A stretch of DNA of 64,000 nt from a bacterium. Lineage in GTDB: Bacteria; UBA8248. Below the pieces are notes generated by a model. The model saw only the letters and a list, made by a program, of their open reading frames with translations, was not told the DNA's origin and ran no database searches. The stretch's first letter is position 1. Each line of letters begins with the position of its first letter. Location of the stretch: positions 310,829-374,828 of the forward strand of contig CBDBZY010000031.1 in assembly GCA_965213685.1 (NCBI GenBank), written 5' to 3'. Position numbers and translations under genes: made by a program. Of this stretch, positions 1 to 64,000 are shown piece after piece.

Positions 1-13815: not shown

Positions 13816-15225
13816 TCAGCCGTTCTCGCGCACATACTTCGCGTCGTCCTCATCGGGCATGAGCACGAACTCGGGATAGGCCTCGAGGCCGAGCTCCGCC
13901 GTGTCCTGGCCGAGCTCCTCCACCGTGCGCGACACCCGCACGCCTATTGTCTTCTCGAGTACCTGCCAGAGGAGCAGCGAGGTTCCGAACGTGAACACGC
14001 CCACCGCCAGCACGCCGAGGAGCTGCACGAGGAAGTTGGCGCCCCCGACGATGCAGACCGCGAGCGTTCCCCAGACGCCGGCGAACAGGTGGGCGGGAAT
14101 CGCGCCCACGACGTCGTCCACCTTCATCCGCTCCAGGAGGCTCATGCCGAACGTGCAGATGACGCCGCCGATCGCGCCGATGATGACCGCCCAATGGTAG
14201 TCCACGATGTCCGGCCCGGCCGTGATGGAGACGAGCCCGCCAATCGCGCCGTTCAGCACAGCGAGCAGGTCCACCCGCCCCAGGATGGGCCGCGCGACGA
14301 ACAGGGCGGCGACAACCCCGCCCGACGCCCCGAGGTTGGTGTTGATCAGTATGTTGCCCATCCCCACCACGTCGGCGGCGCTCCCGAGCGGGAGCTTCGA
14401 GCCGCCGTTGAACCCGAACCATCCGAACCAGAGGATGAAGACGCCCAGGGCGACCAGCGGGATGTTCGACGGCGGAGTGGCCTTGACGCTGCCGTCGGGC
14501 CGGAACTTGCCCCCCCGCGCGCCCACCGAGAGCACGCCGGCGAGCGCCGCCCAGCCCCCTGTGGAGTGGACGATGGTGGAGCCCGCGAAATCCTGGAAGC
14601 CGAGCGCGCTGAGCCAGCCGCCGCCCCACGTCCACGCCCCTACCAGCGGGTAGATGAAGGTGGTGAAGACCGTGGTGAAGAGGAAGAACGACCAGAGCCG
14701 CACGCGCTCGGCGAGGGCACCGGAGACGATGGAGGCGGTGGTCGCCACGAACGTCATCTGGAAGAACCAGTAGGACACGCTGGCGTAGCCGCTCTCGACC
14801 ACGGCCTTGCGCGCCCCCTCGTTGCCGGCGAGCAGGGCGAGCTCATCCCCCGAGGGCCGGAAGAAGAGGCGAAACGAGCCGATCCATCCCGTGACGTCCA
14901 CGAACATGAGGTTGTAGCCGACGACGTAGAACATGATGCCGGCGATGGCGTATAGCCCGATGTTCTTGAGACAGATGACCGAGGCGTTCTTGGTGCGCAC
15001 CGAACCCGCCTCGAGCATGGTGAAGCCCGCGCACATCCACATGACGAACGCGCCCCAGATGAGAAAGGAGAAGGTGTTGAATATGTATTGCCCGACAGCG
15101 AAGGGGGCAACCTCGGCGGGGGCGGCCGCCTCCGCCACGCCCGCCGCGAGGACGAGGGCGGCGAGGGCGAGAAGTGCGGCGAGTGCCGCGGGCCGCGGCG
15201 GGGAGTTGTGATGGCGGCTTTTCAC
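13816..15225 (-). CDS. amtB: Ammonium transporter
   Basis: GFTMLEAG, FFQMTF, SGALAER, DFAGSTIVH, WFGWFGFNGGS, DDVVGAIPAH (both pore His present). GTG start at 15225 after GGAGGG inferred. Confidence 0.93.
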   Translation of the reverse strand: MKSRHHNSPPRPAALAALLALAALVLAAGVAEAAAPAEVAPFAVGQYIFNTFSFLIWGAFVMWMCAGFTMLEAGSVRTKNASVICLKNIGLYAIAGIMFYVVGYNLMFVDVTGWIGSFRLFFRPSGDELALLAGNEGARKAVVESGYASVSYWFFQMTFVATTASIVSGALAERVRLWSFFLFTTVFTTFIYPLVGAWTWGGGWLSALGFQDFAGSTIVHSTGGWAALAGVLSVGARGGKFRPDGSVKATPPSNIPLVALGVFILWFGWFGFNGGSKLPLGSAADVVGMGNILINTNLGASGGVVAALFVARPILGRVDLLAVLNGAIGGLVSITAGPDIVDYHWAVIIGAIGGVICTFGMSLLERMKVDDVVGAIPAHLFAGVWGTLAVCIVGGANFLVQLLGVLAVGVFTFGTSLLLWQVLEKTIGVRVSRTVEELGQDTAELGLEAYPEFVLMPDEDDAKYVRENG

Positions 15226-16264
15226 GAGCTTCCCTCCAGGTTGCATGGACAGGCGATTATTGACCGAAGCCCCCCTTGCGGGGAGCGTCTTTAGCACCGG
15301 ATGTGTTCCGCCAGCCTTCGGCAGCGACGCCCCGCCCGGGGGGAAGGGCCTCCATCCTTTCGGGGACGCCCGCACCGCATCAGAAGGCGTATGTCATCGC
15401 AAGGCCGACCGCCCGGAACGAGACGCCTGCGTCTCCATCGCGCAGGCAACCCATTCTCCGTTCGGTGCGATGCGGGAGTCTTGGCTGCGCAACTGGCCGC
15501 AAGGCGCGCCGTCGGGGAGATTGTCCGGGTTCGCGGGACGCTGAGATCGCCCAGGCGGAAGCCGGTGCCGACGCGAGCGGGAAAGCCGCCGGCACGCCCC
15601 ACCTCCCCATCACCCATGCGCGTCTCATCGTACCATTCCCGCCGTCGTTGGAACGCTCGGGAAAAATCGCTCAAGCGGGATGCCGGACGCCCCGGCCGCC
15701 CGCGCATCTGTGCATCGCGCCTTGCCCTGCTTTTCGCCCATCTTCACACAGCATCGCGTTCCGGGCAACGCCGCCCCGGACTCTCATCCGTCCCCCCTCG
15801 GGAAAGGGGGGCGGGGGCGCATCTCGCCCGAGGCCGTCGATGAGAAACCCTGCCGTATCGGCGATATATGGACAGTATACTAGAGGATGGCGGGGGCGTG
15901 ATACAAGAGAATTCTTTCAACGCCCCCCCTCCCCCCGGGCGTCGAGGCGCGGCACCCGGTTGCGGCAGGGGGAGCGCAGCTTGAGGCGTCCGATGAATTC
16001 CTGCTCCGTCAGCGCAACTTCGTATCGCTCGGGGTCGCGTTTCAAGACCTCGAATACACCGTCCCGCCCGGCGAAGCGGTGCTTGAAATCCCTGGGAGTT
16101 TCTACCGACCAGACGTCGCGCAGGAGAGCTGGCGCGATCTCGAAGCCTCATCTCATGGGGGAGGATCGTTCCGCCCGCCCGCGCGCTTCCAGGGTCGTGA
16201 AAAATCCGCCCGACAAGGGGGGCGGGTGGGGGCAACCCCCCTCCTCCCGGCCCGGCGATGGTGC

Positions 16265-16870
16265 TCATGCGGGCGGGGGCACGCTGCTTCCGTAAATCTT
16301 CTCGGATTGCGCCTGCGTCACGGCGTTTCCCTCCGGGTCGTGCAGGGGGTAGGCGCCCAGGGTGCGCATGAACACCTGCATGCCGTAGTGAAGCGCCGTC
16401 ATCGAGCCGATCTCCATGATCTGGGCTTCGGTGAAATGCCGCTTGCCCTCGTCGTAGAAGGCCTTGTCGAGCCGGGCCGCGTCGCGATACATCCAGTAGG
16501 CGTAGCGGAGCGCCCACTTCTCGGCGTCGGTGAACTGCGGGTCGTTCTCGAAATCGCCGCAGGCGGCCTCGATGCGCGCCTCCGTCAGCCCCTCTTTTTT
16601 CGCCTTCTCCGAGCGCAGGTTCGCGAAGTAGGTGTCCCCCGCCGTTCTGGCGAGCTGGATGCGCACCATCTCCTTGAGACGGTGATCCACCCCGCCCTGG
16701 GCGTGGGAGCGGTGCATCGCGTCGTGCAGGGCGGCGGCGTAGCCGGGCGCATGGGCCATGACGCGAGAGAACAGCGCGTCGGGCGCCCCCGTCTCGGCGG
16801 TGCGCTCCATGACGCGCTCCCAGCCTTTTTCTTCGATCTCCTCGGGGTCGAGCGGTTCGATTATCGGCAT
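16265..16870 (-). CDS. AhpD/carboxymuconolactone decarboxylase-like protein lacking CxxC/U
   Basis: VDHRLKEMVRIQLARTAGDTYF...FTDAEKWALRY...HFTEAQIMEIG. Clear paralogue of the upstream gene. Confidence 0.8.
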   Translation of the reverse strand: MPIIEPLDPEEIEEKGWERVMERTAETGAPDALFSRVMAHAPGYAAALHDAMHRSHAQGGVDHRLKEMVRIQLARTAGDTYFANLRSEKAKKEGLTEARIEAACGDFENDPQFTDAEKWALRYAYWMYRDAARLDKAFYDEGKRHFTEAQIMEIGSMTALHYGMQVFMRTLGAYPLHDPEGNAVTQAQSEKIYGSSVPPPA

Positions 16871-17523
16871 GGCGCCTCCTCGTCTCCGCCCGCCTCCGTC
16901 GCGCGGGCGAGCGGGCCGCTGCGGTGCGAGACAGGACAATCGCCATAGATGCGGCGCGACTCCTCCTGGCTCACCAGCCGACCGTCTGGGGAGAACATGG
17001 GGTAGAAGTCGAGCGTGCGGAAAAAGGTGTGGTACCCCACGTTGAAGCCGATGAACGAGCCGAGCTCCACGATCTCCGCGTCCGAGTAATGCGCCTGGAG
17101 GCGCGCGTAGAAGGCCGCGTCGATTTTCTCCGGCTCCGAATCCATGAGCTCGCTGTACTCGAGCGCCAGCTTCTCGGCCTCGGAGAAGTGCACGCTTTCG
17201 CGCCAGTTGTCGATGCCCTCGTCGATCATCTCCTCGGTCAGCCCCGCCTGCTTCGCCGAAGCAGATCGCACGTTGCCTCAGTAGTTGCAGAAGGCGCGGC
17301 GGGAGAGCTGCACGCGGATGATCTCCTTGAGCCTGTGGTCGATGGCGCCGGTGTTGAACACCGCCCCCCAGGCCAGGTACATGGATTTCGCCAAATCCTC
17401 GTTGTGGCCCTGCATGGCGTGAAAGGCCGGGTCGGGCGCGCGGTGCTTGAGCGCCTTGTTGACGAAGGGGGCCAGCTTCGTCTTCTTCAGCCCCTCGATG
17501 TCAAGCATGGTGATGTTGGACAT
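16861..17523 (-). CDS. AhpD/CMD-like selenoprotein (CxxU), read-through of TGA at 17278-17280
   Basis: ORFs 17278..17613 and 16861..17271 are in the same frame: IDHRLKEIIRVQLSRRAF-C-N-Y-TGA-GNVRS...FSEAEKLALEY...HYSDAEIVEL. A SECIS-like hairpin follows the TGA. Confidence 0.85.
17248..17264 (-). promoter_or_regulatory. Putative bacterial SECIS hairpin of the AhpD-like gene
   Basis: TGA-GGCAACGTGCGAT-CTGCTTC-GGC-GAAGCAG: 7-bp stem with a G-starting loop about 21 nt after the TGA. Confidence 0.7.
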
Positions 17524-17575
17524 GGTCCCGTCTCCTGAAAAAGGATGGATGCATGACGGACAAGGCGCGGCCGCC

Positions 17576-18937
17576 TCACGCGCCGCCCTCCGCCTGCAGG
17601 CGGCGCAGGGCATCGCCTAGGACGGACGCCACGCGCCCGGCCTCCTCCTCGGTAATGACCAGGGGCGGGCTGATGGTGACGGTGTTCGCCGGGCCTGCGG
17701 CGATGCCGGCGTTCTTGCCGAAAATCACGCCCCCCTCCTTCGCGTAGGCTAGCACCCGGGAGGTGGCCGCCGTGGAGAGGGGCGCGCCGTCCTCCTCTAT
17801 CAGCTCCACCCCCCAGATGAGTCCCACCCCCCGCACGTCGCCCACGCAGGGGATGTCCGAGAGGCTCCGCAGGAGCCCGCCCAGATGGGCGCCCACCTCC
17901 CGCGCGCGGGCGGGTAGCGCCTCCGCCGTCAGGATGTCGAGGTTCTTGAGCGCAGCCGCGCAGGCGGCGGGGTGTCCCCCGTAGGTGTTCACCTGGAGGA
18001 AGCCCGGCTCGCCCTCCGCGTTGATCGCCTCGAATATCTCCTCGGTGGCGGCCGTCGCGCCGATGGGCAGGTAGGCGCTGCTCAGCCCCTTGGCCAGCGT
18101 CACGATGTCCGGCTCGATCCCGTAGAGGTCGGAGGCGAAAAGCGCGCCCGTGCGGCCGAAGCCGGTGATGACCTCATCGGCGATGAACAGCACGCCGTGG
18201 CTGCGGCACACCGCGCGCATCCGCCTCAGGTAGTCCGCGGGCGGCGGTATCACCCCCCCTCCGCCGATGACGGGCTCCGCGATGAACGCCGCCACCGTCT
18301 CCGGGTCCTCGTAGCGGATGACCTCGTCGAGCTCCTCCGCGCACCGCCGGGCGAGCTCCTCCTCGGTGGCCGCCCCGCTGCGGTAGAAGTAGGGGGCGCT
18401 CACGTGAATCACCCCCGGCAGAAGCGGCTCGAACGCCGCCCGCCGCAGCGTCTGGCCGCTCAGGCTCGCCCCGCCGATGGTGGCGCCGTGATACCCCTGG
18501 TGGCGGGCGATGATCTTGTACCGCCGCCCGCCGCCCAGCCGCCCGTGGACGCGGGCCAGCTTGATCGCGGTGTCCACCGCCTCCGACCCGGAGTTCACGA
18601 ACCAGACGCGATCCACCCCCTCCGGCAGCAGGGAGGCCAGCCGGTCGGCGAGCCGCGCCGCAGGCGGGTTCGCCTGCGTCAGGGGGTAGTAGGCCAGCTC
18701 CCGCATCTGCTCGTAGGCCGCCCGGGCCACCTCCTCGCGCCCGTAGCCGATGTTCACGCACCAAAGCCCCGCCATGGCGTCGACGTACTCCCGCCCGGCG
18801 GCGTCCCGTATGGTCGAGCCCCGCGCCCCGACCACGACGTCGAGCGGGTTCTCCTCCATCCCCGAATGGTTCATGAGCGGATGCCAGACGTGCGCCCTGT
18901 CCATCTCCCGCAGGGCTTCGGCTGTGGCCGGGTTCAT
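17576..18937 (-). CDS. Class III PLP-dependent aminotransferase (omega-amine type)
   Basis: Motifs DAMAGLWCVNIGYG, NSGSEA, YHGAT, AEPV, DEVITGFGRTG, AKGLSSAYLP and TYGGHP. Confidence 0.93.
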   Translation of the reverse strand: MNPATAEALREMDRAHVWHPLMNHSGMEENPLDVVVGARGSTIRDAAGREYVDAMAGLWCVNIGYGREEVARAAYEQMRELAYYPLTQANPPAARLADRLASLLPEGVDRVWFVNSGSEAVDTAIKLARVHGRLGGGRRYKIIARHQGYHGATIGGASLSGQTLRRAAFEPLLPGVIHVSAPYFYRSGAATEEELARRCAEELDEVIRYEDPETVAAFIAEPVIGGGGVIPPPADYLRRMRAVCRSHGVLFIADEVITGFGRTGALFASDLYGIEPDIVTLAKGLSSAYLPIGATAATEEIFEAINAEGEPGFLQVNTYGGHPAACAAALKNLDILTAEALPARAREVGAHLGGLLRSLSDIPCVGDVRGVGLIWGVELIEEDGAPLSTAATSRVLAYAKEGGVIFGKNAGIAAGPANTVTISPPLVITEEEAGRVASVLGDALRRLQAEGGA

Positions 18938-19045
18938 GGGGTCTCCCTCCCAGGTGGCGGCGGCGGTGCGGGGCGCGCGGGCGTCCCGTGGAGGAAATCG
19001 TAATGCGCGAGGCGGCGCGAGGCAACCGGCGGGCGGGGCGGGCGC

Positions 19046-19870
19046 CTATGGTTTCGCAGCCCGGAATCGCGCGAGAAAATCGAGAATCAGGCGCCGCGCC
19101 GCCCGGTTGCGCGAGAGGTTGTGCGCCCGGCCCTCGAACAGGTGAAACTCCATCTCCAAGCCGCGCCGCCCGGCTCTGCGCAGGCATCGGTCGGCGGGCC
19201 GGCCCCGCCGCCACGGGTCGTCTTTCGAGTAGAGGGCGAGGACGGGCGTCCCGGGCGGGATGCGCACCCCGCGCCCGCACGTGGAGCCGCTGATGACGCG
19301 GGCGCGGAACTCATCCCCCGCATAGGCGGCGACCGCCGTTCCGCCCTGGCTGTGGCCCATCAGAAAGAGATTTCGCCGATCCACCCAGGGAACGTTCCGC
19401 ACCCGATGCGCCGCGTGCCGAATCTCCTCCTGCCGCATCTGTCCCACCCGCCGGAAGGGCGCCCCCGGGACGGGGCGACGCTGGGAGGGGAGGCAGGTCT
19501 CGGGCCGGTAGCGGCGGGCGAAGCTGTCCGGTGCGATGACGGCGTATCCCGCGCGCGCCAGCAGGCGCATATAGCGCAGGTTTCCGCGGCCGAGCCCCGC
19601 GCAGCCGTGGGCGAAAATGACCGTGGGACGCTTTCCCGCAAGCCGCGCGAGACGCTCCCGAACGAACCGATGGCGCATTTCGCCCTCGATGAGCTGGCCG
19701 TCGGCGCGGATCATGATGCGGGCGGCGTCAAAGGTGCGCCGCGCCTCGTCGACCAAATCCAGCGTCTGCGGGTCCACGGGCGGGCCGCACCCGAAAAGCA
19801 GAAAACAGGCAGCGGCCAGCAGGCGGCGGCCCGCCCCTCTCCGCACCGCAAGACCGCCGATTCCCCGCAC
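19046..19870 (-). CDS. Dienelactone hydrolase-family alpha/beta hydrolase, possible lipoprotein
   Basis: HGCAG, APDSF, GHSQGG, C-terminal His. Lipobox-like LLFGC. Start uncertain. Confidence 0.75.
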   Translation of the reverse strand: MRGIGGLAVRRGAGRRLLAAACFLLFGCGPPVDPQTLDLVDEARRTFDAARIMIRADGQLIEGEMRHRFVRERLARLAGKRPTVIFAHGCAGLGRGNLRYMRLLARAGYAVIAPDSFARRYRPETCLPSQRRPVPGAPFRRVGQMRQEEIRHAAHRVRNVPWVDRRNLFLMGHSQGGTAVAAYAGDEFRARVISGSTCGRGVRIPPGTPVLALYSKDDPWRRGRPADRCLRRAGRRGLEMEFHLFEGRAHNLSRNRAARRLILDFLARFRAAKP

Positions 19871-19883
19871 GATACGCGCCTCC

Positions 19884-21116
19884 TCAGATCACCCCTTCTT
19901 CCTTCAGCCGCGCGCACTCCGCCTCCGACACCCCGAGCAGGCCGCCGAGCACCTCCTCGTTGTGCTGCCCCACCAGCGGGGCGGGGGAGGCGTAGCCGCC
20001 CCGCATCTCGCTGAACCTGAAGGGGAAGCCCGGTGCCTTCGCCCCGTCGAGCGTCCCGAGGGTGGGGTGTTCCAGGTCGCGTATCATCCCGCGCGCGCGC
20101 ATGTGGGGCCAGGAGAGAATGGCGTCGATGTCGTTCACCGGCCCGCAGATGACGTCGTGTGCGCGCAGGGAGGAAACCGCCTCCCGCGTCTCGCGCCGCC
20201 GCGTCCAGGCGGCGATGATCCCGTCGACCTCCGCGCATCTGGTGACGCGCCGGCTCATGTCCTCATACCGCTCATCGCCGATGAGGTCGGCGCGCTCTAT
20301 GCCGCGCAGTATGTTGTGCCAGTGCGCGTTGGTTCCCGAGGCGACCACCACCCAGCCGTCTTTCGTCTCATAAGCGTTGAAGGGGGCGAGCCGCATGATG
20401 CGGTTCCCGATGCGGGGAGGAAGGCCGAGCCGCTCGTAGCAGTCCATCGGCTCATCGAATATCAGGGAGAAGATGCAGTCGATCATCGAGATGTCGATGT
20501 GCTGGCCCCTGCCGGTGCGCTCGCGGTGGAAGAGTGCCGTCATGATCGCGCCGAAGGCGAACGTGCCGCCCAGGCTGTCGCCGAGGGCGGAGCCCGCCTT
20601 GGTGGGCGGGCCGTCGGGAAACCCCGTGAGGTTCATCAGGCCCGAGGCGGCCTGGGAGACGGCGTCATAGCCCTTGAGGCCCGCGTCCGGCCCCGTCTGG
20701 CCGTAGCCCGTGATGGAGCAGTAGATCAACGAGGGCTTGCGCACCCGGAGCGTCTCGTAGTCGATCCGGAGCCTCTTGGTGACGCCGACGGAGAAGTTCT
20801 CCGCCACGATGTCGGATTTCTCGACCAGACCCTGGAACATCTCGAGGCCCCTCGGGTCCTTGATGTTGAGGGTGATCGCCTTCTTCCCGCGCGTGCGCTT
20901 GAGATAGGCGACCCCCATGTCCTCCTCCGTCTGGGGGTGGAAGGAGACGCCCTCCGCGCCGATGAAGGGAGGGGAGTAGGCCACCGGGTCGCCCGTGGCC
21001 GGGTTGTCGATTCGGATGACCTCCGCCCCCAGACCCGCCAGGAAGAGGGTGGCCTGGGGACCGGAGAGAAACTGCGTGAGGTCCAGAACGCGGATGCCTT
21101 CCAGCGGCTTCGTCAT
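19884..21116 (-). CDS. Family III CoA-transferase (CaiB/BaiF)
   Basis: PLEGIRVLDLTQFLSGP, GAEVIRI, RGKKAITLN, ENFSVG, SITGYGQTGP, GYDAVSQA, APLVGQHN. Confidence 0.93.
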   Translation of the reverse strand: MTKPLEGIRVLDLTQFLSGPQATLFLAGLGAEVIRIDNPATGDPVAYSPPFIGAEGVSFHPQTEEDMGVAYLKRTRGKKAITLNIKDPRGLEMFQGLVEKSDIVAENFSVGVTKRLRIDYETLRVRKPSLIYCSITGYGQTGPDAGLKGYDAVSQAASGLMNLTGFPDGPPTKAGSALGDSLGGTFAFGAIMTALFHRERTGRGQHIDISMIDCIFSLIFDEPMDCYERLGLPPRIGNRIMRLAPFNAYETKDGWVVVASGTNAHWHNILRGIERADLIGDERYEDMSRRVTRCAEVDGIIAAWTRRRETREAVSSLRAHDVICGPVNDIDAILSWPHMRARGMIRDLEHPTLGTLDGAKAPGFPFRFSEMRGGYASPAPLVGQHNEEVLGGLLGVSEAECARLKEEGVI

Positions 21117-21129
21117 CGGGGAGTGCGCG

Positions 21130-21672
21130 CTATGCGCCAAGCAGAACCTTCACCGCCTGGCGGGCCGCATCGCGCGCGCGCGAGGAGATTTCCTCGTCCG
21201 ACAGCGTGCTCAGGGGGTGTTGTATGACCACGGGGTCGAGGCCGTCCATCCCCAGGGCCGCCCGCTGCACGCGGGCCTCGCGCAGGAAAACCTCCGTCAC
21301 CACCACGGCGGTGGGCACTCCCCTCTCCTCCAGGGAAATCGCATCGTGCATACAGCACGAGGTGCAGGAGCCTCAGTCGCCAATCGCCGTCAGGACGACG
21401 TCGTTCTCCTCCGCGATCCGCGCGATCAGCTCCGGGGCCGCATTTTTGGAGAAGCTCTCCTTCTTGTAATACCGCACCCCCGCGAAGGGGCCCTCCGCCT
21501 CCATCAACGCCGTGGCCCGCTCCAGGAGCTTCCGCCCGTTCCACTTGGTGTTGTCCAGAACGCCGAGCCTGAGGCCCTTCAAATCCCGGGCGCGGCGCGC
21601 GACCGACCGCGCTTCGGCCTCGACGACGCCCCGGGGGTCATAGACGACCTGGCCGGTGATGAGATCGCTCAT
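21130..21672 (-). CDS. UGSC-motif selenoprotein, read-through of TGA at 21373-21375
   Basis: ORFs 21373..21672 and 21130..21351 are in frame: [36 protein letters not shown]...HPL. A SECIS-like hairpin follows the TGA. Confidence 0.88.
21344..21360 (-). promoter_or_regulatory. Putative bacterial SECIS hairpin of the UGSC gene
   Basis: TGA-GGCTCCTGCACC-TCGTGC-TGTAT-GCACGA-TGC: 6-bp upper stem, G at loop position 2, loop begins about 19 nt after the TGA, extendable by GCA/TGC pairing. Confidence 0.7.
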
Positions 21673-21700
21673 GGTTTTCTCTCCTATTCCGGAATCGTCC

Positions 21701-22795
21701 CTACAGCAGGCAGGTGCCGTCCACGCAGACGGGACCGCCTCCGAGCGCCTTGCCGTCCACCGCGCGCAGCACCGGGTTCGTCATGTGGCCCCAGCCGGGA
21801 ATGAAGGCGGAAAAACGGCCCGCCTCCCCTCCCGCCACGAAGAGGTGGATGTTCTCCGGCCCCGGCACGATGGGGATGCGCTCCTCCGGCGTCCGCCTGT
21901 ACCACCTGGGGATGTTGCGGTTATAGACCTTCCCGTAGCGATGTTGGAACGAAATGTCGGCGAACGTGTTGTCGGTGTGCATCCACAAGTAGCGCTTCAC
22001 GTCGTTTCGCGTCCAGCTTCTCGCGCTGATGGTGGCGGCGTGCTCCGGCCCGATGACGACGGCGCACGAGCCGCTGCTCACCGCGTTGTTGTGCGCAATC
22101 GTGCTCATGGCCGAGCAGACGCTGTCGAGAATCCCCTCGGGATCGTCGGAGACGTGGTTCGTCACGCTGTGGGGCGCCTCGGCCGCGATGGCGAACACCG
22201 TGGAGTCCTCGGGCGCATATCCCTGCTCCACGTGATAGGGCGCCCAGGGACTCGCCTCCTCGTTCTCGGCGATGCAGTAGGCGTATTTCGTGGGACAGCC
22301 CAGCGTGCTCTTGTCCAGGTCGCCCGGCCACGCGCCGCCCACGTTCAGGAGCATCAGCCGCACCGCCCGGCCTATCGTCGCGTTCGCGCGGTTGCCCGAA
22401 CCGAAAACGTTGCAGCCCGCGTTCATGCCGATCTCCCCCCGCACCGGCCCGTTCACGACTATCAGCGGACACGCCATGTGGGTGGTGGCCTGCACGCCGT
22501 TGAGGTTGAAGTGCGGGTCGCAGAGCGCGCGCATCGCCGCGCGAACGACGGGCGCGTATTCCGCCCGGCAGCCCGCCATCACCATATTGATCGCCAGAGT
22601 CTCTCTCGTGAGATTCCCCCAGCGCGGGGGCACCCGGCACTCGACGCGGTCTTTATCCCCACCGAGCGCCGCGACCGCGGCGTCCACCTTCCCGGGGGTG
22701 GGCGGTGCCACGGGAAGCCCGTCCGAGAAGCCCTCCTCGTAGTAGTGCTCCACCAAATCGACTTCAGGGTCCACCGTCCGCGTCGTTTGCGACAT
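21701..22795 (-). CDS. Uncharacterised protein, partner of the UGSC protein
   Basis: 364 aa with SDGLPVAPPT, NMVMAGC, NGVQATTH, NRANATIGRAVRL and a C-terminal CVDGTC. Ends 28 nt upstream of the UGSC gene. Confidence 0.8.
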   Translation of the reverse strand: MSQTTRTVDPEVDLVEHYYEEGFSDGLPVAPPTPGKVDAAVAALGGDKDRVECRVPPRWGNLTRETLAINMVMAGCRAEYAPVVRAAMRALCDPHFNLNGVQATTHMACPLIVVNGPVRGEIGMNAGCNVFGSGNRANATIGRAVRLMLLNVGGAWPGDLDKSTLGCPTKYAYCIAENEEASPWAPYHVEQGYAPEDSTVFAIAAEAPHSVTNHVSDDPEGILDSVCSAMSTIAHNNAVSSGSCAVVIGPEHAATISARSWTRNDVKRYLWMHTDNTFADISFQHRYGKVYNRNIPRWYRRTPEERIPIVPGPENIHLFVAGGEAGRFSAFIPGWGHMTNPVLRAVDGKALGGGPVCVDGTCLL

Positions 22796-22893
22796 ACGCC
22801 ATCACTCCTGTTCTCTGCGTCCCGCGCGATGAGGCCGCCATCATAAACCGAATCCCGCAAAAGACAAAGACGGGCGCACGAGGGCTCTCCCCC

Positions 22894-23535
22894 TCACGCC
22901 TCCGGCAGGAGGGTTCGCGCGTCCTGGAGCGCGGCCTCGGCCTGGGCGGGCGCCAGCCCTCGCGCACCCGAGAGGTTGACGCCCCGGATGTCGGCCATCT
23001 CCATGTCCGCATCGTCCAGGAGCGCGCCGGCGAGATTCGCGCCCGCGAGCCGCGCCCGCTGCAGCGACGCCCCGCGCAGGTCGGCCCCCTCCAGGTCGGC
23101 GTTCGTCAAATCCGCGAATTTCAGGTCCGCCGACATCAGGTTCGCCCCGGACATCCGGGCGGCTGCGAGGTTCGCACCCTCGAGGTTCGACTGAAACAGG
23201 TCGGCGGACTCGAGTTGGGCGTCCGAGAGGTCCGCCCCGCCCAGGTTCGCCCACTGCGCGTCCGCCCGGCCGAGGCGCGCCCCCCGCAAATCGGCCTTCG
23301 AGAGATTCGCCATGAACAGGTTGGCGGACTCGAGGCGCGCACCCGCCAGGTCGGCCCGCTCCCCGCTCGCACCGGCACTCTCGAGCCACCTGCCGTGGGC
23401 TTCGGCCTTCTTCCGGAACAGCGCCTCCCGCTCCGCCGGGTCGGGCGCCATGGGCAGGCCGGGGCCCCGCGCGGGCGGCGCATCCCCGGATGCGGCGCCG
23501 CCCCTTTTCCGGAGCCAGCCGAGAATCTTCCTCAT
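22894..23535 (-). CDS. Pentapeptide repeat protein
   Basis: Tandem A(D/N)LxxA-type repeats (ADLAG ARLES ANLFM ANLSK ADLRG...). Confidence 0.9.
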   Translation of the reverse strand: MRKILGWLRKRGGAASGDAPPARGPGLPMAPDPAEREALFRKKAEAHGRWLESAGASGERADLAGARLESANLFMANLSKADLRGARLGRADAQWANLGGADLSDAQLESADLFQSNLEGANLAAARMSGANLMSADLKFADLTNADLEGADLRGASLQRARLAGANLAGALLDDADMEMADIRGVNLSGARGLAPAQAEAALQDARTLLPEA

Positions 23536-23592
23536 GACGGCGACACCTCGCTTCCGCCCTCCACCAGGGCGCCCGGCGGGGTGCATCCTTCC

Positions 23593-24393
23593 TCAAGCGG
23601 CGAGGGAGGCGAGGAAGTCATGGCATATCCGCGCGAAGGCGTCGGGCCGCTCGATGAGCGCCACGTGGCCCGTGCCCTCCAGGACGATGAGCCTCGAGCC
23701 CCTGATGCGGGCGTGCATCTCCCGCGCGTGGTGGGGGTCGACGATCAGGTCGCGATCCGAGCAGGTGATGAGCGTGGGCGCCTCGATCCGGTGAAGGCGC
23801 TCGAGGGTGTCTCCCTCCAGGCAGGCCTGGAGCTGCCCCTCCCAGCCGACGTCCTCTCCGGATCGCTCCATGAGCCACCGCCTCTTCTCCTCCAGCGCAT
23901 CGGCGTTCGCGTCGTAGAATACGTGGGAATACAGCCCCAGGAGGCTGATCTCGACGAGCGCCTCGCGCTCGCCGCGCGCGGCCAGACGCTTGCGGGCGCG
24001 CTGAAACGAGGCGAGGCGCGCGCAGTTTCTCGCCCAGGTGTGGTGGAGGCCCAGACTGAGGACACGCTCCGGATGGCGCAACGCGAGTTCGGTCGAGATG
24101 TGTCCCCCCATGGAGAAGCCCATGACGTGGGCGCACCCGACGCCTGAGGCGTCCAGAACGCAGGCGGCGTCCTCGGCCATGTCCGCGAGGGAATACCCGG
24201 GAGGGGGAGCCGCACTCCTGCCCACGCCCCGGTTGTCGAGGACGATACAGCGGTAATCCGCGCTCAACAGGGGCAGTTGGCCCGACCAGAAGGTGTGGTC
24301 GTGGCCCGTTCCGCTCACCAGCAGAAGGGGCGGCCCCTCCCCTTGCGCCTCATAGAAAATCTCCGCACCGGAGCGCGACCGGACGAACGGCAT
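23593..24393 (-). CDS. Alpha/beta fold hydrolase (PcaD/RutD-like)
   Basis: GEGPPLLLVSG, DNRGVGRS, GFSMGG, catalytic Asp and GH motifs. Confidence 0.88.
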   Translation of the reverse strand: MPFVRSRSGAEIFYEAQGEGPPLLLVSGTGHDHTFWSGQLPLLSADYRCIVLDNRGVGRSAAPPPGYSLADMAEDAACVLDASGVGCAHVMGFSMGGHISTELALRHPERVLSLGLHHTWARNCARLASFQRARKRLAARGEREALVEISLLGLYSHVFYDANADALEEKRRWLMERSGEDVGWEGQLQACLEGDTLERLHRIEAPTLITCSDRDLIVDPHHAREMHARIRGSRLIVLEGTGHVALIERPDAFARICHDFLASLAA

Positions 24394-24425
24394 CGGGGAT
24401 GCCCTCCCTGAAAGGGCGCGCGGCC

Positions 24426-25106
24426 TCACATTCGCGGTTCATCCTCGGGACCCCAGAAAAACGGGTCCAGCAACAGACCCTCCCGGGGGATTCGGGCGCG
24501 CGGCGCCAGCCCCTGCTTGCGCTTGAGGCGCTGAATCGTCCGCAAGTGCACCAGCCCCTCCCAGTACATCTGCAGGAGCATCCCCCCGAGGGTGAACGTA
24601 AATTTCGTCTCATCCTCCACGTCCTGCGATATTCCCCCTTCGTGAAACGTGGAGACGTGCATCCAGAACCGGTAGACGGGCAGCGCCGTGTCCCCCATCA
24701 GCAGGTCGGGCCGGAACGCGCGGGTGATGCGCAACGCCCGCAAATCATCCGCGCTCCTGCCCTCGGCGGCGCGCTCGGCGAAGGAGATCGCCTCGTCGAA
24801 CTTGGGCAGCAGGTCCTCCAGCTTCCAGTATCTCTCCTCATCCAGCCTCCGATCATACCGATCGGGAGCGGCCTGCGAGAAATCCACCGGGTCCTCGGGC
24901 GGGTTCTCCGGCCAGAGGGTTTTGCCCCACATCTTCGCCCACCAGAAGAAATACGCGAGCGCCACATGGCTTATCTGCCGCCGGACGCTCCAGCGCGACC
25001 AATCCTCGGAGGGGTACTCCCAGTCGAGCTGGGCGTCGGTCAGCCCGTCCACCTCCTGATGAAACATCGCGCGCAGCGCCTGAAAATCGGGGACTCCCTC
25101 ACGCAC
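24426..25106 (-). CDS. DinB-like family protein
   Basis: GLTDAQLDW...WSVRRQISHV...EGLVHLRTI. GTG start after AGGAGG inferred. Confidence 0.65.
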   Translation of the reverse strand: MREGVPDFQALRAMFHQEVDGLTDAQLDWEYPSEDWSRWSVRRQISHVALAYFFWWAKMWGKTLWPENPPEDPVDFSQAAPDRYDRRLDEERYWKLEDLLPKFDEAISFAERAAEGRSADDLRALRITRAFRPDLLMGDTALPVYRFWMHVSTFHEGGISQDVEDETKFTFTLGGMLLQMYWEGLVHLRTIQRLKRKQGLAPRARIPREGLLLDPFFWGPEDEPRM

Positions 25107-25204
25107 GTCCGCCTCCTCTCCTCCAGCCGACCCTTCGCCGACGCCAGCCTCCCGTCCGCCACCGCGCAATCGGCGACTCGCACAGGATACACGCCCGGCG
25201 GCCG

Positions 25205-26752
25205 CTACAAAACCCGCAAATCCCTGCCCGTCATCTCCGGCGGCGGCGCAATCCCCATCAACCCCAGCAGGGTGGGCGCCACGTCGCACAGCGCGCCGCC
25301 CGCCCGCAGCGGGGCGTCGAACCCGGGCGCCGCGACGACGCACGGCGTCTCGTTCAGGGTGTGCGCGGTATGGGGGCAGGCGTTTTCCGCATCCCACATG
25401 ACCTCGCAATTCCCGTGATCCGCCGTCACCACCGCGGCCCCCCCGACCCGCTCCAGGGCGCGCAGGACGCGCCCGAGGCAGGCGTCCACAACGCGGACCG
25501 CCTCCACGGCGGCGCTCTCCACGCCGGTGTGTCCCACCATGTCCGGATTGGCGTAGTTCACGACGATGGCGTCGTCCTCCCCGCCCGCGACGGCGTCCAG
25601 AACCACCCGCGTGACCTCCCCGGCGCTCATCTCCGGCTGGAGGTCATAGGTGGCCACCCGGGGGGAGGGAACCATCCGCCGCCTCTCCCCCGGAGGCGGC
25701 TCCTCGACGCCGCCATTGAAGAAATACGTGACGTGCGGATACTTCTCCGTCTCGGCGACCCGCAGGCACGTTCGCCCCGCATCCGCCAGCGCATGGCAGA
25801 ACAGCCCCTCCATCCGCAAGGGGGGAAACGCCACGGGAAGCGCCAGGCGTTCGTCATACTCCGTCATGCAAACGTAACCCACCCGCGGCCTGCCGGAAAC
25901 GTCGAAGCCGCCGAAGCGCTCCTCCGTGAACATCCGGGTGAGCTGCCGCACCCTGTCCGCGCGGAAATTCATGCATATCACGGCGTCGCCATCCCGAATC
26001 AGCCCGACCGGGCACCCGTCTTCGCGCAGCACCACCGGCTCGATGAACTCATCCGTCACGCCCCGCGCATAGGAGGCCTCTATCGCCTCGCAGGCGCTCC
26101 GCGCGCAAGCGCCCTCGCCCGCCACCATCGCCCGGTAGGCCCGCTCGCTTCTCTCCCAGCGCTCGTCGCGGTCCATGGCGTAGTAGCGGCCCATGAGGGT
26201 GGCGACCCTGGCGTCCGCCTCGCGCCGCAAACTCTCCGCATACCGCCGGACGAACGCCAGGCCCGAGCGGGGGGGCGTGTCCCGCCCATCGGTGAAGGCG
26301 TGCGCGAAGATGCGCTCGACTCCCGCCTCCCGCCCCATGCGCGCCAGCGCCACCCCGTGCTCCTGCAGGCTGTGGACGCCGCCGTCGGAGACGAGGCCGA
26401 GGATGTGCAGCGCCCCGCCCCGGGCCCGCGCCTTCCGGAGACAGTCGACGAACGCGGGGAGGGCGAAGAAATCCCCCTCCCCGATGGCGCGACCGATGCG
26501 AACGACCTCCTGGTTCACCACCCGGCCCGCGCCCAGGTTCAGATGCCCCACCTCGGAGTTGCCCATCTGGCCGTCGGGAAGCCCCACGGCGCGCCCGGAG
26601 GTGCGGAGGCGGGCGCCGGGCCGGCCGGCCAGAAGGCCGTCCATGGTCGGGGTGTCGGCCAAAGCGGCGGCGTTGTGGGCGGGATCGGCGGACAGCCCCC
26701 ATCCATCGAGAACGACGAGCATGACGGGACGAGGAACGCGCAATGGTTTCAC
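25205..26752 (-). CDS. gpmI: 2,3-bisphosphoglycerate-independent phosphoglycerate mutase
   Basis: LDGWG, GQMGNSEVGH, GRYYAMDRD, AETEKYPHVTYFFNGG, NPDMVGHTG, TADHGN. Confidence 0.97.
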   Translation of the reverse strand: MKPLRVPRPVMLVVLDGWGLSADPAHNAAALADTPTMDGLLAGRPGARLRTSGRAVGLPDGQMGNSEVGHLNLGAGRVVNQEVVRIGRAIGEGDFFALPAFVDCLRKARARGGALHILGLVSDGGVHSLQEHGVALARMGREAGVERIFAHAFTDGRDTPPRSGLAFVRRYAESLRREADARVATLMGRYYAMDRDERWERSERAYRAMVAGEGACARSACEAIEASYARGVTDEFIEPVVLREDGCPVGLIRDGDAVICMNFRADRVRQLTRMFTEERFGGFDVSGRPRVGYVCMTEYDERLALPVAFPPLRMEGLFCHALADAGRTCLRVAETEKYPHVTYFFNGGVEEPPPGERRRMVPSPRVATYDLQPEMSAGEVTRVVLDAVAGGEDDAIVVNYANPDMVGHTGVESAAVEAVRVVDACLGRVLRALERVGGAAVVTADHGNCEVMWDAENACPHTAHTLNETPCVVAAPGFDAPLRAGGALCDVAPTLLGLMGIAPPPEMTGRDLRVL

Positions 26753-26796
26753 GAGGCCTTTGCGTGCAGAAGCTGAAAAAGAGCGGAGCCGCTCCC

Positions 26797-27747
26797 CTAT
26801 TTCGGGTCAAAGACGCGGACGAACCGCCTCGTCTTCTTGTCCCACATCCAAAATTCCTTTACCGGAAACCGCTCGACGGAGACCGAATCCTTCCCGTTTC
26901 CGCCGCGCGCGGCGGACACCCGCGCCTCGTATCTCCGCACCCCCTTCAGGATCAGGGTGGCCGGGTTGCCCGGACCGTTGAAGCGAAAACGAACCCGGGC
27001 GCGCAGGCTTTCGCTCCTTTGCACGCTGCGGCTCTCCGCCTCGTCCAGATACTCTTTCGGCCACCGCAAATTCTCCTGCAGGCGCGCGAACCACACCATC
27101 TCGAAGCGGCGCTTCCGGATCGCCTTGATGACCCGCACGACGTCTGACTGTCGGCCGTTGGCGCCCTCCCGAACGTTCATGATCAGCTCGCTCGTGCCGT
27201 CCGCCGTCAGGTCGGCTATCTGGTAGGTGACCTCCCTCCCGTGACTCAGGTCGCTGTAGGAGGCGAGCGGTGCGCGCCCGTTCTTGTCGTCATCCATCAG
27301 ACAAAAGGTGATGTAGTGCGTTTTGCGGGGATCCGACTGGATGACCATCAGGGTTTCGAGGCGCTTGTCCGCGTCCATGTTGAGGGGAATGAAATCCACC
27401 GAGAAGGCGTAGTCGCGCAGATGCCCGGAGGAGAGATACCAGGGCCACTCGTTTTCCGGCAGCGGACAATTCGACAGCGCGTTCAGCTGTATGTTCTGAT
27501 CCGGGGAGAACAGCTTGCGGGCGAGGCGCCAGTCCGCGCGCCTCCCCAACCGCTTGAGGTGGGCGACGAGGCGAGAGACGCGGTCCTGGCGGACGGGTTC
27601 GGCGGCGGCCGCAAGCCCGCCGAGGCCCCAGAGCGAGACGAGAAGCCATGCGGTACAGGCCATCCCCATGCGGCCTCTCACGATGCGTCCTCCCCAGAAC
27701 GCCCCGGCCCCTTCGCCGAAATCCCGCGCGTCGTCGGCTCCCGGCAA
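26797..27747 (-). CDS. Hypothetical exported protein
   Basis: Long ORF within the co-directional run, with a hydrophobic signal-like segment and DxDxD/ADLTADG-like loops. The true start is probably downstream (~27669). Confidence 0.6.
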   Translation of the reverse strand: MPGADDARDFGEGAGAFWGGRIVRGRMGMACTAWLLVSLWGLGGLAAAAEPVRQDRVSRLVAHLKRLGRRADWRLARKLFSPDQNIQLNALSNCPLPENEWPWYLSSGHLRDYAFSVDFIPLNMDADKRLETLMVIQSDPRKTHYITFCLMDDDKNGRAPLASYSDLSHGREVTYQIADLTADGTSELIMNVREGANGRQSDVVRVIKAIRKRRFEMVWFARLQENLRWPKEYLDEAESRSVQRSESLRARVRFRFNGPGNPATLILKGVRRYEARVSAARGGNGKDSVSVERFPVKEFWMWDKKTRRFVRVFDPK

Positions 27748-27767
27748 GGGAGCGCCAGCGAAGCCTG

Positions 27768-28790
27768 CTAGGGCCGGAGCAACACCTTGATTATCCCCTT
27801 TTCGCGGGCTTTTTCAAACGCCCGGGGCGCGTCCCGCAAGGCGAAACGCCCATGAATCATGGAAGATACGCGCAGCGCGCGCGTCTTGAGTGCGCGAATC
27901 GCGGGGGCGAAGGGGCCGCAGCGCGAACCCAGGAGGGTGATTTCATCCACCACCAGGGCGGAGAGATCCACAGAGACCATCGAGGCCACCGTGCTCTTGA
28001 GCACCAGGACGCCCTTGGGTTTCGTCTTGGAGGCGGCGAGGGAGAAGCCGCCTGCCGCGCCGGTGGCCTCGACCACCACGGGCCACCTCCGCCCTCCGGA
28101 GCAGACGGCCTCCGCAGGCTCCGTCCAGGCGGGAATCCCGAACGGGGCGAGCAGCGCCATTTTTCTCGGGTGGCGGCCCAGCACGCCCACCTTCGCCCCG
28201 GCGGCGCGAAGCACCTGGGCTTGCAGAAGGCCGAGGCGCCCGTCGCCCACGACCAGCACCTCCCGCTCCAGGATTTCGGGAAACTGCCCGATCACCTCCA
28301 GGCAGGCGGCGATGGGTTCACAAAAGACAGCCTCCTCGTCCTCCACGGAGTCGGGGAGGGGGTGCAGGTTTTCATCGGGCAGGCAGGCGTATTCCGCAAA
28401 CGCCCCGGCGCGGCCGAGAATGCCGAGGACGCTCCTCTGCGGGCAATGCCGCCCCATTCCGTCCGCACACCAGGCGCAGCGCCCGCATCCGCAATTTATC
28501 TCGCCCACGACCCTGTGCCCCAGGAGCGGGTGCGCCTCCGGCCCCGCCACCTCGCCCACGAACTCGTGGCCCGGCACGCCCCGAAAATTCATGTATCCGC
28601 GGAGCAACTCCAGGTCGGTGGCGCAAATGCCCGCGAGCCGCACCCTGAGGAGCGCCTCCCCGGGCGGCGGCTTCGGGCACTCCACCTCCTTGAGGGAGGG
28701 ACCGCTTTCCTCCAGGACGTATGCCAGCAACCGATGACGCCTCTCTCTTCTCCGGGCGGCGACGAGCGGCGCGGACGCGCTGTGCCTCAT
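27768..28790 (-). CDS. Zinc-dependent alcohol dehydrogenase (MDR family)
   Basis: GICATD, GHEFVG, structural CGRCAWC...HC and GDGRLG. Confidence 0.9.
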   Translation of the reverse strand: MRHSASAPLVAARRRERRHRLLAYVLEESGPSLKEVECPKPPPGEALLRVRLAGICATDLELLRGYMNFRGVPGHEFVGEVAGPEAHPLLGHRVVGEINCGCGRCAWCADGMGRHCPQRSVLGILGRAGAFAEYACLPDENLHPLPDSVEDEEAVFCEPIAACLEVIGQFPEILEREVLVVGDGRLGLLQAQVLRAAGAKVGVLGRHPRKMALLAPFGIPAWTEPAEAVCSGGRRWPVVVEATGAAGGFSLAASKTKPKGVLVLKSTVASMVSVDLSALVVDEITLLGSRCGPFAPAIRALKTRALRVSSMIHGRFALRDAPRAFEKAREKGIIKVLLRP

Positions 28791-29518
28791 TCCTGCGACT
28801 TCAGGGCCTCCCGCACGCGGCCGACCCCCAGATGCTCGGCGATGACGTCCTCGCGCGCGAGGAGCTCCGCACTGCTCCCCTCGAAGGCGATGCGCCCGCG
28901 ACTCAGCACGTAGAAGTAATCCCCCACCTCCAGGGCCAGGGAGAGGTTCTGCTCGACGAGCAGGATGGAGAGGCCGTGGGTGCGGGTCTGGAGGATTCCG
29001 TCCCGGATGGCGCGGACGAGGCCCGGCGCGAGGCCCTCGGTCGGCTCGTCGAGCAGGATGAGCCGCGGCCGCGCCACCAGGGCGCGCGCGATCACGAGCA
29101 TCTGCTGCTCGCCTCCGCTGAGGCTGCCCGCCCGCTGGCCGGCGCGCTCGGCCAGAACCGGGAAAAACGCCAGCGCCTCCCCGACGCCCCCCGCCTCCGC
29201 GCGCGGGCTGGCCTGCGCGGCGACCCGGATGTTCTCCTCGACCGTCAGGGAGCCGAACGGACGTCTGTCCTCGGGCACGTAGGCGACCCCCATCCGGGCG
29301 ATCCGGTGGGCGGCGAGGGCGTCGATCCGCCGATCCCCCAGGGCGACCTCCCCCGAGGTGGCGGGCGCCAGGCCCATGATGGCCTTGAGCGTCGTGCTCT
29401 TGCCGGCGCCGTTGCGGCCGATGAGGCAGACGATTCTGCCGGCGCCCACCTCGAGGCTGACGCCGTGGAGAACGTGGGCGCTCCCGTAATGGACGTGAAG
29501 CGAGGAGACCCGCAGCAT
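28787..29518 (-). CDS. Branched-chain amino acid-type ABC ATP-binding protein (LivF-like)
   Basis: From MLRVSSLHVHYG: GRNGAGKST, LSGGEQQML, DEPTEGLAP. Confidence 0.92.
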   Translation of the reverse strand: MLRVSSLHVHYGSAHVLHGVSLEVGAGRIVCLIGRNGAGKSTTLKAIMGLAPATSGEVALGDRRIDALAAHRIARMGVAYVPEDRRPFGSLTVEENIRVAAQASPRAEAGGVGEALAFFPVLAERAGQRAGSLSGGEQQMLVIARALVARPRLILLDEPTEGLAPGLVRAIRDGILQTRTHGLSILLVEQNLSLALEVGDYFYVLSRGRIAFEGSSAELLAREDVIAEHLGVGRVREALKSQE

Positions 29519-30276
29519 CAGCCCCCCTCCACTTCCACGGCGCCGAGGTAGGCGTCCTGCACCAGCGGGTCCCTGCTGATCCGCTCCGGCGATCCCTGGG
29601 CGATCACCCGTCCCTGCGTCATCACGGTGATCCTGTCCGAAATCGAGAGCACCACCTCCGTGTCGTGTTCGACGAGAAGGACGCTCGTCCTCTCCGCGAT
29701 GCGCCGCACCAGGCGGGCGATGCGCTCCGTCTCCGTTCGGGACATGCCCGCCGTCGGCTCGTCGAGGAGCAGCACCTCGGGGTTCAGCGCCAGCCCGATG
29801 GCGACCTCCAGCACCCGCTTGTCGCCGTGCCCCATCTCCTCTGGCCGAAGGTGCGCCTTCTCCAGCAGCCCGACCACCCGCAACGCCTCCTCCGCCTCCC
29901 CGCGGGCTTCCCGGCAGGCGCTCGCCTTGCGGAAAAAGTCGAAATTCCGGCCCTGCCGGGAGCGCGCCGCCAGCTCCACGTTCTCCCGGGCGCTCAACTC
30001 GCCGAATACCTGGGTGATCTGAAAGGTCCGCACCACCCCCGCCTTCACCAGCCTGTGGGAGGGGAGGCGGGTGACGTCCTCCCCCCCGAGGAGCACCCTG
30101 CCGGCGTCGGGGCGGAGGAAGCCGGTGATGCAATGGAACAGCGTCGTCTTGCCGGCGCCGTTCGGCCCTATCAGCGAGTGCACCTCGCCGGCCGCGACCT
30201 CGAGGGTCACGTCATGGACGGCGCACAGGGCGCCGAAGGATTTGCGAAGGCCCTCGATCACGAACGCGCTGGCCAA
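29518..30276 (-). CDS. Branched-chain amino acid-type ABC ATP-binding protein (LivG-like)
   Basis: GPNGAGKTT, RTFQ, DEPTAGM, VQDAYLG. TTG start inferred. Confidence 0.9.
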   Translation of the reverse strand: MASAFVIEGLRKSFGALCAVHDVTLEVAAGEVHSLIGPNGAGKTTLFHCITGFLRPDAGRVLLGGEDVTRLPSHRLVKAGVVRTFQITQVFGELSARENVELAARSRQGRNFDFFRKASACREARGEAEEALRVVGLLEKAHLRPEEMGHGDKRVLEVAIGLALNPEVLLLDEPTAGMSRTETERIARLVRRIAERTSVLLVEHDTEVVLSISDRITVMTQGRVIAQGSPERISRDPLVQDAYLGAVEVEGG

Positions 30277-31262
30277 AATCGTCTCCAGATTCTCTCGGCG
30301 ATGCCCGCGATCCCCGACGGCATGAAGAGGACGGCCAGCACGAAAGCCAGCCCGAAGGAAAATTGCCACGCGCGGAACATCGTCGTCACATGATCGCGGA
30401 TGAACACGAAGCCTATCGCCCCGACGATCGGGCCGAACAGCGTTCCGATGCCGCCGAAAATCGTGATGGCCAGTATGTTGCCCGACTCGATCCAGTAGAG
30501 CGACATCGGGTTCGCGCCCGCCTTCAGGAAGACGAAGAGCGTTCCCGCGACGCCGCCCACCATCCAGGAGAGGACCAGAACCGCCAGCTTGTGGCGCGGC
30601 ACGTCGATTCCGATGGCGGCCGCCCTGTCCTCGTTCGAGCGAATCGCCAGGAGGGTGTGCCCGAACGGAGAGGCCACCAGCCTGCGCAGGAGCAGGTAGG
30701 AGACGATGAGCGTGGCGGCGGTCAGCAGGTAGAATTCCCCTCCGGGTTCCACCGTGCGGCCCAGCAGCTTCGGCAGCGGAACGCCGATGAGCCCGTCCAG
30801 CCCGCCCGTGACCGAGCGCCACACGACGGATATCTGGAACAGCACCTGGCAGATGCAGAGGGTGAGGATGGCGAACGCGATTCCGGACAGGCGGGTCACG
30901 ACGAGGCCGGTGAGGAGCGCCACGCCCGCGGCGGCGGATACGGCGGCGGCGGCGGAGAGGAAAAAATCCGCGGACACGTTCTGGGCGAAAATCCCCGCGG
31001 CGTAGGTCGCGAGGCCGAAGCTCGCGGCATGGCCGAACGACACCAGCCCGGTGTATCCCACCAGCAGGTCCAGGCTCATCGCCCAGATGCCGAAAATCAA
31101 CGCCTCCGTCAGCAGGGTGATGAAAAACGGGTTGACGTCCAGGAGGGGGACGGCCAGGGCGAGGGCCGCGCACGCCGCGAGGAGAACCCGCACGGCGACC
31201 TCGCGCGAGCGGGTACTGCCCGCGTCCGCCGCCGGGCTTGCCGCGTCAGGCGATTCGGCCAC
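30258..31262 (-). CDS. Branched-chain amino acid-type ABC permease (LivM-like)
   Basis: GYTGLVSFGHA, TGGLDG, SPFGHTLLAIRSNE, GGIGTLFGP. Confidence 0.92.
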   Translation of the reverse strand: MAESPDAASPAADAGSTRSREVAVRVLLAACAALALAVPLLDVNPFFITLLTEALIFGIWAMSLDLLVGYTGLVSFGHAASFGLATYAAGIFAQNVSADFFLSAAAAVSAAAGVALLTGLVVTRLSGIAFAILTLCICQVLFQISVVWRSVTGGLDGLIGVPLPKLLGRTVEPGGEFYLLTAATLIVSYLLLRRLVASPFGHTLLAIRSNEDRAAAIGIDVPRHKLAVLVLSWMVGGVAGTLFVFLKAGANPMSLYWIESGNILAITIFGGIGTLFGPIVGAIGFVFIRDHVTTMFRAWQFSFGLAFVLAVLFMPSGIAGIAERIWRRFWPARS

Positions 31263-32112
31263 GACCGAACACTCCCCTGGGACGCAGAACCATGATGGCC
31301 GCCACGACCAGAAACAGGACCGCGATGGCCCATTCCGCGATATACCCGCCGCCGATGGACTTCGCCAGCGCCACGATGAACGCCCCCGCCGCCGTGCCCG
31401 GCAGGTGCCCGAGTCCGCCCAGGATCACCGCCAGGAACGAGTCGATGATGACCCCCATGCCCATTTCCGGCTCGACGGAAAAAATGGGCGCCCCGAGCGC
31501 GCCGGCGAACGCCGCAAAGCCGGCCGCACCCCCGAAGATGCCCGTGAGCAGCCGCCGCGTATCGATTCCCAGAGCCTCGGCCATCTCGCCGTCATCCGTG
31601 ATGGCGCGTATCTTCAGCCCGACGGACGTGCGCTGGATGAAGACGAAAACGAGCCCCGTCACGAGCAGCGAAAGCGCCGCCGCGAAGAGCCTGTAGACGG
31701 GAAACTGGTTGCCGGCGATGTTCACCGTCCCCCGGAAGACGGCGGGCGGACTGATCAGGGTGGTCTCGGTGCCCCACAGATACTCGATGGCGCCCGTGAT
31801 CATGAACGACAGGCCGAAGGTCACGAGCAAGGTGTAAATCTCGTTGCGGCCCCGGATGGGAGCGATCGTCAGCCGCTCCATCGCGATGGCGATGGGCACG
31901 ACCAGCAGCGGCGCGAACGCCATCGCCCCCCACCCCAGCGTCGGCAGGAGGAGGATGAAGAAATACCCGCCCAGGGCGTAGAGCACCCCGTGGGCGAAGT
32001 TGACGACCCGTCCCAGGCCGAACACGAGGCTCAGGCCCAGGCTGGTGAGCGCCAGGAACGCGCCGTAGATGACCCCGTTCAACGAATTGACGAACAAGAA
32101 GTTCCAATCCAT
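31246..32112 (-). CDS. Branched-chain amino acid-type ABC permease (LivH-like)
   Basis: GLSLVFGLGRVVNFAHG, AEALGID, VILGGLG. Confidence 0.92.
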   Translation of the reverse strand: MDWNFLFVNSLNGVIYGAFLALTSLGLSLVFGLGRVVNFAHGVLYALGGYFFILLLPTLGWGAMAFAPLLVVPIAIAMERLTIAPIRGRNEIYTLLVTFGLSFMITGAIEYLWGTETTLISPPAVFRGTVNIAGNQFPVYRLFAAALSLLVTGLVFVFIQRTSVGLKIRAITDDGEMAEALGIDTRRLLTGIFGGAAGFAAFAGALGAPIFSVEPEMGMGVIIDSFLAVILGGLGHLPGTAAGAFIVALAKSIGGGYIAEWAIAVLFLVVAAIMVLRPRGVFGRGRIA

Positions 32113-32121
32113 CGGGGACGG

Positions 32122-33360
32122 CTATTTCTTCACATGGCAGCCGAGCTGCTTCGCCGGCAGAAGCGTTTCGTAGGACGAGAGAATCTCGACCGACTGCGCG
32201 TATTGGGCGCCGTACCTGGGCGTCTGGAGCTTCTCGATGTTCCCGAGGATGAGGGGCACCTCCGCCATGCGCCCGTTCGGCTGGAAGTGCATCCTCCCCG
32301 CCGGCGTTATCATGTCGATCTGCTCGAGTGCGCCCACGACGGCTTTCGCGTCCGTCGAGCCGGCCTGCTCCATCGCCTGAAACAGGAGCAGGGCCGCCGT
32401 CCCGGCCTGGATGGCCTGCATCCCGGCCACGCGGCCGTGCATCTTGTGATACAGCTCGTTGAACTTGCGGGTCATCGGCACCCGCTCCTCCAGCCGCCAC
32501 GCACCCCACGCGCCCGCCGAGATGATGTGGGTGGACAAGCTCCCGAGCTTGGCGATGAGCCAGTCCGGCAGGCCGATGGGCGCCACCAGCACCGCTTCTT
32601 TCGTGAGGCCAAACTCATGGGCCTGCTGGATGAACTGCACGAGCGGCGTGCCCAGGGTGACGGGAATGACGACGGCCGTCGCGCCCGCCGAACGCACCTT
32701 TGCGATGAACGGCGCCCAGTCCGTGGTGTCGAGCGGCGCGAAGGTTTCCCCGACATACTTGACGCCCTTGACGATCTTCACCGAACGCGCCACCCGGCGG
32801 CTCCAGGGGTAGTCGTGGCCGAGGGTGAACCACTTCGCGGTGCGCAGCTTCGGGTTCCGCGTGATGAGGTGGCGCATCGCCGCGACGGCCATCTGGGGGG
32901 TCGGGTTCGTCTGGAACACCCAGTAGTTGCACTTCTTCCCCGTGATGACGGCGGAGCCGCTGTTCGAGGTGATGATCGGCACGCGCAGACGGTCCGCCAC
33001 CGGCAGCAGCGCGAGTGCCTCGAGCGTGCTGGTTCCCAGAATCGCCGCGACGCGGTTTCTTTGCACCAGTTTGGTCGCCTTGGTGACCGCCACCTGCGCG
33101 TTGACGAGGCTGTCCTCGAGCACGAGCGCAACGGGCCGGCCCAGGACGGGCCCGCGCATTTTCACGGCCGTCTGAATCCCGGTGCTGATCTCGTCTCCGA
33201 TGGGCTTCAGCTTCCCGCTGAGAAACGTCAGCACCCCGATTTTGACGGGCTCCTTCGGAGCGGCGAAAACGGGGGCGCAAAAGACGGCGAGAAGCGTCAA
33301 CATCGCCGCCACAAGACCAGAAACGCCGAACCATCGCTTGGGGACATACATGCGCATCAT
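32122..33360 (-). CDS. Branched-chain amino acid-type ABC substrate-binding protein
   Basis: Signal peptide, PVKIGVLTFLSG, DYPW, PLDTTDW. First gene of the liv-type operon. Confidence 0.9.
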   Translation of the reverse strand: MMRMYVPKRWFGVSGLVAAMLTLLAVFCAPVFAAPKEPVKIGVLTFLSGKLKPIGDEISTGIQTAVKMRGPVLGRPVALVLEDSLVNAQVAVTKATKLVQRNRVAAILGTSTLEALALLPVADRLRVPIITSNSGSAVITGKKCNYWVFQTNPTPQMAVAAMRHLITRNPKLRTAKWFTLGHDYPWSRRVARSVKIVKGVKYVGETFAPLDTTDWAPFIAKVRSAGATAVVIPVTLGTPLVQFIQQAHEFGLTKEAVLVAPIGLPDWLIAKLGSLSTHIISAGAWGAWRLEERVPMTRKFNELYHKMHGRVAGMQAIQAGTAALLLFQAMEQAGSTDAKAVVGALEQIDMITPAGRMHFQPNGRMAEVPLILGNIEKLQTPRYGAQYAQSVEILSSYETLLPAKQLGCHVKK

Positions 33361-33511
33361 GACATGATCCTCCCTGGCTTCCGATTCCGTGGACTCGACC
33401 GCAGGCGCGGAGGCTCCCCTTCCCTTCCAGTGGTCAGAGGAAAATCCGAACTCCCCCCCGGAGTCATTCCGGCAAGGCCCGCGCAGGTAAAATGGCGAAG
33501 ATGATGTCCGC

Positions 33512-33539
33512 ATCATACAGAAAGGCCTCCCGTTGTCAA
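33512..33539 (-). promoter_or_regulatory. Sigma70-like promoter of the liv-type operon
   Basis: TTGACA-N16-TATGAT on the minus strand. Confidence 0.6.
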
Positions 33540-33767
33540 CAGAACCGCTTCGCGCATCCTACCCGGAGACGATAGGAACCCGGGGCGCATTCTGGCATAC
33601 CCTTATGATGATGGGTGCTTGTGGGGGCGCGCCGCAAGGCGGAGGCCCGGAGCGCGCAGGCGGAGCCGGGGCGAGAGTCCCCATGACGCGCAAGTCCCCC
33701 CATGCGGCCTCCGGCGAGGCGGCGGGTCGACGCCGCCGGCAGGGGGGAGGGAGAGGGAGGGGTTCCA

Positions 33768-34616
33768 TTGCTTCCCGGGTTCATCCTGCTCGCGCTTTTC
33801 GCGTCTTCCCTGATCGGGGTGGCGGACTACATCTATGGCCGCGCCGTCAGAAACCGGATATCTCCGGGCACGATGACGGTCTCGCAGGCGAGTTTCGTCG
33901 TTCCCGCCACATGGGCTTGGGCACAAGTCGAGGGCACCTACGCCTGGACGGCTCCCGCCTTCTGGGGCACGGCCGCCGCCCTGTTCACGTTCACGGGCTT
34001 TTGGAGCTTCATGAAGAGCGTGGGGCTGGGAGAGGCGAGCGTCAGCACTCCCATCTACCGGCTGAGCTTCGTCGTCACCGCGATGCTGGCCATCTGGTTT
34101 CTGGGAGAGGTCGTCACGATTCCCAAAATCCTGGGCTTTGTCCTCACCGGCTGCGCCATCTTTTTGTTCTCGGAGTTTCGCATCGGAAATCTTTCGGCGG
34201 ACAAACTCGCCTCCGTCCTGTGGGCCGTCGCCGCGATGATATCCGTCGGCCTCGTGAACATCATCTACAAGCTCGGCGTCTCGGGCGGCGTGGCACCGAC
34301 CATGTTTCTCCACAGCCAGTCGGTCTTCTTCATCACCATCTCGCTCATCTACGCGTTCCTGACGCAGGGCGGCCCCCGATTCTCGAAGAAGGGCTGGGCA
34401 CACGCGCTGCTCACCGCCGTCTGCTTCACGCTCGGGAACGTCGCGCTGCTGGCCGCGCTGCGCGACGGGGAGGCCACCATCGTCACGCCCATCGTCCAGC
34501 TCAGCTTCATCGTCAGCGCGCTTTTGGCCGTCTGGCGGCTCGCGGAGAAGATGACGCTGCGAAAGTTTCTGGGACTGGCCGCAGCGGTCGGCACCATCAT
34601 CGCCTTCACGGCCTAG
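33768..34616 (+). CDS. EamA/DMT family transporter
   Basis: Two repeats of about five TM segments (GEASVSTPI...FLGE; GEATIVTPI...LAEK). TTG start inferred. Confidence 0.85.
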   Translation: MLPGFILLALFASSLIGVADYIYGRAVRNRISPGTMTVSQASFVVPATWAWAQVEGTYAWTAPAFWGTAAALFTFTGFWSFMKSVGLGEASVSTPIYRLSFVVTAMLAIWFLGEVVTIPKILGFVLTGCAIFLFSEFRIGNLSADKLASVLWAVAAMISVGLVNIIYKLGVSGGVAPTMFLHSQSVFFITISLIYAFLTQGGPRFSKKGWAHALLTAVCFTLGNVALLAALRDGEATIVTPIVQLSFIVSALLAVWRLAEKMTLRKFLGLAAAVGTIIAFTA

Positions 34617-34709
34617 CCGACTCCCCCCCCTGCGCGTCGGGGGTGGGAGCACCGCCAAAACCGCGGCGAAAGGAAGCGCGCCTGGCGGGCGCCGGGAGGC
34701 GCGACCGGG

Positions 34710-36278
34710 CTAGGGAGCCGCCGGGGAGGCGGACAATCGCGCCCCGGCCTCCCGCCGCGCGCGCAGCGCCGCGCGACGAAGCGCCTCCACGTCCGCGCTC
34801 ACGGCCTCCTTCAGGACGGCCACCGCCAACTCCAGGGCCGCATCCGCTCCCACAGCGCCCGCCTCTCTCGGCTTCTCCTCGGAGGATGTCAACGTTTTCC
34901 GGCGCTCTGCGACCTGCTGGCGGGAGAGGGCCTTCGGCCCAGCCTCCACGTCGGGGCGGATTCCTTTCTCGTGAATCAACCTTCCGAGCGGGGTGTAATA
35001 CCGCGCCGTCGTCAGCCGCAACGCAGCGCCCCCCCGCATGGGGATGATGGCCTGAACCGACCCCTTCCCGAAGCTCGTCCTGCCGACGATCAGGGCGCGA
35101 TCCAGATCCTGCAGGGCGCCGGCCACGATTTCCGACGCGCTCGCGCTGCCCTTGTTGATCAGCACGACCAGGGGCCTCCCCACCCAGACGCCCCGCGCGC
35201 GGGAGCGGAAATAGACCGTCTCGCTTCGCCTGCGCCCGCGCGTGAAGACGATCATGCTCCCCTCCGGCAGGAACCTCTCCGACACCTCGACGGATTTGGT
35301 GAGGAAACCGCCCGGGTTGCCCCGCAGGTCCAGCACGATTCCCCGCACGTTCCGGCGCATCAGCTTCCTCAGCCCCTCGTCCAGCTCCCGCGTCGTTCGG
35401 CCATGAAACGCCGTGATCCGCAAATAGCCCACCCCGCCCTCCTTCACCCCCGCCTTGACGCTGCGAATGCGAATGATGGCGCGGCGCAGGGTCACCTCCC
35501 GGGGCTTCGGCCAGCCCGCGCGCGATATCAGCAAGCGCACCGGTTCTCCCGCCGGGCCCCGCATCCGGCGGACGACCTCGGGCAACGCCATGTCCCTGGT
35601 CGGCGCGCCGTCGATCTCCACGATCACGTCCTCGGACTTCAATCCGGCGCGAAAGGCGGGGGTGTCCTCTATCGGCGATATGATGGTGAGCCTCTCCCCC
35701 CGCCGGGTGATGATGATCCCCACCCCGCCGTAGCTTCCGGTATGCTCGACCCGCATCTGCCTGTAAGACTCCGGCGAGAGGAACCCGCTGAACGGGTCCA
35801 GCGAACCCATCATGGAGGAGAGGGCGGCGTACATGACGCGCAGCCCGTCTTTTTTCTGCTCCTCCCCCCCCGCAGCCATGTTCTCGACGGCGAACCGGTA
35901 GGCCCGCTCGAAAGCGCCCAGCCCGCCCTCGGCGTCGCCCCGCAGGAGGATGCGCAGCGTATTCTCCCGCCCCCTCAGCAGCACCTCGCCGCCCGCCTCC
36001 TCGACGAACCCGAAGCGGGCCGCGCCCACCTCCTTGCGCAGGCGCCCGAGGCCCGCCACGTACATTTTCCGGTAATCCGGAATGCGGGCGTAATTGTCCT
36101 CCACATTCTCCACGGCCTCATACAAAAGGGCGACCGCCTTCTCCTGATCCGCAGAAGCGCGGGGGAGGGGGCTCGCCGGGAGCGCCGCCCACCAGAGCAG
36201 GAGCATGGCGCCTGCCGCGAGACGCCGCGCGCAGCCTCGGCCCGGGCGGAGAAAAGGAGAAGAGCGGGTGCGCCTCAT
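34710..36278 (-). CDS. ctpA: Carboxyl-terminal processing protease (S41)
   Basis: LDPFS, GGVGI (PDZ), DLRGNPGG, SASASEIVAGALQD, SFGKGSVQ, TTARYYTP. Confidence 0.9.
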   Translation of the reverse strand: MRRTRSSPFLRPGRGCARRLAAGAMLLLWWAALPASPLPRASADQEKAVALLYEAVENVEDNYARIPDYRKMYVAGLGRLRKEVGAARFGFVEEAGGEVLLRGRENTLRILLRGDAEGGLGAFERAYRFAVENMAAGGEEQKKDGLRVMYAALSSMMGSLDPFSGFLSPESYRQMRVEHTGSYGGVGIIITRRGERLTIISPIEDTPAFRAGLKSEDVIVEIDGAPTRDMALPEVVRRMRGPAGEPVRLLISRAGWPKPREVTLRRAIIRIRSVKAGVKEGGVGYLRITAFHGRTTRELDEGLRKLMRRNVRGIVLDLRGNPGGFLTKSVEVSERFLPEGSMIVFTRGRRRSETVYFRSRARGVWVGRPLVVLINKGSASASEIVAGALQDLDRALIVGRTSFGKGSVQAIIPMRGGAALRLTTARYYTPLGRLIHEKGIRPDVEAGPKALSRQQVAERRKTLTSSEEKPREAGAVGADAALELAVAVLKEAVSADVEALRRAALRARREAGARLSASPAAP

Positions 36279-36393
36279 CGACGTGCAACCTTCTCGTTTG
36301 GGGGGTTCATCGGATGACCTCGCGGCCAAAGAATCATAGTATAATCCAAAAGGACGCAATCGCCCAAGGTTTTTCCGTCCGGGGATTTCCTCG

Positions 36394-37056
36394 ATGATCT
36401 CCATCGTCGCGCCCGTGCTCGACGAAGCCCGGCGCCTGCCCGCCATGTTCGAGATGCTCGACGCCCAGCCGGGAGAGAAGCAGATCATCCTCGCCGACGG
36501 GGGAAGCGCGGACGACACCCTCGAGGTCGCGGAGGGGCGCGCCCTCGTCGTCCAGACGGAGCGCGGCCGCGCCCGACAGATGAACGCGGGCGCCGCGCGG
36601 GCCCGGGGGGAGACGATTCTGTTTCTCCACTGCGACACGCAGCTGCCCGCCGGGGCGCTCGGGAAAATAGAGGAGGCCGTCCGCATGGACGGCGTGGCGG
36701 GCGGGGGCTTCCTCCACAGCTTCGACCGCGACGATCTCTTCAGCCGCTTCATCAGCCTCAGCGCGAACGCGCGGGCGCGGACCTCGCGACTTTTCTTTGG
36801 CGATCAGTGCATCTTCATCCGGCGCGACGTCTTCGAGCGGATGGGGGGCTACGCCGATATGCCGATGTTCGAGGACTGGGACCTGAGCAGGAGGATGCGC
36901 GACTTCGGGCGCCTGGCGCTCATCGAGGCGCCCGTCGTCACGAGCGGCCGCCGCATCGACGTCTGGGGCAAGTCCAGATGCCTCACCCTCTGGTGGGGGC
37001 TGAGCATCCTCTACGCCCTCGGGGTGCCGGCCGAGCGGCTCAGCCGATACTACGCC
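36394..37056 (+). CDS. Family 2 glycosyltransferase (TIGR04283-like), last residues replaced at a junction
   Basis: [65 protein letters not shown]. Confidence 0.85.
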
Positions 37057-37848
37057 CAGAACAACGAATGGCTGGACGACCATCTGCCGTCGATCTATGA
37101 CCCGATGCTGACAACGGCGCAGACCGTTGCCGACCGCTATCGTGTTTCCCGCGAAGTGCAGGATGAGTACAGTTTACAAAGCCAGTTGCGCACGGCGGCG
37201 GCGCAGCAGGCCGGCAAGTTCGACGACGAAATCGTGCCGATGACGTCGATCAAAGCGGTAATGAACAAGGATACCGGCGAGGTAACCTACGAGGAAACGG
37301 CGCTCGAGAAGGATGAGGGCAACCGGCCCAGCACCACGCTTGAAGGTTTGCAAAGCCTGAAACCGGTGACCCGGGATGACGGCCATATCACCGCCGGAAA
37401 TTCCTCGCAGCTTTCCGACGGCGCTTCCGCCGCGGTGGTGATGAGCGATGCGGAGGCGGCCAAGCGTGGTCTCGAGGTGATGGGGATCTACCGCGGCCTG
37501 GTGGTACATGGTTGCGAGCCGGACGAGATGGGCATCGGCCCGGTCTTCGCGGTGCCGAAGTTGTTGGAACGCAACGGCCTGACCGTCGACGATATCGACC
37601 TCTGGGAATTGAACGAAGCCTTCGCCGTGCAGGTACTCTATTGCCGCGACAAGCTCGGCATCGATAACGACAAGCTGAATGTCAATGGCGGGTCGATCTC
37701 CGTTGGTCACCCCTACGGCATGACCGGCGCCCGACTGACGGGCCACGCCCTGATCGAAGGCAAGCGCCGCGGCGCCAAGCACGTCGTCGTCACCATGTGC
37801 GTCGGCACCGGCATGGGCGCCGCCGGCCTGTTCGAGATCCCGCAGTAG
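37057..37848 (+). CDS. Thiolase (acetyl-CoA C-acyltransferase), C-terminal part only
   Basis: [44 protein letters not shown]. The N-terminal half with the catalytic Cys is absent. Confidence 0.88.
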
Positions 37849-37931
37849 ATATGGTCACGCCATACGCGGTGGCCGCGGGACCGCAATAGCAAACCGCCGA
37901 ATGCGGTTGGTTGCGTTGGAGAGTTTGCGGG

Positions 37932-39224
37932 ATGAAGATCAATGGCGATACTCTCGCAAAGATCGTTTCGCTTGCGTCGGCATTGTTTCTTGCGTTTTTT
38001 GTCGGCGGCCTATTCGTCTATTTTAAACTCTTCCCGCACCATTCGATTAAACAGTTCGAGGAGTTTGTTCGCGGCGTCATTGAGCATCGTGAAGCTTATT
38101 TCTTCGGCGCGCCGACCGACCATTTGGAGCCGGCGCGGGGCGAGCCCTATGGTTTTACGGTAGCCGGCGACGCGCGTGCGCAGCCGGGCTTGACCTTGGT
38201 GGTCGGTTTGTTCGGCTACACACTCGGGGCGCGTCTTTATGACAATTCCGGCGAACTGGTCCACGAATGGCCCGTCGACTTCTTCAAAATCGCGCCGGAA
38301 ACAATGCTTTACGAGTTCCATGCGTTGATTCACGGCGCCTGGATGTATCCGAACGGTGATTTGCTCATCAATCTGGACCGCCGGCATCTCTATCGGATAG
38401 ATGCTTGCGGGCGGACAGTCTGGGTCAACGCCAATACGCCGCATCATTCGATCCATGTCGACGATCAGGGCTATATTTGGACGCCCACCGGGGTTTGGTC
38501 GTACAACGAGCCGCGTCTATGGCGAGAGGAAGCGCACGTCGATCGGATCGCCAAGTTCGATCCCGATAACGGCAAAAAGCTTCTTGAAATTGATCTGGTC
38601 GAGTTACTTGTCGAAGCCGAAATGCAGGGCATTGTCTTGGGTGTCGCGAATAAATTCGATGATTTGTTGCATCTGAACGACGTCGAAGTGTTGTCGGCCG
38701 ACATGGCGGCGGCTTTCCCATTGTTCGACGCCGGCGACATTGTTTTGAGTTTTCGCAACACCAACCAACTTTGGGTGCTCGACGGTCGGACCCACGCGAT
38801 CAAATGGTGGCAAACCGGACCATGGCGCGGCCAGCACGATCCCGATTTTCAGCCGGATGGATCGATTACGCTGTTTGACAACCGCAATTCCGTCAAGCCG
38901 TCGATCGAGAACGATTTTCTTGGCACGATGGGCGGAAGCCGAATTTTGCGTCTCGATCCGCTGTCCCGGGAAACCACGACGTTGTTTCAATCGACGGAGA
39001 AGGTCCGGTTTCATTCCGCCTTTCGGGGCAAGCATCAGGTGCTGGCCAATGGCAACATACTGATCACCGAAACCGATGCGGGGCGGGCTTTCGAAGTTAC
39101 GCCCGGCGGCGATATCGTATGGTCCTTTGTCAACGGTTGGGACGAAGACCAAGTGGGTTGGATCATGGGTGCCTACAAATTTCCCGAGAATTATGGGGCG
39201 TTTGCGGCCAACCGTTGTCAGTGA
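37932..39224 (+). CDS. Arylsulfotransferase (ASST)-like beta-propeller protein
   Basis: N-terminal membrane anchor, HHSI, HLNDVE, QHDP, FDN, NGNILITE...GRAFEV. Confidence 0.75.
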   Translation: MKINGDTLAKIVSLASALFLAFFVGGLFVYFKLFPHHSIKQFEEFVRGVIEHREAYFFGAPTDHLEPARGEPYGFTVAGDARAQPGLTLVVGLFGYTLGARLYDNSGELVHEWPVDFFKIAPETMLYEFHALIHGAWMYPNGDLLINLDRRHLYRIDACGRTVWVNANTPHHSIHVDDQGYIWTPTGVWSYNEPRLWREEAHVDRIAKFDPDNGKKLLEIDLVELLVEAEMQGIVLGVANKFDDLLHLNDVEVLSADMAAAFPLFDAGDIVLSFRNTNQLWVLDGRTHAIKWWQTGPWRGQHDPDFQPDGSITLFDNRNSVKPSIENDFLGTMGGSRILRLDPLSRETTTLFQSTEKVRFHSAFRGKHQVLANGNILITETDAGRAFEVTPGGDIVWSFVNGWDEDQVGWIMGAYKFPENYGAFAANRCQ

Positions 39225-39248
39225 CGAACACCGTTGATGTCAATGGTG

Positions 39249-40469
39249 TCAGGTTGCAACCGGTAGCCTAAGCACTTCGCGGAAGCGGACGCGGTCGGCG
39301 ATTTCGGCTGGACCGGTGAGGTGCAGACGCGGGAAGCGGTGAAAGAGTTGTTGAAAAGCGATCACCCCTTCGATACGGGCCAACGCGTTGCCGGCGCAAA
39401 TGTGAATGCCGAGGCCGAAGGAAAGATGACGGTTCGGCTTGCGGCCGATATCGAAGCGGTCGGGGTCGTCGAATTCGGCCGGATCGCGGTTGGCGCCGGC
39501 AATCATCAAATGGGCGGTGGCGCCGGCGGGGATTTTGACACCGGCCAGCTCGGTGTCTGCCAAGGCTCTCCGGTTGTTGATTTGGATCGGCGCCTGATAA
39601 CGCAGAATTTCTTCAACGCAGGTGTCGATTAGCGAGGGGTCGGCCATGAGGCGCGCGATCTGGTCCGGACGCTGCAGCATTTCATGGACGCCATGCGAGA
39701 TCATGTTGGTCGAAGTTTCATGCCCGGCGTTGAGCATGAAAATGCACTGATGCAGCAGTTCAAGCTCGCTTAATTTCTCACCATCTTCCTCCGCCTCCAT
39801 CAGGGCCGTCAGGACCTGCCCGCGGGTACCGTCGCATGGATGTTTGCGAAGATGCGCCACCAAGTCCCGCAAATAGGCCTTGAAATCCGCGACCGCTTTA
39901 TTGCCTTCGTCGAGCTGCGCCGGGCTTAGGGACGGTTCCAGCGCCGTCAGGATTGCCACCGCCCAATGGCGGATCAACTCGCGGTCACCGCTCGGCACGC
40001 TGAGCATCTCCGAAACTACTTCGATCGGCAGTTTGAAGGAGAAATCGTCGACCACATCCATTTCACCGCGATCCTCGAACTGGTCGAGATATTGATCGAC
40101 GAGTTCCCGAATTTTCGGTTTCAAGGCATCCAGCGCCTTTCGTGTGAACGCGGCCTGGAAAAGATTGCGGATGCGGCGATGATCCGGCGGATCGGTGAAC
40201 ACGACGCTGGTGGTGTGATGTTCATAAAGCGGACTGTTGCCGAATTTCGGTTTGAAGTCGGCCTTCTTGTCTGAACTCCAAAGCGCCGGGTTGCGGTAGA
40301 TTTGCGTCAGGTCGGCATGGCGAGTCAGCACATAGCTGCCGTCGGGGGCGCGGTGAACCGGATCATGGCTCCGCAATGCAGCCAGATAACGATAGGGCTC
40401 GGCGATGTAATCGGCGGGCAGGCCGGCCAGATCGAAGTCTGCTATGTCCGCCGCGGTCAACTCTTGCAT
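39249..40469 (-). CDS. Cytochrome P450
   Basis: DPPDHRRIR, AGHETS, EEILR, heme motif FGLGIHICAG. Confidence 0.95.
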   Translation of the reverse strand: MQELTAADIADFDLAGLPADYIAEPYRYLAALRSHDPVHRAPDGSYVLTRHADLTQIYRNPALWSSDKKADFKPKFGNSPLYEHHTTSVVFTDPPDHRRIRNLFQAAFTRKALDALKPKIRELVDQYLDQFEDRGEMDVVDDFSFKLPIEVVSEMLSVPSGDRELIRHWAVAILTALEPSLSPAQLDEGNKAVADFKAYLRDLVAHLRKHPCDGTRGQVLTALMEAEEDGEKLSELELLHQCIFMLNAGHETSTNMISHGVHEMLQRPDQIARLMADPSLIDTCVEEILRYQAPIQINNRRALADTELAGVKIPAGATAHLMIAGANRDPAEFDDPDRFDIGRKPNRHLSFGLGIHICAGNALARIEGVIAFQQLFHRFPRLHLTGPAEIADRVRFREVLRLPVAT

Positions 40470-40543
40470 CGCCCTCTCCCTCTTGCCAGAGCATAGCCGC
40501 AGGTGGGATGATCGCCAAGGCCGGTATGGGACCCGAGGCAAAT

Positions 40544-41572
40544 ATGAAAACATCCGTTTCGATCGGCGGTTACGCCTATGACGAAATTCTCGAAACCGTC
40601 GAATTCGTGCAAGCCGCGGAGCGTTTGGGGGTGTCATACGTCTTTTCGGCGGAAGCCTGGGGCCAGGACGCGGTGACCAGCCTTGCCTATCTCGCCGGCA
40701 AAACGGAAAAGATCAAACTTGGCACCGGGATCATGCAAATCAGCGCGCGCGCCGCCTCGATGACCGCGATGACGGCGTTGTCGCTGAACAATCTCAGTCG
40801 CGGCCGGTTCGTCCTTGGGCTTGGTGCCAGCGGACCGCAAGTGGTCGAGGGCCTGCACGGAGTGCCATACGCGCAACCCCTGACGCGGCTCAAAGAGACC
40901 GTCGCGGTGATGCGCATGGCCTTCCGGGGCGAGAAGCTGCGATATGACGGCAAGCATTTGGTCTTGCCGCGGCCGGGCGGCGAGGGCAAGGCGATCCGCC
41001 TCGACCACCAACCGGCGGATATCCCGATCTATCTGGCAACCCTTGGGCCGAAGTCGCTTGAATTCACCGGTGCCGCCGCCGACGGTTGGCTCGGGACCTC
41101 GTTTTCGCCGGACCACGCGGAAGCCCATCTCGATCACATCCGCAAAGGCGCGGAAGCGGCGGGGCGCAGTCTCGACGACGTACAGCTGCATGTCAGCTGC
41201 ACTGTTGATATTGGCGAAAATGTGGAGGAGATGATCGCCAAACGGCGGCCGGGTGTCGCCTTTCAAATGGGGGCGATGGGCTCGGCGCAGACCAACTTCT
41301 ACAACGACGCCTTCCGCCGTTCTGGCTTCGAAGAAGAGGCACGAGCCATTCAGCAGCTCTGGATTGATGGCAAAAGACAGGAAGCCGCGGCGATCGTGCC
41401 GGATGAGATGATTACCCAGTTCAGCGCCATCGGCACGCCGGCGATGGTCAAGGAACGGTTCGAGACCTATCGGAAGGTTGGCATCGATTGTTTGAGCCTA
41501 CGCCTCGACGCGCCGAGCCGGCGGGAGCAGATTGTCCTGCTCGAACAAATGATGGATCTAATCCCGGATTGA
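40544..41572 (+). CDS. LLM-class (possibly F420-dependent) flavin oxidoreductase
   Basis: AEAWGQDA, GRFVLGLGASGPQVVEGLHG, PIYLATLGP. Confidence 0.88.
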   Translation: MKTSVSIGGYAYDEILETVEFVQAAERLGVSYVFSAEAWGQDAVTSLAYLAGKTEKIKLGTGIMQISARAASMTAMTALSLNNLSRGRFVLGLGASGPQVVEGLHGVPYAQPLTRLKETVAVMRMAFRGEKLRYDGKHLVLPRPGGEGKAIRLDHQPADIPIYLATLGPKSLEFTGAAADGWLGTSFSPDHAEAHLDHIRKGAEAAGRSLDDVQLHVSCTVDIGENVEEMIAKRRPGVAFQMGAMGSAQTNFYNDAFRRSGFEEEARAIQQLWIDGKRQEAAAIVPDEMITQFSAIGTPAMVKERFETYRKVGIDCLSLRLDAPSRREQIVLLEQMMDLIPD

Positions 41573-41582
41573 GGACGCGGCG

Positions 41583-42347
41583 ATGTTGTCGGATGCACAG
41601 ATAGCGCAGTATCGAGAGGATGGATTTGTCATTCCCGACTTCCGCTTGCCGGCCGACATTCTCGCGGCGATCCGTGGCGATCACGACCGCTTAATCGCCC
41701 GGCATCCGGACCTCGCCGATTATTGCCCGAACGTGCTGGCATTTGATTTGAGCTTCCTCAATTATGCCCGCATTCCCGACATCGTCGATATGGTCGAACA
41801 GGTGTTGGGACCAGATTTTGCCCTGTGGAATTCCAGTTTCTTCGCCAAGCCGGCTCAGAACGGCCGCGCGACGCCATGGCATCAGGACGGTGAATACTGG
41901 CCGATCCGGCCGGTGGCGACCTGTACGGTGTGGATGGCGATCGACGATGCGACGGTGGAGAACGGCTGCCTGCGGTATATTCCGGGCTCCCACAAGGACC
42001 GTCAACTGAAACCCCACGCGACCAATCCGGACCCGAACTTTACCCTCAATCAGGAACTCGATTCGGCTTGTTACGACGAGGCCGAGGCTGTCGATTTGGT
42101 GCTTGAGGCCGGGCAGATGGCCTTGCACGATGTTTTCATCCTGCACGGATCGAAAGCCAACACGTCGGCGCAGGCGCGCCGCGGCATGACCCTGCGTTAT
42201 ATGCCGCTGACGTCTGTCTTCGACCGCGAACTGGCGGCCCGGCAAGCAGCGGAGAAAGACCTGTTGATCGGCCATCAGGATCGCACTCTCTATCTCATGC
42301 GGGGGCGTGATGTCAGCGGGCGAAACGACTTTCGCATGCGGCTTTGA
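41583..42347 (+). CDS. Phytanoyl-CoA dioxygenase (PhyH) family protein
   Basis: PWHQDGEYW (HxD), IDDATVENGCL, IPGSH, HGS, R. Confidence 0.9.
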   Translation: MLSDAQIAQYREDGFVIPDFRLPADILAAIRGDHDRLIARHPDLADYCPNVLAFDLSFLNYARIPDIVDMVEQVLGPDFALWNSSFFAKPAQNGRATPWHQDGEYWPIRPVATCTVWMAIDDATVENGCLRYIPGSHKDRQLKPHATNPDPNFTLNQELDSACYDEAEAVDLVLEAGQMALHDVFILHGSKANTSAQARRGMTLRYMPLTSVFDRELAARQAAEKDLLIGHQDRTLYLMRGRDVSGRNDFRMRL

Positions 42348-42353
42348 GACCTT

Positions 42354-43187
42354 ATGGAACAGTGGCTTGACAGCGAAAACATCATCCGTCTCGTAAGCTT
42401 CCTGTCTGTCTTCATTGGGCTCGCCGTTCTCGAAACCGTTTTCCCAAAACGCCGCCGTCGCATCGGCCGCTGGCGGCGCTGGTCGAACAATCTGGCGCTC
42501 GTCGTCCTCAATAGTTTGCTGGTCCGTCTGCTGTTCCCCGTTTTGGCCCTTGGGGCCGCGGTTTGGGCGGAAGGGCAGGGTGTCGGCCTCCTACAATTGG
42601 TCGCCTTGCCTGGCTGGTTGAGCATCGCCGCCGCGGTGGTGCTGTTGGACTTGGCGATCTATCTACAGCATATGGTGTTTCATAAAATCCCGTGGCTTTG
42701 GCGTCTGCACCGCATGCATCATGCCGATCTCGATTTCGACGTCACCACCGGATTGCGTTTCCATAGTCTGGAAATCGTTCTCTCCATGGCGATTAAAATG
42801 ATCGTGGTCGTGGCGCTTGGGGCGCCACCGTTCGCAGTGCTTGTATTCGAAGTGTTATTGAATGTTACCTCGATGTTCAATCACAGCAATTGGGCATTGC
42901 CGGCGGGCCTGGACAAGCGGTTGCGCCTGGCGGTCGTCACGCCTGACATGCATCGGGTTCATCACTCAGTTTATCGGGACGAAACAGATTGCAACTACGG
43001 TTTCAATCTGCCTTGGTGGGACCGATTATTCGGCACCTACCGCGCTCAACCCCGCGACGGTCATGACGCCATGATGATCGGCATTCCGGCATTCCGGCAC
43101 CCGTCGGACTTACGCCTTGACCGACTGCTGATCCAACCCTTTATTGATGATAAGAGCCTGGAGCATGAGCAGGAGAGAAAATCATGA
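42354..43187 (+). CDS. Sterol desaturase / fatty acid hydroxylase family protein
   Basis: His boxes HMVFH, HRMHH, HSN and HRVHHS, plus TM segments. Confidence 0.9.
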   Translation: MEQWLDSENIIRLVSFLSVFIGLAVLETVFPKRRRRIGRWRRWSNNLALVVLNSLLVRLLFPVLALGAAVWAEGQGVGLLQLVALPGWLSIAAAVVLLDLAIYLQHMVFHKIPWLWRLHRMHHADLDFDVTTGLRFHSLEIVLSMAIKMIVVVALGAPPFAVLVFEVLLNVTSMFNHSNWALPAGLDKRLRLAVVTPDMHRVHHSVYRDETDCNYGFNLPWWDRLFGTYRAQPRDGHDAMMIGIPAFRHPSDLRLDRLLIQPFIDDKSLEHEQERKS

Positions 43188-43634
43188 GCGACAAGAAAGC
43201 CCGCATGGTCGGGTTCAATCACATTGCCTTGGAAGTCGGTGATATCGACGAGGCGCTGGATTTCTACGCCAATATCTTCGAATTCGAAGTAACCAGCAAA
43301 AGTGCGGAAATCGCCTTCGTCAGTCTCGGCGATCAATTCATTAACTTCACCAAAGGTCGCCGGCAAACGCCTGACGACGAACGGCATTTTGGTTTGGTTT
43401 GTCGATGACAAAGAGAAGGTGCGCGAAACCCTCGCCGAGAACGGGATCGAGGTTTTGCCGGGTCGTTTTCTGGATTTCCGCGATCCCTGGGGCAACCGGG
43501 TCGAAATTGTCGGTTATGACAATATTCAATTCACCAAGGCACCCTATATATTGCGCGGCATGGGCCTCGGCGATCTGACCAAAAACCAACGGGCGATCGA
43601 CGAGCTGACCGAAAAAGGCATGGCGCCCGATTGA
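43184..43634 (+). CDS. VOC family protein with a frameshift at ~43400
   Basis: GFNHIALEVGD...HFGLV|VDDKEK...DPWGNRVEIV. An extra T lies in GGTTTGTC. Confidence 0.8.
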
Positions 43635-43706
43635 GGCGAAGTGTCGAGTTATTTTGATTAGGGTGCCGACCGCGACTATGTTAAAGCGGCCTGGACGGAG
43701 CCTCGG

Positions 43707-44762
43707 ATGAAGCAAATCGACGATCTGCGCAAAACCAATCTGGAAAATCTGCAAACCGCCTTCGAGGCGAGCGATGTGCGCGTGCATGGTTTCCCGACCC
43801 GGCTGATGATCGAGCCGACCAACGTTTGCGATCTGAAATGCCCGTTCTGTCCGACCGGTGCCGGCACCATGGCGCGGGCCAACGGCTTCTTGAGTTTCGA
43901 CAATTTCAAGAAAGCGGTCGACGACCTGTTGCCCTATCTCACCACCGTTGTGACTTGGAACTATGGCGAGCCGTTCTTGAACAAGGATCTGAACCGGATG
44001 TTCCGATATGCCGCGGATCAGGGGCTGGTGACGATTTGCAGCACCAACGGCTTCCCGCTGCATCACCGCTTTCCCGCCGGCATTCAGCCGATTTTGGAGT
44101 CAGGTCTCGACCGGCTGATGATCTCGATCGACGGCGCCAAACCGGAAACCCACGCGCTTTACCGCGTCGGTTCCGAACTGCAACCGGTCCTCAGAGGGCT
44201 CGGTCACCTGATTGAGGAGCGGGAACGGCAGGGTCGCGATAAGCCGCATATCGATATGCAGTTCATCGTCTTTCAGCACAATGAACATGAACTTGATGAT
44301 ATCATTCGTATATCCAAGGATATTGGTGTCGATACCTTGTCGATAAAATCGGCCAATTTGACAATGTCGGATGTCATGGAAACCGATATGGATGCGGCCG
44401 AGGTAATGGCGGCGCTGAAGCAGCGGGCGGCGCAATCGCTGCCGAAAAACAGCAAACATGCGCGCTACGACGAGGATGGCAATATCCTCGATATGCCGGA
44501 AAAAGGCTGCGCCCGGCTTTATGAAATGGTGGTGGTCAATTGGGATGGCTCGGTTTCGCCTTGCTGTTACGATTTCAACAGCACTTTCGATCTCGGCAAC
44601 GCCTTCGAAGACGATCTGGCGAAATTGTGGAACGGCCCCAATTACCAGGACCTTAGAGCCAAAGTCGCAACCTCCCGGCAACTGGTTCCAATGTGTAGCG
44701 TCTGCACCTATGGCGCCGGCAAGGTCCGCGACCGCATGAAGGTCGGTGAAGAGGACTTCTGA
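43707..44762 (+). CDS. Radical SAM/SPASM domain protein
   Basis: CDLKCPFC (CxxxCxxC), YGEPF, STNG, ISIDG, C-terminal C...DGSVSPCC...LGN...CSVC. Confidence 0.92.
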   Translation: MKQIDDLRKTNLENLQTAFEASDVRVHGFPTRLMIEPTNVCDLKCPFCPTGAGTMARANGFLSFDNFKKAVDDLLPYLTTVVTWNYGEPFLNKDLNRMFRYAADQGLVTICSTNGFPLHHRFPAGIQPILESGLDRLMISIDGAKPETHALYRVGSELQPVLRGLGHLIEERERQGRDKPHIDMQFIVFQHNEHELDDIIRISKDIGVDTLSIKSANLTMSDVMETDMDAAEVMAALKQRAAQSLPKNSKHARYDEDGNILDMPEKGCARLYEMVVVNWDGSVSPCCYDFNSTFDLGNAFEDDLAKLWNGPNYQDLRAKVATSRQLVPMCSVCTYGAGKVRDRMKVGEEDF

Positions 44763-44825
44763 CCGTCCACATCGGAAACCGCTGACGCGTTCAATCCAGG
44801 ACCTGCCCTTCGCCGTATCAAAGGC

Positions 44826-46157
44826 ATGAAGTCCGCACGCTTCCATCGCGGTTATCCCGCTGTCTTGGCTTACGGGTTGCCGGCGCTGGCGTTGGCGATG
44901 CCGACGATACCGGTTTTTGTTCTGCTGCCGAGTTTTTATGCTGAGCGCATGGGGCTGGGGCTGGCGGTTGTCGGCGGGGTGCTGCTGGCGGTGCGGTTAT
45001 TGGACATGTTGACCGATCCGCTGATCGGTTGGTTGAGCGACCGGTTGCCGGTCGCCACGGGTCGGCGTAAATGGCCGATCGCGGTCGGTGCGCTGTTGGC
45101 CGGTCCGGGGCTGCTGCAACTCTATGCGCCGCCGGCCGGGATCGGCGCCGGCTATTTGTTCTTATGGGCGACCTTGTTGTTTCTGGGCTGGACCTTGATC
45201 CAGATTCCTTACCTGGCCTGGGCCACTGAACTTGAGCCGCGCTACGGCGCCCGCAACCGCTGGACCGCCAGCCGCGAGGGTTTCGGTTTGCTCGGCATCC
45301 TAGGTGCCGGCGCCTTGATGTATCTGTTGAGCGGCACGGGCGAGGCGGCCCGCCTCGATCTGTTGGCGCAGATCACCGTCGCGGTTGGCGCCGTGACGAT
45401 GACGCTCGCCCTGCTGCGGCTGCCGGACCGCCGCCCGGCGCGGGCCGCTAATCCGTCGGCCTGGCGTGACCTTAAGAACAACCGCCTGTTCCTGCGCCTG
45501 TTGGGGGCGTGGTTTGTCAACGGCCTGGCAAACGGTTTCCCGGCCGTCTGCTTTCCGCTTTATGTGCAATATGTCTTGGGCGCGGAGGAAACCATCCGCA
45601 ACGGCTTCCTGTTGCTTTATTTTCTTTGCGCGGTGGCGGCGATCCCGCTCTGGTTGCCGCTGGCCCGGCGGTTCGGCAAACACCGGACCTGGTGTACCGC
45701 GATGATCATGGCGATTGTCGCCTTCGCCCTCGTGCCGTTTCTGACGGCAGGCGATCTGCTGCTCTATGGCCTGGTCTGCGTCGTAACCGGCGCGGCTTTG
45801 GCCGCCGATCTGGCGTTGCCGCCATCAATGCAGGCCGATCTCGCCGATTGGGACCGCTTGCGCTTCGGTGCCGAACGGACAGGCTTGTTGTTTTCGTTCT
45901 GGAACATGTCGGTGAAGCTGTCGCTGGCCTTGGCGGTCGGGATCGCTTTTCCGCTGCTGGCCTGGGCCGGCCTTGAAGAGGGCACGCCCGGGCCGGGCGC
46001 CATCACGGTTTTGTTGATGATCTATGCGCTACTGCCTCTCGTATTGAAAACACTTGCCGTGGCGATGATGTGGCACTTTCCGATCGGTCGCCGCCAGCAT
46101 CAGGCGATCCGCCGCGGCCTGGTCCGCCGGCAAGCGGCAATGGGGAGAGGGATGTGA
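44826..46157 (+). CDS. MFS transporter (MelB/GPH-like)
   Basis: About 12 TM segments, DMLTDPLIGWLSDR, RRFGK, PSMQAD. Confidence 0.88.
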   Translation: MKSARFHRGYPAVLAYGLPALALAMPTIPVFVLLPSFYAERMGLGLAVVGGVLLAVRLLDMLTDPLIGWLSDRLPVATGRRKWPIAVGALLAGPGLLQLYAPPAGIGAGYLFLWATLLFLGWTLIQIPYLAWATELEPRYGARNRWTASREGFGLLGILGAGALMYLLSGTGEAARLDLLAQITVAVGAVTMTLALLRLPDRRPARAANPSAWRDLKNNRLFLRLLGAWFVNGLANGFPAVCFPLYVQYVLGAEETIRNGFLLLYFLCAVAAIPLWLPLARRFGKHRTWCTAMIMAIVAFALVPFLTAGDLLLYGLVCVVTGAALAADLALPPSMQADLADWDRLRFGAERTGLLFSFWNMSVKLSLALAVGIAFPLLAWAGLEEGTPGPGAITVLLMIYALLPLVLKTLAVAMMWHFPIGRRQHQAIRRGLVRRQAAMGRGM

Positions 46158-46748
46158 AACAGATATTGGGAATGATGGCGCTGGTCGCCTTGCTGACGGG
46201 ATGTAGTGGCATGAAGATTGCGGATTTCGAAGGTCGTGTACCGAAGCTGGACCTGTTCGCCTTTTTTGACGGCCGGGTCGAAGGCTGGGGATTGGTGGAA
46301 GATCGGTTTGGACGCTTGCGCCGGCAGTTTCATGTCGTCATCGACGGCAGCATCGCGGGTGACGAGTTGACCCTTGACGAAGTGTTCCGCTACGCCGACG
46401 GCGACGTCGGTGAACGGCAATGGGGTGATCCGCCGCCTACCCGATGGCCGATACGTGGGCAGGGCAAACGACGTCATCGGCGCGGCGGCCGGTGAAAGCC
46501 GCGGCAATGCCCTCCACTGGACCTATGAAATGGACCTGGAGATTGATGGCGGCACCTGGCGTGTGCAGTTTGACGATTGGCTGTTTCTGCAGGCGAACGG
46601 CGTTATCATCAATCGCGCCCGGATCCGCAAATGGGGTTTCGACCTGGCCGAAGTGAGCTTGTTTATGCAACGCCAAGAAGCGGCCCGGCGCGCCTCCGCC
46701 GCGATTGCCGTTCAGCCGCGCCTGGCAAGTGTCGGCAACAGACGTTGA
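46154..46748 (+). CDS. DUF3833-like lipoprotein with a frameshift at ~46422
   Basis: Lipobox LLTGC, FFDG...GWG...LTLDE, then W.Y...FDDW...INR...KWG in the next frame. The break is in a G run. Confidence 0.75.
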
Positions 46749-46769
46749 AACGCAATCTCGCCTGTCGGT

Positions 46770-47427
46770 TTAAGGCGCGCTGCAGGTAAGGCATAGATAG
46801 TCGATGGTCGAGCCGTCTTTCGCTTGAAAACGCAACTTCACCCAGCGCTTCCGGGCGTCATACCAGGCCGTGGTCTCGAGATCGCCGCGATAGCTGTAAC
46901 GGGTTGCTTGCAGACGGCCGCCCGCGACCTCCACCGCTTCCGGTCCCGCCGCTTCGATGGTCACCTGATTGATGCGGCCGGTCAGGGTATTGAGAACCCG
47001 GTTCGCCGCCAGCACCCCGGCATGCCAGTGGTTGGTCGGGAACAATTGGCCGGTGGCGGTGGCGCTGCCGGCGGGTCCTTCGATGCGCAGCCTCTCCGGC
47101 TTGGCGGCGGGCGGTGATTTGCGCTTTCTCGCCATCATCGTCGATGTCCGCCGTGAGTTGTTGCAAAAGGCCGGCGCGCCAGACCTCCTCCGCCCGGTAC
47201 CTGAAGCGGTAGACCGGGATGGATAAAAAACGGACCGTCAACGACATTTCGGAGGTGACCCGCCAGCCTTCTTCGAGACGTTGAAAGCGGGCCGCATGCT
47301 GGCCGACCGGGGTGCCGTCGCGGCGCACTTCGAATACCAGCCGTTCGCCATAAAGCTGCAAGGGGTCAGGCTCCGCCCAAACCGGCAAAGCAACAAAACA
47401 CCCGATAATCGGCAGCCATCTTCGCAT
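46770..47427 (-). CDS. DUF6134-like exported protein with a frameshift at ~47110
   Basis: Signal peptide, FEVRRDGTPVGQH...YRAEEVW, then LNTLTG...WYD...WVKLRF...DGSTIDY in the other frame. Confidence 0.65.
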
Positions 47428-47460
47428 GGCCCTTATACGGCAAACCGGCCCCTTTGGATG

Positions 47461-47525
47461 CCGCCCCTCCCGCCCCTCCTGGCCCCTCCCGGCCCCTCCC
47501 GGCCCCTCCCGCCCCGCCCGCCCCG
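47461..47525 (+). repeat. Low-complexity tandem GCCCCTCCCG-like repeat
   Basis: About five imperfect 9-10-nt units. G-run-rich on the minus strand. Confidence 0.75.
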
Positions 47526-47557
47526 GCTCGGCAAACCAGCGCCAACGACATCACCAA

Positions 47558-47594
47558 TCTCGTCTCTTTGGGGTCTGACCCCAAAGAGACGAGA
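47558..47594. repeat. Perfect 18-bp inverted repeat with GGGGTCTGACCCC core (REP-like)
   Basis: TCTCGTCTCTTTGGGGTC-T-GACCCCAAAGAGACGAGA. Confidence 0.85.
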
Positions 47595-47633
47595 ATTAAC
47601 GGAATTGACGTTAATGAGGGGGTGGCGCGGGGG

Positions 47634-48916
47634 TTAAAGCCGGGCCAGCGCTTGCTCGAGGTCGGCGATCAGGTCTTCGACCGTCTCAAGACCGATGGAG
47701 AGGCGGATGGTGTCGGCGCCGGCGCCGGCGGCGGCGCGCTGTTCGTCGCTGAGTTGGCGGTGGGGTCGTCGAGGCCGGGTGCAGGATGAGGCTGCGGGTG
47801 TCGCCGATATTCGCCAGATGGGAAAAGATGTTCACGCTTTCGACCACCTTCACCCCGGCTTCGAAGCCGCCCTTGACGCCGAAGGTAAACACCGCGCCGG
47901 CGCCCTTCGGCGTATATTTCCGCGCCAGATCGAAATAGGGATCGCCCGGCAAGCCGGCATAGCTGACCCAAGCGACTTTGTCGTGGGCGGCGAGATATTC
48001 CGCCACTTGTTGGGTATTGCTGCAATGGCGTTCCATTCGCAACGGCAGGGTTTCGATCCCGGTCAGGATCAAATAGGCGTTGAACGGCGATAGCGTCGGG
48101 CCGAGATCGCGCAGCCCGACGGCGCGGGCAAAGGCGGAAACCCGAAATTGCCGAAGGTCTCGTAGAAGCTCAGATCATGATAGGCGGGATTCCGCTCCGC
48201 CAGGCTCGGATACTTACCCGGCACCTTGGCCCAGTCGAAACGCCCGCTTTCGACAACCACGCCGCCCATCGAATTGCCGTGACCACCCAAAAATTTGGTC
48301 GCCGAATGCATGACCAGATCGGCGCCGTGATCGAATGGCCGGCAGAGATAGGGGGAGGCCAGGGTGTTATCGACGATCAGCGGCACATGCGCCTCGTTGG
48401 CGATCGCCGCGATCGCTTCCAGGTCGACCAGCACGCCGCCCGGATTGGCCAGGCTTTCGACCCAGATCGCCTTGGTCTTGTCGTTGAGGGCGGCGCGGAA
48501 ATTTTCCGGCTCGTCCGGATCGACGAAATTGACAGGTCCAGCCCATCTTGCGGAAGGTCTGGCTGAACTGAGTGATCGAGCCGCCATAGAGTTTGCGCGA
48601 GGCGATGAATTCGTCGCCCGGTTCCAACAAGGACATAAAAGATCAACAATTGCGCGGCGTGGCCGGAAGCGGTGGCAACGGCGGCAGTCCCGCCTTCGAG
48701 GGTCGCGACCCGCTCCTCCAGCACCGAAACGGTCGGGTTGGTCAGCCGGGTATAGACGTTGCCGAAGGTCTGCAGATTGAACAGCGAGGCCGCCTCGTTC
48801 ACATCCTCGAAGACATAAGCCGTGGTCTGATAGATCGGCGTTGCCCGGGCGCCGGTGACCGGGTCCGGTGCGGCCCCGGCATGGATCGCCTGGGTTTCAA
48901 AACCATATTCGCTCAT
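47634..48916 (-). CDS. metY: O-acetylhomoserine aminocarboxypropyltransferase with several frameshifts
   Basis: [60 protein letters not shown], spread over four or more frames. Confidence 0.88.
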
Positions 48917-49003
48917 CGGGAGATCTTTCTAATTTTTAGCGTCTTGGGCAAAGTCGTGGTTTTCACCGACCAGCATCTCCATGGACTGTTGCTGAGTATT
49001 CGC

Positions 49004-49094
49004 CGTCATTCCGGCCTTGAGCCGGAATCTTGTGCAACGACCGCAAATATCTTCGACCAGATACGGATCGCGCTATCGCTTGTCCGGTATGACG
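49004..49094. repeat. REP/RPE-like palindromic element
   Basis: Ends CGTCATTCCGG...CCGGTATGACG form an imperfect inverted repeat, with an internal hairpin ATTCCGGCCTTGAGCCGGAAT. Intergenic. Confidence 0.7.
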
Positions 49095-49131
49095 AGTTTT
49101 ATTCGATCGAGCGGACTGTCGCGTCATCTAC

Positions 49132-49657
49132 CTATATCCGTTTGCCGCGGCGCGAGGAGATCACGCCGGTATTGAAGCCCATATAGCCGATCTCGCCCGA
49201 AAGCCGGCCATATTCGATTTTCGGGCAGCGGTTTTCGACTACTTTCAAACCGGCGGCCTCGGCTTTCTCCCGGGCCTCTGAATTGCGGATGGCGAAGCTG
49301 CATCCACAGCACCTTGGCGCCAATCTCGATCGCTTCCTCGGCGATTGGCGGGATCGCCGCCGAATTGCGGAAGCAATCGACCATGTCGACCTTGACCGGA
49401 ATGTCGAGCAACGGAGCTGTAGACGGTTTCGCCCAGGATCTCACCGCCGGCCTCGCGCGGATTGACCGGGATCACCCGATAGCCTTTTTCCTGCAGGTAT
49501 TTCATCGCGAAATTGCTCGGCCGGGTCCAGTTGCTGGAGGCGCCGACCATCGCGATCACCTTGACACTCGCGCAGGATCGTGCGGATGAAGTCTTCCGAA
49601 TAACTTTCCTGATCCAGATGTGGCGGCAGCGGCGGCCGTGGCGGCAGCGTCGTTCAT
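49132..49657 (-). CDS. CoA-binding protein (YccU-like) with frameshifts
   Basis: IAMVGASS...GYRVIPVNP, VDMVDCFR, GAKVLWMQL, NRCPKIE across three or more frames. Confidence 0.8.
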
Positions 49658-50482
49658 TACCGGTCCCGCCAAGTCAGGTTGGCGTTTCTCGATGAAGGCG
49701 CTGATGCCTTCCTCGGCATCGTGGGCCAACATGTTTTCGACCATCACCTTGGCCGCATAGTCATAGGCGCCGGCCAAATCCTGGTCGAGCTGCCGGTAGA
49801 AGGCCTGCTTGCCGATCTTTCAGGGTGTAAGCGAAGACTTGCTGGCGATCTTGGCCGCAAACTCCAGCACCGCGGTGTCGAGCTCGCGCGGCCGGAACAT
49901 GCCGGTTTATCAGACCGAAACGATGGGCATCCGCAGCGCCGATCATTTCCCCGGTCAACAGCATCTCCATCGCATGTTTGCGCGAAACGTTGCGCGACAG
50001 CGCGACCATCGGGGTATGGCAGAACAGACCGATATTGACCCCGGGCGTGCCGAAGCGGGCGTCATCCGTCGCCACCGCCAGATCGCAACTGGCAACCAAC
50101 TGGCAGCCGGCGGCGGTGGCGATCCCATGCACCTTGGCGATCACCGGTTTCGGCGAATAGACCACTTTCATCATCATCTCGCAGCAGAGCTGCATCAGCT
50201 CTTCGCGGGCTTCGCAACAGCTGGCCAGCCCCCGCACCTTCCTTCAGATCGTGACCGGCGCAATAACCGCGACCGTTGCCGCTCATAGATCACCACCCCG
50301 GGCCGCCGGATCGTCAGCAATGGCGTCCAGCGCCGCAATGATGTCGTTCATCAACGGTGTCGACAAGCGCGTTAAAGGCGTCCCGGGCGATTGAGCGTAA
50401 GCTCGACAATCCCGTCGTCCAGATCTTGCCGGAGCAGAATATCCTCGGTTTCAAGCTCGATTTCCGCCGCGTTGCCAGTCAT
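49657..50482 (-). CDS. Enoyl-CoA hydratase/isomerase with frameshifts
   Basis: [51 protein letters not shown] in different frames. Confidence 0.85.
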
Positions 50483-50645
50483 CTAGGTGCCCTTTTTCGA
50501 TTACCCTGGAAAGGATCATCTATAACAGGTCCGAGCATGCGAGGGAAATAATGCCATTTCAAAGCTTTAGTTCTGGTCATCGGAAAAACCTTTATGTTAT
50601 AGAGTGCCGCCCTCGCGCGGCGCTGGCGGCACTAGGGCGGTTCAA

Positions 50646-50731
50646 GCGGGCGTGGCGGAATTGGTAGACGCGTCAGGTTTAGGTCCTGGTGACTTATGGT
50701 CGTGGGGGTTCAAGTCCCTCCGCCCGCACCA
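50646..50731 (+). tRNA. tRNA-Leu(TAG)
   Basis: GCGGGCGTGGCGGAATTGGTAGACGC...loop TTTAGGT, long variable arm, GTTCAAGTCC...CCA. Confidence 0.96.
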
Positions 50732-50792
50732 GAACGAAAGAATATCATCAGCCCGATCCGGTCGGAGCGGCGACAGGTCATCGAGGAAGATC

Positions 50793-52159
50793 ATGCAGGT
50801 AACGGAAACCCTCTCGGAAGGTTTGAAGCGGGAATACAAGATCGTCGTGGGGGCGGACGATATCGAAGGTCGCATGTCGACCCGCCTGAGCGAACTGGCC
50901 AAGGAAGTGAAGATGCCTGGCTTCCGTCCGGGCAAGGTGCCGGTGGGTTTGCTGCGCAAAACCTATGGCAAGCAAGTGCTGGGCGAAATCCTCGAGCAAG
51001 TGGTCAATGAAAGCACCTCGCAGGCACTGCTTGAGCAGGAAGTGCAGCCGGCCTTGCAGCCGAAGATCGAAATCACTCAGTTCGAGGAAGAAAGCGACCT
51101 TGAGTTCAATGTCGAGGTCGAGGTGCTGCCGAAGATCGAGACCATGGACTTTGCCGGCCTCGAGCTTGAACGCCTGGTCGCCGATGTGGCGGACGAGGAA
51201 ATCGACAAACGGGTCGAGCAGATGGCCGAGCAATTCAAGAACTACGAACCGGCGGCCGACGATTATAAGGCGGAACCGGGGACGTCGTGCAAATCGACTT
51301 CAAGGGCAGCATCGACGGCGAAGAATTCGAAGGCGGCGCAGCCGACGATTTCGACCTGCGGCTCGGTTCCGGCCAATTCATCCCCGGTTTCGAAGAGCAG
51401 CTCTATGGCGTCGTCAAGGGCAACGAACGAACGGTCAAAGTTGCCTTTCCAGACGATTACGGCGCCGAGAACCTGGCCGGTAAAGACGCCGAGTTTGCCG
51501 TCAACGTGAAAGAAGTGAAAACGGCTGAAGAGGCTGTGGTCGATGACAGCCTGGCGGAAAAAATGGGGCTCGAAAATCTGCAAGCCCTGAAGGACGCCGT
51601 AAAGGAACAGGCGCAAAACGAATATGGGCAATATTCACGCATGCGCTTGAAACGGGTGCTGCTCGACCAGCTGGATGAGAACCATAAGTTCGAGGTGCCG
51701 CCGGGCATGGTCGATGCCGAGTTCGAGCAGATTTGGGAGCAGCTGGAAAAGGACCTGGAACAGCAGGGGGAAACGATCGAGACTATGGACAAGGGCGAAG
51801 ACGAGGCGCGCGAGGAATATCGCGGTCTGGCCGAACGCCGCGTCCGTCTCGGCCTATTGCTCTCGGAGGTCGGCCGGACCAGCGAGTTGGAGGTTTCCGC
51901 CGAAGAGGTGAACCGGGCGATCCTTGAACAGGCCCGCCAGTTCCCCGGTCAAGAGCAACAAATTTTCGAATTCTTCCAAAGCAATCCGGAGGCGCAAGCG
52001 CAGATCCGCGCGCCGATATTGGAAGACAAGGTGGTCGACTATATCGTCGAAATGGCCAAAGTCACCGACAAGACGGTCAGCCTGGAAGAACTGCTGCGCG
52101 ATCCGGAAGACGAGGGCGAACAGGCGGCTGCCGGCGACGATGCCAAGGCCGACGGCTGA
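50793..52159 (+). CDS. tig: Trigger factor with a frameshift at ~51280
   Basis: MQVTETLSEGLKRE, GFRPGKVP, then IDFKGSIDGEEFEGG...FIPGFEEQL...RRVRLGLLL. Confidence 0.93.
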
Positions 52160-52223
52160 CCTTGTAATCCGGCGGACCGCTTCATAGTTTCAAGTCAACC
52201 TGTGACAACAATTGAGTAATCAG

Positions 52224-52891
52224 ATGAAAGACCCGTTGGACGTATATATGAACACCCTGGTGCCGATGGTGGTCGAACAGACCAACCGCGGCGAACGGGC
52301 CTATGACATCTATTCGCTGTTGTTGAAAGAGCGGATTATCTTTGTCGTCGGACCAGTCCATGACGCCATGGCGAGCTTGATCACCGCGCAGCTGCTCTAT
52401 CTGGAATCGGAAAATCCGAACAAGGACATCTACATGTATATCAATTCGCCGGGCGGTGTCGTCACCTCCGGCATGTCGATGTACGATACCATGCAATACA
52501 TTCGTCCAGACGTCAGTACGCTTTGTGTCGGACAGGCCGCGTCGATGGATCATTGCTGCTGACCGCCGGCGCGGCGGGCAAGCGGTTGGTGCTGCCGAAC
52601 GCCCGGATCATGATCCATCAGCCGAGCGGCGGCTTTCAGGGGCAAGCCTCCGACATCGAAATTCATGCCCGCGAAATTCTCGAGATCCGCGCCCGGCTTA
52701 ATCAGATCTATGCCGACCATACCGGTCAGGCGCTCGACAAGATCGAAACGGCGATGGAGCGGGACAACTTCATGACGGCCGATCAAGCCAAGGAATTCGG
52801 GCTCGTCGACGACGTCGTCACCCATCGCGCCCGAGCAGACGGCGAGGAAAACGGCGATGCTGGCGGGAACGAGATAAATTCCGACGAATAG
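52224..52891 (+). CDS. clpP: ClpP protease proteolytic subunit with a frameshift at ~52547
   Basis: [21 protein letters not shown]|[13 protein letters not shown]. One G is missing in ATGG(G)ATC. Confidence 0.93.
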
Positions 52892-53123
52892 TTGATTTTG
52901 TTGCCGAAATGCCATAGCAAGCAAGTCTGTGGTTGACGGTATTTTGAACGTAGTTCCAGACGATTAACCCTATGTTTACAGGAGTTTTGTCAATCTGTGA
53001 CTATGTCTATGTTATGCTTAGCGAAGGCTTGTTCGATGCAAGCTTCGTCGTTTAATCTGCGGTGAGTCACGGGACGAGGATGGCCGCGTCCCGGCGGCGC
53101 AGTAGCGAGACCTAGGGGTACTT

Positions 53124-54392
53124 ATGACTAAAATCAGTGGTGGTGGCGATTCCAAGAACACCCTTTACTGCTCCTTCTGTGGCAAGAGCCAGCATGAAGT
53201 GCGGAAACTGATCGCCGGCCCGACGGTTTTCATTTGCGACGAATGCGTCGAACTCTGCATGGACATCATTCGCGAGGAGAACAAGTCCTCGCTGGTCAAG
53301 TCTCAGGAAGGGGTGCCGACACCGTCGGAAATCTGCCAAGTCCTGAACGACTATGTCATTGGCCAAGACCATGCCAAGCGGGTGCTCTCGGTGGCGGTGC
53401 ATAATCACTACAAACGCCTCAGCCACGACACCAAGAGCAACGAAGTCGAGATCGCCAAGTCCAACATCCTGTTGGTCGGGCCGACCGGCTGCGGCAAGAC
53501 CTTGCTGGCCCAAACCCTGGCGCGGATCATCGACGTGCCATTTACCATGGCCGATGCGACAACCCTGACGGAAGCCGGCTATGTCGGTGAGGATGTCGAG
53601 AATATTATCCTGAAACTGTTGCAGGCCGCCGACTACAACGTCGAGCGGGCCCAGCGCGGCATCGTCTATATCGATGAAGTGGATAAAATTTCCCGCAAGT
53701 CGGACAATCCCTCGATCACCCGCGACGTCTCTGGCGAAGGGGTGCAGCAGGCGCTGTTGAAAATAATGGAAGGCACGGTTGCCAGCGTCCCGCCGCAAGG
53801 CGGCCGCAAACATCCGCAGCAGGAGTTTCTGCAAGTCGACACCACCAACATCCTATTCATCTGCGGCGGCGCTTTTGCCGGCCTCGAGAGCATTATCAGC
53901 CGGCGTGGCAAGGGCACGGCGATTGGATTCGGCGCCGACGTCCGCTCGGAGGACGACCGGCAGACTGGCGAACTGCTGAAAGAGTTGGAGCCGGAAGATC
54001 TGTTAAAATTCGGCCTGATCCCGGAATTCGTTGGCCGCTTGCCGGTGGTCGCGACCCTGGAGGATCTGGACGAAGACGCCCTGGTTGAAATCCTCACCAC
54101 GCCGAAGAACGCCTTGGTCAAGCAATATCAGCGGCTGTTCGACATGGAAAGCGTTAAGCTGAGCTTCGCCGACGATGCCTTGCGCGCAGTGGCGCGGAAA
54201 GCGATTGCGCGGAAAACCGGTGCCCGCGGCTTGCGGTCGATCTTGGAAGGCAATCTGCTCGACACCATGTATGACCTGCCGACCTTGGAAGGTGTCGAGG
54301 AAATCGTCATCAACGGCGAGGTCATCGAAGGCAACGTGCAACCGCTCTATATCTATGCTGAGCGGCAAGAAGAAGTCAGCAAGCCTGCTTGA
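53124..54392 (+). CDS. clpX: ATP-dependent Clp protease ATP-binding subunit
   Basis: CSFCGK...CDEC Zn finger, [17 protein letters not shown] loop, TGARGLR. Confidence 0.97.
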
Positions 54393-54615
54393 TACCGGCC
54401 TTCACGGCGTTGTTTGACGCCTGATTCGGGTGTTTATCCGCGCTTTAGCATTGAATTCACCGTGATTTCCGGCGTTTACGCCTTGAAATTCCGCCCAACT
54501 ATCGCCAAATCCTCTCCACACCCTGCCTGTTAAGGTAATTTTCATTGCAAACGCTTTAGAATGCTCGCCAAATAGGGGTTCTTCTTGCGTTGTGCGCAGA
54601 ATATGAAAGTTCGTA

Positions 54616-57032
54616 ATGTCTGAAGCTTCTAAATCCGAAACGTATCCGGTCCTGCCCCTGCGGGACATTGTCGTCTTCCCGCATATGATCGTGCCGCTCT
54701 TCGTAGGGCGCGAAAAATCCGTGCGGGCGTTGGAAGACGTGATGGAGAACGACAAACAGATCCTCCTCGTCACGCAGAAAAGCCCGAGCGACGACGATCC
54801 CAGTACCGCCGATATCTACCATACCGGGACCGTGGCCTCGATCCTGCAGCTATTGAAACTGCCGGACGGCACCGTGAAGGTCTTGGTCGAAGGCAACCAG
54901 CGGGCCGTGGTCCAGGATTTCGTCGACAACCCGGCGTTCTTCGAGGCGCAAGTCGAAGCGCTGCCGGAAGACGGTGAAAGCAGCGACGATGTCGAAGCGC
55001 TGATGCGCTCGGTGATCTCGCATTTCGAACAATATGTGAAACTCAACCGCAAGATTCCGCCGGAAACCTTGGTCTCGATCAATCAGATCGACGAAGCCGG
55101 CAAGTTGGCGGACACCATCGCCGCGCATCTGTCTTTGAAGATTCAAGAGAAGCAGGAACTGCTGGAAATCAGCGAGCCGCAGGAGCGGTTAGAGCGCATC
55201 TATGCCTTCATGGAAAGCGAAATCAGCGTCATGCAGGTCGAGCGCAAAATCCGCGGCCGAGTCAAACGGCAGATGGAGAAGACCCAGCGCGAATATTATT
55301 TGAATGAGCAGTTGAAGGCGATCCAGAAAGAACTCGGCGACACCGATGAAAGCCGGGACGAAATCGCCGAACTGGAAGAGAAGATCGAGAAGACCAAGCT
55401 CAGCAAGGAAGCCCGCGAAAAGGCGACGGCGGAGCTGAAGAAGCTGCGCAACATGAGCCCGATGTCGGCGGAAGCCACCGTGGTGCGCAACTATCTCGAT
55501 TGGATGCTATCGATCCCGTGGAAGAAACGGACCCGCATCAAGAAGGATATCAAGCAGGCTGAGATCATTCTCGATGAAGATCATTACGGGCTCGAAAAGG
55601 TCAAGGAACGCATCGTCGAATATCTCGCCGTGCAGCAACGGGCAAAAAAAGTGAAGGGCCCGATCCTATGCCTGGTCGGCCCGCCCGGCGTCGGCAAAAC
55701 CTCGCTCGGCAAATCGATCGCGCGGGCCACGGGCCGCGAATTCGTCCGCATGAGCTTGGGCGGCGTGCGTGACGAAGCCGAAATCCGCGGGCCACCGGCG
55801 GACCTATATCGGCTCAATGCCGGGCAAGGTCATTCAGGGAATGAAAAAGGCCGGCGCCAGTCAACCCGCTGTATCCTGCTCGACGAAATCGACAAGATGG
55901 GGGCGGACTTCCGCGGCGATCCCGCTTCGGCGCTGTTGGAAGTGCTCGATCCGGAACAGAACAACACCTTCAACGATCATTATCTGGAAGTCGATTACGA
56001 TCTGTCCGACGTGATGTTCGTGACCACGGCCAACACTTTGCGCCTGCCGCAGCCGTTGCTCGACCGGATGGAGATCATTCGCTATCGCCGGCTACACCGA
56101 GGATGAGAAGGTCGAAATCGCCAAGCGCCACCTGATCGCCAAGCAAATGGACAACCATGGCCTGAAGGAAGGTGAATGGTCGATATCCGACGGCGCCATC
56201 CGTGATTTGATCCGTTACTATACCCGCGAAGCCGGGGTGCGGAACCTGGAACGCGAAATCGCTAATCTTTGCCGCAAGGCGGTCAAGCTGATCGTGGAAG
56301 GGAGCGAAGAGAAAGTTCGTCATAAGTCGCCGCAATCTTGGCACCTATGCCGGTGTCCGCCGCCATCCGCTTCGGCGAAATCGAGCAGGACGATATGGTC
56401 GGCATCGTCACCGGCCTGGCCTGGACGGAAGTCGGCGGCGAGTTGCTGACAATCGAATCCGTCGTGCTGCCCGGCAAGGGCAGCGTCAAATGATCACCGG
56501 CAAGCTCGGCGATGTGATGCAGGATCGAGTATCCAGGCCGCGACCAGTCCTACGTCCGCTCCCGCTCGCATGAGTTCGGGATTAAACCGAATGTTTTCGA
56601 GAAGCGGGACATCCATGTTCACGTGCCGGAAGGCGCGACGCCGAAGGATGGGCCGTCCGCCGGGGTCGCCATGGCACCTCGATCGTGTCGGTGCTGACCC
56701 GTATTCCGGTGCGCCGGGATATCGCCATGACCGGCGAGATCACCTTGCGCGGCCGGGTGCTGCCGATCGGCGGCTTGAAGGAGAAATTACTGGCGGCGCT
56801 GCGCGGCGGCATCAAGACGGTGTTGATCCCGCAGGACAATGAAAAGGACCTGGCCGAGATTCCGGACAATGTGAAAAAGGGCCTTGAGATCATTCCGGTC
56901 TCGACCCTCGATCAAGTTCTGGAACAGGCCTTGGTGACCCGTCCGGTGCCGATCGAATGGGATGAAGAAGACGAGGCCGAGGCCGACCGCGAGGCCGCGA
57001 AGCGCGAAAGCGAAAGCGTCGTCACCCACTGA
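54616..57032 (+). CDS. lon: Lon protease with multiple frameshifts from ~55790
   Basis: [54 protein letters not shown] (manual reading), [21 protein letters not shown]. Confidence 0.93.
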
Positions 57033-57085
57033 CGTAGACGGCCCGCAGGCCGCCGGAATCGCGGTCCCAGATGGATGAATACGTG

Positions 57086-57110
57086 AAAAACCGGGCTTTG
57101 CCCGGTTTTT
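57086..57110 (+). terminator. Intrinsic (bidirectional-type) terminator after lon
   Basis: AAAAACCGGGC-TTT-GCCCGGTTTTT. Confidence 0.8.
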
Positions 57111-57114
57111 CTCT

Positions 57115-57144
57115 TTGACGCTTACCGGCTATGCCGCCTAGACT
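57115..57144 (+). promoter_or_regulatory. Sigma70-like promoter of the HU gene
   Basis: TTGACG-N18-TAGACT. Confidence 0.55.
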
Positions 57145-57203
57145 AGCGCTCCCTAAAAACAAAAACCTGTGCTTCAACCAAATCACCTGAACAGGGGGGA
57201 AAA

Positions 57204-57476
57204 TTGAATAAGAACGATCTCATCGCGGCTGTCGCGTCGTCGACAGGCATGTCCAAAACCGATGCCTCCGACGCCGTCGAAAGCGTGTTTTCAACTATTA
57301 GTGGGGAACTTGGCAAAGGCAACGAAGTTCGCCTGGTCGGCTTTGGTACTTTTAGCGTCAGTCAACGCAAAGCTTCGCAAGGCCGCAATCCCCGGACTGG
57401 CGAACCGATCCAGATTCCGGCGACCAAACAACCAAAGTTCAAGGCCGGCAAGGGTCTGAAAGACGCAGTCAATTAA
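57204..57476 (+). CDS. hupB: DNA-binding protein HU
   Basis: MNKNDLI...VRLVGFGTF...GRNPRTGE...KFKAGKGLKDAVN. TTG start, downstream of lon. Confidence 0.93.
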   Translation: MNKNDLIAAVASSTGMSKTDASDAVESVFSTISGELGKGNEVRLVGFGTFSVSQRKASQGRNPRTGEPIQIPATKQPKFKAGKGLKDAVN

Positions 57477-57501
57477 CAGTTCGCGAAATAATCTGTTGAA
57501 T

Positions 57502-57533
57502 ATACCGGTTGCCTTAGTGTAACCGGTATTTTC
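57502..57533 (+). terminator. Terminator-like hairpin after HU
   Basis: ATACCGGTTGC-CTTAGT-GTAACCGGTAT followed by TTTC. Confidence 0.6.
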
Positions 57534-57541
57534 ATTTTGGC

Positions 57542-57617
57542 GGGCGGTTAGCTCAGTTGGAAGAGCATCTCGTTTACACCGAGAGGGTCGGCAGTTCGAG
57601 CCTGTCACCGCCCACCA
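57542..57617 (+). tRNA. tRNA-Val(TAC)
   Basis: GGGCGGTTAGCTCAG...loop TTTACAC...GTTCGAGCC...CCA. Confidence 0.96.
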
Positions 57618-57652
57618 TTATCGCTGACCAGCATTGCCATGAGGGCGGGTTC

Positions 57653-58078
57653 ATGCGCGGCGTTGTATCAATAATTGCCTTGCTGCTGTTTTTGGCATCG
57701 GCCTCGGTGGTATCGGCGCAAAGCAGTAACCCTGCCGACCGCGACGAAGCGTCAACCGGCCCGTCGGAAGGCGATCAAAACCTGAGATCTTGGCAGCAAT
57801 TTACCGGCGCCGATTATTTGACCTTGCCCGACGTCGATCGCGAAGCCTATGCCGCCGGCCTGTCGGACGCATACAACTGGACCTATATGGGCGGCTTCAG
57901 GAAGATGCATTGGATGGTCACCTGTACGAACGACAAATGGGGCCTGCAGCTGGCAGCGATGTTTGACAAGTGGCTGGAGGAACATCCCGACCGCTGGGAC
58001 GAACCGGCAGCCAAACTGTTTGCCTTCGCGGTGTTTCAGCAATGCGACTTCGGCATCGACAAGAAGGCGAAGCAATAA
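57653..58078 (+). CDS. Exported protein, Rap1a-like motif
   Basis: Signal peptide; YAAGLSD...C...QLAAMFDKWLEEHPDRWDEPAAKL...C pattern. Confidence 0.6.
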   Translation: MRGVVSIIALLLFLASASVVSAQSSNPADRDEASTGPSEGDQNLRSWQQFTGADYLTLPDVDREAYAAGLSDAYNWTYMGGFRKMHWMVTCTNDKWGLQLAAMFDKWLEEHPDRWDEPAAKLFAFAVFQQCDFGIDKKAKQ

Positions 58079-58160
58079 ATTTCCGTCACCGGCGGAATTC
58101 CACGGATGCCCGCTTGACAGCGCATCGGGCGCCCTATATTAGAAGCCGTCCCAAGTCGAA

Positions 58161-58237
58161 GGGGGTGTAGCTCAGTTGGTTAGAGCGCTGGCCTGTCACG
58201 CCAGAGGCCGCGGGTTCGAGTCCCGTCACTCCCGCCA
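58161..58237 (+). tRNA. tRNA-Asp(GTC)
   Basis: GGGGGTGTAGCTCAG...loop CTGTCAC...GTTCGAGTCC...CCA. TTGACA-N17-TATTAG promoter upstream and hairpin plus T run downstream. Confidence 0.96.
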
Positions 58238-58294
58238 TCGCTTGGTAAAAATGCCCCGCGTCCTGCGGGGTTTTTCATGTCCGCGTATTGATCA

Positions 58295-58480
58295 TTAACG
58301 CCCGTTCCGATAGCGGTTCGCCTCGATCGCGGCGCGTCGGGATTCGGCGTCTATGCAAGCTTGATAGTCGGCGCTGCCGGCTTTCAGGCCTTTATCCTCG
58401 CAGGCACGGCCCATATAGCCATCGGCCTGACAGGCGGCGAGGCCGAATGCCAAACATGCGATCGCGAAAGCTCTTATCAT
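58295..58480 (-). CDS. Small lipoprotein
   Basis: MIRAFAIACLAFGLAAC lipobox, RBS AAGGAG, C-x3-G-x3-GS-x2-Y-x2-C. Confidence 0.65.
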   Translation of the reverse strand: MIRAFAIACLAFGLAACQADGYMGRACEDKGLKAGSADYQACIDAESRRAAIEANRYRNGR

Positions 58481-58629
58481 GTCGTGCTCCTTCACCTCAA
58501 TGTTACACGTAACCACAATCCCGCCGGGTCACAATATTGATATCCGTGGTCAGCCGATTTCTGTGCCGCGCCAGCTTTGATGGGTGTTATACTGGCGTTC
58601 GATGCAGCGGTCTTGTAGGAGTGTTAAGG

Positions 58630-58806
58630 ATGATGATCGGACGCGTTTTCGCGGGCGCAGGGATATTGGCGCTCGCATTGTTTTTGACGGCGTGTGAATC
58701 GAACCGGAAATTCGTCATCAACTCGACCTCCTTCGATACTTATCAGGCCTGCCGCGGTGCCGAGTATTCCTGGGGCCGTTGCACGGACTACCGCGACGGC
58801 CGCTAA
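58630..58806 (+). CDS. Small lipoprotein
   Basis: MMIGRVFAGAGILALALFLTAC lipobox, RBS AGGAG, two further Cys. Confidence 0.55.
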   Translation: MMIGRVFAGAGILALALFLTACESNRKFVINSTSFDTYQACRGAEYSWGRCTDYRDGR

Positions 58807-58970
58807 AGGCCCGGGATTACGGCCTATTCGGGGATCGCCGAAAAGACCGGAAATCCGCCGTTCCCCCGCCAAAAAAACCCACTCCCTCTGCTTGCAGGCC
58901 CGATCATAAGCCGTTATACGTGCCAAGGTATTTTCCCTCCACGGCACACGCCGGGTGAAAAGGTTTCGGA

Positions 58971-59336
58971 ATGGAAGCTTTGCTGCTGGAATATCTGCCA
59001 ATCCTGCTCTTCCTGGGTGTCGCGGTGGGATTGTCCGCGGTGATGGTCATCGCTTCAATGATCATTGCCCGCCAGCATCCGGACCCGGAAAAACTATCGG
59101 CCTATGAATGCGGATTCGAAGCCTTTGGCGATGCCCGCATGCAATTCGACGTACGTTTCTATCTGGTCGCTATCCTGTTCATCATCTTCGATCTTGAGGT
59201 TGCTTTCCTCTTCCCCTGGGCGATCACGCTTGGCACCGTGGGGGTCTTTGGCTTCTGGTCGATGATGGTGTTCCTCGGCGTGCTGACCGTCGGCTTCATC
59301 TACGAATGGAAGAAGGGAGCCTTGGAATGGGAGTAG
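58971..59336 (+). CDS. nuoA: NADH-quinone oxidoreductase subunit A
   Basis: [40 protein letters not shown]. Confidence 0.97.
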
Positions 59337-59869
59337 AAGGAACAACCTCCGATCCGGCGCCCGGCCTGGGCGAACAGCATCCCTACTTCAAGGAGTTCTC
59401 TGACGAACTGGCCGATAAGGGCTATGTCGTTTCGCAGGTCGATAAGCTGGTGAATTGGGCCCGCACGGGATCGATCTGGCCGATGACCTTCGGGTTGGCC
59501 TGCTGCGCCGTGGAGATGATCCACGCCTATATGCCGCGTTATGATCTTGACCGTTTCGGCGTGGTGCCACGCGCCTCGCCCCGGCAGGCCGACGTGATGA
59601 TTGTCGCCGGCACCCTGACCAACAAGATGGCGCCGGCACTGCGTAAGGTCTATGACCAAATGGCCGAGCCGCGCTACGTCATCTCGATGGGCAGCTGTGC
59701 CAATGGCGGCGGCTACTATCACTATTCCTATTCGGTGGTACGGGGTTGCGACCGCATTGTGCCGGTCGATATTTATGTACCGGGCTGTCCGCCGACGGCG
59801 GAAGCGCTGGTCTATGGCATCATGCAGCTGCAGAAGAAAATCCGCCGCACCGGCACTTTCCTCAGATAA
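59327..59869 (+). CDS. nuoB: NADH-quinone oxidoreductase subunit B
   Basis: [35 protein letters not shown]. Confidence 0.97.
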
Positions 59870-59908
59870 ACGCGGGCAACGGGCAGAAATACGAGGGCAG
59901 AAGACCAG

Positions 59909-60526
59909 ATGGACGTAAGCGCGCTCGAGGAACTGGGCGAAACCATCGCCGCGGCACAGGCTGCGGATGTCAAAGAAACCGCTGTCGCCCATGGCGAACT
60001 TATGGTCATGGCGCGGCCCGAGAACCTTCCGGCCTTGATGAAGTATCTGCGCGACGATCCGCAATGTCAGTTCAAGCAACTGGTCGATGTGACCGCCGTC
60101 GATTGGCCCGAGCGTGCGGAACGCTTCGAGGTTGTCTACAATCTGCTCAGCGTCAAGCACAATCAGCGGGTCCGCCTGAAAGTCGATGTCGCGGAAGATC
60201 AAGTGATCCCCAGTGTCAGTCATATCTTTCGCACCGCCGGATGGTTCGAACGTGAGGTTTGGGACATGTTCGGGGTGATGTTTGCCGATCACCCAGACTT
60301 GCGCCGGATCCTGACCGACTATGGGTTCGAAGGACATCCGTTGCGTAAGGATTTCCCGACCACCGGCTACGTTGAAGTGCGTTACGACGACGAACAGAAG
60401 CGGGTGGTCTATGAGCCGGTCGATTTGCCGCAAGAATTCCGCCGCTTCGATTTCATGAGCCCGTGGGAAGGCGCCAACTACGTCCTGCCCGGCGATGAAA
60501 AAGCCGATGAGCCGGAGGGTGCGTAA
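59909..60526 (+). CDS. nuoC: NADH-quinone oxidoreductase subunit C
   Basis: [32 protein letters not shown]. Confidence 0.97.
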
Positions 60527-61704
60527 TGTCGGAAGTGGCGATCAAAAACCTGACATTCAATTTCGGCCCGCAACATCCGGCCGCCCATGGCGTGCTGCGC
60601 TTGGTGATGGAGATGGATGGCGAGCTGATCGAACGCATCGATCCGCATATCGGCCTGCTGCACCGCGGCACCGAAAAACTGATCGAGGCCAAGACCTATC
60701 TGCAGGCGCTGCCTTATCTCGACCGCCTCGATTATGTCTCGCCGATGTGCATGGAGCATGCCTATTGTCTGGCGATCGAGAAGTTGCTGGCCATCGCGCC
60801 GTCGCCGCGCGGTATGGTTCTAAGGGTGCTGTTTTCGGAAATCACCCGGCTCCTCAACCATCTGCTGAACACCACTCACCAAGCCGGCGATGTCGGAGCG
60901 GTGACGCCGTTGCTCTGGGGTTATGAAGAGCGCGAGAAGCTGATGGAGTTTTACGAGCGCGCCTCGGGCGCGCGCATGCATGCCGCCTATTTCCGGCCCG
61001 GCGGCGTCCATCAGGACGTTCCGCAACAACTGCTCGACGACATTTACGAACATTCGAAGACCTTCCATACCTTCATCGATGACTTCACAACCTTGGTCGT
61101 CGACAACCGGATATTCCGGCAACGCAATGTCGATATCGGACCGGTCAATCAGGAAGATGCGCTCAATTGGGGGTTCACCGGGGTGATGCTGCGGTCGACA
61201 GGTATTCCCTGGGATTTGCGCAAGTCGCAACCCTATGACGGTTACGAGGATTACGATTTCGATGTCCCGGTCGGCAAAACCGGCGACTGCTTCGAACGTT
61301 TCCTTTGCCGCCTGGAAGAAATGCGGCAATCGGTGCGGATCATTCAGCAGGCGATCGAGAAAATGCCGGACGGCCCCTGTAGCTCCGATGACCGCAAGAT
61401 CACGCCGCCGAAACGGGGGGATATGAAACATTCGATGGAAGCTCTAATCCATCACTTTAAGCTTTACACGGAAGGCTTTCACGTACCTGCCGGAGAGACC
61501 TATACAGCGGTCGAGGCACCGAAGGGCGAATTTGGCGTTTATCTGGTTTCCGACGGTAGCAACCGGCCTTACCGCTGCAAACTGCGGTCGCCCGGATATG
61601 TGCATCTGCAGGCCACCGATTTTCTCTGCAAAGGCCATATGCTAGCGGATTCGGTGGCTATCGTCGGCGCCATGGATGTTGTTTTTGGTGAGATCGATCG
61701 ATGA
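60526..61704 (+). CDS. nuoD: NADH-quinone oxidoreductase subunit D
   Basis: [37 protein letters not shown]. Confidence 0.97.
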
Positions 61705-62324
61705 GCGGACGTCACCCAGCGCCTGAACAGGCGCAGCCGGAGAGCTTCGAGTTCACCGCCGAAACCATGGCGATGGCGGAAAAGATCATCGCCAAGTACC
61801 CGGCCGGTAGGCAAGCCAGTGCGGTCATGCCGCTGTTGGATCTGGCCCAGCGGCAACACGACAATTGGCTGCCGCGGGTGGCGATGGACTATGTCGCCGG
61901 GCTGCTGAAGATGCCGCCGATCCGGGTCTATGAGGTCGCGACCTTCTACACCATGTATAATCTCGCGCCGGTCGGAAAACACTTCCTGCAGATTTGCACC
62001 ACGACACCGTGCTGGCTGCGTGGTTCCAGTGATATTGTCGATGCCTGCAAGGATGAGTTGGGCATTGGTCCTGGAGAGACCACGGCGGACGGACTTTTCA
62101 CCTGGATCGAGGTTGAATGCCTCGGCGCCTGCGTGAACGCGCCGATGATACAAATTAACGACGACTATTATGAAGACCTGACGCCGGAGAGCACGCGGGC
62201 GATCCTTAAGGCGCTGCGCGACGGCGAGACACCGACACCGGGTCCGCAAAGCGGCCGCAAAACCTCGGAACCGTCGGGCGGGTTGACGACATTAACCGAA
62301 ATGGCAAGCGCGGGTGCCGACTGA
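61701..62324 (+). CDS. nuoE: NADH-quinone oxidoreductase subunit E
   Basis: [25 protein letters not shown]. Confidence 0.97.
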
Positions 62325-63221
62325 TGTTGAAGGACGCGGATCGCATTTTCACCAACCTTTATGGTTATCAATCCTGGGGTCTGGACGCAGCCCGCCGGCG
62401 CGGCGATTGGGACGGCACCAAGGCGATCATCGAAAAAGGCGCCGACTGGATTGTCAGCGAAATGAAGGATAGCGGCCTGCGCGGGCGCGGCGGTGCCGGT
62501 TTTCCGACCGGGCTCAAATGGTCGTTCATGCCGAAGGATACCGGCGGCCGGCCGTCTTATCTGGTGGTCAACGCGGACGAGGGCGAACCCGGGACCTGCA
62601 AAGACCGGGAAATCATGCGCCACGATCCGCACAAGCTGGTTGAGGGTTGCCTGCTGGCCGGGTTCGCCATGCATGCGAGCGCCGCCTATATCTATATTCG
62701 CGGTGAGTTCCATCATGAAGGCAATGTCCTGGATGCGGCGATCGACGAAGCCTACGAAGCCGGCCTCATCGGCAAAAATGCCTGCGGTTCCGGCTACGAC
62801 TTCGACGTCTATGTGCACCGTGGCGCCGGTGCCTATATTTGCGGCGAGGAAACCGCACTGATCGAAAGTCTGGAAGGCAAGAAGGGCCAGCCGCGCTTGA
62901 AACCGCCGTTCCCGGCCGGCGTCGGGGTTTGGGGCTGCCCGACCACGGTCAACAATGTCGAAAGTATCGCGGTGGCGCCAACCATCCTGCGGCGCGGCGC
63001 ATCGTGGTTTACCCAGCTTCGGGCGGGAAAATAATCACGGTACTAAGATCTTTTGTATCTCGGGCCATGTGAACAATCCCTGCAATGTCGAAGAAGCGAT
63101 GTCGATCCCGCTGAAGGAATTGATCGAGAAACATGCCGGCGGAGTGCGTGGTGGTTGGGACAATCTGCTGGCGGTGATCCCGGGCGGTTCGTCCGTGCCG
63201 GTGCTGCCGAAATCGATCTGC
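62324..63221 (+). CDS. nuoF: NADH-quinone oxidoreductase subunit F, frameshift at ~63013, truncated at ~63221
   Basis: [32 protein letters not shown], then [12 protein letters not shown]...VIPGGSSVP...SIC. The C-terminal Fe-S domain is missing. Confidence 0.92.
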
Positions 63222-64000
63222 TGTCGCGAGAGCGGGTTCTTCTACATCGTCGGCCACGGCGTCGACGAAGACCTGCAACGGCGACTCGAAGAGGCCAGTC
63301 GGCGGTTCTTCGATCAGCCTCGTGAGAGGAAGCTCGAGATCGGTATGTCGCGGGGCGGCAAAGCCTGGCGCGGGTATTTTTCTGTCGGTGACGAACTGAC
63401 GTCGGGGCGGCCGGATCGGAAGGAAGGCATCTACTTCGGAATCGAACTCGGCGAGGAAGATCCGCGCGTCAGCGCCGGGACGCCGTTGCACGGGGCGAAT
63501 CTGTTTCCCGCCGACCTGCCCGAACTGCGCGAGGTGGTCCTCGAGTACATGGCTGCCCTGACGCAACTCGGGCATGCGCTGATGAGAGGGCTGTCACTCG
63601 GCCTGGGGCTCGACGAAGCGTACTTTTCCGACCGCTACACGGCCGATCCTCTGATTCTGTTCCGCATCTTTCACTACCCCGAGCCGGAACGGCATCCCGA
63701 GATCGACTCGGAACAGGGCGTCGGCGAGCACACCGATTACGGGCTGCTGACGATTCTGAAGCAGGACATGACCGGCGGTCTTCAGATCAAGACCGGGGCC
63801 GGCTGGATCGACGCCCCGCCGATTCCGAATTCGTTCGTCTGCAACATCGGCGACATGCTCGATCGCATGACCGCCGGGCGGTACCTCTCGACGCCGCACC
63901 AGGTTCGAAGTCCAAAGAACGCAGGCCGGCTCTCGTTCCCTTTCTTCTTCGACCCGGATTTCGACGCCGACGTTCGGCCGATCGACCTCGACGGCGAAGT
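63222..64000 (+). CDS. Isopenicillin N synthase-family 2OG-Fe(II) oxygenase (internal fragment, runs off the window end)
   Basis: Manual translation: [14 protein letters not shown]...RGY...DRKEG...HYP...[15 protein letters not shown]...[10 protein letters not shown]...STPHQV...RLSFPFF (HxD...H triad, RxS). Confidence 0.9.

Follow-up and report, generated by a model that had tools for sequence, protein, structure and literature searches.

A selenocysteine-encoding AhpD-fold gene and its paralogue without redox residues form a conserved pair in diverse bacteria

The window, that is, the whole stretch of 64,000 nucleotides of bacterial DNA that was analysed, carries on its minus strand two consecutive genes of the AhpD/CMD fold. 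The first, A, contains an in-frame TGA, the reading of which as a genuine selenocysteine codon is strongly supported. The second, B, is a paralogue of A that, judging from its sequence, has lost the two redox residues and kept most of the active-site shell. The genetics of the pair makes a functional partnership between the two products very likely. As a whole, the data are best explained by a selenocysteine-active A and an inert B that would assemble into a hetero-oligomer with one selenol site per pair, and we regard this explanation as probable. The locus comprises the following features:

18937..17576, minus strand, class-III aminotransferase gene, ending 52 nt upstream of A
17531..17536, minus strand, AGGAGA, Shine-Dalgarno-like sequence for A, 7 nt before its ATG (read from the sequence)
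16861..17523, minus strand, gene A, AhpD/CMD-fold selenoprotein (translation; Pfam CMD match)
17278..17280, minus strand, UGA selenocysteine codon, codon 82 of A (comparative evidence and Sec machinery in the genome)
17248..17264, minus strand, SECIS-like hairpin with a 7-bp stem and a GGC loop (comparative data)
16875..16881, minus strand, GAGGAGG, Shine-Dalgarno-like sequence for B within the 3' end of A, 4 nt before the ATG of B (read from the sequence)
16265..16870, minus strand, gene B, AhpD/CMD-fold paralogue without redox residues (translation; Pfam CMD match)
16625..16636, minus strand, codons for D79-T-Y-F82 of B, the site equivalent to C-x-x-U of A (gap-free A/B alignment)
16206..16225, minus strand, terminator-like hairpin and T run 40 nt past the stop of B (consensus scan; a weak call, with 2 sites in the region against 1.3 expected)

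Gene A runs from an ATG at 17523 to a TAA at 16863-16861 and encodes 220 aa with the TGA read through, whereas B, of 201 aa, runs from an ATG at 16870, 10 nt within the 3' end of A, to a TGA stop at 16267-16265. The original prediction had claimed an in-frame TGA in the context RRAF-C-N-Y-U-GNVRS, a 7-bp hairpin with a GGC loop about 21 nt past it, and an overlapping paralogue with D-T-Y-F at the CxxU site. All of these are present. The TGA at 17278-17280 is codon 82 of A and belongs to the redox motif C79-N-Y-U82; the hairpin lies at 17264-17248, its stem starting 13 nt and its loop 21 nt after the UGA; and the paralogue, which overlaps A by 10 nt, aligns with it at 35% identity over 194 residues with zero gaps (E 2e-42). 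Elsewhere in the window, a complete rRNA operon (5S, 23S, two tRNAs, 16S) occupies positions 3332-8865 of the minus strand, and further tRNA genes are found at 50646, 57542 and 58161.

Orthologues of A were gathered in a scan of species representatives, with one genome per species (80 loci), and in a scan of metagenome contigs (80 more loci); removal of duplicates left 144 distinct A genes. The 80 species-representative loci carry the MAG labels Nitrospinota, Tectomicrobia, Rhodospirillales, Hyphomicrobiales, Burkholderiales, other Betaproteobacteria, Chloroflexota and Dehalococcoidia. All 144 genes have a TGA at the site of codon 82, with both flanking halves of the frame conserved, and none has a Cys codon there. 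Within this sampling of 144 genes, the A subfamily is obligately selenocysteine-containing. Among 41 related genomes, exactly one internal TGA was found in each of 29 A orthologues (45-100% identity to A), and in all 26 of the related-genome loci that were read it is codon 82, within C-[NS]-Y-U. Furthermore, the C-N-Y-U of A aligns with C-A-Y-C of the solved homologue PA0269, U82 corresponding to the second Cys; in the same alignment, the Glu of LIELV and the His of VNMH in PA0269 face E67 and R86 of A, respectively. A search with a profile of B against 1.84 billion cluster representatives returned 1461 relatives at E <= 0.001. Among the best 150 of these, 100 cover both redox positions, with C...C in 43 and D...F in 39; the C...C examples among distant relatives include CGYCSNVRS and CEYCGNQRS, which have CxYC at the Sec site. 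Two outcomes had been named in advance as grounds for giving up the selenocysteine reading, a TGA that is not conserved and a TGA that does not align with Cys. Neither was found, the conserved codon being aligned with the second Cys of CxYC both in PA0269 and in the 43 representatives.

The machinery for selenocysteine insertion is encoded in the window's own genome, as judged by matches to SelB (370 bits, cut-off 242), tRNA-Sec (78.6 bits, cut-off 47), SelA (502 bits), the gene of which adjoins selB, and SelD (172 bits, cut-off 125), the last match being split over three frames. The three reading-frame pieces of the SelD match (G000:C31:101342-102000) may reflect frameshifts, assembly errors or an unusual gene.

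Public gene calls for A are either cut at the TGA, leaving fragments of 121-144 aa, or print W at this position (7 of the 21 sequences fetched), as might be expected if the TGA were a true stop, a nonsense mutation or a codon for another residue such as Trp. However, three of the seven W-printing database proteins are 92-97% identical to loci that have a TGA there, so that the W stems from gene calls reading TGA as Trp and not from another residue. Moreover, the genetic code is standard, since TGA ends gene B in the same operon of the window and A or B in many other loci.

The hairpin after the UGA is made up of CUGCUUC (17264-17258), the GGC loop (17257-17255) and GAAGCAG (17254-17248). Folded as a single sequence, the 69 nt after the UGA do no better than shuffles (z -0.92), a result that favours a codon without selenocysteine function, and the case for the hairpin is therefore a comparative one, which the window by itself would not make. 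In a set of 113 distinct 45-nt stretches, pairing is found in 98.2% of the stem cells, compared with 95.3 +/- 0.3 in shuffles, none of 500 of which reach the observed value, and with 28-63% in a control in which the partner strand was slid. Pair 18-32 covaries (CG 64, UA 39, UG 10, unpaired 0, in 113 sequences), and a second stem pair shows one change on both sides, from CG to UA; this covariation amounts to essentially one base pair among related sequences, in a stem that lies within coding sequence. At the covarying pair, the change is synonymous at Ser87 (UCU to UCC) and replaces Gln by Arg at residue 92. The GGC loop is invariant in all 113 distinct sequences. Third codon positions within the stem (GCU, UCG, AAG) are also invariant, whereas in the four codons immediately preceding it they change freely. 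Bacterial SECIS elements, as Zhang and Gladyshev reportedly laid down in 2005, are recognized by a hairpin soon after the UGA with a G in the apical loop, and the hairpin of A, close downstream and with G in its apical loop, agrees with this description. Overall, we read the TGA as selenocysteine because of its conservation, the conserved hairpin at the right distance, the full Sec machinery in the genome and the Cys found at the same place in relatives; a stop, a nonsense mutation or Trp at this codon appears extremely improbable. In the window's genome and its relatives there are, in addition, many more CMD-family matches with exactly one in-frame TGA (for example, G000:C25:36799-37047 and G000:C31:120532-120840), which suggests several other AhpD-like selenoprotein genes per genome.

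Both proteins pass the cut-off of 23 bits for the Pfam CMD family (PF02627), A with 34.1 and B with 26.3 bits. By sequence, A matches AhpD-like structures, including PA0269 (E 3e-7) and Atu0492, among others. The AlphaFold model of B (pLDDT 92.9, pTM 0.90) has as its best PDB matches the Bmp8 debrominase, PA0269, 2prr and AhpD of D. radiodurans and S. pneumoniae, with a Foldseek probability of 1.00 for Bmp8, PA0269, 2prr, 6k40 and 6e8l. The all-helical AhpD fold is thus predicted for B by its model, and A would share it on the strength of the 35% gap-free identity between the two. TM scores of the B model, normalised by model length, are 0.52-0.73 against the solved AhpD-like proteins (2o4d, 2ijc, 2gmy, 2prr, 2oyo, 6k40, 6e8l). 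PA0269 of Pseudomonas aeruginosa and its kin, which are oligomeric, have the Glu ... C-x-Y-C helix motif in common with A. Unlike the solved proteins, which are homo-oligomers with CxxC in every chain, the pair described here has selenocysteine in one chain and no redox residues in the other.

Assignment to a characterized subfamily proved less straightforward. The best NCBIfam match of both A and B is NF053654 (YciW-related (seleno)protein), a family that holds Sec and Cys forms; the scores of 65.2 bits for A and 38.2 bits for B are far below its cut-off of 310, and neither protein is therefore a member. The match to TIGR01926 (peroxidase-related enzyme) likewise stays below its cut-off (35.3 against 81.8 bits), no PcaC or gamma-carboxymuconolactone decarboxylase equivalog was among the NCBIfam families matched by A or B at E <= 0.01, and no curated NCBIfam model covering the A-B pair was found. 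The canonical AhpD motif CxxCxxxH is absent from A and B, both of which have Arg86 where PA0269 has His, four residues after the second Cys. Furthermore, a Pfam scan of the 4 window neighbours and of 23 neighbour ORFs of other loci contained no peroxiredoxin. Together, the replacement of His by Arg at the AhpD catalytic position and the lack of a peroxiredoxin among these neighbours argue against a canonical AhpD assignment. Over its full length, the B model is structurally closest to Bmp8 (6ohi, 6ohj; TM 0.69-0.75, 19-20% identity), which is also a weak sequence match of A (E 0.0018). Bmp8 has the AhpD fold and employs thiols in a reaction that is not peroxide reduction. However, it has neither Sec nor an inert partner, and the surroundings of the two genes in the window gave no hint of dehalogenation.

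In 135 of the 144 cases, A is followed directly and on the same strand by B, and in 6 more the contig ends within 600 nt past A. Independent occurrence of the paralogues, which was to count against the original prediction, is therefore not what the genomes reveal. B is missing next to 3 A genes, namely the singletons L041 and L042 and, in L112, an additional A copy that follows B. L041 and L042 come from relatives of the same order and class, are single A-like genes of 186-189 aa with a TGA at codon 82 and 45-49% identity to A, and are sister to the A clade on the tree; they may represent the state before duplication. At L112, the second A-type gene (4285-4900) has its own TGA and hairpin, giving the order A-B-A'.

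A phylogenetic tree built from 22 A, 22 B and 3 single sequences separates one B clade (100/100) from one A clade (94/91), the two being reciprocal. Branching within the A clade mirrors that within the B clade, as expected from a single old duplication followed by joint descent, and the B branches are longer. A database protein of 181 aa (P0048), which joins an A-like N-terminal third to a B-like remainder with the motif G-D-S-Y-F, falls between the A and B clades and may be a recombinant or an assembly chimera. Two betaproteobacterial-type MAG contigs, L085 and L102, have A and B that group with the Burkholderiales/Betaproteobacteria loci (60-61% identity to A of the window), so that the names of well-known pathogen species in their public titles look doubtful.

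The loss of both redox residues, together with faster evolution (longer branches and a mean column identity of 55% in B compared with 70% in A) and a frameshift in the B copy of L098, might indicate that B is a redundant or decaying duplicate without a function of its own. The remaining evidence makes this very unlikely. Indeed, B is under purifying selection, as its median dN/dS is 0.141 (237 pairs), the value for A being 0.073 (253 pairs; 24 loci in all). An alignment of 65 B sequences from several phyla has thirteen invariant columns, and D79, Y81 and F82 each reach a conservation of 90% or more. In both families, the positions conserved to 90% or more include H63, K66, E67, R70, R75, Y81, R86 and S87, R86 being invariant in A as well as B. 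Moreover, B is retained beside A and even inside fused reading frames.

Such fused forms, A-linker-B, account for 13 of the 120 listed database relatives of A, in frames of 297-371 aa, each of which joins the post-UGA part of A, through a linker of about 40-90 residues, to an entire B with the motif G-D-x-[YHC]-F. At L135, where a fusion was read on the DNA, a single frame of 423 codons has the UGA at codon 82, then a Pro-, Ser- and Arg-rich linker of about 60 residues, and then B. On a tree of the B parts, the 13 fused forms make up two distinct clades, one of 2 members near the Nitrospinota-type sequences and one of 11 betaproteobacterial members, so that the change between split and fused states happened at least twice. 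No fused or full-length form of more than 385 aa came up when such proteins were searched for, which is weak evidence. The model of one fused database protein, P0007 (mean pLDDT 73.6, pTM 0.69), has a disordered linker (residues 105-149, pLDDT < 50); its gene call starts past the UGA, leaving the A part without roughly its first 90 residues, and the model gives no conclusion on the packing of the two halves. Two sets of apparent fusions were rejected. One was the flag on L075, dismissed after its spacer had been read, and the other comprised in-frame, single-TGA spacers of Burkholderiales loci, which turned out to have real stops and unrelated spacer sequence. The 219-nt spacer of one Burkholderiales locus (L078:2127-2348) contains a repeated unit, one frame of which reads PRLRHPPLPKGG about three times, and looks like an inserted repeat element.

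Translational coupling of the two genes had also been proposed, and here the evidence is divided. In support, the overlap of stop and start seen in the window has counterparts, as ATGA or TAATG, in 20 of the 70 species-representative loci in which both genes were read; most of the others have the genes 1-50 nt apart. On the other hand, 20 loci of the same genus divide into 2 with the 10-nt overlap, 3 with a spacer of 2 nt and 15 with one of 9 nt, and spacers of 49-219 nt in Burkholderiales argue against coupling there. Coupling of A and B is thus plausible from the gene arrangement and not general.

Conserved neighbours were considered as a clue to function and rejected, since they differ between lineages. 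In the window they comprise the class-III aminotransferase, a dienelactone-hydrolase-like protein, a CoA-transferase III and AmtB, and in other loci FAA hydrolase, HMGL-like proteins, cupins and HpcH aldolase. Spurious long frames in GC-rich DNA had mimicked a cluster of 17 loci and a third paralogue upstream. In four loci of uncultured Alphaproteobacteria (L091, L095, L098 and L099), the pair is flanked by Sec genes, with selB and selA in divergent orientation upstream of A and selD on the downstream side; the distance from B to the start of selD is about 70-80 nt in three of these loci. These loci look like a compact island of Sec machinery and the A-B selenoprotein pair.

The idea of the original prediction that the motif-less paralogue is a working partner of A is supported at the genetic level, by co-occurrence and conserved gene order, by trees that mirror each other, by purifying selection and by fusions that fall in two clades. 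We propose that A is a cytoplasmic AhpD-fold oxidoreductase with Cys79 and selenocysteine 82 as its redox pair, the UGA being decoded by SelB and tRNA-Sec under the guidance of the hairpin 13 nt downstream. B would have arisen by an old duplication of the same gene, with the fold and most of the active-site shell retained, and would be incapable of thiol or selenol redox chemistry, as Asp and Phe replace Cys and Sec. Both would be translated from a common mRNA, on which the stop of A and the start of B overlap in some cases, and would form a hetero-oligomer built on the two-fold dimer of solved AhpD-like proteins, with one active and one inert subunit. The signals for Sec decoding, the conservation, the obligate linkage of the genes, the fusions and the selection on both are observed; the A-B contact, the stoichiometry, with one selenol site per pair, and the role of B as a scaffold or substrate-binding half are inferred. 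M. tuberculosis AhpD consists of two CMD-like halves, only one of which has CxxC, and would be an internal parallel to the A-B pair.

A physical complex of A and B is likely, given the obligate pairing, the mirrored clades, purifying selection, the stop/start overlap and the fusions, and a mixed oligomer would be the simplest physical reading of these genetics. AhpD-like proteins assemble mostly as hexamers of two-fold dimers, sometimes as trimers or dimers; the examples named in the passages of PMC3141380 consulted are all homo-oligomers. Fusion and tight linkage, however, are also known among enzymes whose only tie is a shared pathway. Accordingly, A could be a selenoprotein to which B is functionally tied with no shared complex, the two forming separate homo-oligomers and B serving in the same process as a non-redox enzyme, a binding protein or a regulator. 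Several observations lend themselves to such an arrangement. According to the same passages of PMC3141380, active sites in the known oligomers are structurally independent of the assembly, so that a partner subunit is not obviously needed for catalysis, and the CMD family also includes non-redox decarboxylases. In addition, the conserved charged shell of B itself (K66, E67, R70, R86) could serve a different reaction, and the fused forms have long linkers, including the disordered one of the P0007 model. Nevertheless, the trees of A and B mirror each other, co-occurrence and gene order are nearly total across phyla, fusions arose in two clades and, since the two are paralogues from a family in which like subunits meet through two-fold contacts, a mixed dimer would be the most economical result. 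Weighing these points, we consider partnership without a complex rather unlikely and the hetero-oligomer of active A and inert B the better explanation.

A more specific version of the hetero-oligomer model can be put forward only tentatively. The pair could be an obligate pseudo-symmetric AhpD-fold heterodimer with a single selenol site, in which the degenerate half provides for substrate binding or serves as a scaffold. Selenium would be indispensable to it, as no Cys orthologue occurs among the 144 genes, and this indispensability would imply a reaction that cysteine does poorly, for instance reductive dehalogenation of the Bmp8 or deiodinase type or a step in selenium/sulfur trafficking. 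The pair might also be the main client of the alphaproteobacterial Sec island. Taken together, this scenario is doubtful.

CxxU AhpD-like selenoproteins have been known since 2005 (PMC1088965, PMC2398784; review PMC13188914). As far as the passages compared go, the members described there (COG2128) resemble A in the CMD/AhpD fold, in Sec at the second redox position, in a bacterial SECIS straight after the UGA and in being split by annotation pipelines. However, the surveyed family has many Cys homologues (902 in the GOS data), whereas the A subfamily has none among 144 genes. The passages of the survey text compared (PMC1088965, PMC2398784) do not mention a cysteine-less paralogue beside, or fused to, a CxxU gene. 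Similarly, obligate pairing or fusion of a CxxU AhpD-like selenoprotein with a cysteine-less partner was not found in the full-text literature searched. What is added to the known CxxU AhpD kind is a subfamily that is obligately selenocysteine-containing as far as sampled, and its obligate pairing with a redox-dead paralogue.

The A-B subfamily spans Nitrospinota, Alpha- and Betaproteobacteria, Chloroflexota and other MAGs. In metagenomes, AhpD-like proteins rank, to our knowledge, with the most frequent bacterial selenoproteins, and we know of none with an established substrate. For annotators, the consequence is that the two halves of A should be joined and B named as its partner, and for experimenters, that A and B should be co-expressed. 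The pair offers a well-delimited, experimentally accessible example of a selenoenzyme accompanied by a pseudoenzyme, and one in which it can be asked whether pairing with an inert subunit is a means of building an oligomer with fewer selenocysteine insertions.
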